Positions 1 to 64,000 of a stretch of 64,000 nucleotides of DNA are shown in pieces. A program made the translations under genes and the position numbers. Under the pieces are notes generated by a model. That model made no database searches and was not told the origin of the DNA. It saw only the letters and a list, made by a program, of their open reading frames with translations. This stretch comes from Acidimicrobiia bacterium (GTDB taxonomy: Bacteria > Actinomycetota > Acidimicrobiia > Spongiisociales > Spongiisociaceae). Position 1 is the first letter of the stretch; the number at the start of each line of letters is the position of its first letter. The stretch covers positions 82,865 to 146,864 of the forward strand of contig JBFGLM010000004.1 in the NCBI GenBank assembly GCA_041576165.1, in the 5' to 3' direction.

Positions 1-39
1 CCGGGGGTTGCGCCACCCGTCGTCGGGCGCGACCCCCGG
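1..39. terminator. GC-rich stem-loop, probable terminator of the gene left of the window
   Basis: CCGGGGGTTGCGCC (1-14) pairs with GGCGCGACCCCCGG (26-39). Confidence 0.5.
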
Positions 40-78
40 GACCTTCCTGGGACCTGATCCGACGGTACGCTCCGCCCG

Positions 79-1608
79 GTGCGCGTGGCAGTCCTCGATC
101 TAGGTTCCAACTCCTTCCGACTTCTGGTGGCCGACGTCGAGAAGGGCGGATCGATACGCCCGGTTCTGCGCGAGCGCGAACTCCCGCATCTCGGGGCGCA
201 GCTTGCCCGATCACAGCTGGTCCCCGAGCCAGCCATCACGGCGGCAGTTGGCGCGACCAAACGTCTGCATGACCTCGCTGTTCGAACGGGGGCCGACCGC
301 ACGATCGCAGTTGCAACCGCCGCCATCCGGGCCGCTGAGAACCGTGACGCAATCCTCGCCCGGCTCGGCGAGGCGGCCGGAACGACAGTCCGCCTACTCG
401 AAGGTGAAGAGGAGGCACGTCTTGGATTCATCGGGGTGGCAGCCAGCGTCGCCGTCATGGAGGAGCCTCACGTCACTATGGATCTTGGCGGCGGCAGTCT
501 GGAGTTCGCAGTCGGCTCCGGCCAGACCGTCGTATGGTCGGCCTCGGTGCCGGTCGGGGTAACCCGTCTTCATGCCGCTCACGTGGCGCACGACCCGATC
601 AGGTCGGATGAGGTAGCGGCAATTGCCGATGAAGTCATGACCACCATCGAAGGTTCGGTCGCCGAGATCGGGCGGCGTGACCCGAAAACCGCGGTCGCGA
701 TCGGCGGGCCGATCCGAGCGCTGACCCGCGTGATCGCGGCCCGCACACTCGGCTGGAGGCCGGGGATTCTGAATCAGTTCTACGTGACCGCGGACGAGAT
801 CCAGTCCACCATGGAGCAGATGATGGCACTCCAACGCAGCGAGCGGCTGGCCATTCCCGGCGTGAAGGAGTCCCGGGTGGATGAGATCACCACCACAGCG
901 GTCATCTGGAACGCGATCTTTGAGCGCCTCGGGCTGGAGCGGGTGTGGGTCTCCTATTGGGGGTTACGCGAAGGCGCGATCATCGATGAGTACGGAGCAC
1001 ATGCCTTCCCGGCGGGCCTCGACCTGCGGGCCGAGTCGGTCGCCCGCATGGCCCAGCGCTTTGTGAAGGACATGGTCCATTCGGATCATGTCGCGCACCT
1101 CGCCGGGAGCCTGTTCGCCCAATCCCGCCGCCTCCACGGACTGGCCGAGCGTGACCGCCGGCTGCTGCTGCATGCCGCCCGCCTCCACACGATCGGGATG
1201 AGCGTCGCCTTCAATGGTTATGCCCGTCACGGCGCCTATCTGGTCGAGCATTCCGAGCTGCGTGGGTTCTCACCCAACGAAATCGCCATCCTCGCGAGCC
1301 TGGTGCGCTTCCACCGCCGGGGGATCGCCGCCATGGAGTACGAGCCCTACCGGCACCTGACCAAAGCGTCCCGCACCCGGGTCGACGGCCTTGTAGCGTT
1401 ACTGCACGCCGCCGACGTCCTCGACCGTTCGCTCGACCAGTCGGTGCACGAGGTGGAGCTACGTCATGAGCCGGGCGTCATCCGTCTCCAGCTGATCGGC
1501 CCCGACCCCCACATCCGGAGCGACTGGGCAGCGAGCGCCCGGCGCGCCGTCAGCCATGCCTTCGAGACCGAGCTTGTCTTCGATCAGACCCAGCTCGTCG
1601 ACGCTTGA
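79..1608 (+). CDS. ppx: Ppx/GppA exopolyphosphatase with C-terminal HD-like domain
   Basis: DLGSNSFRL, ATAAIRAAEN, GEEEARL, DLGGGSLE and GLREG motifs; C-terminal AARLHTIG...H. TACGCT (66-71) lies 7 nt before the GTG. Confidence 0.92.
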   Translation: MRVAVLDLGSNSFRLLVADVEKGGSIRPVLRERELPHLGAQLARSQLVPEPAITAAVGATKRLHDLAVRTGADRTIAVATAAIRAAENRDAILARLGEAAGTTVRLLEGEEEARLGFIGVAASVAVMEEPHVTMDLGGGSLEFAVGSGQTVVWSASVPVGVTRLHAAHVAHDPIRSDEVAAIADEVMTTIEGSVAEIGRRDPKTAVAIGGPIRALTRVIAARTLGWRPGILNQFYVTADEIQSTMEQMMALQRSERLAIPGVKESRVDEITTTAVIWNAIFERLGLERVWVSYWGLREGAIIDEYGAHAFPAGLDLRAESVARMAQRFVKDMVHSDHVAHLAGSLFAQSRRLHGLAERDRRLLLHAARLHTIGMSVAFNGYARHGAYLVEHSELRGFSPNEIAILASLVRFHRRGIAAMEYEPYRHLTKASRTRVDGLVALLHAADVLDRSLDQSVHEVELRHEPGVIRLQLIGPDPHIRSDWAASARRAVSHAFETELVFDQTQLVDA

Positions 1609-1634
1609 ACCGACACGCTGCCGGGCCCGGGCGC

Positions 1635-2615
1635 TTACGAGAGCGCCGGCATTACTTCAGACGCGAATCGCCGCAGACCATCAGTGGAAAAGGCCACCTC
1701 ACCGAAATAGACGATGGCATAGCCGAGCCCGGCGTCGGACCAGGGCCGTAACCGGTCGATGAGCTGGCCGGGGGTTCCCGCCATCGGGCGGAACGTCCTC
1801 TCCACCATATCGACGCGATCTGGCTCGAGCCACTCAGCATGCCGGTCGCGCATCCAGCGGATGCGCTCCTCGACGTCGGCATCCGTGTCTTCGCATATCA
1901 CGTCGAAATTGGCCGAGCGGACGATCCGGTCGAAGTTGGATCCCACTTCGCGGCAATGGCCGGCCAGCACTGCCGATTTGCGGCGGAATTCGTCCACCGT
2001 GCCTCCAAAGTTGGTGTAATCGGCGTAGCGGGCGGCGATTCGTAACGTCAGCTTTTCTCCGCCGCCGGCGATCCAGAGCGGGATGTGCGGATCCTGGCGC
2101 GGCTTGGGCTGGCTGATTGCGCCGTTCAGCTGGTAGTAGCGGCCCTGATAGCTCGCCTCGTCCTCCGTCCACATGGCCCGCATGATCTCAACGCCCTCCT
2201 CGAGCATGCCGATGCGGACCGAAGCTTTGGGGAACTCGTAGCCGTAACCCAGGTACTCGTGTTCATACCAACCGGCACCGATTCCCATCTCGAGCCGGCC
2301 GCCGGAGATCACGTCGATCGTCGCCGCCACCTTGGCGAGGTACGCCGGGGGACGGTACGAGTTGCAGGTGCACATCTGGCCGAGTCGAACGGTATCGGTG
2401 GCAGCCGCCAGCGCCGCCATCAGCGACCACGCCTCGTAGGTGACCTCCTGACTGGGCTCGGGCACCGTGTGGAAATGGTCGTAGACCCAGACCGACTCAT
2501 AACCCGCTGCCTCGGCGGCACCGGCCACCCCCAGCAGCACCGGCCAGTGCTCATCGACCGGGAGGCCGGCCAGGTCCATTCTCCAGCCTTGCGGGACAAA
2601 GACTCCGAATCTCAT
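1635..2615 (-). CDS. LLM-class F420-dependent oxidoreductase
   Basis: MRFGVFVPQGWRMDL, VWVYDHFH, SGGRLEMGIGAGWYEHEY, WIAGGGEKLTL. Confidence 0.9.
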   Translation of the reverse strand: MRFGVFVPQGWRMDLAGLPVDEHWPVLLGVAGAAEAAGYESVWVYDHFHTVPEPSQEVTYEAWSLMAALAAATDTVRLGQMCTCNSYRPPAYLAKVAATIDVISGGRLEMGIGAGWYEHEYLGYGYEFPKASVRIGMLEEGVEIMRAMWTEDEASYQGRYYQLNGAISQPKPRQDPHIPLWIAGGGEKLTLRIAARYADYTNFGGTVDEFRRKSAVLAGHCREVGSNFDRIVRSANFDVICEDTDADVEERIRWMRDRHAEWLEPDRVDMVERTFRPMAGTPGQLIDRLRPWSDAGLGYAIVYFGEVAFSTDGLRRFASEVMPALS

Positions 2616-2669
2616 GGACCGGCACCATAGACGGCTCCTGCCACCACCCGGCTCCCGGGCCGGGCGCCA

Positions 2670-3596
2670 TCAGACCTCGGACGCGGGCAGAGCCACTCTG
2701 GCCCGGCGTTCCGCAAGTGACGAAACGGCCACCACTAACGCCGCCGATACGATGATGAGCACGATCGGAATGCCAACATCTCCGTGCGGCCGGCCGAGCA
2801 CGGTTGCTCCGAGGCCCGCTTCGTCTCCCAAACCGTTCGGCCACGGCCATAGAATCCGAATCGATCCCAGCATCAGGCCGATCAGGGCGGCGGTCACCAT
2901 GTCGTGGTGGCGTTGGAGGACCCGGTCGAGGAATTGCGAGAAGATCGCAAGGGAGACGACTGCCCCAAGGCCGAACACCGCCAACACGACGGCGTCGCGA
3001 TCGTTCACGGCTCCGATGACCGGCTGGTACATGCCGATCGACAGCAGGAGGAAGGAGCCACTGACTCCCGGCAGAATGAACGCGCAGATCGCCAGGGCCC
3101 CCGAGACGAAATACACCGGGAGCGCCGGATCGGAGGCCAGCGACGACTGGAATCCGAACACGAAGAACGCCACGACTCCCACCCCCCCGGCGACAACCGC
3201 ATGCGTCGACTCGGGCGATCGAAGGATCCTCCAGGCCACGACGATGGTGCCCATGATGAGACCCAAGAACACGGCTGCCATTCGGATCGGTTGGTCGTGA
3301 AGCAGCCGTTCGATCACCCTGGCCAGCGTCAAAATCGCGGCGGCCGCCCCCGCGATCAGCGGCAGGAGAAACAGCCAGTCAACTGCGCGTAATCCTTCGA
3401 AGCCCCGCCGGATGTCGCCCTTGAGGAAAGCGGCCAGCGCTTTCGACCCTGTACTGATCGTGCCGACCAAACGCTGATAGATGCCGGTCACCAGGGCGAC
3501 GGTGCCGCCCGATACGCCCGGCACCACGTCGGCCGATCCCATCAGGAATCCCCGGACGGCCACTCCCGCTGCGTCTTTGAGCCGGTTGGCGAGCAT
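2670..3596 (-). CDS. DUF368 family membrane protein (undecaprenyl-phosphate translocase type)
   Basis: Repeated GSADVVPGVSGGT / AFILPGVSGS motifs and many TM segments; start trimmed to MLANRL behind a GGAGG RBS. Confidence 0.88.
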   Translation of the reverse strand: MLANRLKDAAGVAVRGFLMGSADVVPGVSGGTVALVTGIYQRLVGTISTGSKALAAFLKGDIRRGFEGLRAVDWLFLLPLIAGAAAAILTLARVIERLLHDQPIRMAAVFLGLIMGTIVVAWRILRSPESTHAVVAGGVGVVAFFVFGFQSSLASDPALPVYFVSGALAICAFILPGVSGSFLLLSIGMYQPVIGAVNDRDAVVLAVFGLGAVVSLAIFSQFLDRVLQRHHDMVTAALIGLMLGSIRILWPWPNGLGDEAGLGATVLGRPHGDVGIPIVLIIVSAALVVAVSSLAERRARVALPASEV

Positions 3597-3703
3597 CAAC
3601 ACCTCCGCGGGTCGCGATGGCCGCTGCAACCAGAGCAGAGCGTGGTCATGATGGACCTCTGGGGCCATCCTTTCGCGCCCTGAGTGAAACTTGCTGAGCG
3701 TGC

Positions 3704-3732
3704 TTGACCCAATTTTGGAATGCAGTTAGCCT
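3704..3732 (+). promoter_or_regulatory. Sigma-A-type promoter of the candidate sRNA
   Basis: TTGACC (3704-3709)-N17-TAGCCT (3727-3732). Confidence 0.7.
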
Positions 3733-3739
3733 TTGGACT

Positions 3740-3899
3740 GTATCGGATCCTTCTTGGTTCCGGTACACCCCCCCAAACCAGCAAGGGGACGCGGGAACGG
3801 AAACCCTGGCGCCGTTGCCGGCTAACGCCCCCTTCGCGCTCTTCCATGAAGAGCAACGAGGCTCCGGTTCGACCCCCTTACCGGAGCCTCGTGGTTTTT
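3740..3899 (+). ncRNA. Candidate structured small RNA (~160 nt) with C-rich tracts
   Basis: Starts 7 nt after the -10 box; hairpins at 3740-3766, 3781-3837 and 3838-3854, then a terminator; no credible ORF. Confidence 0.6.
3856..3899 (+). terminator. Intrinsic terminator
   Basis: Perfect 12-bp stem ACGAGGCTCCGG / CCGGAGCCTCGT followed by GGTTTTT. Confidence 0.8.
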
Positions 3900-3997
3900 A
3901 GCCCCATCCCAGGCCGTGCGTGGCGGTTCGCATCGTCATGATCTCGGCGGAGTGGTGGGGTCATCGCGCCGTCCCCGCGGTGGCGTCCGTGGCCGGC

Positions 3998-4231
3998 TCA
4001 TAATGAGCCGGCCCGGACCGTGACCCGCTCCCCTCCGCCGCCCAAGGCGATCTGCGGGTTGTCGCCCCAGCGTGGACGTCCGAACAGGATGGCATGGGCC
4101 ACTTCGATGGCCGGAATGTCATAGCTGCCCTCGGCGACCCGGCGCGCCAGATGCGCCACCCGTCGTTCGCGCCAGGTCGTCGGGGCCTTTTCGCTATCCG
4201 GCTGCTCGTCTGCTCTCATCCGTTTCACCAC
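3998..4231 (-). CDS. FlgM-like anti-sigma-28 factor
   Basis: RERRVAHLARRVAEGSYDIPAIEVAHAIL matches the FlgM C-terminal pattern R..kV..L...i..G.Y.v....iA..il; sigma-28-type promoter directly upstream. Confidence 0.65.
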   Translation of the reverse strand: MVKRMRADEQPDSEKAPTTWRERRVAHLARRVAEGSYDIPAIEVAHAILFGRPRWGDNPQIALGGGGERVTVRAGSL

Positions 4232-4240
4232 TCTGGGTGG

Positions 4241-4268
4241 TTATCGACGGGTCAGCGGTCTAATTTGA
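4241..4268 (-). promoter_or_regulatory. Sigma-28 (FliA/WhiG/SigD)-type promoter
   Basis: Minus strand reads TCAA-N16-GTCGATAA; consensus is TAAA-N15/16-GCCGATAA. Confidence 0.6.
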
Positions 4269-4301
4269 GCACGTATTACCACCGAACGTGGCTAATGCGC
4301 T

Positions 4302-5372
4302 TCATACCGAGAATCTGACGAGCACCGCGTCGCCGGGTCGCACGCGGTAGTCCTTCCCCTCGACCCTGATATGGCCCAGTTTCTTGGCGGCGTCCCAACC
4401 ACCATCTGCAATGACGGTGTCAATCTGTGCCACTTCTGCCCGGATGAAACCCCGCTGCAGGTCGGAATGGACCTTGCCCGCGGCCTCCGGAGCAGTGGCG
4501 CCGGCCTCCACTGTCCAGGCATGCGCTTCCTTCGGTCCGAGCGTGTAGAACGTGATCAAACCCAGCGCCGCGTGGGTTGCCTGCACGATCCGCATGCGGG
4601 CTCCCTCTCCCAGACCGAACTCGGCAAACAACTCCTGGCGGTCGGCCGGGGCGAGTTCCGCCGCCTCCGCCTCCAGCCGGGCCGACAGCGCCACCACAGT
4701 GTCCCCCGCCGGGACGACCCGTTCGACGGCCTCGAGCAGCGATGCCGGGTCGTCGCCCTCATCGAAGTTGACCACCCACACGGCCGGTTTCAGGGTGAGC
4801 GGCGCGAGGTCGCGAAAGGCCTGGCGCTCCTGGTCGGACCACGAGTGTGCACGCAGGAGACTGCCTTCTTCGAGCAGCGCAGTCGCCCGCCCGACGGCGG
4901 CCGCGGCTGGTTTCTTGGACGGATCCGCCGTGGCTTCCTTGGCGATCCGCTCGCGGCGTCTTTCGAACACCTCGAAGTCGGCCAGCGTCAGCTCCACCAG
5001 AAGCTCTTCGGCCTGCGCCACCGGGTCGACCCCACCGACCTCGGGGGGAACCGATTCGTCGTGGAAGGCACGGAGAACCATCGCCAGCGCGTCCATCTCC
5101 CGCAGGCGTCCGATGAACTGCGTGCCAAGCCCCTCCCCCGCCTTGGCCACGGCTGGCAAGTCGAGGACTTCCAGGGTTGTGAAGACAGTCTTGGCCGAAC
5201 CCTCAACCCGGGCTGCAGCCAGCAACATCTCATCCACGACCTCGGCCACGCCGACGTTGGGCTCCGTCGTGGAGTACGGGTGAGGTGCGGTGGGTGCCAG
5301 CAAGCCGGTCAGCGCGTTGAAGAGGCTGGTCTTTCCGGTATTGGGGAACCCGACGATACCTATCCGTGCCAC
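4302..5372 (-). CDS. ychF: YchF/Ola1-family ATPase (divergent)
   Basis: GFPNTGKTSLFNALT, TTEPNVG, GEGLG, LITFYT..AWT..APEAAGKVHSDLQRGFIRAEV, RVEGKDY. Confidence 0.85.
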   Translation of the reverse strand: MARIGIVGFPNTGKTSLFNALTGLLAPTAPHPYSTTEPNVGVAEVVDEMLLAAARVEGSAKTVFTTLEVLDLPAVAKAGEGLGTQFIGRLREMDALAMVLRAFHDESVPPEVGGVDPVAQAEELLVELTLADFEVFERRRERIAKEATADPSKKPAAAAVGRATALLEEGSLLRAHSWSDQERQAFRDLAPLTLKPAVWVVNFDEGDDPASLLEAVERVVPAGDTVVALSARLEAEAAELAPADRQELFAEFGLGEGARMRIVQATHAALGLITFYTLGPKEAHAWTVEAGATAPEAAGKVHSDLQRGFIRAEVAQIDTVIADGGWDAAKKLGHIRVEGKDYRVRPGDAVLVRFSV

Positions 5373-5455
5373 GGCCGCAGGAGCATAGCTTTTCGCGGCG
5401 GGCGGATTCGGGGCTGGGTGCTGCCCGTCGCTGCCGCAGTCGCTACTGTCGAGGT

Positions 5456-6463
5456 ATGCGGGTGGCGGTCATCGGGTCGGGCTCGTGGGGCACCGCAGTG
5501 GCGGCCCTGGCAGCTCATAACAGCGACGTGGTGCTGTGGGCGCGCCGCCCTGAGCTGGCTACTGCAATCGCCGCCACCCAGGAGAATCCGGACTACCTGG
5601 CCGGCATCCGGTTGCCCCCACTCGAGACGACCGCCGATCTTGAGGCTGCGATCGCGGGAGCCGACGTGGTCGTGATGGGGGTTCCGTCCCACGGCTACCG
5701 AGCCGTGCTACAGGAGGCCGAGCCCGCGTTCAGACCCACCACACCGATCATCAGCCTCACCAAGGGGATCGAGCAGAACTCTCATTTGCGCATGACCCAG
5801 GTCACGACGGACGTGCTGGAGCTTCACGATCCGACGAGGATCGGAGTTCTGTCTGGGCCAAACCTGGCCCGGGAAGTGGCACTTGGTCAGCCTGCCGCCA
5901 CCGTGATCGCCATGCCCGATATGGCGCTCGCCCGGGAGATGCAGCAGGTCTTCATGACCCCCACGTTCCGCGTGTACACCAACCCGGATGTGGTTGGTGC
6001 CGAGATGGCAGGAGCGCTCAAAAACGTCATGGCGATCGCCGCCGGAATCGTCCGCGGGCTCGAATTCGGGATGAACACGCTCGCCGCATTGGTCACGCGC
6101 GCGTTGGCGGAATTGACCAGGCTCGGGATCGCGATGGGTGGCCAACCACTTACGTTTGGCGGGCTCGCCGGCATCGGCGACCTCATGGCCACCTGCTCCA
6201 GCGCCGAGAGCCGCAACAACCGGGTGGGCTACGAACTCGGTCGGGGGCGGCCGCTCGAGGACGTCGTGTCTGAAATGCAGATGGTCGCCGAAGGTGTGAA
6301 GACCACCGCCGCGGTTCTGGCTCTGGCCGCCGAGCACGAGATCGAGATGCCCATCGCCGAAGCGGTGGGTCGCGTGTTGCACGAAGGCGAGGATCCGCGA
6401 GACGCGATCGCCCGGCTCATGACTCGCGAAGCCAAGCCCGAGGGACACGGCATCGTCATCTGA
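5456..6463 (+). CDS. gpsA: NAD(P)H-dependent glycerol-3-phosphate dehydrogenase
   Basis: GSGSWGTA, SLTKGIE, LSGPNLA, GALKNV, GLAGIGDLMATC, SRNNRVG, VAEGV; start trimmed to MRVAVIG. Confidence 0.95.
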   Translation: MRVAVIGSGSWGTAVAALAAHNSDVVLWARRPELATAIAATQENPDYLAGIRLPPLETTADLEAAIAGADVVVMGVPSHGYRAVLQEAEPAFRPTTPIISLTKGIEQNSHLRMTQVTTDVLELHDPTRIGVLSGPNLAREVALGQPAATVIAMPDMALAREMQQVFMTPTFRVYTNPDVVGAEMAGALKNVMAIAAGIVRGLEFGMNTLAALVTRALAELTRLGIAMGGQPLTFGGLAGIGDLMATCSSAESRNNRVGYELGRGRPLEDVVSEMQMVAEGVKTTAAVLALAAEHEIEMPIAEAVGRVLHEGEDPRDAIARLMTREAKPEGHGIVI

Positions 6464-6528
6464 GGCCCAGCAGCAATCTCGCCTGTTGCGAACGCCAGCC
6501 TGGCGGGGGATCCGTCTATGGTCGCGGC

Positions 6529-7218
6529 ATGGCGCCGCGCACCGACTGGAACCCGCTGCTTCGAGCCGAGCTGGAGGAGCCTTACTGGCAGGAGTTGATG
6601 AATTTCGTGGCGCAGGAGCGGGCCCGTGGACCGGTCTATCCGCCGCCCGACGAGGTGTTCGCCGCACTGCATTTGACTGCGTACGGCTCGGTGAAGGTCC
6701 TGATCCTGGGCCAGGACCCGTACCACGGTCCGAACCAGGCTCACGGTCTGTGCTTCTCCGTCCGACCCGGAGTACCGAAGCCTCCCTCGCTCGAGAACAT
6801 TCACCGCGAACTCAATACCGATCTCGGTTGCCAGATCCCAACCCACGGTTCTCTAGAAGCCTGGGCGCGCCGGGGAGTGCTGCTGCTCAATGCCACGCTG
6901 ACCGTGCGGGCCCGTCAAGCCGCCAGCCACCAGAACAAGGGCTGGGAGACCTTTACCGACCGGGTCATTCGGGTCGTCAACGAAAAACCGGAACGCGTCG
7001 TTTTCATCCTTTGGGGATCGTCAGCTCGCAGGAAGAAGGCGTTGGTCAACCGATCCCGTCATACGGTGATCGAGTCGGCCCATCCCTCGCCGCTTTCAGC
7101 CCACCGGGGCTTCTTCGGCAGCCGGCCGTTCTCCCGCGCCAATCGCGCCTTACAAGACGGGGGACGTGACCCCATCGACTGGTGCATTCCTGAGCAAACG
7201 TCACTCAGCGGCGGTTAG
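6529..7218 (+). CDS. ung: Family-1 uracil-DNA glycosylase
   Basis: GQDPYH, PPSLENI, GVLLLN, HPSPLS motifs. Confidence 0.97.
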   Translation: MAPRTDWNPLLRAELEEPYWQELMNFVAQERARGPVYPPPDEVFAALHLTAYGSVKVLILGQDPYHGPNQAHGLCFSVRPGVPKPPSLENIHRELNTDLGCQIPTHGSLEAWARRGVLLLNATLTVRARQAASHQNKGWETFTDRVIRVVNEKPERVVFILWGSSARRKKALVNRSRHTVIESAHPSPLSAHRGFFGSRPFSRANRALQDGGRDPIDWCIPEQTSLSGG

Positions 7219-7257
7219 TTGGAACCGCGTTCCGACAGCATTCGGCGACCCGTATAG

Positions 7258-7557
7258 TTGAGATGGATGGCTGGACAGCCCCGCACGCGATCGACTCACA
7301 ATCGATCGTCACGAACTGTTGAACGTCAGGCAAGCGTTCCCACCGCCACTTCTCTGTTCGTCTTCCACGTCATCGACGCAGTGATGCTGATGGCCTCCCT
7401 CTTCGTCACCCTGGCTTCGATCCTGTATGTGGCCGGCGCCATCGGGCGGGGATGGTCAGGGAGAGCCGGTGGCGGTGGTGGGCTGGTAGCCGCGCTGCTG
7501 CTGTCTCTGGCCGGTAGGTGGCTGATGTCCGAGTATCAGGTGAAACGGGGACGGTGA
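7258..7557 (+). CDS. Small membrane protein, unknown function
   Basis: Two hydrophobic segments; TATAGT just upstream; true start may be ATG 7267. Confidence 0.55.
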   Translation: MRWMAGQPRTRSTHNRSSRTVERQASVPTATSLFVFHVIDAVMLMASLFVTLASILYVAGAIGRGWSGRAGGGGGLVAALLLSLAGRWLMSEYQVKRGR

Positions 7558-7716
7558 CACCCTCGGTGACGTCGGGCTCCCGACCGAGAGCCGGGGCACA
7601 CGATTTACGGTTGCATTGGGTTCGGGTACCGTTTACGTTTACGAGGGGAAATTGTCGTAAATGAGTCATTTCAGACCAAGCCCAATTGCCGTGTGCGCCT
7701 TAGGTTCGGCCGGCTA

Positions 7717-9420
7717 ATGCCGAATCTGTACAACTCCGAACTCCAGTACCACTTCGCGCGCATGGACCTGACCGACGCGACGGCCGTGTTGGAGCACGAT
7801 TACACCGATCCGGGCGGCCCTGCTTCCTACGACGACGCCCTCGAAATGTACGAGTCGGCGTTGGGACTCGTAGGCGACATCGCCGGAAACTTCATTCAGC
7901 CCAGAGCGGCTGCCGTCGATCGTAAGGGAGCGACTCTCGCCGATGGCGTCGTGACCTATCCGCCGGAGTCCATCGAGTCCTATCGGCGGCTGTCCGACGC
8001 AGGGTTCGCCGGCGTGATCCTCCCCCGCCGCTTTGGCGGCCTCAACTTCCCCGCCTCGGTCTACGTGATGATGATCGAGATGGTATCCCAGGCGGACGCA
8101 TCTCTGATGACGCTGTTCGGGTATCAGGACATCGGAGAAGCAATCGCCCAGCTCGCACCTGAGGAAGTGGCGGCGACGTATCTCCCCGGGTATGCATCTG
8201 GAGAGGACATCGCGGCCATGGTGATGACCGAACCCGGCGCCGGGTCCGACCTTGCCAGTATCGGCTTGAAGGCCTGCCAGGATGACGAGGGACGGTGGCG
8301 TCTCAGGGGCGTCAAGCAGTTCATCTCGAACGGCAATGGCGACCTGCTCCTCGTGCTGGCACGGTCGGAAGATGACGTCGAGGGCGTCCTCGGCCTGAGC
8401 CTCTTCGCATGCCCGGGAGGTGAGCACGTACGGGTGATGCGAATAGAAGAAAAGATGGGACTGCACGGCTCCCCGACCTGCGAACTCTATTTCGACGACG
8501 CCCCGGCAGTCCTGATCGGGAAGCGCCGCCAAGGCCTGATCCACGTGCTAGCGATGCTGAACCATGCACGGTTCAGCGTGGCCGCGCAGGCGCTGGGCAT
8601 CGCCCAAGCGGCGTATGAGGACGCGCTTGCCTGGGCTCAGCAGCGCCGCCAGTTCGGCAAGACCATCATCGACATTCCGCCGGTCGCCAACATGCTCCTG
8701 GATATGGCCGCCACGCTGCAGGGGTGCCGCTCGATGTTGTACGCCGGCACCCAATGGCTCGACCTTCGCAACAAGCTGGAAGAGAAGATCGAACGGATGG
8801 AGGCGGCGCAACACACGCCGTCCTCCGAGCTACGGGCACGATTCAGGTACGCCGTCAACGTGGTGAATCTGCTGTCACCGGCCGTGAAATACCACATCAG
8901 CGAGGCGGCCAACCGTCTGTGCTACGACGCCCAACAGGTGCACGGCGGCATGGGCTACATGCGTAAGGTCTCGGCCGAGCGCTACGTGCGGGACGTCCGC
9001 GTGACGACCATCTACGAAGGCACGTCGCAGGTACTGATCGGATCGGCGCTCGAACATGTGCTCGCCGACACACTCAATGAAGAATTCGCGCGCCTGTCCG
9101 ACCTCGAAGTCCCCGAGGAGCTCGCCGACCTCGTGAAGGACGCCGAACGGATCCGCTCGAACTTCGACGCTGCGGCGGCCGAGCTGCGGGCGCGGGGCGA
9201 TGAGACATACCGGCGGGCCGCGGGCAAGGATCTGGTCGACATGTACCTCAGTGTCTACCAAGCGTATCTGCTCCTGACCGAGGCAATCGACTCGCCCCAC
9301 AAGGTTCAGGTTGCCCGTCGGTTGGTACGGGACAGCGTGGCAGAATCCGCTGCTCGCCTCGGCCGGATCGAAGCCGGGGTCTATGAGGATGTCGCTACCG
9401 CCCGTGACGTTTTGATTTGA
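7717..9420 (+). CDS. Acyl-CoA dehydrogenase with C-terminal extension
   Basis: MTEPGAGSDL, GVKQFISNG, EEKMGLHGSPTCEL, QVHGGMGYM, TIYEGTSQ. Confidence 0.93.
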   Translation: MPNLYNSELQYHFARMDLTDATAVLEHDYTDPGGPASYDDALEMYESALGLVGDIAGNFIQPRAAAVDRKGATLADGVVTYPPESIESYRRLSDAGFAGVILPRRFGGLNFPASVYVMMIEMVSQADASLMTLFGYQDIGEAIAQLAPEEVAATYLPGYASGEDIAAMVMTEPGAGSDLASIGLKACQDDEGRWRLRGVKQFISNGNGDLLLVLARSEDDVEGVLGLSLFACPGGEHVRVMRIEEKMGLHGSPTCELYFDDAPAVLIGKRRQGLIHVLAMLNHARFSVAAQALGIAQAAYEDALAWAQQRRQFGKTIIDIPPVANMLLDMAATLQGCRSMLYAGTQWLDLRNKLEEKIERMEAAQHTPSSELRARFRYAVNVVNLLSPAVKYHISEAANRLCYDAQQVHGGMGYMRKVSAERYVRDVRVTTIYEGTSQVLIGSALEHVLADTLNEEFARLSDLEVPEELADLVKDAERIRSNFDAAAAELRARGDETYRRAAGKDLVDMYLSVYQAYLLLTEAIDSPHKVQVARRLVRDSVAESAARLGRIEAGVYEDVATARDVLI

Positions 9421-9441
9421 CCGTTTCTACCGGAGAACCTG

Positions 9442-9468
9442 TGTAACACCTCGGGCCCGGTTCTCGTC
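9442..9468 (+). promoter_or_regulatory. ECF-sigma-type promoter, probably autoregulatory
   Basis: TGTAAC-N17-CGTC directly upstream of the ECF sigma gene. Confidence 0.65.
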
Positions 9469-9503
9469 TCTTCTATGACGAGAATCGGAGGCACAGGAGA
9501 CGT

Positions 9504-9977
9504 GTGGCAAGCCGTTTCAACATCGAATCGTTCTATCGCGATCACGGTGACGCAGTGTTCGCGTTCCTCGTGGCACTCACCCGCAACCGGTCTACCGCGG
9601 AGGATTTGATGCAGGACACCTTCGTCAAAGCGACCCGCACGCTGGCCGGGTTTCGAGGCGGAAGTCCCCGTGCCTGGCTGTTCGCGATAGCCCGGTCGGT
9701 CTTCATCGACCAGGTGAGACGAACCCGCGAAACAGCAGCGCTGGACGTGGATGCCGAAGCGGGGCTCGAATCTGATCTGTCGGAACGCGACGCCATCAAC
9801 CGGGCGCTGGAAGCGTTGTCGGAGCGGCAACGCAGCGCGCTGCTGCTCTCAGATCACTTGGGCATGTCCGCCCCCGAGGTTGCCGAAGTGCTGGCGATCT
9901 CGCCGGGAGCAGCCCGAGTTCTCATACACCGGGCGCGCCTCGCCTTCCGCACTGCATATGAACAGGATGACCGATGA
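9504..9977 (+). CDS. ECF RNA polymerase sigma factor
   Basis: AEDLMQDTF, AWLFAIAR, region 4 (LSERQRSALLL..EVAEVLAISPGAARVLIHRAR). Confidence 0.92.
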   Translation: MASRFNIESFYRDHGDAVFAFLVALTRNRSTAEDLMQDTFVKATRTLAGFRGGSPRAWLFAIARSVFIDQVRRTRETAALDVDAEAGLESDLSERDAINRALEALSERQRSALLLSDHLGMSAPEVAEVLAISPGAARVLIHRARLAFRTAYEQDDR

Positions 9978-11098
9978 CACACCGCGACATACAAGACCTA
10001 CTGGAGGACTTCGTGGACGAGCGGCTCGATCGCCCGACTCGCAAGTCCGTATCCGATCACCTCGCATACTGCGATGAGTGCCGCGCCGTTCTCGACGGCG
10101 TGGCGCCGGTCGATCTCGGCCCCCTCGCGGACGGGGTGTGGGATGAACGCGCCATGCGTCGGGCGGTGCGGCGATCGATTCTGCGCACGGCGTTGAATAC
10201 GGCAGGTCTGCTGCTGGTCGCGTGGCTGGTCGTGACGACTGTCTCGGCGCTGGTGGCTCAGCCACTGCTAGTCAACCGGAATGGCCGAGCCACTGCCGCT
10301 ACCGTGGCAACTGCCGACCTGGCGGTGCTGTTCAATCCCGGTACGGCAGTCGACGACTACGAGTATGACTCGGGGCTCCTGTCCCGGCGCTCGTCCGCTC
10401 ACGTGGTGATGCCGGTGGGCGCCGACCTCGTTGACGTCGGCTCGCTCGTAACTCGGATCACCCTGACGGGCTTTGGGGCGGACGACGGAGGCCCGGTCCT
10501 GCCGTTCCTGGGGCATCAGCAAGGGGGCGGGGCGGGGCTGGATGAGCACCTCCAAGCTATTGGCGACAACACAGTGGCCACCGTGGAGCTGTTCTTCGAC
10601 GACCCGCTCGACATCGAGGCAGCACAGCGGCTGGCAGACGGCCCGCACGATGTGCGTGTGGTGTGGGCCGGCTTCGCGGTCGACAGCCCCGGCGCCGCCC
10701 CGCTGCAGAACGCGACCGGACCGGCTGGATTGGGTTATGGCACTTGTGGCGCGAGCCTGATCGATCCCGACTCGCTCGGTTCGGGAGGCGGCGGCGGGAG
10801 CAGCTCCGTATTCGATCTGCCGCCATCTTTCGAGGGGGCACGCACCGAAACCCTCCGGGCGCTGGACAACCTCGTCGAGCATGGTGAGCTGATCGACGGC
10901 TTGTTCGATTCGGGCCTCACCGATGACGTTTTCGCCGCAGCGGCCGGCGAGATCGCCGAGCACGGTCGGGTGGCGTCACTTGTCGTCACCGGACCGGCAC
11001 CCGACCTCAGAGAGTTCATTGCATCGGCCGGGCCCGATTTCGGCGCCGTTCGGCAGGTCGAGTTCACCAACTGGTTCACACCCCTTTGTGGGAGATAG
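9974..11098 (+). CDS. Membrane-bound zinc-finger (ZAS) anti-sigma factor
   Basis: HLAYCDEC (HxxxCxxC), one TM helix, large external domain; ATGA overlap with the sigma gene. Confidence 0.85.
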   Translation: MTHRDIQDLLEDFVDERLDRPTRKSVSDHLAYCDECRAVLDGVAPVDLGPLADGVWDERAMRRAVRRSILRTALNTAGLLLVAWLVVTTVSALVAQPLLVNRNGRATAATVATADLAVLFNPGTAVDDYEYDSGLLSRRSSAHVVMPVGADLVDVGSLVTRITLTGFGADDGGPVLPFLGHQQGGGAGLDEHLQAIGDNTVATVELFFDDPLDIEAAQRLADGPHDVRVVWAGFAVDSPGAAPLQNATGPAGLGYGTCGASLIDPDSLGSGGGGGSSSVFDLPPSFEGARTETLRALDNLVEHGELIDGLFDSGLTDDVFAAAAGEIAEHGRVASLVVTGPAPDLREFIASAGPDFGAVRQVEFTNWFTPLCGR

Positions 11099-11105
11099 GC
11101 AAGTC

Positions 11106-11810
11106 ATGGATACGTTCACATCAATCACCCGCACCCGCCGGCTCATCTGGACCGGAATCATCATCGGTCTGGTGCTGGCAACCCTGTTCACGGTGCTGCG
11201 CATCGTGAACGCCGAGCAAGTCGATCTCACCGAAGTGCTTGGGTCGGTGGCACTCGGCGTGGCCGCGGCGTTGCCTGCGGGATTCGCCTGGCTGTCTCTC
11301 GACCGCCGGCCGGGCCTGCTTCCCATTGCCGCGATTGCGGCGCTGATCCTCGGCGTCGCCAGCGTCGTGCTGTTCGCCCCCTGGCTGATTGCCGCCGTGA
11401 TCTGGCTGGTGGCGGCTCGGGGCCGGCCACGGGACACGCGCAGTGGGTGGCGGCCGGCCGCGCACCGGGCCGGACTGGTCATTCTGGCGGTGGCGGCCTT
11501 TGCCGTGCTATTCGTGCACACCGACCCTTCGTGCACCGAGACGCTGCGCGATGGAACCGTCAACGCAGTCGACGCTGGGTCGCACGGCTTCGGGACCGGC
11601 TGGTCGTTCAACCTCACCACCTCGGGGAGCGCCACCTCCGGCGCGGGGCCGGAGGTGGCGTCCACCTTCTGCACGTCCGACCGGATCGTGGTCGGCGAGG
11701 CGCTGGCCTCCCTGGCTCTGAGCGCCGGCGCTCTGGGGCTGGCCGGGCGGTGGCCGGCGAATACCACCCGAACCGTCCCGCCGCACTCGGATACCAGAAT
11801 GGCAGTGTGA
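11106..11810 (+). CDS. Multi-pass membrane protein, unknown function
   Basis: About 6 hydrophobic segments and a Cys pair bounding an external loop; start trimmed to MDTFT. Confidence 0.7.
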   Translation: MDTFTSITRTRRLIWTGIIIGLVLATLFTVLRIVNAEQVDLTEVLGSVALGVAAALPAGFAWLSLDRRPGLLPIAAIAALILGVASVVLFAPWLIAAVIWLVAARGRPRDTRSGWRPAAHRAGLVILAVAAFAVLFVHTDPSCTETLRDGTVNAVDAGSHGFGTGWSFNLTTSGSATSGAGPEVASTFCTSDRIVVGEALASLALSAGALGLAGRWPANTTRTVPPHSDTRMAV

Positions 11811-12328
11811 AGCGCTCGCTGGCCGTTGCGGTGTTATGTGCCGCTCTCCTCGCTGGATATGGGGCTTGGGTTGCCAGTGGGCAATCCAACCCCCAGCCGG
11901 TGGGCGACGCCATCGTCGTCCATGCCGGCGGCCGGGGGGAGCGGCTCGACCACGCGCTCAATCTCATGCGAGCGGGTTCAGCCCCAACGCTTGTCATCAT
12001 GCGTGGCAGCGCTCCTACCTGGCCTCAGGCCAACGATTTGTGTGGACGCCGGGAACCGTTCGAAGTCCTCTGCCCGCCTCCCGATCCGGACACCACGATC
12101 GGCGAGGCCTTGGCGTTGCGGGACCTCGTGAACGCACGCAACTGGACATCCATCGTCGCCGTGACGTCCGACTACCACCTCCGGCGGGTGATGTACCTCG
12201 ACGCAAAATGCACGAGCGCCACCGTCGCGGGCTCGGCTGCTCCCTCCGAACTAGCACCGCCGGTGTATGCGGCCCGGGTGGCGAAGGAGATGGTGGCGAT
12301 GCTGCAGGCCGTGATCGTGTCATGTTGA
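11807..12328 (+). CDS. YdcF/DUF218 (ElyC/SanA-like) envelope protein
   Basis: N-terminal TM, DAIVVHAGG, TTIGEA, VTSDYHLRR; GTGA overlap with the previous gene. Confidence 0.8.
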   Translation: MKRSLAVAVLCAALLAGYGAWVASGQSNPQPVGDAIVVHAGGRGERLDHALNLMRAGSAPTLVIMRGSAPTWPQANDLCGRREPFEVLCPPPDPDTTIGEALALRDLVNARNWTSIVAVTSDYHLRRVMYLDAKCTSATVAGSAAPSELAPPVYAARVAKEMVAMLQAVIVSC

Positions 12329-12357
12329 CCGCTGACCGCCCGCCGGGCCGCTGTCGC

Positions 12358-14883
12358 TCAGCCCGTGGCCCCGGCCATCACTACTGAGTCCCCGGTGGTC
12401 GGATCACGATCGAGCACGATCAGATCTTCCATCCGTTGACACATCTCCGCCACGTGGCTGACCACCACCACCAAGCGGTTAGTGCCGTCGGCCACCAGCT
12501 GCTCGATGCCGTCCATGGCGAGGTCGAGATGCTCCGGATCGAGCGACCCGAAGCCTTCGTCCAGGAAGAAGGCGTCGAGCCTCCCGCCTGTGCGGCTCAC
12601 CATCTCCGCCAGCCCCAGGGCCAGCCCGAGTGACGCCAAGAATGTCTCGCCGCCCGACAAGCTGTCCGCTTTGCGCACCGAGTCGGCCGAGGTGAGGTCA
12701 ACGACCTCGAACGACCCGTCGTCGGTGAACCGGTAACGTCCCGAGGACAGCCGCTGAAAGTGGTCCGATCCGAGCTCAGCCAGCCCAGCCCGTTCTTCGT
12801 CGAGCAGGTAACGGATGAAGCGGGCGTCGGTGAGATCGCCGGCAATCCGCCGGAAGCGCTCCACGTCATCCACTGCCCGTTGGCGCGCGTCGAGGAGGTC
12901 CTCCGAGTCGGCCACGAGCTTCTCATCAGCTTGGATCGCCTCGGCCAGCATGCCGACCGCTGTCTCGGCCTCGGCTTTGGCCGCGTCGAACGTTGTCTTG
13001 ACTCCGAGCTCTGCGAAGACCTCCTTGAGCTCACGGTCGGCTTCGGCGGTGGTCGCATTGGCGCGTTCGACGTCTGCCGCCAACCGGATTGTCTCAGCAG
13101 CCCATCCCTCCCTGACTTCTCGTAACGCGGCTTCGAGGGCGGCCGGATCATCCTCGGGGGGGTCGGCGTCGGCGTTGAGGAGCGCCGCCAGTGCGCCCAG
13201 CCTGGTTCGCAGATCGCCCAAGGCTCGATCGGTTTCCTGCTCGGCCGCAATTGCCCCGTCGTGACGGCGACGCACGTCATCCCACGCCCGGCGCGCGTGC
13301 TCGGCGGCGGTTTCCAGCCGGGCGATCTCGTCGGCCAGGGCTATGCGCAGGCCGGCTGCGTCGCCCGGGCCGACGAGGTCGACGATCCGGGCGTCGACCT
13401 CGGCCAGCGCCTGAACTGCCTCCGCTTGCGCGACTGCCGACCCGGTCAGCTCGACGGTGATCTCCTCGACCCTCCGGTTGGTGTCGGAGATGGCCCTGGT
13501 CGCAGCGGCTAGGTCGGCAGTGGCGGTGGCCAGCTGCTGGTCGGCAGCCCGGAGCCTGTTTTGGGCGGCCTCGGCAGCCGCCCTGATGTCCGGCACGTCG
13601 GTCACCGGGCTCGCCTCGGCCGGCTCTGGCACCGGTTGAGCACAAACGGGGCAGGGATCGCCAGCTGCCAACCCGCTGCGCAGAGCCGCAGCCATCTCTG
13701 CATGGGTGGCGGCGTGCACCGCCGCTTCGCTCGCCTGCGCCTCAGCCCAGGCCGCGGCGCGGACGGACTCGGCATGATCTCGGGTCGCGGCCTCTCGGGC
13801 CGCCCGTTCCCCGGCCTCATCTGCCTCACCAACAGCCGCCTTCCGGCGGGCCTCTGCCTTTTGATGGTGCTGCTCGGCCAGCTCGACTTCGCGGCTGCGC
13901 ACAGCCCGCTCGGCCAGCGCCGCGTCCAGCTTCGTCAGCGTCTCGGTGTCGGCTGCGTGTGGGTCGGACCTCAAACGGTCCTCGGCGGAAACCATCTCGG
14001 AATGAGCCACCGCCAGCTGGGATGCGAGGCGGGACCGCTCCTCGCGCGCCGCCATGGCCCGGCCGAGCAGCGTATGGGTGTCCTCCGGATCTGGCATGCG
14101 CGTAGCGTGGCGCTCGAGCTCCCGGAGGCGGTCGCCAGCCGCAGTCGCTGCGCGCCCGGCCGTGGTGGCCAGCTCAGTGAGCTCCCGTACCCGGGCCTCG
14201 TGTTTTTCGATTGCGGCAAGCCGCTGCTCCGCTTCGGTGAGTTCGGTGCGGCGTTGCGCCAGCCGCACGATCGCCTGCTCAGCCTGCTCGAGGCGAAGCT
14301 GCAGCTTGTCCACCTCGAATTCGCCCGCCCGAATTCGGGACTTGGCCAGCTCCCGCATGGAGTCGATCCGTTCATGGCCAAACACACCTTTGAGCACCTT
14401 GTCGCGCTCGGCCGGACGAGCAGTGAGGAACTCGGCGAACTGGCCCTGCGCCAGCAAGACCGAACGACCGAACGCATCGAAATCAAAGCCCAGCAACGCG
14501 GCGATGCGGGCGTTGACCTCGGCCTCCTGAACGACCTTCTCGACCGGCTCGACATCGGGTTCATCCGTCTCGTAGCGGTAGAGGGCATGCTGACTGGGGC
14601 CCCGGGCGCGCAGAGACCGAACTGCCTCCCACACGTCACCGTCGACCTCAAAGCGGAGACTCACGGCCGCGCTGTCGGCCCGCTGATGGATGAGCGAACG
14701 AGTCGAACGGGCGATACGCGGCGTGCGGCCATAGAGCGCGAAGGCAATCGCATCGAGCAGTGTCGACTTGCCGCTGCCGATCGGCCCGACGATCCCGATC
14801 AGACGCCGGTCCCGGAAATCGAAGGTGAAAGCGTCGCCAAAATAGGACCTGAAGTTGCGGAGCCGGAGTTCAAGCGGTCGCAT
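12358..14883 (-). CDS. sbcC: SbcC/Rad50 SMC-like ATPase
   Basis: Walker A GPIGSGKS, Q-loop LAQGQF, zinc hook CPVC, LSGGE, FFLDEGFGSLD, VVVVSH, long coiled coils. Confidence 0.93.
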   Translation of the reverse strand: MRPLELRLRNFRSYFGDAFTFDFRDRRLIGIVGPIGSGKSTLLDAIAFALYGRTPRIARSTRSLIHQRADSAAVSLRFEVDGDVWEAVRSLRARGPSQHALYRYETDEPDVEPVEKVVQEAEVNARIAALLGFDFDAFGRSVLLAQGQFAEFLTARPAERDKVLKGVFGHERIDSMRELAKSRIRAGEFEVDKLQLRLEQAEQAIVRLAQRRTELTEAEQRLAAIEKHEARVRELTELATTAGRAATAAGDRLRELERHATRMPDPEDTHTLLGRAMAAREERSRLASQLAVAHSEMVSAEDRLRSDPHAADTETLTKLDAALAERAVRSREVELAEQHHQKAEARRKAAVGEADEAGERAAREAATRDHAESVRAAAWAEAQASEAAVHAATHAEMAAALRSGLAAGDPCPVCAQPVPEPAEASPVTDVPDIRAAAEAAQNRLRAADQQLATATADLAAATRAISDTNRRVEEITVELTGSAVAQAEAVQALAEVDARIVDLVGPGDAAGLRIALADEIARLETAAEHARRAWDDVRRRHDGAIAAEQETDRALGDLRTRLGALAALLNADADPPEDDPAALEAALREVREGWAAETIRLAADVERANATTAEADRELKEVFAELGVKTTFDAAKAEAETAVGMLAEAIQADEKLVADSEDLLDARQRAVDDVERFRRIAGDLTDARFIRYLLDEERAGLAELGSDHFQRLSSGRYRFTDDGSFEVVDLTSADSVRKADSLSGGETFLASLGLALGLAEMVSRTGGRLDAFFLDEGFGSLDPEHLDLAMDGIEQLVADGTNRLVVVVSHVAEMCQRMEDLIVLDRDPTTGDSVVMAGATG

Positions 14884-16039
14884 TCTCGACCTCTTCCAAC
14901 AGTTCGCGGAACGCGTTCACAAGGGCATCCGAGGGCTCCACCCCTTCGGCCGACAGGTAATAATCGGCGTAGTGCTCGACCAAGGTCCGCTCGGCCCGCC
15001 TCGGTAGCTCCGGTTCGGCCCTGGGATATTCCGCCCGAACCTTCACGACGTAGTCGAACTCATCCCTGGCTCTGTCGGCGAGTCCTGGGTCCGGTCCGGC
15101 CGTCTCCACGGTCAAGTCCAGATAGGACTCGTAAACGTCCTCCATCGTCAGGATGTCCTGCCAGGTACCCCGCGGACGCAGCAGCCGCCGACCCTCGGTC
15201 AGCGGCACCGACCGGACCAAAGCGGGCAGCCCCGGCTCCACATCGACGATGACCACCCGCTTCTGCTCACCCGCCTCTCCGAAGTCCAACTCGAGCAGCG
15301 AACCCGCATACTCGGCGGGAACCTGAGCGCCCGGGACCTGCTGTGGAGCATGGATGTGGCCCAACGCCACGTATTGGGGTCCGACCGGAACTGCGTCCGG
15401 CGTCGCTGCATAGGCCTCGCCCATATGCAGCTCGCGCTCTCCCCGGGGCGCACCGTGTCCGTGCACCTTGGCACCCCCGACCAGGAAATGGGCGACCAGG
15501 AACGTCACCGCGTCCGGGCCGGCCAAGGCTGTCGCGTGAGTGGAGTACGCCTCCGAGATCCGTCTGAGTCGGTCGGCGTACTTCTTGTAGTGCTCCTCCG
15601 TCGGTTCCCAGACATTGAACGCCCGGCCCTCGCGCAGGAATGGAAAGCAACTGACGACGGCCCGTCCCCCGGGCGTGTCGAGGTCCAGCACGCCGCCGTC
15701 TTCGGGCCGCTTTATGTCGCCTACCAGGTGGACGTTGCGATCAGCCAGGAATGGCCGCAGGGCCTCGAAAAGGCCCGGCGAATCGTGGTTGCCAGCGATC
15801 ACCACCACCGGTCGCCGCCCTCCATCGGTCAGCCGGACCAGGCCACTGAGCCCGATCTCGAGCGCCTCGATTGGTGGTATCGGACGGTCGAACACGTCGC
15901 CGGAATGCAGCACGAGATCGACGTCTTCGGACGCGGCCAGTTCTACGACCTCACCCAGCACCTTGCGGTACTCATCGCTGCGGTCGTAGCGGCCGATGCG
16001 CTTGCCGATATGCCAGTCGGAAGTGTGCAGTACCCGCAT
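14870..16039 (-). CDS. sbcD: SbcD/Mre11 nuclease
   Basis: HTSDWHIG, GDVFD, IAGNHDS, ALGHIH, YAGSLLELDFGE; ATG overlaps the herA stop (TGATG). Confidence 0.93.
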   Translation of the reverse strand: MRVLHTSDWHIGKRIGRYDRSDEYRKVLGEVVELAASEDVDLVLHSGDVFDRPIPPIEALEIGLSGLVRLTDGGRRPVVVIAGNHDSPGLFEALRPFLADRNVHLVGDIKRPEDGGVLDLDTPGGRAVVSCFPFLREGRAFNVWEPTEEHYKKYADRLRRISEAYSTHATALAGPDAVTFLVAHFLVGGAKVHGHGAPRGERELHMGEAYAATPDAVPVGPQYVALGHIHAPQQVPGAQVPAEYAGSLLELDFGEAGEQKRVVIVDVEPGLPALVRSVPLTEGRRLLRPRGTWQDILTMEDVYESYLDLTVETAGPDPGLADRARDEFDYVVKVRAEYPRAEPELPRRAERTLVEHYADYYLSAEGVEPSDALVNAFRELLEEVENATA

Positions 16040-17766
16040 CACAGACCCGCAAAGGCGTCGTCTTTTTCTCCGACCTCTTCCCTTCGTGTGGCCCAAGATG
16101 GGAACGGGAACGTCAGAACGAGCGGGACTGGGATGGCCGGCTGGCTCACGACCATCGTTCCCGGCTTGAGCAGGCGTGCTCGAGCCCGGGTTGACGGCAG
16201 CATCCACCCGTACTCGGCCCGCTGTGCTTCTGCCGCATCCAGCCGCCCCGCCACCCGGATGGCGGCATTCTCAATCACCTCGGGCGCCACTCGGGAGGCG
16301 GTCTGTTGGGCGCCCACCAACAGCACGCCCAGCGAGCGGCCCCGCTGGGCGATGTCGATCAGCATCTCCTTGAGCGGGCTGTGGCCCTCCCGGGGGGCGT
16401 ACTTGTTCAGCTCATCCAGGACCACGACCGACAGCGGCAACCGCTGGCCCGTCTGCTCCTTCTCCTCGAACGTCTCCTGGAGCAGGGCCCCGACGACGAA
16501 ACGCTGGGCCAGGTCGTGCAGGGACTGGATCCCGACGACCGTGACCTGAGCTTGCTTGCGGTCGATGCGCCGGCTCTCGCCGGCCCGGATCAGGTGCCCG
16601 AGGCGGGCCTGAGCGGCATAGAGGCGGCGCACAAACGCAGAGATCGTGCCCGACTGGGTTCGGCCCGACCACGCCCGGTCGGGTTCTTCTCCATCGACTG
16701 GTTCGAGGAACTCTTCCAGCGCATCGACGAGATCAGCCAAGCTCATGATGACCCGCTCTCCGGGTGCAGGGGTGGCCAGCTCCGTCGCCGGCCAGCCGCC
16801 CGGCGGTGGCTCCCGAAGCACGACCGCGCCGGGCTGGCCCGCCACGTCGACCGCCCAACGGGTCAACTGCGTTCGGACTCGCTCCTCGACGAACGACAAC
16901 TGGTTGCGGGCATCGGATGCATCGGTGAACAGGAACCGCAGAAGTCCTTCGTCGATGAACTCGCGGGGGGTCCAGGTGAATGCGGCCACACCCTCCTGGC
17001 GACCACCGGTGTCGGGTACGACAACATCACCTGACCGCCGCCGGGGGGGCGCCCAGAAGCTGACGGACTGGAATGGCACCGGCTCCACTCCCAGCGCGGA
17101 CCATGCCTGGCGGGCATCGTCATCCAGATACCGGTTGGGCTTGTCGAGCCACAACAGGTCTTCGCCCTTCACGTTGAACACCAGGATCCGCAGATTGGCC
17201 GCGCCCTCCCCCAGCACCTCGGGCCGGGCGGTCAGCATCCGCAGGAAGAACAATGCATAAGAGGTCTTGGTGGCCACCCCGCTTATGCCCGAGATCGACA
17301 TGTGGCCACCCTTGCGACCGTCGAAGAAGTCGAGGTCGGCGAAGACCGGCTGATCGTCGCGTCCGATGCCTACCGACAAAGGCCGGGCCATCTCGTCCAC
17401 ATAGAGTGCTTTGCTGCGCTCATCACCGCTGGCCCGATACACGGTCTCGCCGGGATCGGCCGCCACCCACAATTCAGGGTCGACCCGAGTCACCGCCACT
17501 TGGGCTGAACGGACCTTCTCAGCCGGGAGGATTCCGTCCTCGGCGATGCGAAACGTGTCGGACTCGAACGACGCACCCTCATAAATACCTTCGGATTCGG
17601 TCACGATGCCATAGGTGCGCACCTCACCTGCTTTGGGGACGTGGGTACGCACAACCACTAGGTCATCGAGTTGGAGGTAGTTGTCGTCGTCGAGGACGAC
17701 GCGGAACTCCTGGGTAGACGTGTGTTGCGTGCCGAGCACTCGCCCGACGGCCTGCTGCTCGCTCAC
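16039..17766 (-). CDS. herA: HerA-family DNA translocase (HAS barrel + FtsK/HerA ATPase)
   Basis: N-terminal HAS-barrel-like region, variant Walker A SGISGVATKTS, Walker B VVVLDELNKYAP, GRSLGVLLVGAQQ. Confidence 0.85.
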   Translation of the reverse strand: MSEQQAVGRVLGTQHTSTQEFRVVLDDDNYLQLDDLVVVRTHVPKAGEVRTYGIVTESEGIYEGASFESDTFRIAEDGILPAEKVRSAQVAVTRVDPELWVAADPGETVYRASGDERSKALYVDEMARPLSVGIGRDDQPVFADLDFFDGRKGGHMSISGISGVATKTSYALFFLRMLTARPEVLGEGAANLRILVFNVKGEDLLWLDKPNRYLDDDARQAWSALGVEPVPFQSVSFWAPPRRRSGDVVVPDTGGRQEGVAAFTWTPREFIDEGLLRFLFTDASDARNQLSFVEERVRTQLTRWAVDVAGQPGAVVLREPPPGGWPATELATPAPGERVIMSLADLVDALEEFLEPVDGEEPDRAWSGRTQSGTISAFVRRLYAAQARLGHLIRAGESRRIDRKQAQVTVVGIQSLHDLAQRFVVGALLQETFEEKEQTGQRLPLSVVVLDELNKYAPREGHSPLKEMLIDIAQRGRSLGVLLVGAQQTASRVAPEVIENAAIRVAGRLDAAEAQRAEYGWMLPSTRARARLLKPGTMVVSQPAIPVPLVLTFPFPSWATRREEVGEKDDAFAGL

Positions 17767-18791
17767 CGCTGCTCCGTTGCCTGTTGCTGGGTTGGCTGCT
17801 GTCCCGGTCCCTCGTGTTCTGTCGACCGGGTGAAATCGGGCTCACCGGGGACACGATCGGCGGAGACCGCTGCTCGTAATGCACGATAGACCAGCCCCTG
17901 GTCTCCCAGGCGTCTTCGCAGATGACGTTCGAGAGCGGCGATCGGCACCAGGTTCTGGGGCGCACGTGGATCGATGTGGGCTTGCGACGCAGTCCGCGGC
18001 AACAGCGCCGTGGTGCGGTTGGCCAGGGTGATGGTCTCCTCGATCCCCAGGGCCGTGGGCGCCTCACAACGGACGATGCCGCTCCACGAGTGGCCGCCGA
18101 CCATGTCGGCCAGCCGCAAGTACCAGGAGTAGCGAGCATATTGGGCGCCGTCGATGAGGAACAGCGGCGTCCGCTGTCCCGCCCGGAGCCGGCCGATGAT
18201 GGGCATCACATCCGGGCCGAGATACGTGACCCGGTGACTCTTGATGTAGCCGACAATGGGCTGGGCCCGCAGCTCGTTGATGGGTCCGTCGGCCACCACA
18301 AAGGTTCCGCCGGCGGCCAGGCGGGCCGACAGGGCCGCCTCCGCCTTGCGCATGGCGCCGTGAAAATGTGCGATGAGAGCCGTCGGATCGTCGGTGGCCA
18401 CCGCTTCAGCCCGGTAATCCAACGCATGGCCCACCACCGGGAATTCGACCTTTGACCCGGAGGCCAGCACCGCCATGCGCTGCACCTCCTGGTGGTCGTA
18501 CCGGCTGCGCCGTGCCTTCCGCTCCCAGATGACCGCCCCGACCGCGAACGACCCGCAGATCCCCGGGATTGGGCCTTCGATCGGGTCGTCCAGGGTCAAG
18601 CGGGCGTCGATACGGCGGATACCGTCGACGAACGCCACGAATTCCTCGCCGTCATCCACCCCGTCTACCGGGGTCCACGGCCCGTCCACTTCGACGGCCG
18701 TCTCCACAGGTGATGCCGCCACCCGCTCCTCAGCAAGGTCGACCGCTGCCCCGTATTCCGGGGACCACCCCTCGACGTACAACTGCGCCAT
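17763..18791 (-). CDS. nurA: NurA-family 5'-3' nuclease
   Basis: VAFVDGIRRID, VVADGP, GYIKSH, DPRAPQNLVPIAALERHL; GTGA overlap with herA. Confidence 0.78.
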   Translation of the reverse strand: MAQLYVEGWSPEYGAAVDLAEERVAASPVETAVEVDGPWTPVDGVDDGEEFVAFVDGIRRIDARLTLDDPIEGPIPGICGSFAVGAVIWERKARRSRYDHQEVQRMAVLASGSKVEFPVVGHALDYRAEAVATDDPTALIAHFHGAMRKAEAALSARLAAGGTFVVADGPINELRAQPIVGYIKSHRVTYLGPDVMPIIGRLRAGQRTPLFLIDGAQYARYSWYLRLADMVGGHSWSGIVRCEAPTALGIEETITLANRTTALLPRTASQAHIDPRAPQNLVPIAALERHLRRRLGDQGLVYRALRAAVSADRVPGEPDFTRSTEHEGPGQQPTQQQATEQR

Positions 18792-18799
18792 GGTTATCG

Positions 18800-18821
18800 A
18801 TCGTAGGGTCGGGGTGTGACA
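18800..18821 (-). promoter_or_regulatory. PafBC/RecA-NDp-type DNA-damage promoter
   Basis: Minus strand reads TGTCAC-N10-TACGAT, 8 nt before the nurA ATG. Confidence 0.65.
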
Positions 18822-18873
18822 GATTGGCGGAGCGCCACCCGAGCGGCGTACCAATCCGCCGTCGACGGTCCGG

Positions 18874-20181
18874 TCAGCGCACGGGGACTATCCGGTGGAC
18901 CGATCCCCCGGCCGTCGTCACGTATAGCTCCCCAGCGGCGTCGCGACCGAACGACGTCACCCCGCTCAACCCGCCGACCTGGGCGGTCCAGTCGGTCTGG
19001 TCGGTGGCCGCTCCCCCGTTGTAGTGGAAGCTTCGCAACCACCCGCCGCAGAAATCCGAATAGAAGTAGTGACCATCCAGCTCAGGTATCGCCGATCCCC
19101 GATACACCAGTCCACCTGTGATTGAACAGGTACCGGCGTCTCCGTGTGCCACCTCGACCACCGGCAACGTCAGCCCGGCGGTGTCACAGCCGGAGCTGGG
19201 CCGAAAACAGTGGGCGCCCTCCGTGACGGGCCAGCCGAAATTGAGTCCGCCGGTTGCGATCAAAGCGACCGAGACCTCTTCGAAGCGGTTCTGGCCGACG
19301 TCGGCGATGTAAATGAGGTCGTTGTCGATTGCGAAGCGCCACGGATTTCTAAGTCCGTAGTGCCAGACGAGCGGGTCGCCAGCCGGAAAGGGCGGGTCGG
19401 GGGCGGGCCGCTGGGTACCCGGTGTCGATACGTCGAACCGGAGGAGAGCTGCCAGCGGCGTATCGGTACGCTGGCCATGCCCGAAACGGTCATTGGCTCC
19501 TCCCCCGTCGCCCAGTCCGAGATACAGATAGCCGTCCGGCCCGAACTCCAGCATGCCTCCGTTGTGGTTTCGCGCTGGTTGGCCGGTGCGGTACAGCTCT
19601 ACCCCCTCGGGCAACGCCCGGTTGGGGTCCGCCGGATCCACCCGAAACTCCGCTACCACCGTGTCACCGTCACCGGCGGTGTAATGCACGAAGAATCGCC
19701 CGTCCGCCGGGTAGTCGGGGTGGAATGCCATACCGAGCAATCCCTGCTCCCGGTCGTTGCGCACCGGCTCGCGAATGTCGAGAAACGGGGTGTCGCCGAT
19801 GGCCGTTCCGTCATGGATCCACACCCGTCCTTCCTTCGTGGCGATGAACAGCCGGTCGTCCCCGGGCGCAGAAAGTGCGAGGATCGGGAATTCCAGCCCA
19901 TCGGCGACGAGTTCGTAGGCGAGCCCTAGCAGCGGGGCCAGGGTGGTGGTCGTGGCGGCGGTGGTCGTGGTCGTTGGCTCCGTGTCCCTCACGGAGCTGC
20001 TCGGGGCCGGTGCCGATCCCGGCGTTGGTTCGGTCTGGGCGGGCTCGCGCGGCTGGATGGATGTGGTGGACGAGGCCTGCCCGGCTGCGCCGGTGGTGGG
20101 AACTGCGTCGGAGGAAGTTCCACACGCGCCAAGTGCCGCCACCACGCCGGCGACCACCGTGAGCCGTGCCATCACATGCAT
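18874..20181 (-). CDS. PQQ-dependent sugar dehydrogenase (GSDH family) lipoprotein
   Basis: Lipobox LGAC, Thr-rich linker, EQGLLGMAFHP, NHNGGML.FGPDGYLY..LGDGG, GLRNPWRF, DVGQNRFEE. Confidence 0.88.
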   Translation of the reverse strand: MHVMARLTVVAGVVAALGACGTSSDAVPTTGAAGQASSTTSIQPREPAQTEPTPGSAPAPSSSVRDTEPTTTTTAATTTTLAPLLGLAYELVADGLEFPILALSAPGDDRLFIATKEGRVWIHDGTAIGDTPFLDIREPVRNDREQGLLGMAFHPDYPADGRFFVHYTAGDGDTVVAEFRVDPADPNRALPEGVELYRTGQPARNHNGGMLEFGPDGYLYLGLGDGGGANDRFGHGQRTDTPLAALLRFDVSTPGTQRPAPDPPFPAGDPLVWHYGLRNPWRFAIDNDLIYIADVGQNRFEEVSVALIATGGLNFGWPVTEGAHCFRPSSGCDTAGLTLPVVEVAHGDAGTCSITGGLVYRGSAIPELDGHYFYSDFCGGWLRSFHYNGGAATDQTDWTAQVGGLSGVTSFGRDAAGELYVTTAGGSVHRIVPVR

Positions 20182-20288
20182 GGCCCGGCAGCGTAGGAGC
20201 CGGTGACGGATATGCGGGCCGGGCGCCACAGATCGGATGGACGCGCAGCCGCCGGGTTACCCTGGGCAGCGGACCGACGGGAGGGTCA

Positions 20289-21632
20289 GTGGCCGAGGTG
20301 GCCAAGAACGATCGCCGCACGATTTTCGCGTGGGCGATGTACGACTGGGCGAACTCGGCGTACGCAACCACTTCGGGAGCGATTGTGGCCCCCTTCTTCA
20401 CCGGCGTACTGATCGGCGACGACGGGGCCTCGGTCTTCGGTGCCAGGCTCAGCGGGACCACGATCTGGTCGGCGGTGGTCTCATTCGGCGCGATGCTGCT
20501 GTTCCTGCTCATGCCTGTGCTCGGTGCGATCGCCGATTTCTCGGCGGCCAAGCGGGCGTTTTTGCGCACGTTCGCGTTCATCGGTGCGGCAGCAACCTTC
20601 ATGCTCTTCGTGGTGCCCGCGGACTGGTGGGTGCTGTTCCTGGTGGTCTTCCTGGTGAGCCAGGTCGGTTTCGTGGCCGGCAATGTCTTCTACGACGGCT
20701 TCCTCCCGCAGATCTCCACCGACGACACGGTGGACCGCATTTCATCGAAAGGTTTTGCATACGGATACATCGGCGGCGGTCTGTATCTGCTCATCGGACT
20801 CATGTACATCCTCGCGGTCGGCGACGACAACACCTTGGCGCCTCGCCTTGTGATCGCCGGGGCGGGAGTGTGGTGGTTTGCTTTCACCCAGTGGGTGATC
20901 CGGCGCCTCCCCGAGGTGGGCGAATCGGAGGAGCTGCCGGGCGAATTCGCCGACCGGAACCGGCTGGCCGCGTACACGTCGATCGGTTTTCGCCGCACGA
21001 TCGCCACCGCGGTTCGGCTGCGGAGGTTCCCCCAGATCTTGCTGTTCGTGCTCGCCTACATGTTTTACAACGACGGTACCCAGACCGTCATCAACGTTTC
21101 CGGCGCGTATGCCGAGGACACGCTGGGCTTGTCCATAACCGCCGTGGCGATCACGTTCCTGATCGTTCAGTTCGTCGCCTTCGGCGGCGCGCTGCTGTTC
21201 GGTGTCCTCGCGGAGCGACTCGGGGCCAAACAGGCGATTCTGGCCAATCTCGTCGTATGGAGCCTGGTGACCGTGGCCGGGTTCCTCCTGCCTGAGGGTG
21301 AAGCATTGCCGCTGTATGCGCTCGGCGCAGTCGTCGGATTGGTGCTGGGAGGTGTGCAAGCGCTCAGCCGTTCGCTCTACGCAACGATGATTCCGGAGGA
21401 GGCGTCGGCCGAGTTCTTTGGATTCTTCTCCGTATTCTCCAAATTCTCGGCGATCTGGGGCCCGTTGCTGTTCGCACTCGTCAGCGGTTTCACGGGGTCG
21501 GGCCGGCCGGCAATCCTCGCGATTGTCGTGTTCTTCGTAATCGGCGGCTACCTTTTGTCTCGCGTGGATGTAGCGGCCGCGCAGGCCTCTCGGGGCCAGT
21601 GGAATTTCGACGGGACCGACGTCACCTCATGA
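20289..21632 (+). CDS. MFS transporter, UMF1/ATG22-like
   Basis: WAMYDWANSAY, NVFYDGFLP, ISSKGFAYGYIGG, QALSRSLY, EFFGFF. Confidence 0.88.
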   Translation: MAEVAKNDRRTIFAWAMYDWANSAYATTSGAIVAPFFTGVLIGDDGASVFGARLSGTTIWSAVVSFGAMLLFLLMPVLGAIADFSAAKRAFLRTFAFIGAAATFMLFVVPADWWVLFLVVFLVSQVGFVAGNVFYDGFLPQISTDDTVDRISSKGFAYGYIGGGLYLLIGLMYILAVGDDNTLAPRLVIAGAGVWWFAFTQWVIRRLPEVGESEELPGEFADRNRLAAYTSIGFRRTIATAVRLRRFPQILLFVLAYMFYNDGTQTVINVSGAYAEDTLGLSITAVAITFLIVQFVAFGGALLFGVLAERLGAKQAILANLVVWSLVTVAGFLLPEGEALPLYALGAVVGLVLGGVQALSRSLYATMIPEEASAEFFGFFSVFSKFSAIWGPLLFALVSGFTGSGRPAILAIVVFFVIGGYLLSRVDVAAAQASRGQWNFDGTDVTS

Positions 21633-21639
21633 GGAAGGC

Positions 21640-22020
21640 GTGATGAGCGACGAAGAAGAAGCCGTCTGGGAGCAAACGCCCGAAGCGACCGATCTGAGCA
21701 ACGACCTCGCACCTGACACCGTCCCGGACCGCCCGGCGCAGCCACCGGAAGGCGTGTTCTCCCGGATCCGCTGGGGTCTGATCTCTTTCATCATCCTGTC
21801 GGTGATCGTGATCGTACTGGCCGCGCAAAACACCCAGTCTGTCACGGTCAAGGCGCTCGGCTGGGAGGCAGAATTGCCGCTCATCGCCATCATCCTGATC
21901 ACAGTGCTGGTCAGTGTCGTGCTCGACGAGTTGGTTGGCGTCATCATCCGGCGCCGGCGTCGGACGCGCCTGGCCGAACGCCAGGAGCTGCAGCGGCTGC
22001 GTCGCGAGCACGGGGACTAG
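21640..22020 (+). CDS. LapA/DUF1049-like membrane protein
   Basis: TM-AAQNTQSVTV..LGW...LPL-TM followed by a basic tail. Confidence 0.7.
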   Translation: MMSDEEEAVWEQTPEATDLSNDLAPDTVPDRPAQPPEGVFSRIRWGLISFIILSVIVIVLAAQNTQSVTVKALGWEAELPLIAIILITVLVSVVLDELVGVIIRRRRRTRLAERQELQRLRREHGD

Positions 22021-22072
22021 CAGCCACCGAACCGGACGCTACGATCCCAACCCCGCCCGAGAGGAGCCGGAC

Positions 22073-22639
22073 GTGAAGATCACTCAGGAATTCGAGGTTG
22101 CCCGCCCGATAGGTGTCGTTTGGGATTTCTTTCAGGAAGTCCCTTCGGTGGCACAGTGCCTGCCCGGTGCCGAGCTGACAGAGGACAAAGGCGACGGGGT
22201 CTACGCCGGCAAGATCACAGTCAAGCTGGGACCGATGACGGCCGCATTCGAAGGGGAGGCGACAGTCACCCCGGACCCGGCCGGCAACACCGGCCACATC
22301 GAGGGCAAAGGCGTCGACCGGCGCGGGGGGAGTCGCGGCCAAGTCAAGGTCGACTACTCGCTCACCGAGGCTGACGGTGGTACCAAAGTGGCGGTGGACG
22401 CCGATGTGACGTTGTCCGGGGCGGCGGCCCAGTTCGGGCGGACAGGGTTGATCAACGAGATGTCGAGCCGGCTGATCGGTGAGTTCGTGACCTGTCTCGA
22501 AGCCAAGCTCGAAGCCACCACCGAGGCGGAAGCAGAGACGATCACCGCGGGAGAGGTCTCCGGCTTGTCGCTTTTCTTTTCCAGTCTCCTGGCCCGCATC
22601 AAGGATTTCTTCAAAGGACTGTTCGGGTCGAAATCCTGA
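22073..22639 (+). CDS. CoxG-like SRPBCC family protein
   Basis: F.V..P...VW.FF..VPSVAQCLPGA, KLGPMTAAFEG, GAAAQFGR; GAGGAG RBS. Confidence 0.82.
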   Translation: MKITQEFEVARPIGVVWDFFQEVPSVAQCLPGAELTEDKGDGVYAGKITVKLGPMTAAFEGEATVTPDPAGNTGHIEGKGVDRRGGSRGQVKVDYSLTEADGGTKVAVDADVTLSGAAAQFGRTGLINEMSSRLIGEFVTCLEAKLEATTEAEAETITAGEVSGLSLFFSSLLARIKDFFKGLFGSKS

Positions 22640-22648
22640 CCCAGCCGG

Positions 22649-23539
22649 ATGGTGAGGAGACTGGTCGGATCGCTGGCCGCCGCGGCCGTGACGCTGCTCG
22701 TGACCGGATGTGGATCAGAGTCGACTCCGACCGACAGCATCGGCCCTCCTGAGCGGAATGAGACATCCGGCACCGGGCGCGCCGGCCCGGTCGCGACCAG
22801 TCCCTCCGGAGAAACCGCACTCGTTCTCCGGGTAGAGGATGGAGACTCCATCGTGGTCGAACTCGCCGGGGCTGAAGAGAAGGTCCGCCTGATCGGCATC
22901 AACACCCCCGAGCGGGGCGAGTGCCTCGGCGACACCGCCCGAGCAGCCCTGGTCGAACTGGTCGAAGGGCGCGAAGTCGTGCTCGAAGTCGACGTCGAGA
23001 CCACCGACCAGTTCGGCCGGATGCTGCGATACGTCTGGTCCGACGGCCATCTGGTCAATGCGCAGATGGCCGGCCGGGGCCTGGCGATCGCCCGGGCATT
23101 CGAACCGAACACCGGCCGCCAGCAGACCCTGGAGGACGCCGAAGCCGTTGCCCGCCAGGAAATGGCGGGCCTGTGGGACCCGGGGGCGTGCGGCAGCAGC
23201 TCGGATGCCCGTCTGGAAATCATCGAACTCTCCGAGAACCCGCCGGGGCGCGACGAAGATGATCTGAACGGCGAATTCCTGGTGATCCGCAACGTGGGAG
23301 ATGACGTTGACCTGTCGGATCACATGCTGCGGGATGGCTCGTCCGTCAACCGTTATCAGTTCCCGGATGGGTTCGTGCTCGAGGCTGGCTCGACCGTCAC
23401 CATCCATGTGGGATGCGGTCAGGATGACGACGCGGCGCTGTATTGGTGTGCGTCGGGCCCGGTGTGGGACAACCGCGGCGACCAGGCGTTCGTGGTAGCG
23501 CCCGGCGGTGGATTCATCGCCACATTCGAGTATCCATGA
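22649..23539 (+). CDS. Thermonuclease (SNase) + lamin-tail-domain lipoprotein
   Basis: Lipobox VTGC, VEDGDS, VRLIGINTPE, DQFGRMLRYV; LTD motifs NGEFLVIRN and VWDNRGD. Confidence 0.88.
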   Translation: MVRRLVGSLAAAAVTLLVTGCGSESTPTDSIGPPERNETSGTGRAGPVATSPSGETALVLRVEDGDSIVVELAGAEEKVRLIGINTPERGECLGDTARAALVELVEGREVVLEVDVETTDQFGRMLRYVWSDGHLVNAQMAGRGLAIARAFEPNTGRQQTLEDAEAVARQEMAGLWDPGACGSSSDARLEIIELSENPPGRDEDDLNGEFLVIRNVGDDVDLSDHMLRDGSSVNRYQFPDGFVLEAGSTVTIHVGCGQDDDAALYWCASGPVWDNRGDQAFVVAPGGGFIATFEYP

Positions 23540-23603
23540 CGACAGCGGAGCCGGGAGCGTGGCCACCGAGACGATGCGGCCACCCAGACAGTGCGGACGA
23601 TCG

Positions 23604-24263
23604 TTAGATCGGCGCCAGCTCGATGGGAGCAGCGTTGAACGTGTAGTTGAACCGCCGGCACCAGATGGCGACTGTGCCGAAATCCTCGAGATTCACATCC
23701 GGCGGGATGTCGTAGTTCTGATTGCCCTGATTGCCTTTTAGGTCCCCAATGCTGATGAATTCACCGTCGTCGTAGAGCTCTCGATCGTCCACCAGCGGGG
23801 ACGGGGACAGAATCACCACGAGGTCGGGCCCGTTGACCACGTCGAGGTCCTCGAGGCGAACGACGCGGCTGCCGTCCTCCAGCTCGATGATCAGCACTCG
23901 CCCCGACCCCGCCCGGCCGACGTCGACCAGCTCGGTATCGCTGAGCACCACCGGACCCGCCGGGGCTGCCGTGGTCGTCGTGGTGGGGACCGTCGTTGTG
24001 GGGACCGTCGTTGTGGTGGTGGTCGGTGTTTGGGCCGCCGTGTCGGACGGCACCTCGGTTGTCGGGGGGACGGTGGTCGCAACCGGGGTCGTGGTAGAGA
24101 CGGTCGTTGCCGGATCGAGGCCGGCGGGAAGCTCTTCGTCGACCCGCTGGTCGAACAACAACCCTTGGGGCTGGAACCAAACCAAGACGATCAGCGCAAC
24201 TCCGATAGCACCGATAACTCCCGCGAAGGCCAGCACCGGATGGGCTCTGATCCACTGTTTCAT
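23604..24263 (-). CDS. DM13-domain membrane-anchored protein
   Basis: TM, Thr-rich linker, NGPDLVVILS, LKGNQGNQNY, VAIWCRRF. Confidence 0.85.
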   Translation of the reverse strand: MKQWIRAHPVLAFAGVIGAIGVALIVLVWFQPQGLLFDQRVDEELPAGLDPATTVSTTTPVATTVPPTTEVPSDTAAQTPTTTTTTVPTTTVPTTTTTAAPAGPVVLSDTELVDVGRAGSGRVLIIELEDGSRVVRLEDLDVVNGPDLVVILSPSPLVDDRELYDDGEFISIGDLKGNQGNQNYDIPPDVNLEDFGTVAIWCRRFNYTFNAAPIELAPI

Positions 24264-24316
24264 CGATCACTCCTCGTCGGTACGCCTCGAACAACCCGCC
24301 GACCGCTTGTCGGGTT

Positions 24317-24334
24317 CCTGAACATTCGGTGAAC
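24317..24334 (-). promoter_or_regulatory. 11-bp-phased direct repeat, OmpR/PhoP-family-like site
   Basis: Minus strand reads GTTCACC-gaat-GTTCAGG upstream of the DM13 gene. Confidence 0.45.
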
Positions 24335-24527
24335 TACTGGTAGCGTTTCCTCCCTAGTCAGTTAGGCGAGACTACCGACGCGGTGGTGCGCCTCTGGATC
24401 ACTCCGGATAAAGGGTCCGGATCGACGAGGCCGAACCTGATCGGCGCCATGCAAGGCGCGCGCTCGGGACCCAATCTCGGTATTCCTTCGCTTACACTGC
24501 CGGCTGATTGCTACGGAAGGAAACGCG

Positions 24528-24938
24528 ATGGGATTGATGGATACCATCAAAGGGTGGTTCGGTAAGGCCAAGGACGTGGCCGACCAGGCCGTCGACAAAG
24601 CCCAGGACGTGGCGGGTGACCTCGGCGAGAAGGCCGCGCCGGTAGTCGACAAGGTCAAACACGCCGCCGGCGACGCGGTCGACAAGGTGAAAGACGTCGC
24701 CGAGGATGTCAAGCACAAAGTCGAAGACATGGTCGACGGCGGCAAGGACGCTGCCGAATCAGCCGCCGACACCGCAGAGGACGTGGCCGGCGCGGCCGCC
24801 GAATCGGCCGCCGACACCGCAGGGGACGTGGCCGGCGCCGCCGGTGACGCAGCCGGTGACGCGGCGAGCGCGGCCGAAGATGCAGCCGATGCTGCCCAGG
24901 ACGCGGCCGACGAGGTGAAGGATCAACTGGACGGCTGA
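24528..24938 (+). CDS. Ala/Asp/Lys-rich amphipathic repeat protein (LEA/hydrophilin-like)
   Basis: AAGGAA RBS; 11-residue DKAKD-like periodicity; 45-bp internal tandem repeat at 24753-24838. Confidence 0.75.
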   Translation: MGLMDTIKGWFGKAKDVADQAVDKAQDVAGDLGEKAAPVVDKVKHAAGDAVDKVKDVAEDVKHKVEDMVDGGKDAAESAADTAEDVAGAAAESAADTAGDVAGAAGDAAGDAASAAEDAADAAQDAADEVKDQLDG

Positions 24939-24959
24939 CCCCATCAGCACTCTTATTCG

Positions 24960-24986
24960 GTATGGGGTCCCCGGCGGGCCCCATAC
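24960..24986 (+). terminator. Stem-loop, probable terminator
   Basis: GTATGGGGTCC / GGGCCCCATAC followed by TTCGTTGT. Confidence 0.6.
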
Positions 24987-25005
24987 TTCGTTGTGTAGGT
25001 GAAGA

Positions 25006-26217
25006 ATGGCTGATCACATGCCGGCCGCAACCGACCCGGGGCCGGGCTGGTATCGGGTGTGGCTCCCCCGGGCCGCCGCCGCCACGCTGGTGGCGGTTGT
25101 CGTCGCCTACGGGTCGGTCTGGTTGTTCACGAGCACGTCGGGGTTCCTCGTCACAGTCATTCTCAGCCTGTTCATCGCTTTCGCGCTGTTGCCCGCGGTT
25201 GAGAACCTGAGCGACCGGGGGATGCGTCGGGGCCTGGCCACGGCCCTGGTGATGCTCGGGGCTGCGATCGCCGGCTTCGTCTTCGTTGGGGCGTTGCTCG
25301 GAGTAGCCGTCAACCAGGTCATCCGCCTCGTGGACAACTTGCCGGGTTACGTCGAGCAGGCCACGGAATGGCTCAACGCTTCGTTCGGGCTGGAGCTGGC
25401 TGCGGATCGGCTGATGGACGATCTCGCCATCGAGCAGACGGCGGTCGAAGACTTCGCACTCAGCGCGGCCAGCCGGGTGGTGGGGCTGGCGTCGACTGCG
25501 CTCGGGATCGTGTTTCAGGTGTTGACGATCGCGCTGTTCGTCTTCTACATCCTGGCAGATCTCCCCCGGCTCCGTACTGCGGTGCTGCGCCGGTTCGCGC
25601 CTCAGATTCAGGTGCAGGCAGACACGGTGATAGGCATCACGATCAGCAAGGTGGGCGGATATGTCTACAGCCGCGGCCTGCTGGCAGCGATCTCAGCCGT
25701 GTTCCACTTTGTCGCGTTCCAACTGATCGGCGTTCCGTTCGCGCTGGCGCTGGCACTGTGGGTAGGCATCATCTCCCAATTCGTCCCTACCGTCGGTACT
25801 TACATCGCCGGGGTATTCCCTCTCCTGATCGCGCTGGCCGAGAACCCGACTGATGCGCTCTGGGTGCTCGGCGCGATCCTGGTGTATCAGCAGTTCGAGA
25901 ACTACGCGCTGGCGCCCCGGGTGACGGCGCACACCATGGACCTCCACCCGGCCGTTGCGTTCGGTTCTGCCATCATCGGGGCGTCCCTGCTGGGCGGTGT
26001 CGGCGCACTCCTGGCGTTGCCGGTGGCGGCCACCATCGTGGCGCTGGTCCAGACCTATGCCGATTACTACGAGGTCGTCGGATCATCCGCTCCGATCGGC
26101 ACCACCGACGAGTACGAGCAACGCATGCGCCGGGCCGTGGAGGAACGCGAGCAACGGCGGGCTTCGCGTCTGTCCGCCATGCGCGAATGGATTGGGCTCG
26201 ATGACCCCTCGCCCTGA
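25006..26217 (+). CDS. AI-2E family transporter
   Basis: Multiple TM segments, QFVPTVG, YQQFENYALAPR, MDLHPAVAF. Confidence 0.9.
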   Translation: MADHMPAATDPGPGWYRVWLPRAAAATLVAVVVAYGSVWLFTSTSGFLVTVILSLFIAFALLPAVENLSDRGMRRGLATALVMLGAAIAGFVFVGALLGVAVNQVIRLVDNLPGYVEQATEWLNASFGLELAADRLMDDLAIEQTAVEDFALSAASRVVGLASTALGIVFQVLTIALFVFYILADLPRLRTAVLRRFAPQIQVQADTVIGITISKVGGYVYSRGLLAAISAVFHFVAFQLIGVPFALALALWVGIISQFVPTVGTYIAGVFPLLIALAENPTDALWVLGAILVYQQFENYALAPRVTAHTMDLHPAVAFGSAIIGASLLGGVGALLALPVAATIVALVQTYADYYEVVGSSAPIGTTDEYEQRMRRAVEEREQRRASRLSAMREWIGLDDPSP

Positions 26218-26830
26218 TCTGGAATTCGACCACCTGGTGGCCGCGGTCGCAGATCTGTCCACGGGTGCTCGTGAACTGCATGAGCGAACAGGACTGGCTG
26301 CAGTGCCGGGCGGCCGCCATCCCGGCCACGGCACCCACAACGCGATCGTTCCCCTCGGCGCTGGGTACATCGAGCTGGTCGCGATCGAGAGCCCAGTGGA
26401 CGCCGAGACGAGCCCATTCGGGCGGGCAGTGGCCGCCCGCATCGCCACCGGTGGCGGCCTGTTTGCAGTTTGTCTGCGGACAGCGGCGATCGAGCCGGTC
26501 ACCGCGAGTCTTGGGCTCGAGACGGCAGGCATGGAGCGGGAAATGCCCGACGGCACGACGCTTACTTGGAAGCTGGCCGGTTTGGCCGAAGCACTGGATC
26601 GCCGCCTCCCGTTCTTCATCGAGTGGTCCGTGGAGCCGGATCGTCATCCGGGACGTGCCTCCGCCGATCATCGGGTGACCCCCACCGGCATCGCCTGGGT
26701 AGAGGTGCCCGTCGACGCTGCCTTCCTCGCTCGGTGGGTCGGAGCATCGAAACTGGACCTCCGCCCAGTAGGCCCCGACGCGCCCATGCGGGCGGCCATC
26801 AACACGGCCGAGGGACTGATCGGCATCTGA
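26201..26830 (+). CDS. VOC/glyoxalase-like (Glyoxalase_3) protein
   Basis: FDHLV.AV.DL, GGRHPGHGTHNAIVPLG..YIEL, LPFFIEW. Confidence 0.85.
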   Translation: MTPRPDLEFDHLVAAVADLSTGARELHERTGLAAVPGGRHPGHGTHNAIVPLGAGYIELVAIESPVDAETSPFGRAVAARIATGGGLFAVCLRTAAIEPVTASLGLETAGMEREMPDGTTLTWKLAGLAEALDRRLPFFIEWSVEPDRHPGRASADHRVTPTGIAWVEVPVDAAFLARWVGASKLDLRPVGPDAPMRAAINTAEGLIGI

Positions 26831-26874
26831 CCACGGTCGGTTTGCTCTACCCTCTCCGGTGGAGGTGGTGGCCA

Positions 26875-27348
26875 ATGAACGACAACGTCGTCTATCGGTC
26901 CCGGACCCGCATCGAGCGGCTTCGAGGACCCCTGCGCCGGGCGTGGGTGCCTGCCCGGCCCGACCCAATCACCTATGGCGTCCATTCGGAGATCGCCGAG
27001 CACTACGGGGTCGACCCCGAGCAATATCCGCCGGACACGACGACGATCGACTACGTGATCGCAGCTGCCGGCGGCTGACTGACGGGCACCTTCGGGGGCG
27101 CGCTGGAGGCGCGCGGCATCAATGCAAGCAATGGCAACCTCGTCGGTCATGTCGAAGGGCAGGTAGAGAAGGAAGACGGCGTGCTCGTCATCCGCCGTAT
27201 CCACGTGCGCTACGAGCTGGCTGACGTAGAGAACGAGGCACTTCGGACAAAGGCGGAGCGAGCACACGGGCTCCATGCCGAGAAATGTCCGGTGGCTCGC
27301 TCCATCCGCGACGCGATCGAGATCAGCACCGAACTCTTATACGTGTGA
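26875..27348 (+). CDS. OsmC/Ohr-family peroxiredoxin with in-frame TGA (probable selenocysteine, U68)
   Basis: GGAGG RBS; frame reads ...DYVIAAAGG-TGA(27076-27078)-LTGTFGGALEARGI...HAEKCPVARSI and continues to a stop at 27348; TGA sits at the first catalytic Cys position. Confidence 0.8.
27089..27114 (+). promoter_or_regulatory. Candidate bacterial SECIS element
   Basis: GCGCGC(27098-27103)-TGGAG-GCGCGC(27109-27114) hairpin 19 nt after the TGA, G-containing loop; a CC-TTCG-GG mini-hairpin precedes it. Confidence 0.5.
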
Positions 27349-27977
27349 CCTCGCCCGCCGGTCTGGAGCCGAACGCCGACCAGCTTCTGGCCGCCCGGCG
27401 CATCGCGCTGGGTCTCGCCCGCATCGCCTACCTCGGAGACAGGGCAGAAGTGGACACCGCGTGGGAGGCTATCCCCGACCCCGCAGCTTCCGCGCTGTTG
27501 CTGGCGATCGGTGACGCGGTTTCGGGCCCCGATCCGGCCGCGACGCTGGCCGACATCGCCGGCCACCTCCACGACCTCGAATGGGCCGACGACGCGTCGA
27601 CCGAGTTGCTAGGAGTCCGGGTGATCGGCGTTGGGTCAATGGGCGCCATCACACGTCACGTGTTGGAGGCCATGGTCGGGTATGACACTGTTCTGCCCGA
27701 CGTGATCGTTCCCAACCTATCGATTGCTCGCGGGCTCGGATATCTGGGCCTGCGCGTCGAGATCGGGGACATCGCAGCCGCTGAGACTCTCCTGATTCCG
27801 GGCATCGCCCGTCACCGCTACACGGTCTGGACCACGAAGCTGCTGGCGGATGCCGCGGTGCGGGCGCTGGTGAACGGGGCGCGACGGATTTCGGTCGTTC
27901 ATCCTCTAGCGCGGCTGGACGACGAACGGCGGGCTCGCTTCCGGCCACCAGACTCCGCAGTCGAGGTCACTGCGTGA
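27345..27977 (+). CDS. Hypothetical protein coupled to the OsmC-family gene
   Basis: GTGA overlap with the upstream stop; fills the gap to serC; family not recognised. Confidence 0.6.
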   Translation: MTSPAGLEPNADQLLAARRIALGLARIAYLGDRAEVDTAWEAIPDPAASALLLAIGDAVSGPDPAATLADIAGHLHDLEWADDASTELLGVRVIGVGSMGAITRHVLEAMVGYDTVLPDVIVPNLSIARGLGYLGLRVEIGDIAAAETLLIPGIARHRYTVWTTKLLADAAVRALVNGARRISVVHPLARLDDERRARFRPPDSAVEVTA

Positions 27978-27992
27978 CCACATCTGCTCGAG

Positions 27993-29114
27993 TCAGACCC
28001 GCGCAGCGACGTAATCGATCGACGCAGTCAAGGCCTCCACGTCTTCGGTGGGTATGGCCGGCCATAGCCCGATCCGCAGCTGGTTGCGGCCGAGCTTCCG
28101 GTACGAATCAATGTCGATCACGCCGTGGGCCCGCAACACCGCGGACACCACCTCCGCAGGAACAACATCGGCGAAATCGATCGTGCCGGTCACCGGCGAC
28201 CGCTGGACGGGATCCGCCACGAACGGCGCCGCATACCCGGACCGCTCGGCCCACCCGTAGAGCACCGCCGCGTTGGCTGCGCTGGCGCCGGTCGACCATT
28301 CCAACCCACCTCGGCGCAACATCCAGTCAACGGAATCCGCCAGCATGAACAATGTGGCGAGGCCCGGGGTGTTGTAGGTCTGGTTCTTGCGGCTGTTCTC
28401 GAGGGCGATGGCGAGCGACAAAAACGGCGGCGCATAGCGGCCCGATGCCGAAATCTGTCGAATCCGCTCCACAGCAGCCGGGCTGCACAGCGCCACCCAA
28501 AGCCCGCCGTCACCGCCGAACGCCTTCTGGGGCGAGAAGTAATACAAGTCAAACTCGGGGGCGGCGACCGGTATCGCGCCGGCGGCGGAGGTGGCATCAA
28601 CGACAGTCAACCCGTCGGCCGGGATCCGCCGGACCGGCATCGTGACGCCGGTCGAGGTCTCGTTGTGCGTCAGCGCGTACGTGTCCACCCCTCCCACCGG
28701 CTCGACCTCGGGGTGGGTGCCGACATCCGATTCGATTTCTGTCGGCTCGTCTAGATGTGGCGCCATGGATACCGCCGCGGCGAACTTCGACGAGAACTCA
28801 CCGAACACGGCATGGTGCGACCGGTGCTCGATGAGCCCGAAAGCGGCCGCATCCCAGAAGGCGGTGGCACCCCCATTGCCGAGTAGCACCTCATACCCGT
28901 CCGGCAGCGAGAAGAGCTCGGCCAGCCCGGCCCTCATCCTCCCCACGAGATCGCGCACCGCCATCTGGCGATGGCTGGTACCCATGTAGGAAGATCCGGT
29001 CGCAGAGAGTGCGGCGAGCGTCTCGGTCCGCACACGGGTCGGGCCCGAACCGAACCGGCCATCTCGCGGGAGCAGGTCTGGTGGAATCGAAATCGTAGGA
29101 AGCTGTTGCGTCAT
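27993..29114 (-). CDS. serC: Phosphoserine aminotransferase (actinobacterial type)
   Basis: DGRFGSGP, MGTSHRQ, HNETSTGV, YYFSPQK, QTYNTP, YRKLGRNQLRI. Confidence 0.95.
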   Translation of the reverse strand: MTQQLPTISIPPDLLPRDGRFGSGPTRVRTETLAALSATGSSYMGTSHRQMAVRDLVGRMRAGLAELFSLPDGYEVLLGNGGATAFWDAAAFGLIEHRSHHAVFGEFSSKFAAAVSMAPHLDEPTEIESDVGTHPEVEPVGGVDTYALTHNETSTGVTMPVRRIPADGLTVVDATSAAGAIPVAAPEFDLYYFSPQKAFGGDGGLWVALCSPAAVERIRQISASGRYAPPFLSLAIALENSRKNQTYNTPGLATLFMLADSVDWMLRRGGLEWSTGASAANAAVLYGWAERSGYAAPFVADPVQRSPVTGTIDFADVVPAEVVSAVLRAHGVIDIDSYRKLGRNQLRIGLWPAIPTEDVEALTASIDYVAARV

Positions 29115-29189
29115 GCCCGTTTAGTGTTGCGTCGGAGCGCGAGCGTATACGTGGGCGCACGAACATGAAACTCGATACGGAGTGACGGC

Positions 29190-30389
29190 GTGGGACGCAT
29201 CTCAGAACGCATCGGATCTATCAGCGAGTCGGCCACCGTGGCCATCACCGCCAAGGCGAAGGCCATGCGTGCCGCCGGGGAGGATGTGATCGGGTTTGGG
29301 GCCGGCGAGCCCGACTTCCCGACGCCCGACTACATCGTCGAGGCGGCTCAGGCGGCGTGTGTTGATCCCCGGATGCACAAGTACTCGCCCGCCGCCGGGC
29401 TCCCAAGTCTGCGAGAGGCCGTTGCTGCCAAGACGTTGCGAGATTCCGCATTCGAGGTCAGTCCCAGCCAGGTGCTCGTCACCAATGGCGGCAAACACGC
29501 GGTCTTTGCCACTTGCGCCGCCTTGCTCGATCCGGGAGACGAGGTGCTGCTGCCCGCCCCGTACTGGGTCAGCTACCCCGTGTGCATCGAACTCGCCGGA
29601 GGCGTCATGGTCGAGGTCCCGACGGACGCCGACACCGGGTTTCGGGTAACCGTGGACGTGCTGGAGGCGGCCCGCACCCCGAGAACAAAGGCCCTGATCT
29701 TTGTTTCGCCTTCGAACCCGACCGGCGCCGTGTACACCCGTGAACAGGTCCGCGAGATCGGCCGCTGGGCGGCCGAGCACGGGATCTGGGTGATGACGGA
29801 TGAGATCTACGAGCACCTCGTCTACGGGTCGGCCGAGTCCGTGTCGATGCCGGCGGAGGTTCCCGAGCTGGCCGACCGCTGTGTGATCGTAAACGGGGTC
29901 GCGAAGACCTACGCAATGACGGGTTGGCGGGTGGGTTGGCTGGTCGGACCTGAAGACGTGGTGAACGCGGCGATCCGGCTCCAGTCGCATTCGACATCCA
30001 ACGTCGCGAACGTCTCGCAGGCGGCCGCCGAGGCCGCGGTACGCGGCAGCCTCGACGCAGTGGTGGCGATGCGAGCAGCATTCGATCGCCGGCGCCTCAC
30101 GATGCTCGGCATGCTCAATCAGATCCCTGGAGTGTCCTGCATCGAGCCGCATGGGGCGTTCTACGCCTTTCCCTCGTTCGCCGACCTCATCGGACAGACC
30201 GTGGTGGGAGAGGAAATCTCCTCGACACTGCACCTCGCTGATGTCGTGCTGGAGCACGCCGGCGTGGCGTTCGTGCCCGGTGAGGCATTCGGAGCGCCGG
30301 GTTATGCTCGGTTTTCGTACGCCCTTGGCGACGACGACCTCGTGAAGGGCATCGAACGGATGGCTACGCTGCTGACGAGCGCGGCCTGA
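29190..30389 (+). CDS. Class I/II PLP aminotransferase (aspartate aminotransferase-like)
   Basis: [45 protein letters not shown]. Confidence 0.93.
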
Positions 30390-30549
30390 CAGAGTTTCCC
30401 AGACGACAGCCGCCCGGTAGACGGGACGTAGGACCGACGACTCATTTGCGCGCTCAGAGCGCCTGTTCGCCGCAATTGTCCCCAATAAGCCGCACCAGAT
30501 CACTACGTTGAGTGGTGCCAGGTCATCGCAGCGAGGGTGGGGTTTTTGA

Positions 30550-31137
30550 ATGCACGCCTTTTCCGGTCTCATCGACACGTCCGAACGCGCCGCAGATCCT
30601 TCTCTGCGGGTGCGGGTCTACATCAGCGAAGCGACCGTCGAGGTGGCGACCCTCGATGGTGATTCGTGGGTGTGGGATTCCACCCGTGCTCAAATCTCCC
30701 GTGTGAAGGCCGACCGGTTTCGCCTCAATCTGGGCGACGAGGCGCTCTTCTTCTTGCCGGACGACCCGATCGCCTTCACCCTGAAAGCGAACATCGGCAC
30801 GGGCGAGGCCGACGCCGAAACCGAGCCGAGGCAGGGCTGGCTCCGGCGTCGTCTCGAAGAGGCATCGGCAGAGGCCGCGGTTCCCGAGGCACCGGTGTAC
30901 ATCCCAGACTTCTCGGAGCCGACCTCGAGGCGCAGAAAGCGTTTCAGCCGCCGGGCGCAGCACGCCCACATCTGGGAAGAGACCGTGGCGGCCGGGGTGG
31001 CGCGGCGCCGATGCACCGATTGCGGCCACGTCTCCATCGATCTGACGAAGTTGACATCTTCGTTCGGGCCGAAGGTCCGCCCGGCCGATCCCGCTCAGCC
31101 GAAAACGATGTCGTCCGGTCGTACCGGCGCCCGGTAG
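30550..31137 (+). CDS. Hypothetical protein with C-terminal His/Cys zinc-ribbon-like motif
   Basis: HAHIWEE...RRCTDCGH; beta-rich N-terminus; 3' end overlaps the convergent XDH gene by 43 bp. Confidence 0.65.
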   Translation: MHAFSGLIDTSERAADPSLRVRVYISEATVEVATLDGDSWVWDSTRAQISRVKADRFRLNLGDEALFFLPDDPIAFTLKANIGTGEADAETEPRQGWLRRRLEEASAEAAVPEAPVYIPDFSEPTSRRRKRFSRRAQHAHIWEETVAAGVARRRCTDCGHVSIDLTKLTSSFGPKVRPADPAQPKTMSSGRTGAR

Positions 31138-33320
31138 AGGTCTTTTCCGGTTGCCGAACGTATGGCGGCAACCACCGCCGCGGTCGAGCTGATCGTGGGT
31201 GGCTCACCTACGCCTTTCGCGCCGAACGGCCCGAACGTGCCCGGCTCCTCGACGAGTTCCGCGACCACATCCGGGGCGTCGGCAAACGTCGGGAGCAGGT
31301 AGTCGGTGAAGGATGCGTTCCTGATCACGCCCCCGTCGACCACCAGTTCCTCCATCACCGCCAGCCCGACGCCCTGCATGATGCCGCCCTCGATCTGGCC
31401 GATGACCGAGCGTGGGTTTAGAGCAACTCCCACGTCCTGGGCGGTGTCGACCCTGACCACCCGGACAAGCCCGAGATCCGGGTCCACATCAACTACCGCT
31501 CGATGGGCGGCCACGGCAAAGTCGACGTGCTTGTTACCTTGCCCGTCTGGCGTCGGGCCATCCGTCGGAGCATGCCGGAAACGGGTGTGATACTCAAAGG
31601 GACCCTCTTCGCCAATCAACCCAAACGGCGCGATCAATTCGCTTCCCCGCCACACACCCTCATCATCGAGCCGATCGCCCGCAAACCGGCGCAGCACGTC
31701 GTCCAGCACGGCTTCGGCGGCTTCCAACACTGCGCTGCCCGTCATCTGCGTTTGGCGTGACGCTGACGTCGAGCCGGCGGACCCGATCTTCGACGTGTCG
31801 TCGTAGACCACGGCAACGGACGAGATACCGAGGATGCTCCGCACGATCTGTTGAAGCACCAGGGTCAGGCCCTGGCCGACCTCGACCGCGGCCGTGTGGA
31901 CCTCGGCCCCAAACTCCGTCAACACGACCCGTGCCTCGGAGTAGTCGTCGAAGCCCTCGGAGAACGCCAGGTTCTTGATGCTCAGCGCGTAGCCGACACC
32001 GCGCCGCATTTGGGAGTGTGAGGTGGTCAAACCGGTCCCGCCGGGCAGCCGGCGGGGATCGTCGGAGACCTCTGAGGCGGGAAGCGGAATCGATCGGACC
32101 TTGTCGATCAACGTACGAGTGGGTAGTGAAGTCTCGATTATCTGTCCGGTGGTGGGAAGCGGATCGCCGGGGCCGAGCGCGTTGAGCCGGCGCAGTTGCA
32201 TCCTGTCCATGCCCAGGGCGTCCGCCAGCTTGTCCATCTGCGACTCGTGCGCAAAACACGCCTGGACGGCCCCAAACCCACGCATCGCGCCGCACGGCGG
32301 ATTGTTCGTGCGGGCTGCGACACCGTCGACGGCCACCGAATCGCACCGATACGGGCCTACTGCGAAATACGACGCGTTGCCGATGACGGCGGAGCTGGTC
32401 GATGCGTATCCGCCGCCGTCCAGCAGAATCCGCGCCTCGACCCGCACGAGCGTTCCGTCCAGGTTGGCTTCGTGCCGGTACCACATGCGGGCCGGGTGGC
32501 GATGGACGTGGCCGACGAACGATTCGGTCCGGTCGTACACCATCTTCACCGGCCGGCCCGTATGCAGGGCCAGCAGGCAGATGTGAATCTGCAAGCTCAC
32601 GTCTTCCCGCGCCCCAAATGCCCCCCCGACCCCGGCCGGGTGCACCCGAATCTCGTCGTCTTTGACTCCGAGGCTGGCGACGATCTGAGCGTGATCGGCG
32701 TGCGTCCACTGAGTTGCGATGTACAGATCCACCCCGCCTCCATCGTCGGGTATGGCCAGCCCCGCCTCGGTGCCGAGCGGTGCCTGGTCCTGGCTACCGA
32801 CCTCGTAGTACCCCTCGACCGACACGTCTCCGTGGACGTCTTGGTCGCCTCGCCTGATCACGATGTGGCGGAACACCTGACCGTTACGCTCGGCTTCCTC
32901 GGGATCGGTCACGGGATCTCTTGCCTCGTATTCGACGCCGACGGCGTCGGCCGCACGGCGCGCCTGAAACGGGTCCTCTGCCGCCACGACCGCCACGGGC
33001 TGACCCCAGTACATCACCTCGTCGGTCGCGAGCACAGGCTGGTCGGCCTCCTCGAGCCCGAACAGTTTGCGGCCGGGAACATCATCGCCGGAAAGCACCG
33101 CATAGACACCCGGCAACGCGAGCGCGGGGGCAGGGTCGATGCGGGCGATGCGGGCGCGCGGATGCGGGCTGCGCACCGTTGCGCCCCACAGCATCCCCTC
33201 GGCGAAGAGGTCGGACGCGAACGCAAAATCGCCTTGCACCTTGGGCGGCCCGTCGGGGCGATCGGCATCGGTTCCGACTCCCGCAACCACCGGGATATGT
33301 AGCCCCGTCGAAATCGTCAT
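31095..33320 (-). CDS. Xanthine dehydrogenase family molybdopterin-binding subunit (PucD-like)
   Basis: RSPHPRARI, GVGGAFGARE, GAMRGFG, GQIEGG, GAKGVGEPP; ATGA overlap with the Fe-S subunit gene. Confidence 0.9.
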   Translation of the reverse strand: MTISTGLHIPVVAGVGTDADRPDGPPKVQGDFAFASDLFAEGMLWGATVRSPHPRARIARIDPAPALALPGVYAVLSGDDVPGRKLFGLEEADQPVLATDEVMYWGQPVAVVAAEDPFQARRAADAVGVEYEARDPVTDPEEAERNGQVFRHIVIRRGDQDVHGDVSVEGYYEVGSQDQAPLGTEAGLAIPDDGGGVDLYIATQWTHADHAQIVASLGVKDDEIRVHPAGVGGAFGAREDVSLQIHICLLALHTGRPVKMVYDRTESFVGHVHRHPARMWYRHEANLDGTLVRVEARILLDGGGYASTSSAVIGNASYFAVGPYRCDSVAVDGVAARTNNPPCGAMRGFGAVQACFAHESQMDKLADALGMDRMQLRRLNALGPGDPLPTTGQIIETSLPTRTLIDKVRSIPLPASEVSDDPRRLPGGTGLTTSHSQMRRGVGYALSIKNLAFSEGFDDYSEARVVLTEFGAEVHTAAVEVGQGLTLVLQQIVRSILGISSVAVVYDDTSKIGSAGSTSASRQTQMTGSAVLEAAEAVLDDVLRRFAGDRLDDEGVWRGSELIAPFGLIGEEGPFEYHTRFRHAPTDGPTPDGQGNKHVDFAVAAHRAVVDVDPDLGLVRVVRVDTAQDVGVALNPRSVIGQIEGGIMQGVGLAVMEELVVDGGVIRNASFTDYLLPTFADAPDVVAELVEEPGTFGPFGAKGVGEPPTISSTAAVVAAIRSATGKDLYRAPVRPDDIVFG

Positions 33321-33769
33321 GTCACCATGCCCTCGATCGCTCTGAGGATCGAGCCGTAGCCGGTGCACCGACAGATGTTGCCGGCGAGGGCCTCGCGAAC
33401 GTCTTCCCGGCTCAGCTGCGGGCGGGTGTCGAGCAGATGTGCGGCCGCCACTACGAATCCCGGAGTGCAGAACCCGCACTGGACGCCGCCTGCTTCCAGT
33501 AGCGCGAGCTGGACGGGATGCATGGCATCGTCCCCGCCGATCCCCTCGACCGTTGTCACTTCACTCTTGTGCGCGTCGGCGGCCATCACCAGACACGAAC
33601 AAACGAGCTCGCCGTCGAGAATGATGGAGCATGATCCGCACTCGCCCTGCTCGCAGGCCCCCTTTGACCCAGGCAGGTTGAGCTTTTCCCGTAATACGTA
33701 CAGCAGGCTCTCGGGGCCATCCACGTCGGCTTCCATCTCGCTGCCGTTGACCGTCACGGTGATCTTCAT
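33317..33769 (-). CDS. Xanthine dehydrogenase family 2Fe-2S subunit
   Basis: GSKGACEQGECGSC, CSCL, QCGFCTPG, GNICRCTGY. Confidence 0.93.
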   Translation of the reverse strand: MKITVTVNGSEMEADVDGPESLLYVLREKLNLPGSKGACEQGECGSCSIILDGELVCSCLVMAADAHKSEVTTVEGIGGDDAMHPVQLALLEAGGVQCGFCTPGFVVAAAHLLDTRPQLSREDVREALAGNICRCTGYGSILRAIEGMVT

Positions 33770-34566
33770 GCAAGAACCCGTTCCACAACCCGCCGGGCGA
33801 GCACCCCGGCCGCATGGCGGCGGTAAGCCTCGGTGCCGCGTTGATCCGTGATCGGTTGTACCTCGGCGGCGGCCATCTGCTGCAACCGATCGAGCGTGTC
33901 GGGATCCGGCGCAGACAACCCCGAGACGAGATCCTCCACCCGAGCGAGCCGCAGCGGGCCGGGAGCGACCGCCCCCATCGCAACAGCCACCCGGCCATCC
34001 GCCCAGCGCATGGCACAAGCACTCACCATCGAGATCACCATCGCCGAGCGGATGCCGATCTTGGCAAAAGCCTGGTCTTCAGGCATGTCTGCCGGCAGGA
34101 TCGCCGCGGTTATCAGTTCATCCGGTCGGCGATCGGTCCGTTTGACGCCGGTGATGAACTGGCGCCACCCGATCGTGCGGATGCCGGCAGTCGACCTCAG
34201 TTCTATCTCGGCATCGAGCGCCGCCAGCACGGGCAGGGTGTCGCCCGCAGGTGATGCCGTCCCCAGATTGCCGCCCAGCGTCCCCGCGGTTCTGATCTGG
34301 GGTGACCCGACTGTGCGAGCGGCTTCGGCCAGTGCTAGAACCGGACCGGATTCCATCGTCTGATACGTCACGTTGGCCCCGATCCGGCGGTCGTCCCAGA
34401 CCGCCAGCTCTCTGATCCGCCGCAGCGAAACGACCCGTCGCGGGTCACGCTGGCGAAAGTTGACCTCGACCATCAAGTCGGTCCCGCCCGCCAGCGGGGT
34501 GACGTCTGGATCGGCCGCCAGGGCGGCGAGCGCGTCGTCAATCGATGTTGCGTGCACAATCTCCAC
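33766..34566 (-). CDS. Xanthine dehydrogenase family FAD-binding subunit
   Basis: LAGGTDLMV, VGSPQIRTAGTLGGNLGTASPAGD, PITDQRGTEAYR; start at 34566 or 34587. Confidence 0.92.
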   Translation of the reverse strand: MEIVHATSIDDALAALAADPDVTPLAGGTDLMVEVNFRQRDPRRVVSLRRIRELAVWDDRRIGANVTYQTMESGPVLALAEAARTVGSPQIRTAGTLGGNLGTASPAGDTLPVLAALDAEIELRSTAGIRTIGWRQFITGVKRTDRRPDELITAAILPADMPEDQAFAKIGIRSAMVISMVSACAMRWADGRVAVAMGAVAPGPLRLARVEDLVSGLSAPDPDTLDRLQQMAAAEVQPITDQRGTEAYRRHAAGVLARRVVERVLA

Positions 34567-34616
34567 AGGAACCCTCGGTTTGATCACAAGCTACACGTAG
34601 GGCGGCGGCGAACCTG

Positions 34617-35981
34617 TCAACCTGCCGCGATCCGGGCGGCGGCGGCGTTGTGTTGTTCGATCGCCACCCTCAGCTCAATCGTCGTCAGCTCGCCATCCGC
34701 TACGACCCGGCGGCCGTGAACCCATGAGTGGTCGATCCGCCCAACGTCGCACAGGGCCAGCGCGGCCACCGGATCGTGGCGGGCTCCGCTCAACCCGGGC
34801 CGGTCGAGATCGATGGCGATGATGTCTGCGGCTTTGCCCACCTCAATCGAGCCGATATCGGTGCGCCCCAGCACCGCGGCGCCGCCCCGGGTCGCCAGCC
34901 CCAGGGCCGTGCGGGCCGCCATGATGGGGCCGCCGCCGACATCAGGCGCCGCAGCCAGCCGGTTGAGCAACAATGCCTGGCGAACTTCGGCCAGCATGTT
35001 GCTGGAGTCGTTGGAGGCCGATCCGTCGACACCCAAACCGACCGGCACGCCCGCCCGCAGATACTGGCGGACCGGCGCGATCCCGGATGCCAGCCGCATG
35101 TTCGAGGTCGGGCAGTGGGCCACACCGGTCCCTGCCGCTGCCATCCGTTCGATCTCGTCGGTGACGACATGTACGGCGTGCGCCAACCAGACATCGTCGC
35201 CAGCCCACCCGACCCGTTCCGCATAGGCGACAGGCCGCACACCGTACGTGGCCCGGCAAAACTCGTCCTCGTCGGCGGTTTCGGCGAGGTGGGTGTGGAG
35301 CCGTAGACCAGCCTCACGGGCGAATTCGGCCGAGTCGCGCATCAGCTCGGGAGTGACCGAAAAGGGCGAGCAAGGCGCGATCACGATTTGCAGCATCGAT
35401 CCCGGTTGCCCGTCGTGAAACGCCTCGAATGTCCGCGAGTAATCCTCGAGAATCGCGTCGTGGGTTTCCACGACCGAGTCGGGTGGCAGTCCACCGTCGG
35501 ATTCACCCAGGGTCATTCCGCCTCGGGAGAGGTGCACCCGCAAACCGATCGCTGTTGCCCCCTCCACTTGATGATCCAGCCGGCTGCCGTTAGGCCAAAG
35601 ATACTGATGATCGAACACCGTCGTGCACCCCGAGAGCGCCAGTTCGGCGAGGCCAACCGTGGTCGCAATCCTGACGTCGTCCGGTTGCATCCGTGCCCAG
35701 ATCGGATACAACGTTGTGAGCCAGTCGAAGAGCCCGGCGTCCTGTGCGGCCGGCACGACCCGTGTCAACGTCTGATACAGATGGTGATGGGTGTTGATCA
35801 GCCCGGGGAGCACGACGTGACCATCGAGGTCGACAACCTCGTCAGCCGCCGGCGCGTCGGCCGCCGGTCCTACCCAGCTGATCCAGCCATCTTCGATCAG
35901 GATCGATCCGCCGGCGATTTCCTGGCCGGCGCCATCGAAGGTCGCCAGCACCTCGGCATCGTGCAATAGGAGCTTCGTCAT
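34617..35981 (-). CDS. 8-oxoguanine deaminase-like amidohydrolase
   Basis: PGLINTHHHLYQTLTR, APCSPFSV, HTHLAET, HCPTSNMRLASG, GVDGSASND. Confidence 0.88.
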   Translation of the reverse strand: MTKLLLHDAEVLATFDGAGQEIAGGSILIEDGWISWVGPAADAPAADEVVDLDGHVVLPGLINTHHHLYQTLTRVVPAAQDAGLFDWLTTLYPIWARMQPDDVRIATTVGLAELALSGCTTVFDHQYLWPNGSRLDHQVEGATAIGLRVHLSRGGMTLGESDGGLPPDSVVETHDAILEDYSRTFEAFHDGQPGSMLQIVIAPCSPFSVTPELMRDSAEFAREAGLRLHTHLAETADEDEFCRATYGVRPVAYAERVGWAGDDVWLAHAVHVVTDEIERMAAAGTGVAHCPTSNMRLASGIAPVRQYLRAGVPVGLGVDGSASNDSSNMLAEVRQALLLNRLAAAPDVGGGPIMAARTALGLATRGGAAVLGRTDIGSIEVGKAADIIAIDLDRPGLSGARHDPVAALALCDVGRIDHSWVHGRRVVADGELTTIELRVAIEQHNAAAARIAAG

Positions 35982-36093
35982 GATGTCAGGCTAGGTCTGG
36001 TATCTGCCCCAACCTGTGCATCAGACGGGTCCGGCGGGAGACCTCCGAGGGGCCGGTACACTCCGTGGGCGCGCAAGGGGAAAGAGACGCCGC

Positions 36094-37173
36094 GTGTCGA
36101 GCCAAACCGCACAGGCCATGGTGCTCATCGAGCCCAGACGGCTGACCGCCACGTCGTTGCCGATGGTGGACGTCGAACACGGGGGCTGGTTGGCTGTGGA
36201 GTCCACCGGCATCTCCGGCGTGGACATCCAAGCCTGGTCGGGTACGGGGAGATCGACGCCGTACCCGCTGATCCCGGGGCATGAGCTGGTCGGTCGGATC
36301 GCCCGCTGGGCCAACGGATCGCCACCACTCCCGGTCGGCACCCGGGTCGTGCTCGAGAGCAGCATCCGCTGTGGAGCGTGCCGACGATGCCTCAACGGGC
36401 TGTCCAGCTGTACATTCCGGCGTCCCGTCAACGCCTACGGGCGGATCTCTTCGACTCACCGGCCGGCGCTGTGGGGCGGCCTGGCTGAGTACGTCTACAT
36501 CGATCCCGGCTCTCGCATTCACGCAGTGACCGACAACGTCGAAGCGGCCGTCGCCACCTTCGCTCACCCGCTCGCGGCCGGATTCACCTGGGCGGTGGAA
36601 TTACCCGGTTTGTCCCAGGGCGAAACCGTCATGATTCTCGGGCCTGGTCCCCGCGGTCTAGCCGCGCTGATCGCGGCGAAGGCGTCCGGGGCCGCCTGGG
36701 TGGGCGTTTCAGGGTTGAGCCACGATCATGAGCGGCTGGCCGCGGCCGAACGCTTGGGCGCCGACCTAGTGGTAGATGCCGCGACCGAGGACGTTGGGGC
36801 GGCGGTGGCGAACAGCCTCGGTGCCCGGCCCGATATCGTCGTCGACGTCACCCGAGACGATCCCGAGGCGATCCATATGGCACTCGATCTGGTCCGCGGA
36901 GGCGGGCGGATCACGATCGCTTCCACCAAGGGCGTGAACGCCGTGAATCAGCTGTTCTCCGACGTGATCGTGCTCAAGGAGTTGGTGATTCGAGGTGCCT
37001 TTGGTGCCAGCTCGGCCGGTTACCACTGGGCAACCCGCCAGCTGGGCGTCGATCCCCGCATCGATCAGATGGTCTCGCACGAGTTTCCGCTATCCGAGGC
37101 GTCCCGCGCGATCCAGGCCGCCGCCGGTCTGTTGGGGACCGACGAGCTCATGTCGGTGGCTGTCACGGTCTGA
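36094..37173 (+). CDS. Zn-binding (MDR) dehydrogenase-like protein
   Basis: PGHELVG, structural CGACRRC...C, GPGPRG; catalytic Cys position reads Ser (GISGVD). Confidence 0.85.
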   Translation: MSSQTAQAMVLIEPRRLTATSLPMVDVEHGGWLAVESTGISGVDIQAWSGTGRSTPYPLIPGHELVGRIARWANGSPPLPVGTRVVLESSIRCGACRRCLNGLSSCTFRRPVNAYGRISSTHRPALWGGLAEYVYIDPGSRIHAVTDNVEAAVATFAHPLAAGFTWAVELPGLSQGETVMILGPGPRGLAALIAAKASGAAWVGVSGLSHDHERLAAAERLGADLVVDAATEDVGAAVANSLGARPDIVVDVTRDDPEAIHMALDLVRGGGRITIASTKGVNAVNQLFSDVIVLKELVIRGAFGASSAGYHWATRQLGVDPRIDQMVSHEFPLSEASRAIQAAAGLLGTDELMSVAVTV

Positions 37174-37221
37174 CCCCGTCCGCATCGCAGCACAGCCCGA
37201 CCGATCCAATAAGCTCCTGCT

Positions 37222-38142
37222 GTGCGTTCTCTCCTTCTCCTCGCCAATCCGGCCGCCTCCGGCTTCACCGGTGGACTCCATCGTGACGTGGTTGCGATGC
37301 TGCGGAGGACCTACGAAGTCGACGCCTCGTGGCCGAAGTCGCCCGAAGCCGCCAGGGGCCAGGCCGCGGAGGCGGTCGTGGCCGGGGTGGACATGGTCGT
37401 GGCGTTCGGAGGCGACGGCGTCGTTCACCACGTCGCCAACGGTCTACTCGGTTCACCGACGGCCCTGGGCGTGATCCCGGCCGGCACCACGAACGTGATG
37501 GCCCGGATCCTGCGGCTTCCGTACAAGCCGATGGCTGCCGCGCGTTTTCTGGCGTCAGACCCACCCAGGAAACACGTTCCGGTGGCGCAACTCCAGACGT
37601 CGGCACCGGTGGGAGCCAGCGACAAACGAGCCGCGTTGTTTGCAGCTGGGGCCGGGCTCGACGCCGAAGTTGTGGCGATCGCCGAGCAGGAGCCATATCG
37701 CAAATACAGCTTCGGTTCGGTCCACTACGCGAGAACTGCTCTCGGCGTCCTTTGGAACAGATTCCGGGAGCGGCCCGCCAACATGCGAATCGTGACCCCG
37801 GGGCGGTCCGCGGACGCCGTGGCCGCATTCGTCCAGATCCACCGCATGTATTCGTATTTCGGCCGGGTGCCGTTGCAGCTTGCCGGGCACCAACCCGGCA
37901 CGCTCACGACTCTCGTGGTGCACGAAATGCCGCCCCATCGAGCCCTGCCCGTCCTGGCTCGGGCTCTGACCACCGGCCAGGTGGGGAAGGTAAAAGGCTG
38001 CGAACTGTGGACCGGCGTCGAGCATCTGTCGATCACGGCCGATCCCCCGGCGGCACTGCAAACGGACGGGGAGCTGCTCGGGGAGGTCGCGGAGACGCGC
38101 ATCCACGTCGAGCCCAACGCGCTGCTGGTAGCAGCTCCCTGA
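37222..38142 (+). CDS. Diacylglycerol/lipid kinase family protein
   Basis: NPAAS, FGGDGVVHHVANG, GVIPAGTTNVMAR, GAGLDA, QTDGE. Confidence 0.88.
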   Translation: MRSLLLLANPAASGFTGGLHRDVVAMLRRTYEVDASWPKSPEAARGQAAEAVVAGVDMVVAFGGDGVVHHVANGLLGSPTALGVIPAGTTNVMARILRLPYKPMAAARFLASDPPRKHVPVAQLQTSAPVGASDKRAALFAAGAGLDAEVVAIAEQEPYRKYSFGSVHYARTALGVLWNRFRERPANMRIVTPGRSADAVAAFVQIHRMYSYFGRVPLQLAGHQPGTLTTLVVHEMPPHRALPVLARALTTGQVGKVKGCELWTGVEHLSITADPPAALQTDGELLGEVAETRIHVEPNALLVAAP

Positions 38143-39000
38143 TCAGGCCGGGGCGCCTCCCGCCTGGTGGACGTGCACCTCGACCTGGGGGAACGCGATG
38201 GAGATTCCTTCTCTGTCGAACCGCAGCTTGATCCGTCGGAAGGCCTCGCGTTTGACCAGCCAGCGCTGATCCGGCAACGACTTCACGACGCCGCGCAGCA
38301 CGACGGAGGAGTCACCCAGGGCATCGACTCCCAGGATCTGCGGCGGCTCGAGGATGATGTCCGCCCAATCGGCATCCGTCGCAAGCGCCTCCAGCTCGTC
38401 GGCCATCACGGCCAAGGCCGCATCGACATCGCTGCCGTAGGTGACACCAACGTCGAGCACCAGCTGGGCGAAATCCTGGGTCCGATTGGTGGAGACTTGG
38501 ATCTGGCCGTTGGGAACGTAGTGCACGTAGCCGTGGAGATCGCGCAGGACCGTGACCCGCAATTGGATGTCCTCGACCGTGCCCGAGACGCCACCAACGT
38601 CGATAACGTCGCCGATCCCGTACTGGTCTTCAACGATGATGAAGAACCCGGCGATGACGTCCTGAACCAGCCCCTGTGCCCCGAAGCCGACGGCCACCCC
38701 CACGATGGACCCGACGGCCAGCAGACCTGAGACCGGCACGTCCCAGATCGACAGCACAGTGACCGCAACGATCAGGACCAGCAGCACGGTGCCAACCCGG
38801 CGCACCATGGTCCAGACTGTGTTGGCGCGCTGTTCCCGCTCTACTTCGTGCTTGTCGGACGTTCGGGCCGACAAGGCACCCACCCAGCGGCCCCCGAAGC
38901 GCCGGAACGTCCACCACACGACCAGCGCCAGCAACACAACCACGAGCGATCGGGTGAGCTGGCTGCCGGCGGCATCCATGAGGTCCCGGACGATTTCCAT
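38143..39000 (-). CDS. Small-conductance mechanosensitive channel (MscS family)
   Basis: GVAVGFGAQGLVQDVIAG, GTVEDIQLRVT, YVPNG, IAFPQ. Confidence 0.92.
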   Translation of the reverse strand: MEIVRDLMDAAGSQLTRSLVVVLLALVVWWTFRRFGGRWVGALSARTSDKHEVEREQRANTVWTMVRRVGTVLLVLIVAVTVLSIWDVPVSGLLAVGSIVGVAVGFGAQGLVQDVIAGFFIIVEDQYGIGDVIDVGGVSGTVEDIQLRVTVLRDLHGYVHYVPNGQIQVSTNRTQDFAQLVLDVGVTYGSDVDAALAVMADELEALATDADWADIILEPPQILGVDALGDSSVVLRGVVKSLPDQRWLVKREAFRRIKLRFDREGISIAFPQVEVHVHQAGGAPA

Positions 39001-39040
39001 CTAGCCAGAGTACGGCCGGGGACTGGCGTGCTCGCGGATT

Positions 39041-40642
39041 TCAGGCTGTGACGAACTCGGCCGCCTCGAGTTTCACCGTCGCCAGCGCCGCGGCCAGCTC
39101 GCCGCGCGCTCGCAGATATGTTTCGAGGGCGTTACCGAGCCGGCGTTGAATGGCCCGGTCCAGCTCCACGGCTACGGCCTCCTGATAGGCCGCCGCTGCC
39201 CTTCGACCCGCCGCCCGGCCGGACGCTCGCAGCACTCCAGACAGCACCAGAGACAGAATGATCGCGAATGCGGCCGTCAGAATGGCGATCGGCCAGGAGC
39301 CTCGCTCGAGACCGCCCTGCCCGAAGGCCGCTGCGAGTAAGGCCAGGACCACGGTCGTAGTGAGCGCGATCTGCACGTATCCGGCCCCCTTCCACCAGCG
39401 TTGCGGTTCGGGTTGGGGTGGGGGTCCAGCCGCGGCCTGCCCGGCCACGACTGCATCGCGCAGTGCGTCGTCCAGGATCTCGGGGGCGTACTGCTCCCGC
39501 AGCGCCGCGCCCATGCGCCCTCCGATATCCACGGACATGTCGGTCACCAGGTCGGTCACAGGGCGGACCGCCTCCAACCAGCCCCCTCCCGCAACGAGGT
39601 CGCCCGGCGTTGGCAGGATGACGATATCCGAGCCGACCCCCAACGCCCGGGCCACCGAGCCGCCGCGGAGCCTGGTGAGAAGCCGGGAGAGCGGACTCGC
39701 TCCCAAGGCGAGCGCATCGGTCTCTCCGACCCGGCCCATGCCCCGCCATACGACACCGTCCACCACCCGTTCCGACAGGGCCCGGGCCGATCCCTCCCGG
39801 GCTCGCGTCCAGCGGCTGCGGAAGTCGATCGATCCGGCCGATGCCACGCCCGTCACTTGCTCCAGCGCCGAAGCGGCGGCGGAGACGTCCGTCACCAGCT
39901 TGCGAAGGGCCGTTTGTTTGCGTTCGAGACGGTCGTGCAACGCATCCTCGAGCTCCTTGATCCCAGTCGGCTCACCCCAGTCCGGGGCTGCCGCGGTGAC
40001 AAGCATCTCAGGGTCGTGAATCCCGTCCGCCACGAGCGATTTCCACAGATCGTTGATCACCGCCTCGCGATCTGCCGGAGTGAGACGGTCGGCGTGGTTG
40101 AGCACGTAGAGGAACTGCGACTGGTACTGCTGAAGCCTCCGCAGGAACCCAAGATGGATTGAACGGTCGTTGTACTTGAGCGGATCGAAAACCCAGACGA
40201 CGGCGTCGATGCGTGGGATGAGCCGTAGAACCTCTCTCAGGTTGGCTTCGTCGTAGCTGTCCATGTCCGGCAAGTCGATCACAGCGAGATGCTCGAAACG
40301 GGTGTGGCCGGCGCGATCATGGATTTCGAGCTCATCCAGCAGCCGGATCAGCCCCGGCTCGGGGTTGGCGGGGATCCAGGCGAGGGCGCGCTGGGTGGTG
40401 GGCCGGACGACCCCGGTCTGGGCTACCTCCTCTCCGGCTAGGGCGTTGAGGATGCTTGATTTGCCGGAACCCGTCCCGCCTGCGAGTGCCACGACCACAG
40501 TCTCGCCCAGGAACCCCACCCGCCGCCGGGCGTTGCGACCGATCTCGGCGATGGGTTCCAGTTCGTCGGTACCGAACAGCTCGGCGGCCGATGCCAACGC
40601 GAGATCGAGCGAATCCAGCAGGGCATGGATGTCACTCCGCAT
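39041..40642 (-). CDS. Bacterial dynamin-like GTPase with C-terminal TM pair
   Basis: GGTGSGKSS, RPTT, DLPDMDS, DPLKYND, LNHAD; two TM helices near the C-terminus. Confidence 0.82.
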   Translation of the reverse strand: MRSDIHALLDSLDLALASAAELFGTDELEPIAEIGRNARRRVGFLGETVVVALAGGTGSGKSSILNALAGEEVAQTGVVRPTTQRALAWIPANPEPGLIRLLDELEIHDRAGHTRFEHLAVIDLPDMDSYDEANLREVLRLIPRIDAVVWVFDPLKYNDRSIHLGFLRRLQQYQSQFLYVLNHADRLTPADREAVINDLWKSLVADGIHDPEMLVTAAAPDWGEPTGIKELEDALHDRLERKQTALRKLVTDVSAAASALEQVTGVASAGSIDFRSRWTRAREGSARALSERVVDGVVWRGMGRVGETDALALGASPLSRLLTRLRGGSVARALGVGSDIVILPTPGDLVAGGGWLEAVRPVTDLVTDMSVDIGGRMGAALREQYAPEILDDALRDAVVAGQAAAGPPPQPEPQRWWKGAGYVQIALTTTVVLALLAAAFGQGGLERGSWPIAILTAAFAIILSLVLSGVLRASGRAAGRRAAAAYQEAVAVELDRAIQRRLGNALETYLRARGELAAALATVKLEAAEFVTA

Positions 40643-42338
40643 AGAAGGCCTCTCCCTGCGTGATCACGCGGTGCCCGGCCGCTGCGACTCGCTCCTCCTG
40701 CCCTTCGGCGGGGAACAAACCGGCTAGTACAGCGTCGAACCTCGCACGATCCTGCGCCAGAACGCCGGACATGGCCGCCGCCAGCGCTTGCTTGGCGTCG
40801 GAGATCAGGGAGCGAGCGGCCGCGGAGCCAAAAAGGTGCTCGAGGATCTTCTGCTGAACGGCTGCCGCCCCTGCCGCAACCCCGATCTCGGTGCCGGTGA
40901 CACCGCCGGTGTGGACGAAAACCGTGACGGTGGCCGCGACGGCTACGGCATTGACCCCGGCGGACGCGATCTGCGCCAGCCGGCGCTTGTCGCCGCCCTG
41001 GCGCTCGACGAGCCGGGCCACGTCTGCCATCCAGTCGTCGACCGCTGCGGCGGCGCGGTCCGGAGTTGCCGGGTCCTCGTGCCAGAGGCTGTACCCGGCT
41101 CCTGCCAGCAGTCCGGAACCCACCGGTTCGAGCTCCCATGCCGCCGCAGTCGCAGCAGCCGCCCTGCCCGCCCGTCGACTCACGATGGTCTCGAGCTCGC
41201 CGCGCACCTCACCTTCGATCCGCTCGACCGGAGCGCCCATGCCGAGCAAGCGGCCGAGCCAGTCGCGTACGCGTGAGGCGCCCTCGACCAACCCCTTCAT
41301 CAACTCGCCGGTCCCCAGAAACTCCTGCCACCGTTCCACCACGTGGGCCCGAATCAAGCTACCCCGTTCAATGTCTTGGGCGATCTCGTCCACCTGACGT
41401 TCATAGGAGAGACGCGCGACATCGCTCAGCGCATCCAGTTGACCACGCTCGGCCCGTACCTCCTCGATCAGACCGTCCAGCCGCACCATGATGTCGGTGA
41501 TTGCCGCTCGAGTCGTCGCGACCAGCAGTCGCCGCCGTTCCTCGGGATCGGACAGCACCTGCAGCCGCTCGACAATCCGGGCGACGGTCTCTGGCGGTAG
41601 CCCGCCATGATCCGGGTCAACCCGTTGCTCATCGATCGTGACGAAGAGGTTCACGGGGATCGAACGCTCCCGCAGCCGGCTGCGGTAATCGTCTGCTGCT
41701 GCCGATCCGCCCGGGGGCATCCGGTTCATCACGTGAATCACCGGAATGCCGCGGTGTTGTGCCTTTTCGAGAAACCCCCACGGCACCGCGTCGGCATATC
41801 GTTGCGCGCTGGTGACGAAGATGCACACGTCCGCTATCGCCAGCAACTCTTCGGCGATTTGCTGGTTGGTGAGCTCGACCGAATCGAAGTCGGGGGCGTC
41901 CAACACGCAGATCGCTTCGAGGAGCGGGTCGAGCCCGGCCACGATCTTCATCGGCCGCTCCGCATCGGAGGCGGTTCCGTAGCCGGTGAGAAAATCGAAC
42001 GCGAATTCGGCTTCGTGTTTCTGGTGGCACCACAGCACCGGCAGCCGGGTCGTTGGACGGAGCGCCCCGGGCTCGGTGACCCGGTAACCGGCAATGGAGT
42101 TGACGATCGTGGATTTGCCGCTCCCGGTGGAGCCCACGACCACCACCCTTGCCGGTCCTTCGATGTCGGCGAGCCGCGGCAAGAGGTACTCGTGTATCGA
42201 CCACGCGATGCCGTCGCGTAGCCGGCTGCGCCGGTCCTGGTTCGGTCCGGGCACCGCGAACTGCACCGACTCGACTTCCTGCGCCAGGGCGTCGAGTGCG
42301 GCTCGTAGGTCTGCGGCCTCGGATACGGGAGGGGACAT
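40632..42338 (-). CDS. Bacterial dynamin-like GTPase
   Basis: GSTGSGKSTIVNS, RPTT, DAPDFDS, VTSAQRYADAVPW, VMNR; helical stalk and hydrophobic paddle. Confidence 0.85.
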   Translation of the reverse strand: MSPPVSEAADLRAALDALAQEVESVQFAVPGPNQDRRSRLRDGIAWSIHEYLLPRLADIEGPARVVVVGSTGSGKSTIVNSIAGYRVTEPGALRPTTRLPVLWCHQKHEAEFAFDFLTGYGTASDAERPMKIVAGLDPLLEAICVLDAPDFDSVELTNQQIAEELLAIADVCIFVTSAQRYADAVPWGFLEKAQHRGIPVIHVMNRMPPGGSAAADDYRSRLRERSIPVNLFVTIDEQRVDPDHGGLPPETVARIVERLQVLSDPEERRRLLVATTRAAITDIMVRLDGLIEEVRAERGQLDALSDVARLSYERQVDEIAQDIERGSLIRAHVVERWQEFLGTGELMKGLVEGASRVRDWLGRLLGMGAPVERIEGEVRGELETIVSRRAGRAAAATAAAWELEPVGSGLLAGAGYSLWHEDPATPDRAAAAVDDWMADVARLVERQGGDKRRLAQIASAGVNAVAVAATVTVFVHTGGVTGTEIGVAAGAAAVQQKILEHLFGSAAARSLISDAKQALAAAMSGVLAQDRARFDAVLAGLFPAEGQEERVAAAGHRVITQGEAFYAE

Positions 42339-42414
42339 TGCGGCAGGATTATGGCCGACCCCGCCTGCTTCCGAGTACTCCTGAGATCCTTGTGATGCCG
42401 GACGCCGGTTGGAG

Positions 42415-42433
42415 TTATCCCTGACTTATCCCT
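42415..42433 (+). promoter_or_regulatory. Direct repeat TTATCCCT x2 (11-bp period), candidate OmpR-family site
   Basis: TTATCCCT at 42415-42422 and 42426-42433. Confidence 0.5.
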
Positions 42434-42493
42434 CAGGAGAGGATCCTGCAAACCATGGTGCGAGATCGTGAGGGTCGAGAAAGGAGAATCACC

Positions 42494-43132
42494 TTGTTTC
42501 GTCGACTCGCACCAATCCTTGCCGCCAGCGTCGCTCTCACGGTGGTCGGCGGTCTGGCGTGGGCATCGGCCGGGCCGTCCGGTTCGAGCTCGAGCTCCAG
42601 CCCCGGCACCCGGCCGACCCCGGATTCGTCCGCTGTATCGAGCCTCGTCGCCGGGTCGCAGAGCAGCACGAGCACGCCTGGCACCGTGACAATCGCCACG
42701 GCTCCCGCTGCCGCAGGGAGCATCCCGGATTCGACCACGACCTCGGTCGCAGCTCCCTCGCCCAGCACTGCCAGCACGGGTGTCTCGACGTCGACACCCA
42801 CCAGCGCAGCCACCACCGCCACGACGGAACCGGCCACGACGTCGACCAGCATCGGCGGCTCTACAACGACCGCAACCCAGCCGGATCAGGACGACAGCGG
42901 CAGCCGGGCACCGAGCACGCATGTATTTGCTGTGGGAAGCGCCGGTTCCATTACGGTCACGGTCAACGTTGGGAACCTGTCGCTGGATGCGGTAAACGCC
43001 AACTCGGGATGGTCCGCCACCGTCGAAAAGGCCGAGCCAGACCGGATCCGTGTGGAGTTCGCCGACGGTGACGATGACATCGAGATCGACGTCCGGCTGA
43101 CCGGGGGCCGCCTTGACGTTGATCGGAGCTGA
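42494..43132 (+). CDS. Exported Ser/Thr-rich stalk protein with small C-terminal beta domain (paralog A)
   Basis: AAGGAG RBS then TTG (ATG 42455 is the alternative start); signal-like segment; C-terminus resembles that of 45291-45938. Confidence 0.75.
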   Translation: MFRRLAPILAASVALTVVGGLAWASAGPSGSSSSSSPGTRPTPDSSAVSSLVAGSQSSTSTPGTVTIATAPAAAGSIPDSTTTSVAAPSPSTASTGVSTSTPTSAATTATTEPATTSTSIGGSTTTATQPDQDDSGSRAPSTHVFAVGSAGSITVTVNVGNLSLDAVNANSGWSATVEKAEPDRIRVEFADGDDDIEIDVRLTGGRLDVDRS

Positions 43133-43172
43133 CCTCGCAGACAGATCAGTGGGTGAAATCTCCGAGTCGGGA

Positions 43173-44441
43173 TCACCCATCTCGCCCGAAACGCAGGGTG
43201 ACTCGGGCGCCGCCCCCCGGGCGGTGCCCGAGCTCCATCTGACCGTCGCCTTCCTCGACCGTGCGACGGGCAATATCTAGGCCGAGTCCGGTGGAGCCAC
43301 CGGTGGACATGCCCCGCTCGCTCGCCGACCTGTTTGGGAATCCCCGACCCTCGTCCTCCACGACCAGCGTCGGCGGATCAGCCAAGACGCTGATCCAGAC
43401 GGATACTCCTTCGTCAGTGTGTGCCAGCACATTGCCGATGAGTGCGTCCACCGCTGCTTCCAGATCATCGACGGCTGCGGTGACAACGACTGAGACCGCC
43501 GGCTGGTCAACCGAGATCGCACGTCCCTGATCGGTGAGGAGAGGTTCCCAGAACCGCACCCGATCGCGTACGACGGCGGTCAGGTCGGCTCGTGACCCGA
43601 TGCCGGTACGGATCGGCCGTCGAGCCTCGCGAATGAGGTGATCGACCTCTCGGCCCATCGCATCCACCGCGGTGCGGACCCGACCGGCGGCATCCGAGTC
43701 CGGAAGCTGCTCGGCTTCCAGCTGCAGCGCAGTCAGCGGCGTCCGCAGCCGGTGGGAGAGGTCGGCCACCGATTCACGCTCCGATCGGAGCAGATGATCG
43801 AGCCGATCGCCGATCCGATTGAATACACGGCCGACCGTCTGCAACTCGCTGGGACCCTCGAGATCAACCCGTTGTGAGAGGTCGCCGTCTCCGAAACGGG
43901 TCGCCGCCGCCGCGAGCTTTTCGACCGGGCGCACGATTGACCGGGCCAGCCGGTCGGCGATGAAGGCGGCCAGCGCCAGTAATCCCAGGCCCAGGCCGGC
44001 CAGCGCGATCCACGCCTTTGCGACGTTGCGATCCAGCACGTTCGAGCCCACGAACGCACGAACGACGGGGCGTTCCGACGATGCCACCACCGGTACGTAC
44101 GCAGCGACCCCGTCCCCTTCGTCCACCAGCACGGCCTGTCCCCCACGGGCCCGGGCGACGGCGTCGGTATCGCCCGGCGGACCGCCGATCGTGATCCCGG
44201 ACTGGAAAACAACCGACCGGGTGACTTGTGGATCTCCCACAGCTACCAAGGACGAGACAACTGCGCGGTCCAGGTCCGTCACGAGCGTCACCGACCTCGC
44301 CAACGCCTCGGCCTCTTGCAGCACGAGAGTCACGCCGCGGTCCTGAGCGAAATCGTCGATGAGCCGTGCCAAGGGGATCAAGAAGGCGAGAACGATCATC
44401 AGCGTGACCGCCAGCACAACGACGATGAATTGCGTTCTCAC
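43173..44441 (-). CDS. Sensor histidine kinase (2 TM + HAMP)
   Basis: ADLSHRLRTPL H-box, LIGNVLAH, VEDEGRG, STGLGLDI, GGGA. Confidence 0.93.
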   Translation of the reverse strand: MRTQFIVVVLAVTLMIVLAFLIPLARLIDDFAQDRGVTLVLQEAEALARSVTLVTDLDRAVVSSLVAVGDPQVTRSVVFQSGITIGGPPGDTDAVARARGGQAVLVDEGDGVAAYVPVVASSERPVVRAFVGSNVLDRNVAKAWIALAGLGLGLLALAAFIADRLARSIVRPVEKLAAAATRFGDGDLSQRVDLEGPSELQTVGRVFNRIGDRLDHLLRSERESVADLSHRLRTPLTALQLEAEQLPDSDAAGRVRTAVDAMGREVDHLIREARRPIRTGIGSRADLTAVVRDRVRFWEPLLTDQGRAISVDQPAVSVVVTAAVDDLEAAVDALIGNVLAHTDEGVSVWISVLADPPTLVVEDEGRGFPNRSASERGMSTGGSTGLGLDIARRTVEEGDGQMELGHRPGGGARVTLRFGRDG

Positions 44442-44479
44442 TCAGCCGCTCTGCGTCTGCGCGCAAAGGTGATGGTGCC

Positions 44480-45175
44480 TCACTCCGATTCTCCGGCCGC
44501 CGGATCTACGAGTTTGACGCCGACCCCCCGCACGGTTCGCAGATAGCGGGGCTCTGCAGCGCTCTCTCCGAGCTTGCGGCGCAGCCACGAAAGGTGCACG
44601 TCGACCGTCTTGTCTGCTCCCCCGTACGGCTGGCGCCATATTTCGGCCAGGAGGTCCCGTTTGGAAACGACAGTTCCGGCACGTTCGGCCAGGTAAGCCA
44701 TGAGATCGAACTCTTTCCGGGTCAGTGAGAGCTCTTTTCCATCCAGCCTCGCCTCCCGGGCGTCGAGGTCGATCTCGAGCGCCCCGACCGAGAGGGCCGG
44801 GGCCGTCTCGCCCAGTGCGCCTCTCCGCAATACGGCTCTGACGCGTGCGTCCAGCTGCGCGGCGGAGAACGGCTTTACGACATAATCATCTGCCCCTGCG
44901 TCTAACACGGCCACGATGGCGGATTCTTCGTCGCGGGCCGTGACCACTATGACGGGAACCGAGCTCACCGCACGAATCATCCGCAGGATCTCGGTCCCGT
45001 CCACGTCGGGCAGACCGAGGTCGAGAACCACCGCGTCCGGCGAGGAGACGATAACCGCATTCAGTCCATCCATACCGGTCGGCTCGCTCATGACGTGGTG
45101 GCCGCGCTCGGCGAGGCCGCGAGCCACCGCTGCCCGCACTGCTACGTCGTCCTCAATGATCAGAACTGCCGGCAT
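44480..45175 (-). CDS. OmpR-family response regulator
   Basis: IIEDD, VLDLGLPDVDG, GADDYVVKPF, LTRKEFDL, TVDVHLSWLRRKL, TVRGVG. Confidence 0.95.
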   Translation of the reverse strand: MPAVLIIEDDVAVRAAVARGLAERGHHVMSEPTGMDGLNAVIVSSPDAVVLDLGLPDVDGTEILRMIRAVSSVPVIVVTARDEESAIVAVLDAGADDYVVKPFSAAQLDARVRAVLRRGALGETAPALSVGALEIDLDAREARLDGKELSLTRKEFDLMAYLAERAGTVVSKRDLLAEIWRQPYGGADKTVDVHLSWLRRKLGESAAEPRYLRTVRGVGVKLVDPAAGESE

Positions 45176-45226
45176 TCCTGCGCAAGATACTGCGAGCAGC
45201 CGGCAGTTGGTCCAATCTCCGCCCCA

Positions 45227-45253
45227 CTTATCCATCCCTTAAATGTCGCTTTA
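45227..45253 (+). promoter_or_regulatory. CTTA repeats at 11-bp period, candidate OmpR-family site
   Basis: CTTATCC at 45227, CTTA at 45238, CTTTA at 45249; CTTATCC also occurs at 42425. Confidence 0.45.
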
Positions 45254-45290
45254 CTTGCACAGAAACCGCAATCTGGGACGCTCCCAACAG

Positions 45291-45938
45291 ATGCGTAGGT
45301 TCTGGCTTTTCACGGCGTGGCTCGGCGCCACCATTGCCGCGGTGGCGCTCTCTGCGGCGGCAGTCAGCTTGGTCGGCAACCAGGTCTCGGACGCGCCTAC
45401 CCCTTCCACGACGGCCACCAGCCAGCTGGCAACGGAGACGAGCCCGACCGACCCGCCCGCTACCACAGATACGCCCGCCGGAATCTCGGCTGCCACGACT
45501 ACCGCCGGCCGCGGGACAGTCGCCAGCCCCGCGACCTCGACGGCAACCACCGTCAGGGTGACGACCACGTCTGGCACCGTGCCTGCCGCAACCACCGCAA
45601 CGACATCGGCCGGCACCACCTCCACCGGCGCGACGACCACCTCCCAGCCGGCCATGACGACGACCGGAGCTACGACTGCGACTACCAGCACCAGCGCACC
45701 GGTTGCCTCCGGCCCGTTCACCTACCAGGTGTCGGGGGGGACCGCGACCGTATCGTGCAACGGCGATGCCGTCACCCTCAACGGGGCCTCGCCTGCGGCC
45801 GGCTACGGCCTGAGCGTCGAGGCCTCAGGACCGGGAGAGGTCCGGGTCCGGTTTGAGAACGCCTCCCAAGACCTCCGATCCGAGATCCGGGTGCGATGCA
45901 GCGGCGGCGTACCTGATCCCGACCTGCGTGAGGACTGA
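45291..45938 (+). CDS. Exported Thr-rich stalk protein with small C-terminal beta domain (paralog B)
   Basis: N-terminal hydrophobic anchor, long Thr tract, GGTATVSC...SPAAGY..VRVRF..EIRVRCSGG. Confidence 0.78.
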   Translation: MRRFWLFTAWLGATIAAVALSAAAVSLVGNQVSDAPTPSTTATSQLATETSPTDPPATTDTPAGISAATTTAGRGTVASPATSTATTVRVTTTSGTVPAATTATTSAGTTSTGATTTSQPAMTTTGATTATTSTSAPVASGPFTYQVSGGTATVSCNGDAVTLNGASPAAGYGLSVEASGPGEVRVRFENASQDLRSEIRVRCSGGVPDPDLRED

Positions 45939-45964
45939 GCGAACGGCAGCCTACGGCCCCCGGA

Positions 45965-46855
45965 TTAGCTCAGATGAGTCCGCAGCGACGCTTCGAGTGT
46001 GTTGAAGCGGAAGTCGAAGCCCGCTTCCTCGAGCCGTTTCGGCAGGACCCGTTGGCCGGCCAGCAGAATCGCTTCGGTTCGTTCCGGGCCGAACAGGGTC
46101 TTGAGAGCGATAGTGGGAACCGGCATGAAGGTGGGCCGATGGAGGATCTCGCCCAACATGTCTTTCACCTCGTCGAACTGCACCGGATTGGGTGCCGTCA
46201 GGTTGTATGGCCCCGCCAGCTGATCACCGTCGATCAGAAATCGCACTGCGCCAATGTGATCCGCGATGTCGATCCAGCTCCAATACTGTTTGCCCGAGCC
46301 GAGCCGCCCGCCGATACCCAGCTTGAAGGGCAGCACCAGGCGTTTCACCAAACTGGCCGAACTGGACATGACAAGCCCGCTTCGGATATGCGCCACTCTC
46401 ACCCCGGCCTGCTCGGCCGGGGCGGTGGCGGCCTCCCACTGGACGCATACTTGCGCCGCGTAGTCATCGCCCGGAGGGCTCTCTTCGGTGAGAACGTCCG
46501 ATCCCCGACTGCCGTAATAACCAATGGCCGATCCGCTCACCAGGACCTTGGCACCGGCTTCGGCCGCCCGGCGCGACACGAGGTCGGTCGTGTGGAGCCG
46601 GCTGTCGAGAATGGCCCGCTTGTAAGAGTCGGTCCAGCGCTGATCGCCGAAGCCGACTCCCGCCAGGTTCACCACTGCGTCTACGCCATCCAGGGCGGCC
46701 GGGTCCAATTCGCCGGCCGGTGGGTCCCACTGCACCTCGTTGGCCGCATCCGGCGGGCGACGCACGAGACGCAGCACTTCGTGCCCGTCCTCGCTGAGGG
46801 AGCGGCGCAGGGCAGTGCCTATGAGGCCGCTAGAACCGGTGATGGCAACTTTCAT
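45965..46855 (-). CDS. TIGR01777-family NAD-dependent epimerase/oxidoreductase
   Basis: ITGSSGLIG, VVNLAG, SGSAIGYYG, GKQYWSWI, GPYNLTAPNPV, QRVLPKRL. Confidence 0.92.
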   Translation of the reverse strand: MKVAITGSSGLIGTALRRSLSEDGHEVLRLVRRPPDAANEVQWDPPAGELDPAALDGVDAVVNLAGVGFGDQRWTDSYKRAILDSRLHTTDLVSRRAAEAGAKVLVSGSAIGYYGSRGSDVLTEESPPGDDYAAQVCVQWEAATAPAEQAGVRVAHIRSGLVMSSSASLVKRLVLPFKLGIGGRLGSGKQYWSWIDIADHIGAVRFLIDGDQLAGPYNLTAPNPVQFDEVKDMLGEILHRPTFMPVPTIALKTLFGPERTEAILLAGQRVLPKRLEEAGFDFRFNTLEASLRTHLS

Positions 46856-46922
46856 TGCCGGCACGCTATCCGGTGCCATCGGCTCGACGAGTTTCGCAAC
46901 ATGGAAGACCTCCTTCGCCAGC

Positions 46923-47720
46923 TCATTCGGTGCCGAGGCCGGCTCCGGATGACGCGAGCAGCGCCACGGCCGCTGCTCCCTCGGTGCAGGAATCGAGGAT
47001 CGGGCAATATCGACACCACGGCCCGCCGCATTTGGCCAGCTGGCTGCCCGACCTCAGTGCTCCGCGCACTGCATCGATGATCCGACCTATCTCGGCGGCG
47101 GTGGCGACCAGATCGGCCGTCGAGAAGCGCAAATCGATCCGTTCACCCGTCTGCACCGAGACCGCCTCAGCAAGATCGGGGATGGCATCAAACTGCATGG
47201 CCCAGACGAGCGCGTAGAAGTCCAGCTGGTGCTGTGCTTCACCGAGTCCACCGGTCTTCCAATCGACCAGGCGAACCCGGCCGCCGTCGCGGAACACTGC
47301 ATCCACGATTCCCACCAGCTTCACTCCGGGAGCGGGCTCGGCCGCGAGGTGCACCTCGGCGCCGCTGAAGCCCTCGCCCGGTAAGCGCCGGAACCGCTCG
47401 TAGAGCGCGCCCAACTCCTCGATCACGCCCCGGAGCACGCTCGGTTTGATGCCCAGCTCGACCAGCTTGTGGTTCAGGTTGGACGCTCCGATCTCCTCCC
47501 GGCACGCCCGCGCGAATCCGGCCGCCTCAATTGGGCCCTCTCGGAGATGTCGGGCGAATAGGCGGTGGGCGAGATTACCGCGGAACGCCGGCAGCGATTC
47601 GGCGCCGTATTCGCCCCGGAAGCGGGCCAGCGATCGATCCGGGCATTGCCGGAACGCGACGTAGGCCGAGGCCGACAGAGTGACGTCCGGACCCGGTGCG
47701 ATCGCCGGGAAGCTGATCAT
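46923..47720 (-). CDS. Stand-alone PD-(D/E)XK RecB/AddB-like nuclease with Fe-S-type Cys ligands
   Basis: LSAS..AFRQCP, GNLAH, GIVDAV, LVDWKTG, QLDFYAL, WCRYCPILDSC; start trimmed to MISFP. Confidence 0.82.
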   Translation of the reverse strand: MISFPAIAPGPDVTLSASAYVAFRQCPDRSLARFRGEYGAESLPAFRGNLAHRLFARHLREGPIEAAGFARACREEIGASNLNHKLVELGIKPSVLRGVIEELGALYERFRRLPGEGFSGAEVHLAAEPAPGVKLVGIVDAVFRDGGRVRLVDWKTGGLGEAQHQLDFYALVWAMQFDAIPDLAEAVSVQTGERIDLRFSTADLVATAAEIGRIIDAVRGALRSGSQLAKCGGPWCRYCPILDSCTEGAAAVALLASSGAGLGTE

Positions 47721-47727
47721 GCCGTTC

Positions 47728-47749
47728 ACTGTATCGACCAGGTATGACG
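47728..47749 (-). promoter_or_regulatory. Leaderless promoter with PafBC-like spacing
   Basis: CGTCAT-N10-TACAGT, 7 nt before the ATG. Confidence 0.4.
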
Positions 47750-47990
47750 CTTCCAGGTGTTTGACTAATGTCCGGGAACCGACATGCGGGCCGGGAGCGT
47801 TTAACCTGGTCGCGACATCTGTGACTCGCCGGGGAGCCACACACTCCGAAAAGGCGGAGGTTCCAGATTCGCGGTCGCCACCTGGGCCAGCGGGAGCGGA
47901 GGCATCATCGAACCCCCCACGACATCGGACACGAGAACCGAATTGGACAGCTTTGAGCCGAGGTACGAAGGCAATCCCGCGGCGCCCTCT

Positions 47991-49991
47991 GTGAGTGAGG
48001 GCACGCGCGACGCTGGGCCCCGGCCAACAGCGCCGGCGGTCCGCCGCACTCCAAGACTGTCCAGACCGGCCCGCATAGCGCTCATCGCAGGGTCGTCCGT
48101 CATTGGGCTCCTGCTGATCGTGGTCGGGGCATTCGCGCTGGATCGTTTTGCCCACGCCGGCGAGGTCCTGCGGGGAGTCCAGGTGGGATCGGCAGAGCTC
48201 GGCGGGCTCGACGAGGCAGGGGCGATCGAGGCCCTGCTCGGGCTCGAAGACCTGCTGGCCTCCGAGCCTCTGCCGGTTGTGGTCGAGGGAACACAGTTTG
48301 ATCTGGATCCGGTCACGGTTGGATTCGACATCGATGAACAGGCGGCCTTCATCGCCGCATCTCAGGTCGGCCGGGACGGCAGTCTGATCACCCAATTCCG
48401 GTGGTGGCTCGACAACGCCTTTGCCACCACCGTGCTGCCGGTCCCGGCGTCAATCAGCAGCGCCGACCTGAACGTCCTGCTTGAGACCTACGAGACTGAA
48501 GCGCTCGACAGTCCTCCCTTCAACGGCACCGTGGTGCTCGAGGGAACGCAGCCGGTGGCTGAGTATCCGAGACCGGGCCGGGGTATCAATCCGCTCACCG
48601 CCGCGGTGCGCATCGAGGACGCGTTGCTGGTCATACCGCGGGCCACCGTGGCACTGGACGTGGTCAGCGTGCCTCCGACTATGACCGTGGCCGACGTTGA
48701 TGCTGCGGTGCGCGACGCGCAGCAACTGCTGAGCGGGCCCATCGAGCTCACTCGCTCCGACCCCGATGTTTCGGTGGTCTTCACCCGGGAGGATCTTGCC
48801 TCGGCGCTGGTTGTCGAGACCGAACTGAACCCAATCCCACGCATGACGGTCGGGTTTGACCCTGTCGCGGTCGGCGCTTTGCTAGAGCCGGTGCGGGCCG
48901 AGCTGGAAGCCCCACCCCGCGATGCCCAGCTGGTCATCGATGAGAACGACAACGTCATCATCGAAGAGGGTCGGCCGGGATCGCTGGTGGACGCCGAGCT
49001 GGCCGCCCGGGCCGCCGAGGACGCCGCCCGCCGCGGGACCCGGACGGCCGAGCTGCCGTTCGAGGAGGGCGCCCAGCCGCAGGTGACCACCGAAGATCTG
49101 GAAGCGCTCGGCATCAAGGAGAAGGTCTCCGAGTTCACTACCTTCCACCCGTGCTGCCAGGCACGAGTGACGAACATCCACATCTTCGCCGACCTGGTCG
49201 ACGGGACCATCGTGATGCCCGGCGAGGAGTTCTCCCTGAACGAGCACGTCGGACAGCGGACCCGGGAGAAGGGCTTCCTGCCGGCACCCACGATCATCGG
49301 CGGCAAGCTCGAGGACACGGTCGGTGGGGGTGTCAGCCAGTTCGCCACCACTTTCTACAACGCGGTGTTCTACGGCGGGTACGAGGACGTAACGCACCGG
49401 GCCCACAGCTATTACTTCTCGCGCTATCCGGAGGGCATCGAAGCCACGATTTCATGGCCCGCCCCAGACCTCGTGTTCCGCAACGACACGGATGCTGCCG
49501 TATTGATCAAGACCCAGTACACGGATGAATCGATCACGGTGAAGTTCTTCGGTGACAACGGAGGTCGCACCGTCGACGGGATAGTGTCGGATCGTTTTGG
49601 CTGGACCAACCCGCCGACCGAATACATCATCAACCCCGACCGTGACCCGGCCAGCGGTGAACGCGTGCGCGTGCAAGGAGCCCGCGGTTGGTCGGTCTCG
49701 GTAACGAGGGTCATCACCTACCCGGACGGGCGCGAGGTTGAGGACACCTGGACGGTCCGCTATCGGGCCCAGCCGCGCGAGATCGAGTTGCACCCCTGTT
49801 TGCTGCCCGAGGGAGCTCCCGGATACACGGGCGCTGAATGTCCGGTCGAAGAGGAGACAACCACGACAATCGAGGGCGGCGGTGATGCACCGACCACCAC
49901 CACAACCGTCGGGGATGCGTCGACTACGACTACTACGGGCGCGCCGACAACCACGGCCGCCCCGACAACGACCACGACCGCAGCACCCTGA
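47991..49991 (+). CDS. VanW-family protein with peptidoglycan-binding (PG_binding_4-like) repeats
   Basis: TM, PGEEFSLN..VG.RT..KGF, GGGVSQFATTFYNA, HSYYFSRYP.G.EAT, DLVFRND, Thr-rich tail; start uncertain. Confidence 0.9.
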   Translation: MSEGTRDAGPRPTAPAVRRTPRLSRPARIALIAGSSVIGLLLIVVGAFALDRFAHAGEVLRGVQVGSAELGGLDEAGAIEALLGLEDLLASEPLPVVVEGTQFDLDPVTVGFDIDEQAAFIAASQVGRDGSLITQFRWWLDNAFATTVLPVPASISSADLNVLLETYETEALDSPPFNGTVVLEGTQPVAEYPRPGRGINPLTAAVRIEDALLVIPRATVALDVVSVPPTMTVADVDAAVRDAQQLLSGPIELTRSDPDVSVVFTREDLASALVVETELNPIPRMTVGFDPVAVGALLEPVRAELEAPPRDAQLVIDENDNVIIEEGRPGSLVDAELAARAAEDAARRGTRTAELPFEEGAQPQVTTEDLEALGIKEKVSEFTTFHPCCQARVTNIHIFADLVDGTIVMPGEEFSLNEHVGQRTREKGFLPAPTIIGGKLEDTVGGGVSQFATTFYNAVFYGGYEDVTHRAHSYYFSRYPEGIEATISWPAPDLVFRNDTDAAVLIKTQYTDESITVKFFGDNGGRTVDGIVSDRFGWTNPPTEYIINPDRDPASGERVRVQGARGWSVSVTRVITYPDGREVEDTWTVRYRAQPREIELHPCLLPEGAPGYTGAECPVEEETTTTIEGGGDAPTTTTTVGDASTTTTTGAPTTTAAPTTTTTAAP

Positions 49992-50009
49992 TCGGCCGAT
50001 CTTCGCGGC

Positions 50010-50318
50010 TCAGCCGGCGCGGTTCTCGTCGTAGTGGATGAGAAAGTCGCGGATCAGCGACGCCACTGCACCGATGTCGTCGTCCGACCATTCTGCGTCA
50101 CGGGCGATCGAGATCGCGTTTGAGTAGACGTAGACGTTGGTGAGCCCGCTGTGCGCGGTGAAGAGTCTCTCCGCCAGCTTGGCCGGATATGTCTTGCCGA
50201 GCCGAGCTTCGGCGACCGAACCGAAGGCCTCGCCGTCCTGGCCGGTCAGGCTTCGGTCGGTATCGAATATCGCAACAGTGCCGAGTGCGGTGGCGTCGAC
50301 TTCGATCACCTGGCCCAC
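50010..50318 (-). CDS. Small NifU/Nfu N-terminal-domain-like protein
   Basis: F.TDRSLTG, LAERLF....V.VY.N.ISI...W pattern. Confidence 0.55.
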   Translation of the reverse strand: MGQVIEVDATALGTVAIFDTDRSLTGQDGEAFGSVAEARLGKTYPAKLAERLFTAHSGLTNVYVYSNAISIARDAEWSDDDIGAVASLIRDFLIHYDENRAG

Positions 50319-50416
50319 GCAGCTACCTCCGTGTCAGCTACTCCGGGCGGTATTCACCCGGGCGTTCATACGAGTCAGTCAGTGTAGGGGTCCGGAGGAC
50401 CGGTAGCGGCGCCGGG

Positions 50417-51871
50417 TCATCCCGATCCGAAATAGTCGCTCCCCGACTTCATCCGCTCCCCTATCACATGCAGCTTCATGACGTTGGTGCTCGCCCGCTC
50501 GTTCGGGGGCACCCCGGCCACCACAACCACGCCATCACCGGCTCGGCATATCTCCTGCTTCTCCAGGTACTTCTCGGCATAGGCGACCATGTGCCCGAAT
50601 CTCTCGCGCCGCTCGAAACCGATCGGCAGCACTCCCCAGTACAGAGCCATGCGGCGCAGAGTCGATCGATCAGCCGTGAAGGCCATGATCGGGGCCGCCG
50701 GCCGGTACTTCGAGATGAGCTGGGCGGTGCGGCCCGACTCGGTGAAGGCCACGATCACCTGTAATCCCAGGTTCCACGCCGCTTCCACCGCAGCCTTGGC
50801 CGTCGCCGAGGCGAAGGTCCGCTGGCTCTTGAGAAAATCGACCGTCTGGCGTCCGGTAGGCGAGACGATCACTTGCGCCTCCGCCTCCCGACAGATCTTG
50901 TCCATCACCTCAACCGTGCGGATCGGAAACTCACCCACGGCAGTCTCTGCGGACAGCATCACCGCATCGGTCCCGGACGTCACTGCGGTCGTGACGTCTG
51001 TCACTTCGGCCCGGGTGGGCCGGGGCGAGGCGGTCATGGACTCCAGCATCTCGGTCGCCGTGATCGAGATGAGCCCGGCCGCGTTGGTGCGTTGGAGGAT
51101 GTCGACCTGGACCCACGGGATCTCCTCCAACGGCAGTTCCACACCGAGGTCGCCCCGGGCCACCATCACCCCGTCGGCCGCGCTGAGAATGTCGTCGAGG
51201 TTCTGATATGCCACGGCGAGTTCGAGCTTGGCGATCAACGGGATGTCACGACCCGTCAGTTCCCGAATCAGCTTGAGGTCGGCGGATGATCGCACAAACG
51301 ACGCTGCTACGTAGTCGACACCGAGGTCAGCACCGAAGGCGAGGTCGGCGCGATCCTTGTCGGTCACTGTCGGAGCCCGTAGTGTCGAATCCGGCAGCGC
51401 GACGCCTTTCCTGTCACGGAGTGTCCCACCGATCCGCACCTCCGCCCGCAGCCGATCGCCATCGCGATCCCGCACCAGCAGCCGAATCAGCCCGTCGGCG
51501 AGTACAACCTGGTGGCCGTGCTCGACATCGTCTAGGAGGTGGGAATAGCCGATCTCGATCTCTCCCGGTTCGGCCTGGCCATTCCCCGCGACCAGGTAGA
51601 CCTCATCCCCCCGGGCTAGATCGATCTTGCCGTCAGGGAACCTTCCGACCCGGATCTTGGGTCCCTGAATGTCCTGCAGCACCCCGACCGGCCGGTCATG
51701 GCGGGCCGACGCCTCGGCTACCCATTTCGCGGCATCGGCGTGCGTGTCCTGGTCCCCGTGCGAGAAGTTCAGCCGGGCGACATCCATCCCGGCTTTCACC
51801 AGGTCTGAGACGCGCTCCGGTGTGTACGTGGCGGGACCGAGCGTTGCGATGATCTTGGTTCGGCGGTGCAT
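50417..51871 (-). CDS. pyk: Pyruvate kinase
   Basis: RRTKIIATLGPA, ARLNFSHG, DIQGPKIR, MVARGDLGVE, PTRAE, DAVMLSAETAVG. Confidence 0.97.
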   Translation of the reverse strand: MHRRTKIIATLGPATYTPERVSDLVKAGMDVARLNFSHGDQDTHADAAKWVAEASARHDRPVGVLQDIQGPKIRVGRFPDGKIDLARGDEVYLVAGNGQAEPGEIEIGYSHLLDDVEHGHQVVLADGLIRLLVRDRDGDRLRAEVRIGGTLRDRKGVALPDSTLRAPTVTDKDRADLAFGADLGVDYVAASFVRSSADLKLIRELTGRDIPLIAKLELAVAYQNLDDILSAADGVMVARGDLGVELPLEEIPWVQVDILQRTNAAGLISITATEMLESMTASPRPTRAEVTDVTTAVTSGTDAVMLSAETAVGEFPIRTVEVMDKICREAEAQVIVSPTGRQTVDFLKSQRTFASATAKAAVEAAWNLGLQVIVAFTESGRTAQLISKYRPAAPIMAFTADRSTLRRMALYWGVLPIGFERRERFGHMVAYAEKYLEKQEICRAGDGVVVVAGVPPNERASTNVMKLHVIGERMKSGSDYFGSG

Positions 51872-51927
51872 CGTCGTAAAACGCTACACAGCGTCACCGC
51901 AGATGCAATCCTCCGGCCCGGCGGCGC

Positions 51928-52212
51928 TCAGCCTTCGACTGTTACCCCCCGCCAGAAGGCCACATAGCCCTTGATGGCCGCCGCCGCCTCCGATGGCTCC
52001 TTGTAGACCCACGCTGCGTTGCGGTTTTCCCGTCCATCGACGACGACCGAGAAATACTCGGCGGTGCCCTTCCACGGACAGATCGACGTCGACGACGTCG
52101 GCTCGAGATACTCGGTTTTGAGCGCCGAGGGTGGGAAGTAATGGTTGCCTTCCACCACGACCGTGTCGTCGCTCTCCGCCAGCACCGCTCCATTCCACAT
52201 TGCTCGGGCCAC
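51928..52212 (-). CDS. DUF427 family protein
   Basis: WNGAVLAES, VEGNHYFPP, CPWKGTA.Y, NAAWVY, IKGYVAFW. Confidence 0.9.
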   Translation of the reverse strand: MARAMWNGAVLAESDDTVVVEGNHYFPPSALKTEYLEPTSSTSICPWKGTAEYFSVVVDGRENRNAAWVYKEPSEAAAAIKGYVAFWRGVTVEG

Positions 52213-52343
52213 CAGTTCTCCTTGCCAGAGGTCTCCTGTCTGAACCCGACCCGGGAGTGAGTATTCCGGTCCGGGTAGTCTCTCCCTGCGTGAGGAGGGC
52301 CGGTACCACGCCAGCGAACCACATCTCCGCTATCTGTTAGTTC

Positions 52344-52952
52344 GTGATGGATCCTGTCGTTGCGGTCCCCGTCAAAGATTTCGGTTCAGCCAAATCGCGC
52401 CTGGCGAGCGGCCTCTCAGAGGAGACGCGGCGGCGCCTGGGCCGGAGGCTGGCCGAGCGGACGCTGGCCGTGGTCCGGGAGGCCGGCGTTTCACCGTCGG
52501 TGGTGACGGGCGATCCCACAATCGCACAGTGGGCCGTTCACCTGGGCTATGGCGTCATCGACGAGGGGCACCACCGGGGTCTCAACGGCGCCGCCATGGC
52601 CGCAGCCGCGAAGGCCACCGACCAGGATCGTCCTTGGTTGATTCTCCACGGGGACCTGCCGTTGCTACAGGCCGGTGACGTGGAGCGGCTTTTCGAGCTG
52701 CTGGCCGCTCACCAGTTCGTGCTGTGCCCTTCTTACGACGGCGGCACCAACGGCTTCGGAGGACACGGCGAGACCACGTTTGCCTACGGGCCGTCCAGCT
52801 TCCACCGCCACCTGGCCCATTTGGCCCATTGCCGAGTTGGTGTGATCTCCTCGGTCGGACTGGCGCTGGATCTCGACTCCAGTCGGGATTTCGCCCTTTT
52901 GCTCGACCACCCGGACGGCGAGTGGTTGCGCGCGGCGCTGACGGGCGGATGA
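52344..52952 (+). CDS. cofC: 2-phospho-L-lactate/PEP guanylyltransferase (F420 biosynthesis)
   Basis: VPVK...AKSRL, GLNGA, HGDLPL, DGGTNG, YGPSSF.RH, DLDS..D. Confidence 0.9.
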   Translation: MMDPVVAVPVKDFGSAKSRLASGLSEETRRRLGRRLAERTLAVVREAGVSPSVVTGDPTIAQWAVHLGYGVIDEGHHRGLNGAAMAAAAKATDQDRPWLILHGDLPLLQAGDVERLFELLAAHQFVLCPSYDGGTNGFGGHGETTFAYGPSSFHRHLAHLAHCRVGVISSVGLALDLDSSRDFALLLDHPDGEWLRAALTGG

Positions 52953-52977
52953 CCGGGTGCGGTCGTAAGCTCCGTCC

Positions 52978-53736
52978 ATGTCCGATTACCGAGCCACCGG
53001 CGAGCAACCGGTCACCACGGAGCTTCCCACCCCACGCCGGGCGTTGACCATCGGCGCGCATCCCGACGACGCCGAATTCGGGGCGGGGGGCACGCTCGCC
53101 AAGTGGGCCGGGAACGGTTGCGAGGTCACCATGCTGGTCGTGACCGACGGCTCCAAAGGCACCTGGGACCCTGATCTCGATCCGCGGGATCTGGTCGCCG
53201 TGCGCCATCGCGAGCAGCGAGCGGCTGCGGACATTCTGGGAGCGTCCGATGTCGTGCACCTCGACTTCCGGGATGGGGAGCTCGAATACTCGATGGCCCT
53301 ACGGGAGGAACTCGCCGGCTGGATCCGGCGAACCCGCCCGGACGTGGTATTCAGTCATGATCCCTGGCGGCGGTACATGCTCCACCCCGATCATCGAGCG
53401 ACCGGCTGGGGGGCAATCGACGGAGTCGTTGCTGCCCGCGACCACTTGTTCTTCGCCAACCAACTCACCGATGGGCTCACCCACCACCGACCGGACTGGA
53501 TCCTGTTGTGGGCCGCGGACGAGCCCGATCATCACGAGGACATCTCGCAAACGGTCGAAGCGAAGATCGGGGCGCTCTTGTGCCACTCGAGTCAGGGCAC
53601 GACGACGATGGACGGGGCTCAGCAGGATGAGACGGCCCGGGAGCAGTTCGCGGCCAAGATACGAGAACGGGCGGCAGCCGCCGGCGCGGCCAGCGGGCTG
53701 GACCTCGCCGAATCCTTCAAACGAATCCAGCCCTAG
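52978..53736 (+). CDS. PIG-L family deacetylase
   Basis: GAHPDDAEF, TDGSKG, RHREQ, HPDH. Confidence 0.9.
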   Translation: MSDYRATGEQPVTTELPTPRRALTIGAHPDDAEFGAGGTLAKWAGNGCEVTMLVVTDGSKGTWDPDLDPRDLVAVRHREQRAAADILGASDVVHLDFRDGELEYSMALREELAGWIRRTRPDVVFSHDPWRRYMLHPDHRATGWGAIDGVVAARDHLFFANQLTDGLTHHRPDWILLWAADEPDHHEDISQTVEAKIGALLCHSSQGTTTMDGAQQDETAREQFAAKIRERAAAAGAASGLDLAESFKRIQP

Positions 53737-53760
53737 ACAGACACCCGCTTCGTTGGACGA

Positions 53761-54966
53761 TCAGCCGATGGCGTCGCCGGTGTCCTTGTCGAAGAAATGC
53801 ACCTTGCTGGTGTCGATGACGAGTTCAGCTTCTTGCCCCACGCGGGGAGCCATGTCCGGATTGACTCGGGCGGTGAACTTTGTCTCGTGTCCCAGCGCCG
53901 ACGCATCCGCGCCCTCGTCCTCCAACAATTCAGTGATACCGGCGGTGATCACCGGCGGCAGATCGCGAGTGAAATGCACGAACGCTTCGGATCCCAGTTG
54001 TTCTACGAGGTCGGTATGCACGGTGATCGTCCGACCATCCAGCGGCAAGCCCTGGGCGGCGGCGGCGACCTCGAATGCTTCCGGGCGTAACCCGACAATG
54101 ATCTCCTGGCCCTTGTAGTTCGCCAGCGACGGACGGGCGCGGATCAGCTCCGGGTCCAGAACGAGGCTGTCAGGGCCGAACCTGACTTTGACCTGATCGC
54201 CGTCGCCCTCGATCGCACCGTACACGAAGTTCATCGACGGGGATCCGATGAACCCCGCCACGAACAGATTGTTCGGATGGTCGTAGAGTCGGCGGGGTGT
54301 GTCGGCCTGCTGGAGGTTGGTGCCGTCACCGTGGTAGGCCCGCAGGACAGCGACCCGGTCGCCCATCGTCATGGCTTCCACCTGATCGTGAGTGACGTAA
54401 AGGGTCGTCGTCCCCAGTCGGGCGTGGAGCAGTCCCAGCTCGGAGCGCATCTGCACCCGCAGCTTGGCGTCGAGGTTGGACAGCGGCTCGTCCATCAGGA
54501 ATGCAGCCGGCTGACGAACGATGGCTCGGCCCATTGCCACCCGCTGGCGCTGACCACCGGAAAGGGCCTTCGGTTTCCGGTCCAGGTACTCGGTTATTTC
54601 CAGGATGCGGGCCGCTTCTTCGACCGAGGCTTTGATTTGATCCTTCGGCACCTTGCGGAGCTTGAGGCCGAACGCCATGTTGTCGTACACCGACATGTGG
54701 GGATACAAGGCATAGTTCTGGAATACCATGGCGATGTCCCGGTCCTTCGGAGGCACGTCGTTGACGATCCGGCCGCCGATGGAGATAGAGCCTTCGGTGA
54801 TCTCCTCGAGACCTGCCACCATGCGCAGCAAAGTGGACTTCCCACAGCCGGACGGGCCTACGAGCACGACGAATTCACCGTCCTCGACCTCGAGATCTAC
54901 CTCGGCAAGCGCCCGTGTTCCCCCGGGGTACACCTTGCCGACGTTCTCGAAAACGATTCCAGCCAT
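53761..54966 (-). CDS. Sugar ABC transporter ATP-binding subunit (MsiK/UgpC-like)
   Basis: GPSGCGKS, MVFQNYALYPHM, LSGGQRQR, MDEPLSNLDAKLR, YVTHDQ. Confidence 0.95.
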   Translation of the reverse strand: MAGIVFENVGKVYPGGTRALAEVDLEVEDGEFVVLVGPSGCGKSTLLRMVAGLEEITEGSISIGGRIVNDVPPKDRDIAMVFQNYALYPHMSVYDNMAFGLKLRKVPKDQIKASVEEAARILEITEYLDRKPKALSGGQRQRVAMGRAIVRQPAAFLMDEPLSNLDAKLRVQMRSELGLLHARLGTTTLYVTHDQVEAMTMGDRVAVLRAYHGDGTNLQQADTPRRLYDHPNNLFVAGFIGSPSMNFVYGAIEGDGDQVKVRFGPDSLVLDPELIRARPSLANYKGQEIIVGLRPEAFEVAAAAQGLPLDGRTITVHTDLVEQLGSEAFVHFTRDLPPVITAGITELLEDEGADASALGHETKFTARVNPDMAPRVGQEAELVIDTSKVHFFDKDTGDAIG

Positions 54967-55049
54967 CCGCGCCTCCTTCGAAACATCCGCAACCGAGACC
55001 AGGAATCTACCATGGATGGGGCTTGCACCCCATTGGTTGAGAGAGGCTT

Positions 55050-55754
55050 ATGACGAATCCAGTGGCTGTTCTGACCGGAGGCACCGGCGGCCTGGGGACA
55101 GCGCTGGCCCGCCGCCTGGCCGCCCGCGACTACCGGCTGGCAGTGACCTACCTCGTTCCGGAGGAGGCTGCCAGATTCGAAACCGCAGTGGATCTCGACG
55201 AGTCGCAACTACTGCTCAGACGGGTCAACGCCACCGAAGCGGACGAGGTCGGCGCGTTCATGAAAGAGACACGCGAGCGGTTCGGTCGAATCGACGCCGT
55301 CGCCAGCCTCGTCGGCGGCTGGGCCGGAGGTCGGGATGTCGTCGACACCGACGATCTCCGGTTCGACCGCATGATCGAGCTGAATCTCCGCTCGGCCTTC
55401 TACACGGTACGGGCCGCGATTCCGCATTTATCCGAGCACGGAGGGCGAATCCTGCTTGTGGGCTCCCGAGCGTCGTTCGATGGCGCGCCCGGACAAGCAG
55501 CGTTCAACGTGGCCAAGGCCGGCGTCGTGGCATTGGCCCGGACCACCGCGCAAGAGGTGGAAGACGCCAACATCGCGGTGAATGTGATCGTCCCGTCCGT
55601 GATCGACACCCCGGCCACCCGGGCGACCCTGCCGTATGCGGACTACGTCCACTGGCCGACACCGGATGAGATCGCCGCCGTGGCTGAGTTCATGCTGTCG
55701 GAGGAGTCGAGCGTGATCTCCGGTGCGGCGATCCCGGTATATGGACGCGCTTAG
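55050..55754 (+). CDS. SDR family oxidoreductase
   Basis: TGGTGGLG, FGRIDAV, VNVIVPSVIDTP; catalytic YxxxK reads FNVAK. Confidence 0.85.
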   Translation: MTNPVAVLTGGTGGLGTALARRLAARDYRLAVTYLVPEEAARFETAVDLDESQLLLRRVNATEADEVGAFMKETRERFGRIDAVASLVGGWAGGRDVVDTDDLRFDRMIELNLRSAFYTVRAAIPHLSEHGGRILLVGSRASFDGAPGQAAFNVAKAGVVALARTTAQEVEDANIAVNVIVPSVIDTPATRATLPYADYVHWPTPDEIAAVAEFMLSEESSVISGAAIPVYGRA

Positions 55755-55825
55755 ACACAAGGGAACTTTCGGTTTTTATCCGCTGGCTCGGTGTGACGGG
55801 CTGGGCGTAGCTTCCGCCGGCGCCG

Positions 55826-56932
55826 TCAGGCGGGCGACAGTTCGAGGAGCGACGCCGTGTAGCCGTGTAGGTGATTGACTCCGCCCACCGGTCCAATCTC
55901 ACCGGCTGCGAAGAATCCGGCGAGCGCCTGTGGCGTTCGCAAGGTGTCCACCATCTCGGCGTCGTGGTTGGGTCGGCCGAAGAAACGGCTCCCCCGGGCG
56001 TTGCATGTGAATAGGAGAGCCCCCGCGTCGGGTCGGGTGGGGGTGTCGGATAGCATCGTATTCAACTCTGCCGCGGCCGAGTCTGGATCGCGAACGTGGA
56101 GCTGAACCGTCTGGCCGACGTTGACCGGGCCGCCGACGGCAACGTACCCGAGTTCTTGATCTGCGCCGAGTACCGGTCGGATCAGGAAGTCACCAACTCC
56201 AAACTCGGTCTTGTACTCGTCGACGACGATTCCGAGCTGCAGACCCTGACGGGCCAGCGTCAGGTCGTTCTCATCCAGTTCTCGAACTACGTCGCCCAAG
56301 AACTCGAACGCCGGCCGGCCGCCGATCTCGAAGATGTGGTGACCGCGCACATTCGTCACTACGCCGGGCAGGCCGATCGGCCGGCACCCCTGGCTCACGG
56401 TGGTGGTGAAGCTGATGCCGGGCCCGAGCGCAATCGCCACTCCCCCGGTCTGGTCTACGGTCCCGTCGATCATCAGCCTGGTTCCGTAGCTGCTCGTCGC
56501 CAACCCGCCGATCGTGGGGATGCCGTGACTGCCAAGCTCCTCCACGAAACCCTGGGTGGGAAAGCTGGGCGGATCGGTCAGCAGGATCGCGCCCGACGGC
56601 CGGTCGGGATGGCGCCAGCCTCGAATCGATGTCGCAGTCCCATCCCGAACTGCACGGACACGTGAGATGGTCCACGGCACGTCTCCGAGCGAAGCCTGCC
56701 ACACCACGACCGTCGGCCCCTGCTCGGCTTCGGTCCGTCCGCCGATGACGGCGTCGGCGATGCACCCAACGGTCCGGCCCGGACCATTGGGCCCTTCGAG
56801 TACACCGGCGGCGTCGGGCGTAGCAAAAACGATGACGAGGTCCGGATCTTCTTCAAACGAGGCGCCAGCGTCCGCCCGCGCCCTCATCAGCAAATCATCG
56901 CCACCAGTCGCAAGCCCGACACCGAAACGCAT
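55826..56932 (-). CDS. FIST-domain signal transduction protein
   Basis: TVGC, IGGLA, VSQGCRPIG, ALLFTCNARG, GFFAAGEIGP...LHGYT. Confidence 0.9.
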   Translation of the reverse strand: MRFGVGLATGGDDLLMRARADAGASFEEDPDLVIVFATPDAAGVLEGPNGPGRTVGCIADAVIGGRTEAEQGPTVVVWQASLGDVPWTISRVRAVRDGTATSIRGWRHPDRPSGAILLTDPPSFPTQGFVEELGSHGIPTIGGLATSSYGTRLMIDGTVDQTGGVAIALGPGISFTTTVSQGCRPIGLPGVVTNVRGHHIFEIGGRPAFEFLGDVVRELDENDLTLARQGLQLGIVVDEYKTEFGVGDFLIRPVLGADQELGYVAVGGPVNVGQTVQLHVRDPDSAAAELNTMLSDTPTRPDAGALLFTCNARGSRFFGRPNHDAEMVDTLRTPQALAGFFAAGEIGPVGGVNHLHGYTASLLELSPA

Positions 56933-57005
56933 GGGTACCAGGGTACCGGGCGGTGACTCGTGTGGGCCCCGGTTCGTCGGGAAGCGGCGGCCCCTCGCAG
57001 CTGCG

Positions 57006-57536
57006 TCAGTCGTCGAATCGGTTGATTGCCAGCGGCTCGAGGCGTTCCATGGTCTCGACTGCGAGCTCGGCTTCCTCGGGGTCGTCGGTATGTACGCCCA
57101 CTACGACGTTGCCCTCCTTGACCGATTCGAACGTTTGACGCCAAGCATTGGACAGACCCACGGCAGTTACTCCGCTCAGCGCACCGCCCAAGACGCCGCC
57201 GGACATCGCCCACAGCCCGGCGGCGACCACAGGACCGACCGCAGGGATAGTGAGCGCCGCCCCGGTCAGAGCTCCCACCGCCGCCCCGGCGGCCGCTCCC
57301 CCAGCTGCGGCGATACCAACGGTTCCGCCAGGCCCGTTCGAGGTATCTCCGGGGTCCAGCGCAGCCGTATCCGGCTCGGCCGGATATGCGCCCAGCAGCG
57401 ATAGGTGGCCCGCCTCGATCCCCACGTTTTCCAGGGTTTCGATCATCACGCGAGCGGCGTCGACGGTCCCCACCGCGGCGACGACGTTGTACGGCGCGCG
57501 CACGTCGTCGAGTGATGTCAGTGGTCCGTGATTCAT
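57006..57536 (-). CDS. General-stress-type membrane protein with Gly/Ala zipper
   Basis: GAAAGAAVGAL..IPAVGPVVAAG hairpin, V.EG.VVVGVH. Confidence 0.7.
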   Translation of the reverse strand: MNHGPLTSLDDVRAPYNVVAAVGTVDAARVMIETLENVGIEAGHLSLLGAYPAEPDTAALDPGDTSNGPGGTVGIAAAGGAAAGAAVGALTGAALTIPAVGPVVAAGLWAMSGGVLGGALSGVTAVGLSNAWRQTFESVKEGNVVVGVHTDDPEEAELAVETMERLEPLAINRFDD

Positions 57537-57563
57537 GGTGCTCCTAGCTCATTTGTGGAGTAC

Positions 57564-57589
57564 CTGCCCCGATTGGCAACTATCCAAAC
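57564..57589 (-). promoter_or_regulatory. SigB/SigF-like stress promoter
   Basis: Minus strand reads GTTT-N16-GGGCAG upstream of the stress-type gene. Confidence 0.35.
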
Positions 57590-57755
57590 GTAGGCGCACC
57601 CTGGAGAACTGGTTCTGGTGCGGTCGAGGAGCACTGGCAGGCATCCGCTCCAAATCGAGCCTGCGCGACGGTGTCTCCGCCCCCGCTCGAGGACACCTCC
57701 GTCCGAACTCGGCCCGGGTCAGGAGGCTCGACGCCCTGGTCGAACATATTCGGGG

Positions 57756-57784
57756 TTGACGGCAGTACTACTCCGCTATATGGT
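57756..57784 (+). promoter_or_regulatory. Sigma-A promoter of the LacI gene
   Basis: TTGACG-N17-TATGGT. Confidence 0.7.
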
Positions 57785-57817
57785 GCTGGGAGCGCTCTCT
57801 GAGAGCGCTCCCAGCAC
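57783..57817. promoter_or_regulatory. Double CebR/CelR-type LacI operator
   Basis: 35-bp perfect inverted repeat containing TGGGAGCGCTCTCT and TGAGAGCGCTCCCA; consensus is TGGGAGCGCTCCCA. Confidence 0.85.
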
Positions 57818-57833
57818 TTGGGAGGCGGGGAGG

Positions 57834-58868
57834 ATGAAGTTGACCCTCGAGGACATCGGTCGCCTGGCCGGCGTCTCGCGCTCCACCGTGTCGCGGGTGG
57901 TGAACGGGCAGGCCAGTGTGAGCGCCGATGTTCGGGAGCGGGTAGAAGAAGTCATCTCCCGTACCGGGTACGCCCCCAATCTCGCCGCCCGGTCGCTCGT
58001 CTCAAGCCGCACGGGTGTGATTGGCCTCGTCATCCCGAGCCGGGTCCACAACCTCTTCGAGGATCCGTATTTCGCCCGCCTCATCCAGGGAATCAGCGCA
58101 GCCAGCAACCAAGCCGGCACCACCCTTTCGCTCTTTCTGTTTCAGACCGAGGAAGAGGAAAACAAGCTATATCCACGCGTGGTGGCGTCCGGGCTGGTTG
58201 ACGGCGTCATTCTCACAGCGACCCGTATGGGTGATCCCCTGCTCGCCCGTATGGCAACCGGAGACCTGCCGCTGGTGATGGTAGGCCGACCAGACATCGA
58301 CGGCGTCAGCTATGTGGACGCGGCCAACCGCGACGGCGCCCGCCGGGCAGCCAACCACCTGTGCAATCTCGGGTACGAGCGCATCGGGCTGCTGGGCGCC
58401 CCCACCTCGACGACCGCCGGACTCGACCGCCTCAATGGATTCATCGAGGGCCTGACCACGTGCGGGATAGCGTTCGACCCGAATCTCCGGGTAGACGGAG
58501 ATTTCTCCGAGGCCAGCGGCTACACCGCTATGCAGCAGCTGATCCCGCGGCGGCCCGATGCCGTGTTTGTCGGGTCCGACACCATGGCCATGGGCGCACT
58601 GCGGGCACTGCGGGAGGCCGGGATCTCGGTACCGCAGGGCATGGCACTGGTCAGCTTCGATGGCCTCCCTGCGTCAGAGAACTCGATTCCGGCGCTGACC
58701 ACTGTGCGCCAGCCGGTGGCTGCGAATGGCGCGCGGGCAGTCGAGCTGCTCAAGGAACTGGTGAGCCGGCAGGTGACGGGGCCCGTATCGGAGACGCTGC
58801 CGGTGGAACTGGTTGTTCGGGACTCGTGCGGGGCGACACGTGCTTCCGCCGGGGCGGAGGTCGAATGA
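57834..58868 (+). CDS. LacI-family repressor (CebR/CelR-like)
   Basis: TLEDIGRLAGVSRSTVSRVVNG, GYAPNLAARSL, LTTVRQP, LVVRDS. Confidence 0.93.
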   Translation: MKLTLEDIGRLAGVSRSTVSRVVNGQASVSADVRERVEEVISRTGYAPNLAARSLVSSRTGVIGLVIPSRVHNLFEDPYFARLIQGISAASNQAGTTLSLFLFQTEEEENKLYPRVVASGLVDGVILTATRMGDPLLARMATGDLPLVMVGRPDIDGVSYVDAANRDGARRAANHLCNLGYERIGLLGAPTSTTAGLDRLNGFIEGLTTCGIAFDPNLRVDGDFSEASGYTAMQQLIPRRPDAVFVGSDTMAMGALRALREAGISVPQGMALVSFDGLPASENSIPALTTVRQPVAANGARAVELLKELVSRQVTGPVSETLPVELVVRDSCGATRASAGAEVE

Positions 58869-58967
58869 TTGGAGACTGATCACCGCCCGCCATGATGGAC
58901 CGGCGCCGCCCAGATCTAGGGTGACTGGGCGCCCCGGCAACAACCCAGGCGGATGAACGAGCGTTCT

Positions 58968-58981
58968 TGGGAGCGCTCTCA
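58968..58981. promoter_or_regulatory. CebR/CelR-type operator upstream of the ABC operon
   Basis: TGGGAGCGCTCTCA. Confidence 0.8.
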
Positions 58982-59042
58982 CAACAAGAACCAATAGGCA
59001 CAGAAGAAAGAAAGCAAGGTAGTGCAGGAGGAGAGAACACAC

Positions 59043-60509
59043 ATGAGGTTCATCAGATGGATCGCAGTGCTGACCGCACTGATGCTCGTGGCCGCGGCAT
59101 GCGGCGGCGGCGATGACGACACTGGTGCGGCAACAGCCGCCACGGAGGCCGGCGACACGACGGCGAGTACAGAGCCGCCAGCGACAACCGAGGCGGCGAC
59201 AACGGCAGCACCGACCGAGACGACCGCGGCCGCCGCAACAGGCGACCGCACCCAGGTTCGCTGGTATGTGGGCCTTGGCACCGGTGGCAACCCGGAGCAG
59301 GTCGAGGCGCAAGAGGCCGTCGTCGAAGAGTTCAACGCTTCTCAGGACGAGATCGAATTGGTGTTGGAGATCGTCCAGAACGAGGTGGCGTACGACACGC
59401 TTTCGACCCAGATCGCTTCCGGCAACGCTCCGGACATCATCGGGCCGGTCGGAATCCGCGGTGCCAACGCTTTCAACGGGCGCTGGCTCGACCTGCAACC
59501 GCTGGTCGACTCGACGGGCTACGACCTCAGCCAGTGGACGGACGAGCAAGTCGACGTGTGGCGGACCGACGAGGGCCTGGTCGGACTCCCCTTCGGCGTC
59601 TTCCCGTCCATGATCTTCTACAACAAGGACCTCTTTGATGAGGCCGGCCTGCCCTACCCGCCCCAAGAGTTCGGTGCGGATTACGACGGCCAGCCGTGGA
59701 ACATGGAGACGGTTCGTGAGATCTCTCAGTTCCTCACCGTCGACGCCAACGGCAACGACGCCACGAGCCCCGATTTCGATCCCGACAACATCGTCCAATT
59801 CGGCTATGTCGACCAGTGGACCGAGCCCCAGCGCTTCGCGACCATGTTCGGTGCGGGCTCGATGGTCAACCCGGATGGCACGCCCAACATACCGGCCGAG
59901 TGGAGGGATGCTTTCAGCTGGTACTACGAGGGGGTGTGGGAAGACAACTTCATCCCCAACGCGGAGTACGAAGGCAGTGACATCCTGGCGGCGGGTAATC
60001 CGTTCGACTCCGGCAACGTTGCCATGGCGCATACGCACCTCTGGTACACGTGCTGCCTGGAAGGCGTCTCCGACAGCTGGGATCTGGCGGTCGTACCCCA
60101 GTACGAAGGCGAGTACACGGCCGCGCTGCACGCCGACGTCTTCCGGATTCTGAACACCACCGAGCAGCCGGAAGAGGCATTCCAGGTACTCACGTACCTG
60201 ATCGGCGAGGCTGCGCCCGACCTGCTGGACGTATACGGGGCGATGCCGGCGCTCGAGAGCGCCCAGGACGCGTTCTTCGCGGCGCAGGATGAGAAGTATC
60301 CCCAGGGAGTCAACTGGCAGGTGGCTGTGGACAGCCTGGCCTACCCGGACATCCCGAGCCATGAGCAGGATATGCCCAATTTCCTGAAGGCTCAGGATCG
60401 ATGGGGTGCCTTCTGGAGCAACCTGACCTCGACGCCGGGGCTCGACGTCAGCAGCGAGATCGACACGTTGTTGAGCGACCTGGCGGGCATCTTCGCCGAG
60501 GCGAGCTGA
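59043..60509 (+). CDS. Sugar ABC transporter substrate-binding lipoprotein
   Basis: GAGGAG RBS, lipobox AAAC, Thr linker, IASGNAPDI, IFYNKDLFDEAGL. Confidence 0.92.
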   Translation: MRFIRWIAVLTALMLVAAACGGGDDDTGAATAATEAGDTTASTEPPATTEAATTAAPTETTAAAATGDRTQVRWYVGLGTGGNPEQVEAQEAVVEEFNASQDEIELVLEIVQNEVAYDTLSTQIASGNAPDIIGPVGIRGANAFNGRWLDLQPLVDSTGYDLSQWTDEQVDVWRTDEGLVGLPFGVFPSMIFYNKDLFDEAGLPYPPQEFGADYDGQPWNMETVREISQFLTVDANGNDATSPDFDPDNIVQFGYVDQWTEPQRFATMFGAGSMVNPDGTPNIPAEWRDAFSWYYEGVWEDNFIPNAEYEGSDILAAGNPFDSGNVAMAHTHLWYTCCLEGVSDSWDLAVVPQYEGEYTAALHADVFRILNTTEQPEEAFQVLTYLIGEAAPDLLDVYGAMPALESAQDAFFAAQDEKYPQGVNWQVAVDSLAYPDIPSHEQDMPNFLKAQDRWGAFWSNLTSTPGLDVSSEIDTLLSDLAGIFAEAS

Positions 60510-60522
60510 TCTCAACCCATGC

Positions 60523-60565
60523 GTGCCGTGTGGGGGATCGCACCCAGCGATCCGCCACACGGCAC
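60523..60565 (+). other. Intercistronic stem-loop after the SBP gene (mRNA stabiliser or partial terminator)
   Basis: GTGCCGTGTGG-G-GGATCGC / GCGATCC-G-CCACACGGCAC. Confidence 0.7.
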
Positions 60566-60588
60566 ATCACACCTGAGGGAGGCAGGAA

Positions 60589-61545
60589 ATGACGACCGAC
60601 ACTCTGGTCGTGAAACCCACGCGACGGCAGCGGCGGGAGGCGCTGGGCGGGATCGAACGCGCTCAACGGCGATGGGGATTCATCTTCATCTCACCGTGGA
60701 TCTTTGGTTTTCTTCTGTTTTTCCTGCTTCCCATGGCCGCCTCTCTCTTCTTTTCGTTCCTGGAGTTCGACCTGATCAGGCCCGAGGACGCCCGGTTCAT
60801 CGGGCTCGCCAACTACCGGCAATGGTTCGGCGATCCGCTCGTGTGGGAGTCACTCCTGGTGACACTCAAGTTTGCCGCCATCATGATCCCGTTCGCCCTG
60901 GCGTTGCCGCTGGGTCTCGCATGGCTGCTGACCTCGAGGAGCCTGTGGGGCAAGCCCTTGTTCCGAACCCTGTTCTTCATGCCAACCATCGTGCCGTTCG
61001 TCTCTGTCGTCTTCATCTGGGGTGGATTCCTCAACACCCAGACAGGCTGGCTCAATCAGATGCTCGGCGTCGTCGGGATCTCGGGGCCGGATTGGTTGAA
61101 CTCAACGACCTGGATCTACCCGGCTCTGGCACTCATCGGGGCGTGGGGCGTCGGCAACGCAATGCTGCTCTTCATTGCCGGTATTCAGGGAATACCAAAG
61201 GACCTCTACGAATCCGCTGAGGTCGACGGAGCCAACACGTGGCACAAGTTCAAGTCGATCACGGTGCCCATGATCTCGCCGATCCTCTTCTACAACCTGG
61301 TGCTGGCGATCATCTTCTTGTTCCAGTATTTCCTGGTGCCATTCGTCCTCAAGAACGGCACCGGTGATCCGGCAAACTCGACGCTCTTCTACAGCCTGTA
61401 TTTCTTCAAAACGGCGTTCACCTTCAACGACATGGGTTATGGAGCGACCCAGGCCTGGATGCTGTTCCTCATCATCATGCTCATCACGCTCGCGATGTTC
61501 GGCACGGCCCGGTATTGGGTCTACTACGAGTTCGGGGAGGACTGA
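60589..61545 (+). CDS. Sugar ABC transporter permease
   Basis: FISPWIFGF, FRTLFFMP, EAA motif LYESAEVDGA. Confidence 0.93.
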   Translation: MTTDTLVVKPTRRQRREALGGIERAQRRWGFIFISPWIFGFLLFFLLPMAASLFFSFLEFDLIRPEDARFIGLANYRQWFGDPLVWESLLVTLKFAAIMIPFALALPLGLAWLLTSRSLWGKPLFRTLFFMPTIVPFVSVVFIWGGFLNTQTGWLNQMLGVVGISGPDWLNSTTWIYPALALIGAWGVGNAMLLFIAGIQGIPKDLYESAEVDGANTWHKFKSITVPMISPILFYNLVLAIIFLFQYFLVPFVLKNGTGDPANSTLFYSLYFFKTAFTFNDMGYGATQAWMLFLIIMLITLAMFGTARYWVYYEFGED

Positions 61546-61548
61546 ACG

Positions 61549-62637
61549 ATGGGAACGACACTCGAGCGAGTCAAGGCCGCCACCGCCGAACCGGAGCAGA
61601 CCAGATCGACACCCAAGATGCGACGCTTCCTGGCCGGCTCGATAGTGACCCTGTTTGCGTCGCTCCTCCTCATCGGATACCTCTCCCCGTTGGGCTACAT
61701 GGCAGTGACGTCGCTCAAAGATCTTCCGATGATCTCCGATCCGGCGGCGCCGCTCCTTCCTTCACTCCCCGAGACCTTTGTCTATGAAGGCGAGGAGGTG
61801 CCGGTGCTGCAAGTGCCGATCGACGGCGACATCCGCCCACTGGCACTCATCCAGCCGGGGCGTGAATCAAGCGTATTCGTAGATCCCTCCGACCTGGAGG
61901 CCGGGCCGATCGAATGGGAGGGGCGCTGGCGGCAACTGGAGGCGACGTACACCGCCGCGCCGGTCTGGGAGAACTACTCCACTGCGTGGAGCACGCTCGA
62001 CATGACCCGCATTCTCTTCAACACTTTCGCGATCGCAGCCATCGGAGTGGTTGGGACGCTGGCCTCGTCCGTGTGCGTCGCCTATGGGTTCTCACGATTC
62101 CGCTTCCCGTTCAAGAAGACGCTGTTCATCATCCTGATCTCGACCATCGTGCTGCCCCGGTACGTGACGCTAGTGCCGACCTTCGCGTTCTTCTCGTGGA
62201 TCGGCTGGGTTGGCACCTGGCTCCCCCTGCTCGTACCGCACTTCTTCGCCAATGCGTACAACATCTTTCTCTTGCGGCAGTACTTCCTGACGATCCCGCG
62301 GGCGCTCGACGAGGCGGCGCTCATCGACGGGGCCAGCCCGCTGCGCACCTTGTGGTCGGTGATACTCCCGAATGCGAAGCCGGCGATTGTGGCTGTGTCG
62401 CTGTTCCACTTCTTCTTTGCGTGGAACGACTTCTTCGAACCGCTGATCTACCTGGCGGCCACGCCGGACCTGCAACCGATCTCGGTGGCAATGCAGCAGT
62501 TCAACGCCCTGTACGCCCAGCAGCCGCACCTCATCCAGGCGACCGCACTGTTGGGAATGGTCGTACCGGTGCTGTTCTTTTTCGCCGCACAGAAAGTGTT
62601 CCTACAGGGCGCCAGCCTGGCGGGCGTCAGCAAATGA
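61549..62637 (+). CDS. Sugar ABC transporter permease
   Basis: AYGFSRFRFP, IFLLRQYF, LDEAALIDGA, WNDFF.PLIYL. Confidence 0.93.
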   Translation: MGTTLERVKAATAEPEQTRSTPKMRRFLAGSIVTLFASLLLIGYLSPLGYMAVTSLKDLPMISDPAAPLLPSLPETFVYEGEEVPVLQVPIDGDIRPLALIQPGRESSVFVDPSDLEAGPIEWEGRWRQLEATYTAAPVWENYSTAWSTLDMTRILFNTFAIAAIGVVGTLASSVCVAYGFSRFRFPFKKTLFIILISTIVLPRYVTLVPTFAFFSWIGWVGTWLPLLVPHFFANAYNIFLLRQYFLTIPRALDEAALIDGASPLRTLWSVILPNAKPAIVAVSLFHFFFAWNDFFEPLIYLAATPDLQPISVAMQQFNALYAQQPHLIQATALLGMVVPVLFFFAAQKVFLQGASLAGVSK

Positions 62638-62676
62638 ACGAGTCCGGCTGAAGGCTGGGGGGAGGAGAAGAGGGGC

Positions 62677-64000
62677 ATGACCACCATGATCGTAGGGAGG
62701 AAACGCCGGCTCGGCTTGTTGGGCCTAGCGTTGATGTTGGCGGTATCGCTGCTGGCGCTGCCGATTACACCGCTCACGGCGGATGCTGCCTCCACCGAGG
62801 TCGTCTTCGACGACATGGAGCACGGCGATCCGTTCGCCAACGGCTGGTTCTCGTTCGGCGGCTCCGTGGGCGGGGGCGGTATCGGCCCGAACGCCGCGGA
62901 CCTTCCGCCGGGCACGACCGGTTCCTTCTCGCTCGAGACCGGATGGGGCTCGGGTGGCACGCCCGGCTTCTTCGGCGGCTTCGGGCGAACCAGCCTGATC
63001 GACCTCTCCGGCACTGCGCACTTCAACTTCTGGATCAACCCCGACGCGGGCGTCGACGCGATCCTCGAGGTCAATCTCCAGGACGACGACAACAACGACG
63101 ACGCCATCGGCAGCCCGGCCGACGATGAGTTCCAATTCAACTGCGTGGTCAGCCCGGCCGGCCCGTGCGCGGTGAGCGGCGGCGGCTGGCAGCTCGTGTC
63201 GATTCCCCTTGCGGACTTCTTCGACGACAACTCCTTCCTCACCGGCGGCAACGGCGTCCTCGACCCGGTCCCCGCCAGCGGCGGTGGCAACGGCCAGCTC
63301 GTCAACGTCGTGTGGGCCATCATCAGCAACACCGGCGCCGACGTCACCTTCCGCACCGACGACTGGACGTTCACCGACACGCCGCTGGCGGCCCCGACCA
63401 TCATCGACGACTTCGAGTCGGGCCTGCCCGTCGGCAGCGACGGCTTCGGCAACACAGTCGGCTGGTTCACGTTCAGCGACGGCAGCCCCGTCGCCATCAG
63501 CACCACGACCTCGCCGCCTGCGCCGGTGCCGGGCAGCGCCGCCGGCAACACGGTGCTGCAGATGGACGCCAACGTGACCGCGTTCGCCGGCTTCATCCAC
63601 GCCTTCGAGAACCCGGCGGTCGACACCTGGGTCACCCAGGACTGGTCGGACCGCGAGGGCTTCGCCTTCTGGCTCTACGGATCCAACACCGGCACCGACC
63701 TGTTCGTCGACCTCCTCGAGAACCGTAACCCCGGCTCCACCGTTGACGACGCCGAGCGCTGGACGGTCACCTTCAAAGACGACTTCAGCGGCTGGCAATA
63801 CTTCGAGTTCCCCTTCGCCGATTTCGTCCGCAAGGAGATCGGCAACGGCGCCCCCAACGACGGCCTGACCCTGTTCGAGGTACACGGCTGGGCGTTCGGC
63901 ACGCTCAACACCGGCGGGCTGGCGTCCTTCTGGATCGACGACGCCAGCCTCTTCGGCGCCGGCGTTGTGGCCGACCTGGCGGTGAACTTCTCAGCCGGTA
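62677..64000 (+). CDS. Secreted multidomain carbohydrate-binding protein (tandem CBM11-like modules), truncated by the window end
   Basis: Absent from the ORF track because there is no stop in the window. I translated it from ATG 62677 behind a GAGGGG RBS: signal peptide, VFDDME..W..WQLVSIPLADF, IDDFESG..QDWSDREGFAFWLYG..GWQYFEFPFADF..FWIDD. Confidence 0.8.
   Translation, partial: MTTMIVGRKRRLGLLGLALMLAVSLLALPITPLTADAASTEVVFDDMEHGDPFANGWFSFGGSVGGGGIGPNAADLPPGTTGSFSLETGWGSGGTPGFFGGFGRTSLIDLSGTAHFNFWINPDAGVDAILEVNLQDDDNNDDAIGSPADDEFQFNCVVSPAGPCAVSGGGWQLVSIPLADFFDDNSFLTGGNGVLDPVPASGGGNGQLVNVVWAIISNTGADVTFRTDDWTFTDTPLAAPTIIDDFESGLPVGSDGFGNTVGWFTFSDGSPVAISTTTSPPAPVPGSAAGNTVLQMDANVTAFAGFIHAFENPAVDTWVTQDWSDREGFAFWLYGSNTGTDLFVDLLENRNPGSTVDDAERWTVTFKDDFSGWQYFEFPFADFVRKEIGNGAPNDGLTLFEVHGWAFGTLNTGGLASFWIDDASLFGAGVVADLAVNFSAG

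Follow-up and report, generated by a model that had tools for sequence, protein, structure and literature searches.

A conserved in-frame UGA codon in an OsmC-fold gene of an Acidimicrobiia bacterium: a probable selenoprotein

In a stretch of 64,000 nucleotides from an Acidimicrobiia bacterium (assembly GCA_041576165.1, contig JBFGLM010000004.1, positions 82,865 to 146,864 of the forward strand; here called the window), a plus-strand reading frame runs into a TGA codon and then continues, in the same frame, with sequence that resembles OsmC proteins. The locus raises the question of whether a single gene is read through this codon, which amino acid would be inserted there, and what the resulting protein would do. 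Translated with TGA as U, the coding sequence (26875-27348) comprises 157 codons and a TGA terminator at 27346-27348, as read from the sequence and the translation. Its ATG at 26875, a start consistent with the N-termini of the homologs, lies 9 nt downstream of a Shine-Dalgarno-like GGAGG (26861-26865) read directly from the sequence, and purine-rich motifs of this kind also stand ahead of the start codon in the majority of the 12 relatives from the same order. The interrupting TGA (27076-27078), in the context AAAGG-stop-LTGT, is codon 68 and occupies the position of the first, peroxidatic Cys. The frame extends for 89 codons beyond it and passes through the motif EKCPVARSI, whose TGT codon (27286-27288) encodes Cys138, the second and resolving cysteine. 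At the end of the gene, a GTG (27345-27347) overlaps the stop as GTGA and is a possible start of the next long ORF (27345-27977, plus strand), whose frame it shares; that ORF also has an ATG at 27285 and no match in Pfam. The first-pass annotation of this DNA had listed the GGAGG, the ATG, the TGA, the second Cys motif and the GTGA overlap, and all are present where it had placed them. A conventional ORF listing reduces the gene to two pieces, one that stops at 27078 and one of 55 codons that starts at 27181. Residues 69-102 belong to no start-to-stop ORF of the window and yet are the most conserved part of the protein; the most conserved block, LTGTFGGALEARG, directly follows the TGA.

Every one of the 202 related genes recovered, which come from many phyla, has TGA at this codon. 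The 202 rows correspond to 180 distinct sequences over 72 nt. Since some of the genomes were reached by two routes, full independence of the rows is not given, and relatives do not count as independent samples in any case. Within the order, the gene is present in 13 of 61 genomes (the genome under study and 60 relatives), and each of the 13 copies contains exactly one internal TGA, in one shared alignment column. A 401-genome sample of the phylum yielded matches in 52 genomes, 46 with the TGA form and six with only a stop-free form (by match rows, TGA in 46 of 56). In a 301-genome sample of the phylum to which genome G455 belongs, 49 genomes match and TGA is present in 54 of 55 rows, the odd row being a fragment that ends before codon 68. 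When species-representative genomes were scanned with an alignment as the query, the best 80 of 580 confirmed loci all carried TGA at codon 68. The record titles of these best 80 loci cover at least a dozen phyla, with Acidimicrobiia, Acidobacteriota, Chloroflexota, Desulfobacterales, Gemmatimonadota, Nitrospirota and NC10 as well as Bacteroidota, Poribacteria, KSB1, Latescibacterota, Binatia, Myxococcota-type and Kiloniellales metagenome-assembled genomes, and include one isolate, Haloechinothrix halophila YIM 93223 (L073). In metagenomes, 80 of the 80 best loci were of the TGA form, even when an alignment of Cys forms served as the query. The counts for the order, for the 401-genome sample of the phylum, for selA and for the hairpin alignment include genomes flagged as unpublished (G043, G281, G293 and G322; for selA also G061, G077, G106, G146, G177, G204, G372, G390 and G397). 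The species-representative and metagenome sets, taken from published records alone, give the same result, and no conclusion depends on the unpublished genomes.

Downstream of the TGA, positions 27098-27114 form a hairpin with a stem of 7 bp (27098-27104 paired with 27108-27114) and the apical loop GGA (27105-27107). The stem, which is present in the minimum-energy fold, starts 19 nt past the TGA and the loop 26 nt past it; in bacterial selenocysteine insertion sequence (SECIS) elements the usual distance from UGA to loop is about 16-37 nt. Here, too, a stem-loop with a G in the apical loop is found shortly after the UGA. Guanosines of the apical loop are named for predicted bacterial SECIS elements in the legend of Fig. 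3 of the 2005 Sargasso Sea study (PMC1088965). The first-pass annotation had pointed to a GC stem with a G-containing loop 19 nt after the TGA; the element exists and is conserved across relatives. The folding energy of the 81-nt stretch was not unusual relative to shuffled sequences (z = -0.91; 38 of 200 shuffles folded equally well), and since the energy alone is not significant in this G+C-rich context, the case for the hairpin rests on comparison. An Rfam scan of 26800-27400 at E <= 10 returned no SECIS family, only four matches at chance level.

The hairpin is written in the codons GGC GCG CTG GAG GCG CGC, which specify G-A-L-E-A-R, residues 75-80. Among 115 distinct sequences, standard pairs occupy 94.7% of 805 pair cells, versus 20-70% when the partner is slid by 1-3 columns. 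Against this stands the shuffle control, in which 2 of 500 shuffles likewise reached the observed percentage, the shuffled mean of 94.2% being close to it because the columns hardly vary. Fully compensatory changes in the main register amount to two cells, a scarcity attributable to the amino acid sequence, which fixes one side of each stem pair. The comparative argument for a SECIS function is therefore built on frozen synonymous sites and on variants that preserve pairing. In the 180 distinct sequences, third-base entropy is 0.75 bits in the Gly codon of the hairpin, 0.26 and 0.37 bits in its first and second Ala codons and 0.31 bits in the Leu codon, compared with 1.4-2.0 bits in neighbouring, equally conserved Gly, Thr and Ala codons, in which all four third bases are used. 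The third base is G in 172 of 179 first Ala codons, 171 of 180 Leu codons and 168 of 178 second Ala codons, in stem and loop alike. For Arg, 172 of 175 sequences use CGC or CGT, either of which pairs with the opposite G, and the alternation between GAG and GAA preserves the pair as U-G or U-A.

Some sequences depart from this pattern. Six from Actinomycetota (L115, L118, L119, L121, L122 and L123; family f28 and others) have GGT GCC CTC GAG GCA CGT, by which the main register is broken and a 5-bp hairpin with the loop CUCGA in place of GGA is formed two nucleotides away, through changes on both arms. This subgroup may represent an alternative SECIS solution for the same G-A-L-E-A-R. In the distant Sec forms L151 and L152, the sequence at the hairpin site is different and pairing seems possible as judged by eye; the same holds for other lineages, in which an alternative pairing of the type GCC AGG to CUGG/CCAG can be drawn. 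The available DNA control consists of nine Cys-form genes from one family (f36), to which the best 80 loci of a metagenome scan with the Cys query added none; these nine vary at the hairpin codons (GCC, GCG, ACG, GCA and TCG; CTG and CTC; CGC, CGG and CGT). G-A-L-E-A-R is also common in Cys forms, and part of the nucleotide conservation is therefore due to constraint on the protein. One and the same RNA stretch would be under a double constraint, imposed by the active-site motif of the protein and by the SECIS element.

The genome bin in which the gene lies also contains the genes for Sec synthesis and insertion that the first-pass annotation had proposed to look for. The assembly (161 contigs) is 96.5% complete and 7.5% contaminated; selA, selB, selD and tRNA-Sec all score above curated cut-offs and lie, in this partly contaminated bin, on contigs other than that of the OsmC gene. 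Both selA (422.9 and 421.9 bits) and selB are present twice, with selA and selB adjacent on two contigs (C24 and C100). The tRNA-SeC, with the anticodon TCA, also occurs in two copies (C1:33376-33466 and C145:1292-1382). Identity between the two SelA proteins is 53%, and approximately 11% of the alignment columns distinguish one tRNA from the other; such divergence means that the bin holds either two systems or a contaminant, and the two sets may come from two organisms rather than from a duplicated system. The selD gene (C1:171385-172317, corresponding to L011:1480-2499, minus strand; 397.3 bits) has one in-frame TGA of its own, in SHGAGUACK. It thus encodes the classical selenophosphate synthetase with Sec and is a second selenoprotein gene of this genome.

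The distribution of selA among the relatives follows that of the TGA form. A cross-check of the tables for the 401-genome sample of the phylum showed that, of the 46 genomes that carry the TGA form, 45 have selA, versus 266 of 401 overall. In the single exception (G039), selA is absent from the entire assembly and the contig breaks off 720 nt from the tRNA-Sec, a situation suggestive of an assembly gap. Among the six genomes with only the Cys form, none has selA; all six belong to family f36, in which selA was found in none of seven genomes. The first-pass annotation had described Sec use in this phylum as patchy. With selA in 266 of the 401 sampled genomes, Sec decoding is common there, not rare.

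The conserved TGA, the hairpin, the Sec machinery, the co-occurrence with selA and the selection on the protein agree with each other and with the initial proposal of Sec at codon 68 with Cys138 as the second redox residue. By comparative evidence, 26875-27348 is very probably one genuine gene for an OsmC-fold selenoprotein, with UGA codon 68 read as Sec. According to the mechanism that we propose, UGA codon 68 would be bypassed as a stop, with the hairpin at 27098-27114 acting as a bacterial SECIS element that recruits SelB loaded with Sec-tRNA(Sec), the product of SelA and SelD, such that Sec is inserted. No hairpin of this type accompanies the second UGA, at 27346, where translation would terminate. 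In the folded protein, Sec68, placed on the long central helix, would attack a hydroperoxide or another oxidant; the selenenic acid formed at Sec68 would be resolved by Cys138 to a selenenylsulfide, which a thiol reductant would reopen. The assignment of Sec68 as the peroxidatic and of Cys138 as the resolving residue follows from the established manner in which two-Cys OsmC/Ohr peroxidases work, and the same source is our basis for the peroxidase chemistry and for the presumed substrate and reductant.

How far the analogy carries can be judged from the fold. Pfam OsmC (PF02566) matches residues 56-153, across the TGA, with 46.8 bits against a cut-off of 27.5. An AlphaFold2 model (mean pLDDT 95.2) shows one compact domain spanning both halves, and in a Foldseek search of this model the top 30 PDB matches were all OsmC, Ohr or OsmC-like proteins, placing it in the OsmC/Ohr fold with a probability of 1.00. 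The matches have TM scores of 0.6-0.8 at 10-20% sequence identity, the best being 2onf, 1lql and 1ml8, followed by Ohr and OsmC enzymes. A search of the PDB by sequence gave a single weak match, again 2onf (E = 0.088), with both of whose Cys residues U68 and C138 align. In the first redox motif, U-L-T-G-T, positions +2 and +4 are Thr and position +3 is Gly, the aligned motif of 2onf being C-L-L-T-T. Seven residues (H37, H43, Y44, T57, D59, R80 and C138) do not vary among 85 sequences. The first 55 or so residues lie outside the Pfam match, and of the invariant residues His37, His43 and Tyr44 are found there, with Asp59 close by.

From the fold, a peroxidase function is plausible by analogy. 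The most serious alternative accepts the selenoprotein and assigns to Sec68 and Cys138 a different redox or carrier role, possibly together with His37, His43, Tyr44 and Asp59. The low identity of 10-20% to characterised Ohr and OsmC enzymes speaks for this alternative, as do the facts that the nearest structures, 2onf, 1lql and 1ml8, are uncharacterised OsmC-like proteins and that the curated peroxiredoxin subfamily models score far under their cut-offs (TIGR03562, OsmC peroxiredoxin, 20.0 bits against 85.8; TIGR03563, SACOL1771 peroxiredoxin, 20.4 bits against 166.15). The set of seven invariant residues also fits such a role, and so does the proximity, in 29 of 202 loci, of a thiol-redox protein that appears with a Sec of its own. 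Arguing against it are the two-Cys geometry and the fold, which are those of the peroxidase family, and the occurrence of Sec in place of the first Cys, which is what is expected of a peroxidatic residue. Nor does any conserved neighbour hint at another activity. On balance, a role other than that of a peroxidase is the less probable of the two, although it merits a tentative place beside the peroxidase reading.

Across the 202 loci no conserved operon partner was found, the largest cluster of neighbours being present in 29. The ORFs that flank the OsmC gene of the window, including the downstream 27345-27977, have no relatives beside the other 201 loci. The commonest neighbour, found at these 29 of 202 loci, is a protein with AhpC/TSA-Redoxin and DsbD_N domains, mostly encoded just upstream on the same strand; it is absent beside the OsmC gene of the window. 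The only copy that was read (L174:450-1478, plus strand) has an in-frame TGA within the motif W-U-P-F-C and is on this ground a second selenoprotein. It may be a redox partner of the OsmC-like protein.

Returning to the identity of residue 68 in the putative selenoprotein, the homologs with a sense codon at this position are informative. The first-pass annotation had named Cys or a conserved TGA in homologs as support for its proposal. Both occur: the stop-free copies of family f36 have TGC or TGT at codon 68 in nine of nine copies from six genomes. Among 84 full-length database homologs, 19 have C at position 68, 61 W, three G and one L; Cys138 is invariant in all 84 as aligned and in the 13 genes of the order. 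TGA is translated as W under genetic code 4 and as G under code 25, and on this ground the W and G records are most likely the same TGA genes, for which the gene caller switched the code on short contigs, apparently since the selenoprotein frame then stays open. In a separate observation, Leu replaces the Sec or Cys of all relatives in P0003 and P0123 (AAAVG-L-LTGTF), two database proteins whose cluster is recorded on six contigs, one of them of 5.86 Mb. We know of no standard code that translates TGA as Leu; in this lineage the Sec codon may have mutated to a sense codon, with loss of the first redox residue.

The database records bear on a second alternative, in which UGA is read as Trp, Gly or Cys through a variant code or near-cognate suppression. 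Public gene callers did assign W in 61 and G in three of the 84 homologs, but this demonstrates no more than an open frame once TGA is taken as a sense codon. True sense-codon homologs have Cys, not Trp. The stop codons of the 13 OsmC genes of the order are TGA in ten and TAG in three, and because the same gene terminates in TGA in the window and in ten of these 13 genomes, TGA is a stop unless the hairpin follows. A non-Sec read-through would also leave the conserved hairpin, the Sec machinery and the co-occurrence with selA (45 of 46 versus 0 of 6) unaccounted for. We regard it as very improbable.

The gene is intact. For 78 pairs among the 13 genes of the order, pN/pS averages 0.41 in the half that precedes the TGA and 0.48 in the half that follows, values that indicate purifying selection on the second half like that on the first; the relaxed selection that the first-pass annotation had envisaged as a sign against its proposal was not seen. 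It had likewise suggested a look at the read support for the TGA. Contigs of four public runs were compared over 26600-27600. Three of the runs, which belong to two studies, each contain one contig that spans the region from 26600 to 27114 or 27121 without a single differing letter, and no alternative letter is listed at 27076-27078 in the public contigs; the assembly may itself derive from two of the runs, which are hence not independent. In the same comparison the summed contig depth of the four metagenome runs rises from about 5 to 140-250 in the bin 27076-27109 and is 55-130 in the bin 27110-27143. Several contigs end, and many short ones begin or end, within 27076-27143. The jump is explained by short contigs of many other organisms that share the stretch, and it seems that the TGA and SECIS stretch, being nearly letter for letter common to many members of the community, breaks assemblies.

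The remaining alternative, a nonsense mutation or assembly error in a pseudogene or else two separate small genes, could appeal to the ORF listing with its fragments and to the NCBI annotation of a KSB1 homolog as a 66-aa hypothetical protein followed by a 90-aa OsmC family protein, split at the TGA, but it is refuted as far as sequence comparison reaches and retains next to no probability, given the position of the TGA, identical in 202 of 202 genes and seen again in independent contigs, the equal constraint on both halves, the conservation of residues 69-102 outside any start-to-stop ORF, and the one Pfam domain and one compact fold that extend across the TGA.

The consequence of reading UGA codon 68 as Sec is mainly a correction of annotation. 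Gene callers cut the gene in two or read through it only by means of a wrong genetic code, and the correction concerns a redox enzyme that, among the Actinomycetota and Acidobacteriota sampled, occurs in roughly one tenth to one sixth of genomes. Haloechinothrix halophila, a carrier in culture whose genome also has selD, would permit the first biochemical test of an OsmC-fold selenoenzyme. What is known of selenocysteine decoding itself is unchanged. The first-pass annotation had spoken of a hidden gene, a description that is apt for the annotation, in which the gene is split or misread, and inapt for the literature, in which OsmC-like selenoproteins have been in print since 2005. The gene belongs to a known kind, in a subfamily that is missed by the curated model and split by public annotation.

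OsmC-like selenoproteins were described from the Sargasso Sea by Zhang, Fomenko and Gladyshev (2005; PMC1088965), where the table rows and legends give three Sec sequences assigned to COG1765, the motif UxxT and predicted SECIS elements. The same source lists ten Cys forms beside the three Sec forms of the Sargasso data and 17 further Cys homologs in other prokaryotic genomes. For the GOS data of 2008, five Sec sequences are tabulated against 161 Cys homologs (PMC2398784), and the family is listed in tables of reviews of 2022 and 2026 (PMC9312934, PMC13188914). As far as these table rows and legends describe it, the family of the marine surveys resembles the present one in its OsmC fold (pfam02566/COG1765), in Sec at the position of the first redox Cys, in the existence of Cys homologs and in a predicted bacterial SECIS element with guanosines in the apical loop. 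It appears to differ in the motif, which is given there as UxxT and is U-L-T-G-T (UxxGT) here, and it differs in the proportion of forms: the tables of the marine surveys contain few Sec and many Cys forms, whereas Sec forms dominate among the closest relatives of the gene at 26875-27348.

A curated NCBIfam model of the same idea, NF041052 (OsmC_like_Se; cut-off 95 bits), shares the fold family and the notion of Sec in an OsmC protein. It did not match the selenoprotein in a protein scan at E <= 0.1, and a search of the genome at E <= 10 gave 12 matches, none of them at the 26875-27348 locus. Judged by these profile searches, the gene is a member of an OsmC subfamily different from that of NF041052, and annotation pipelines that rely on the model would consequently miss it. 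The 12 matches are further, stop-free OsmC-like genes of the same genome (for example C15:39749-40156); one of them lies just above the cut-off, with 95.8 bits, and is a Cys form (AFCMQV ... ARCPVY).

The fold is shared with E. coli OsmC (1qwi/1nye), Xylella Ohr (1zb9), Ta0195 (2onf), MPN625 (1lql) and YhfA (1ml8). OsmC and Ohr are two-cysteine hydroperoxide reductases that use a Cys at the first position, where Sec is found here, at an identity of 10-20%. Classical OsmC/Ohr proteins lack an N-terminal extension such as the present one, with its invariant His, His-Tyr and Asp. These differences allow a further, rather speculative proposal, to which we give about the same modest credence as to a role other than that of a peroxidase: the gene may represent a separate, unmodelled OsmC subfamily, distinct from that of the marine surveys and marked by UxxGT and by the extension with His37, His43-Tyr44 and Asp59, in which Sec is the rule and Cys the exception and the chemistry is perhaps unlike that of Ohr and OsmC. 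If this were true, few selenoproteins of bacteria in soil and sediment would be as widespread as this subfamily and as systematically mis-annotated, and a SECIS element locked to the catalytic-site G-A-L-E-A-R codons would explain why the same 17 nucleotides recur across phyla.
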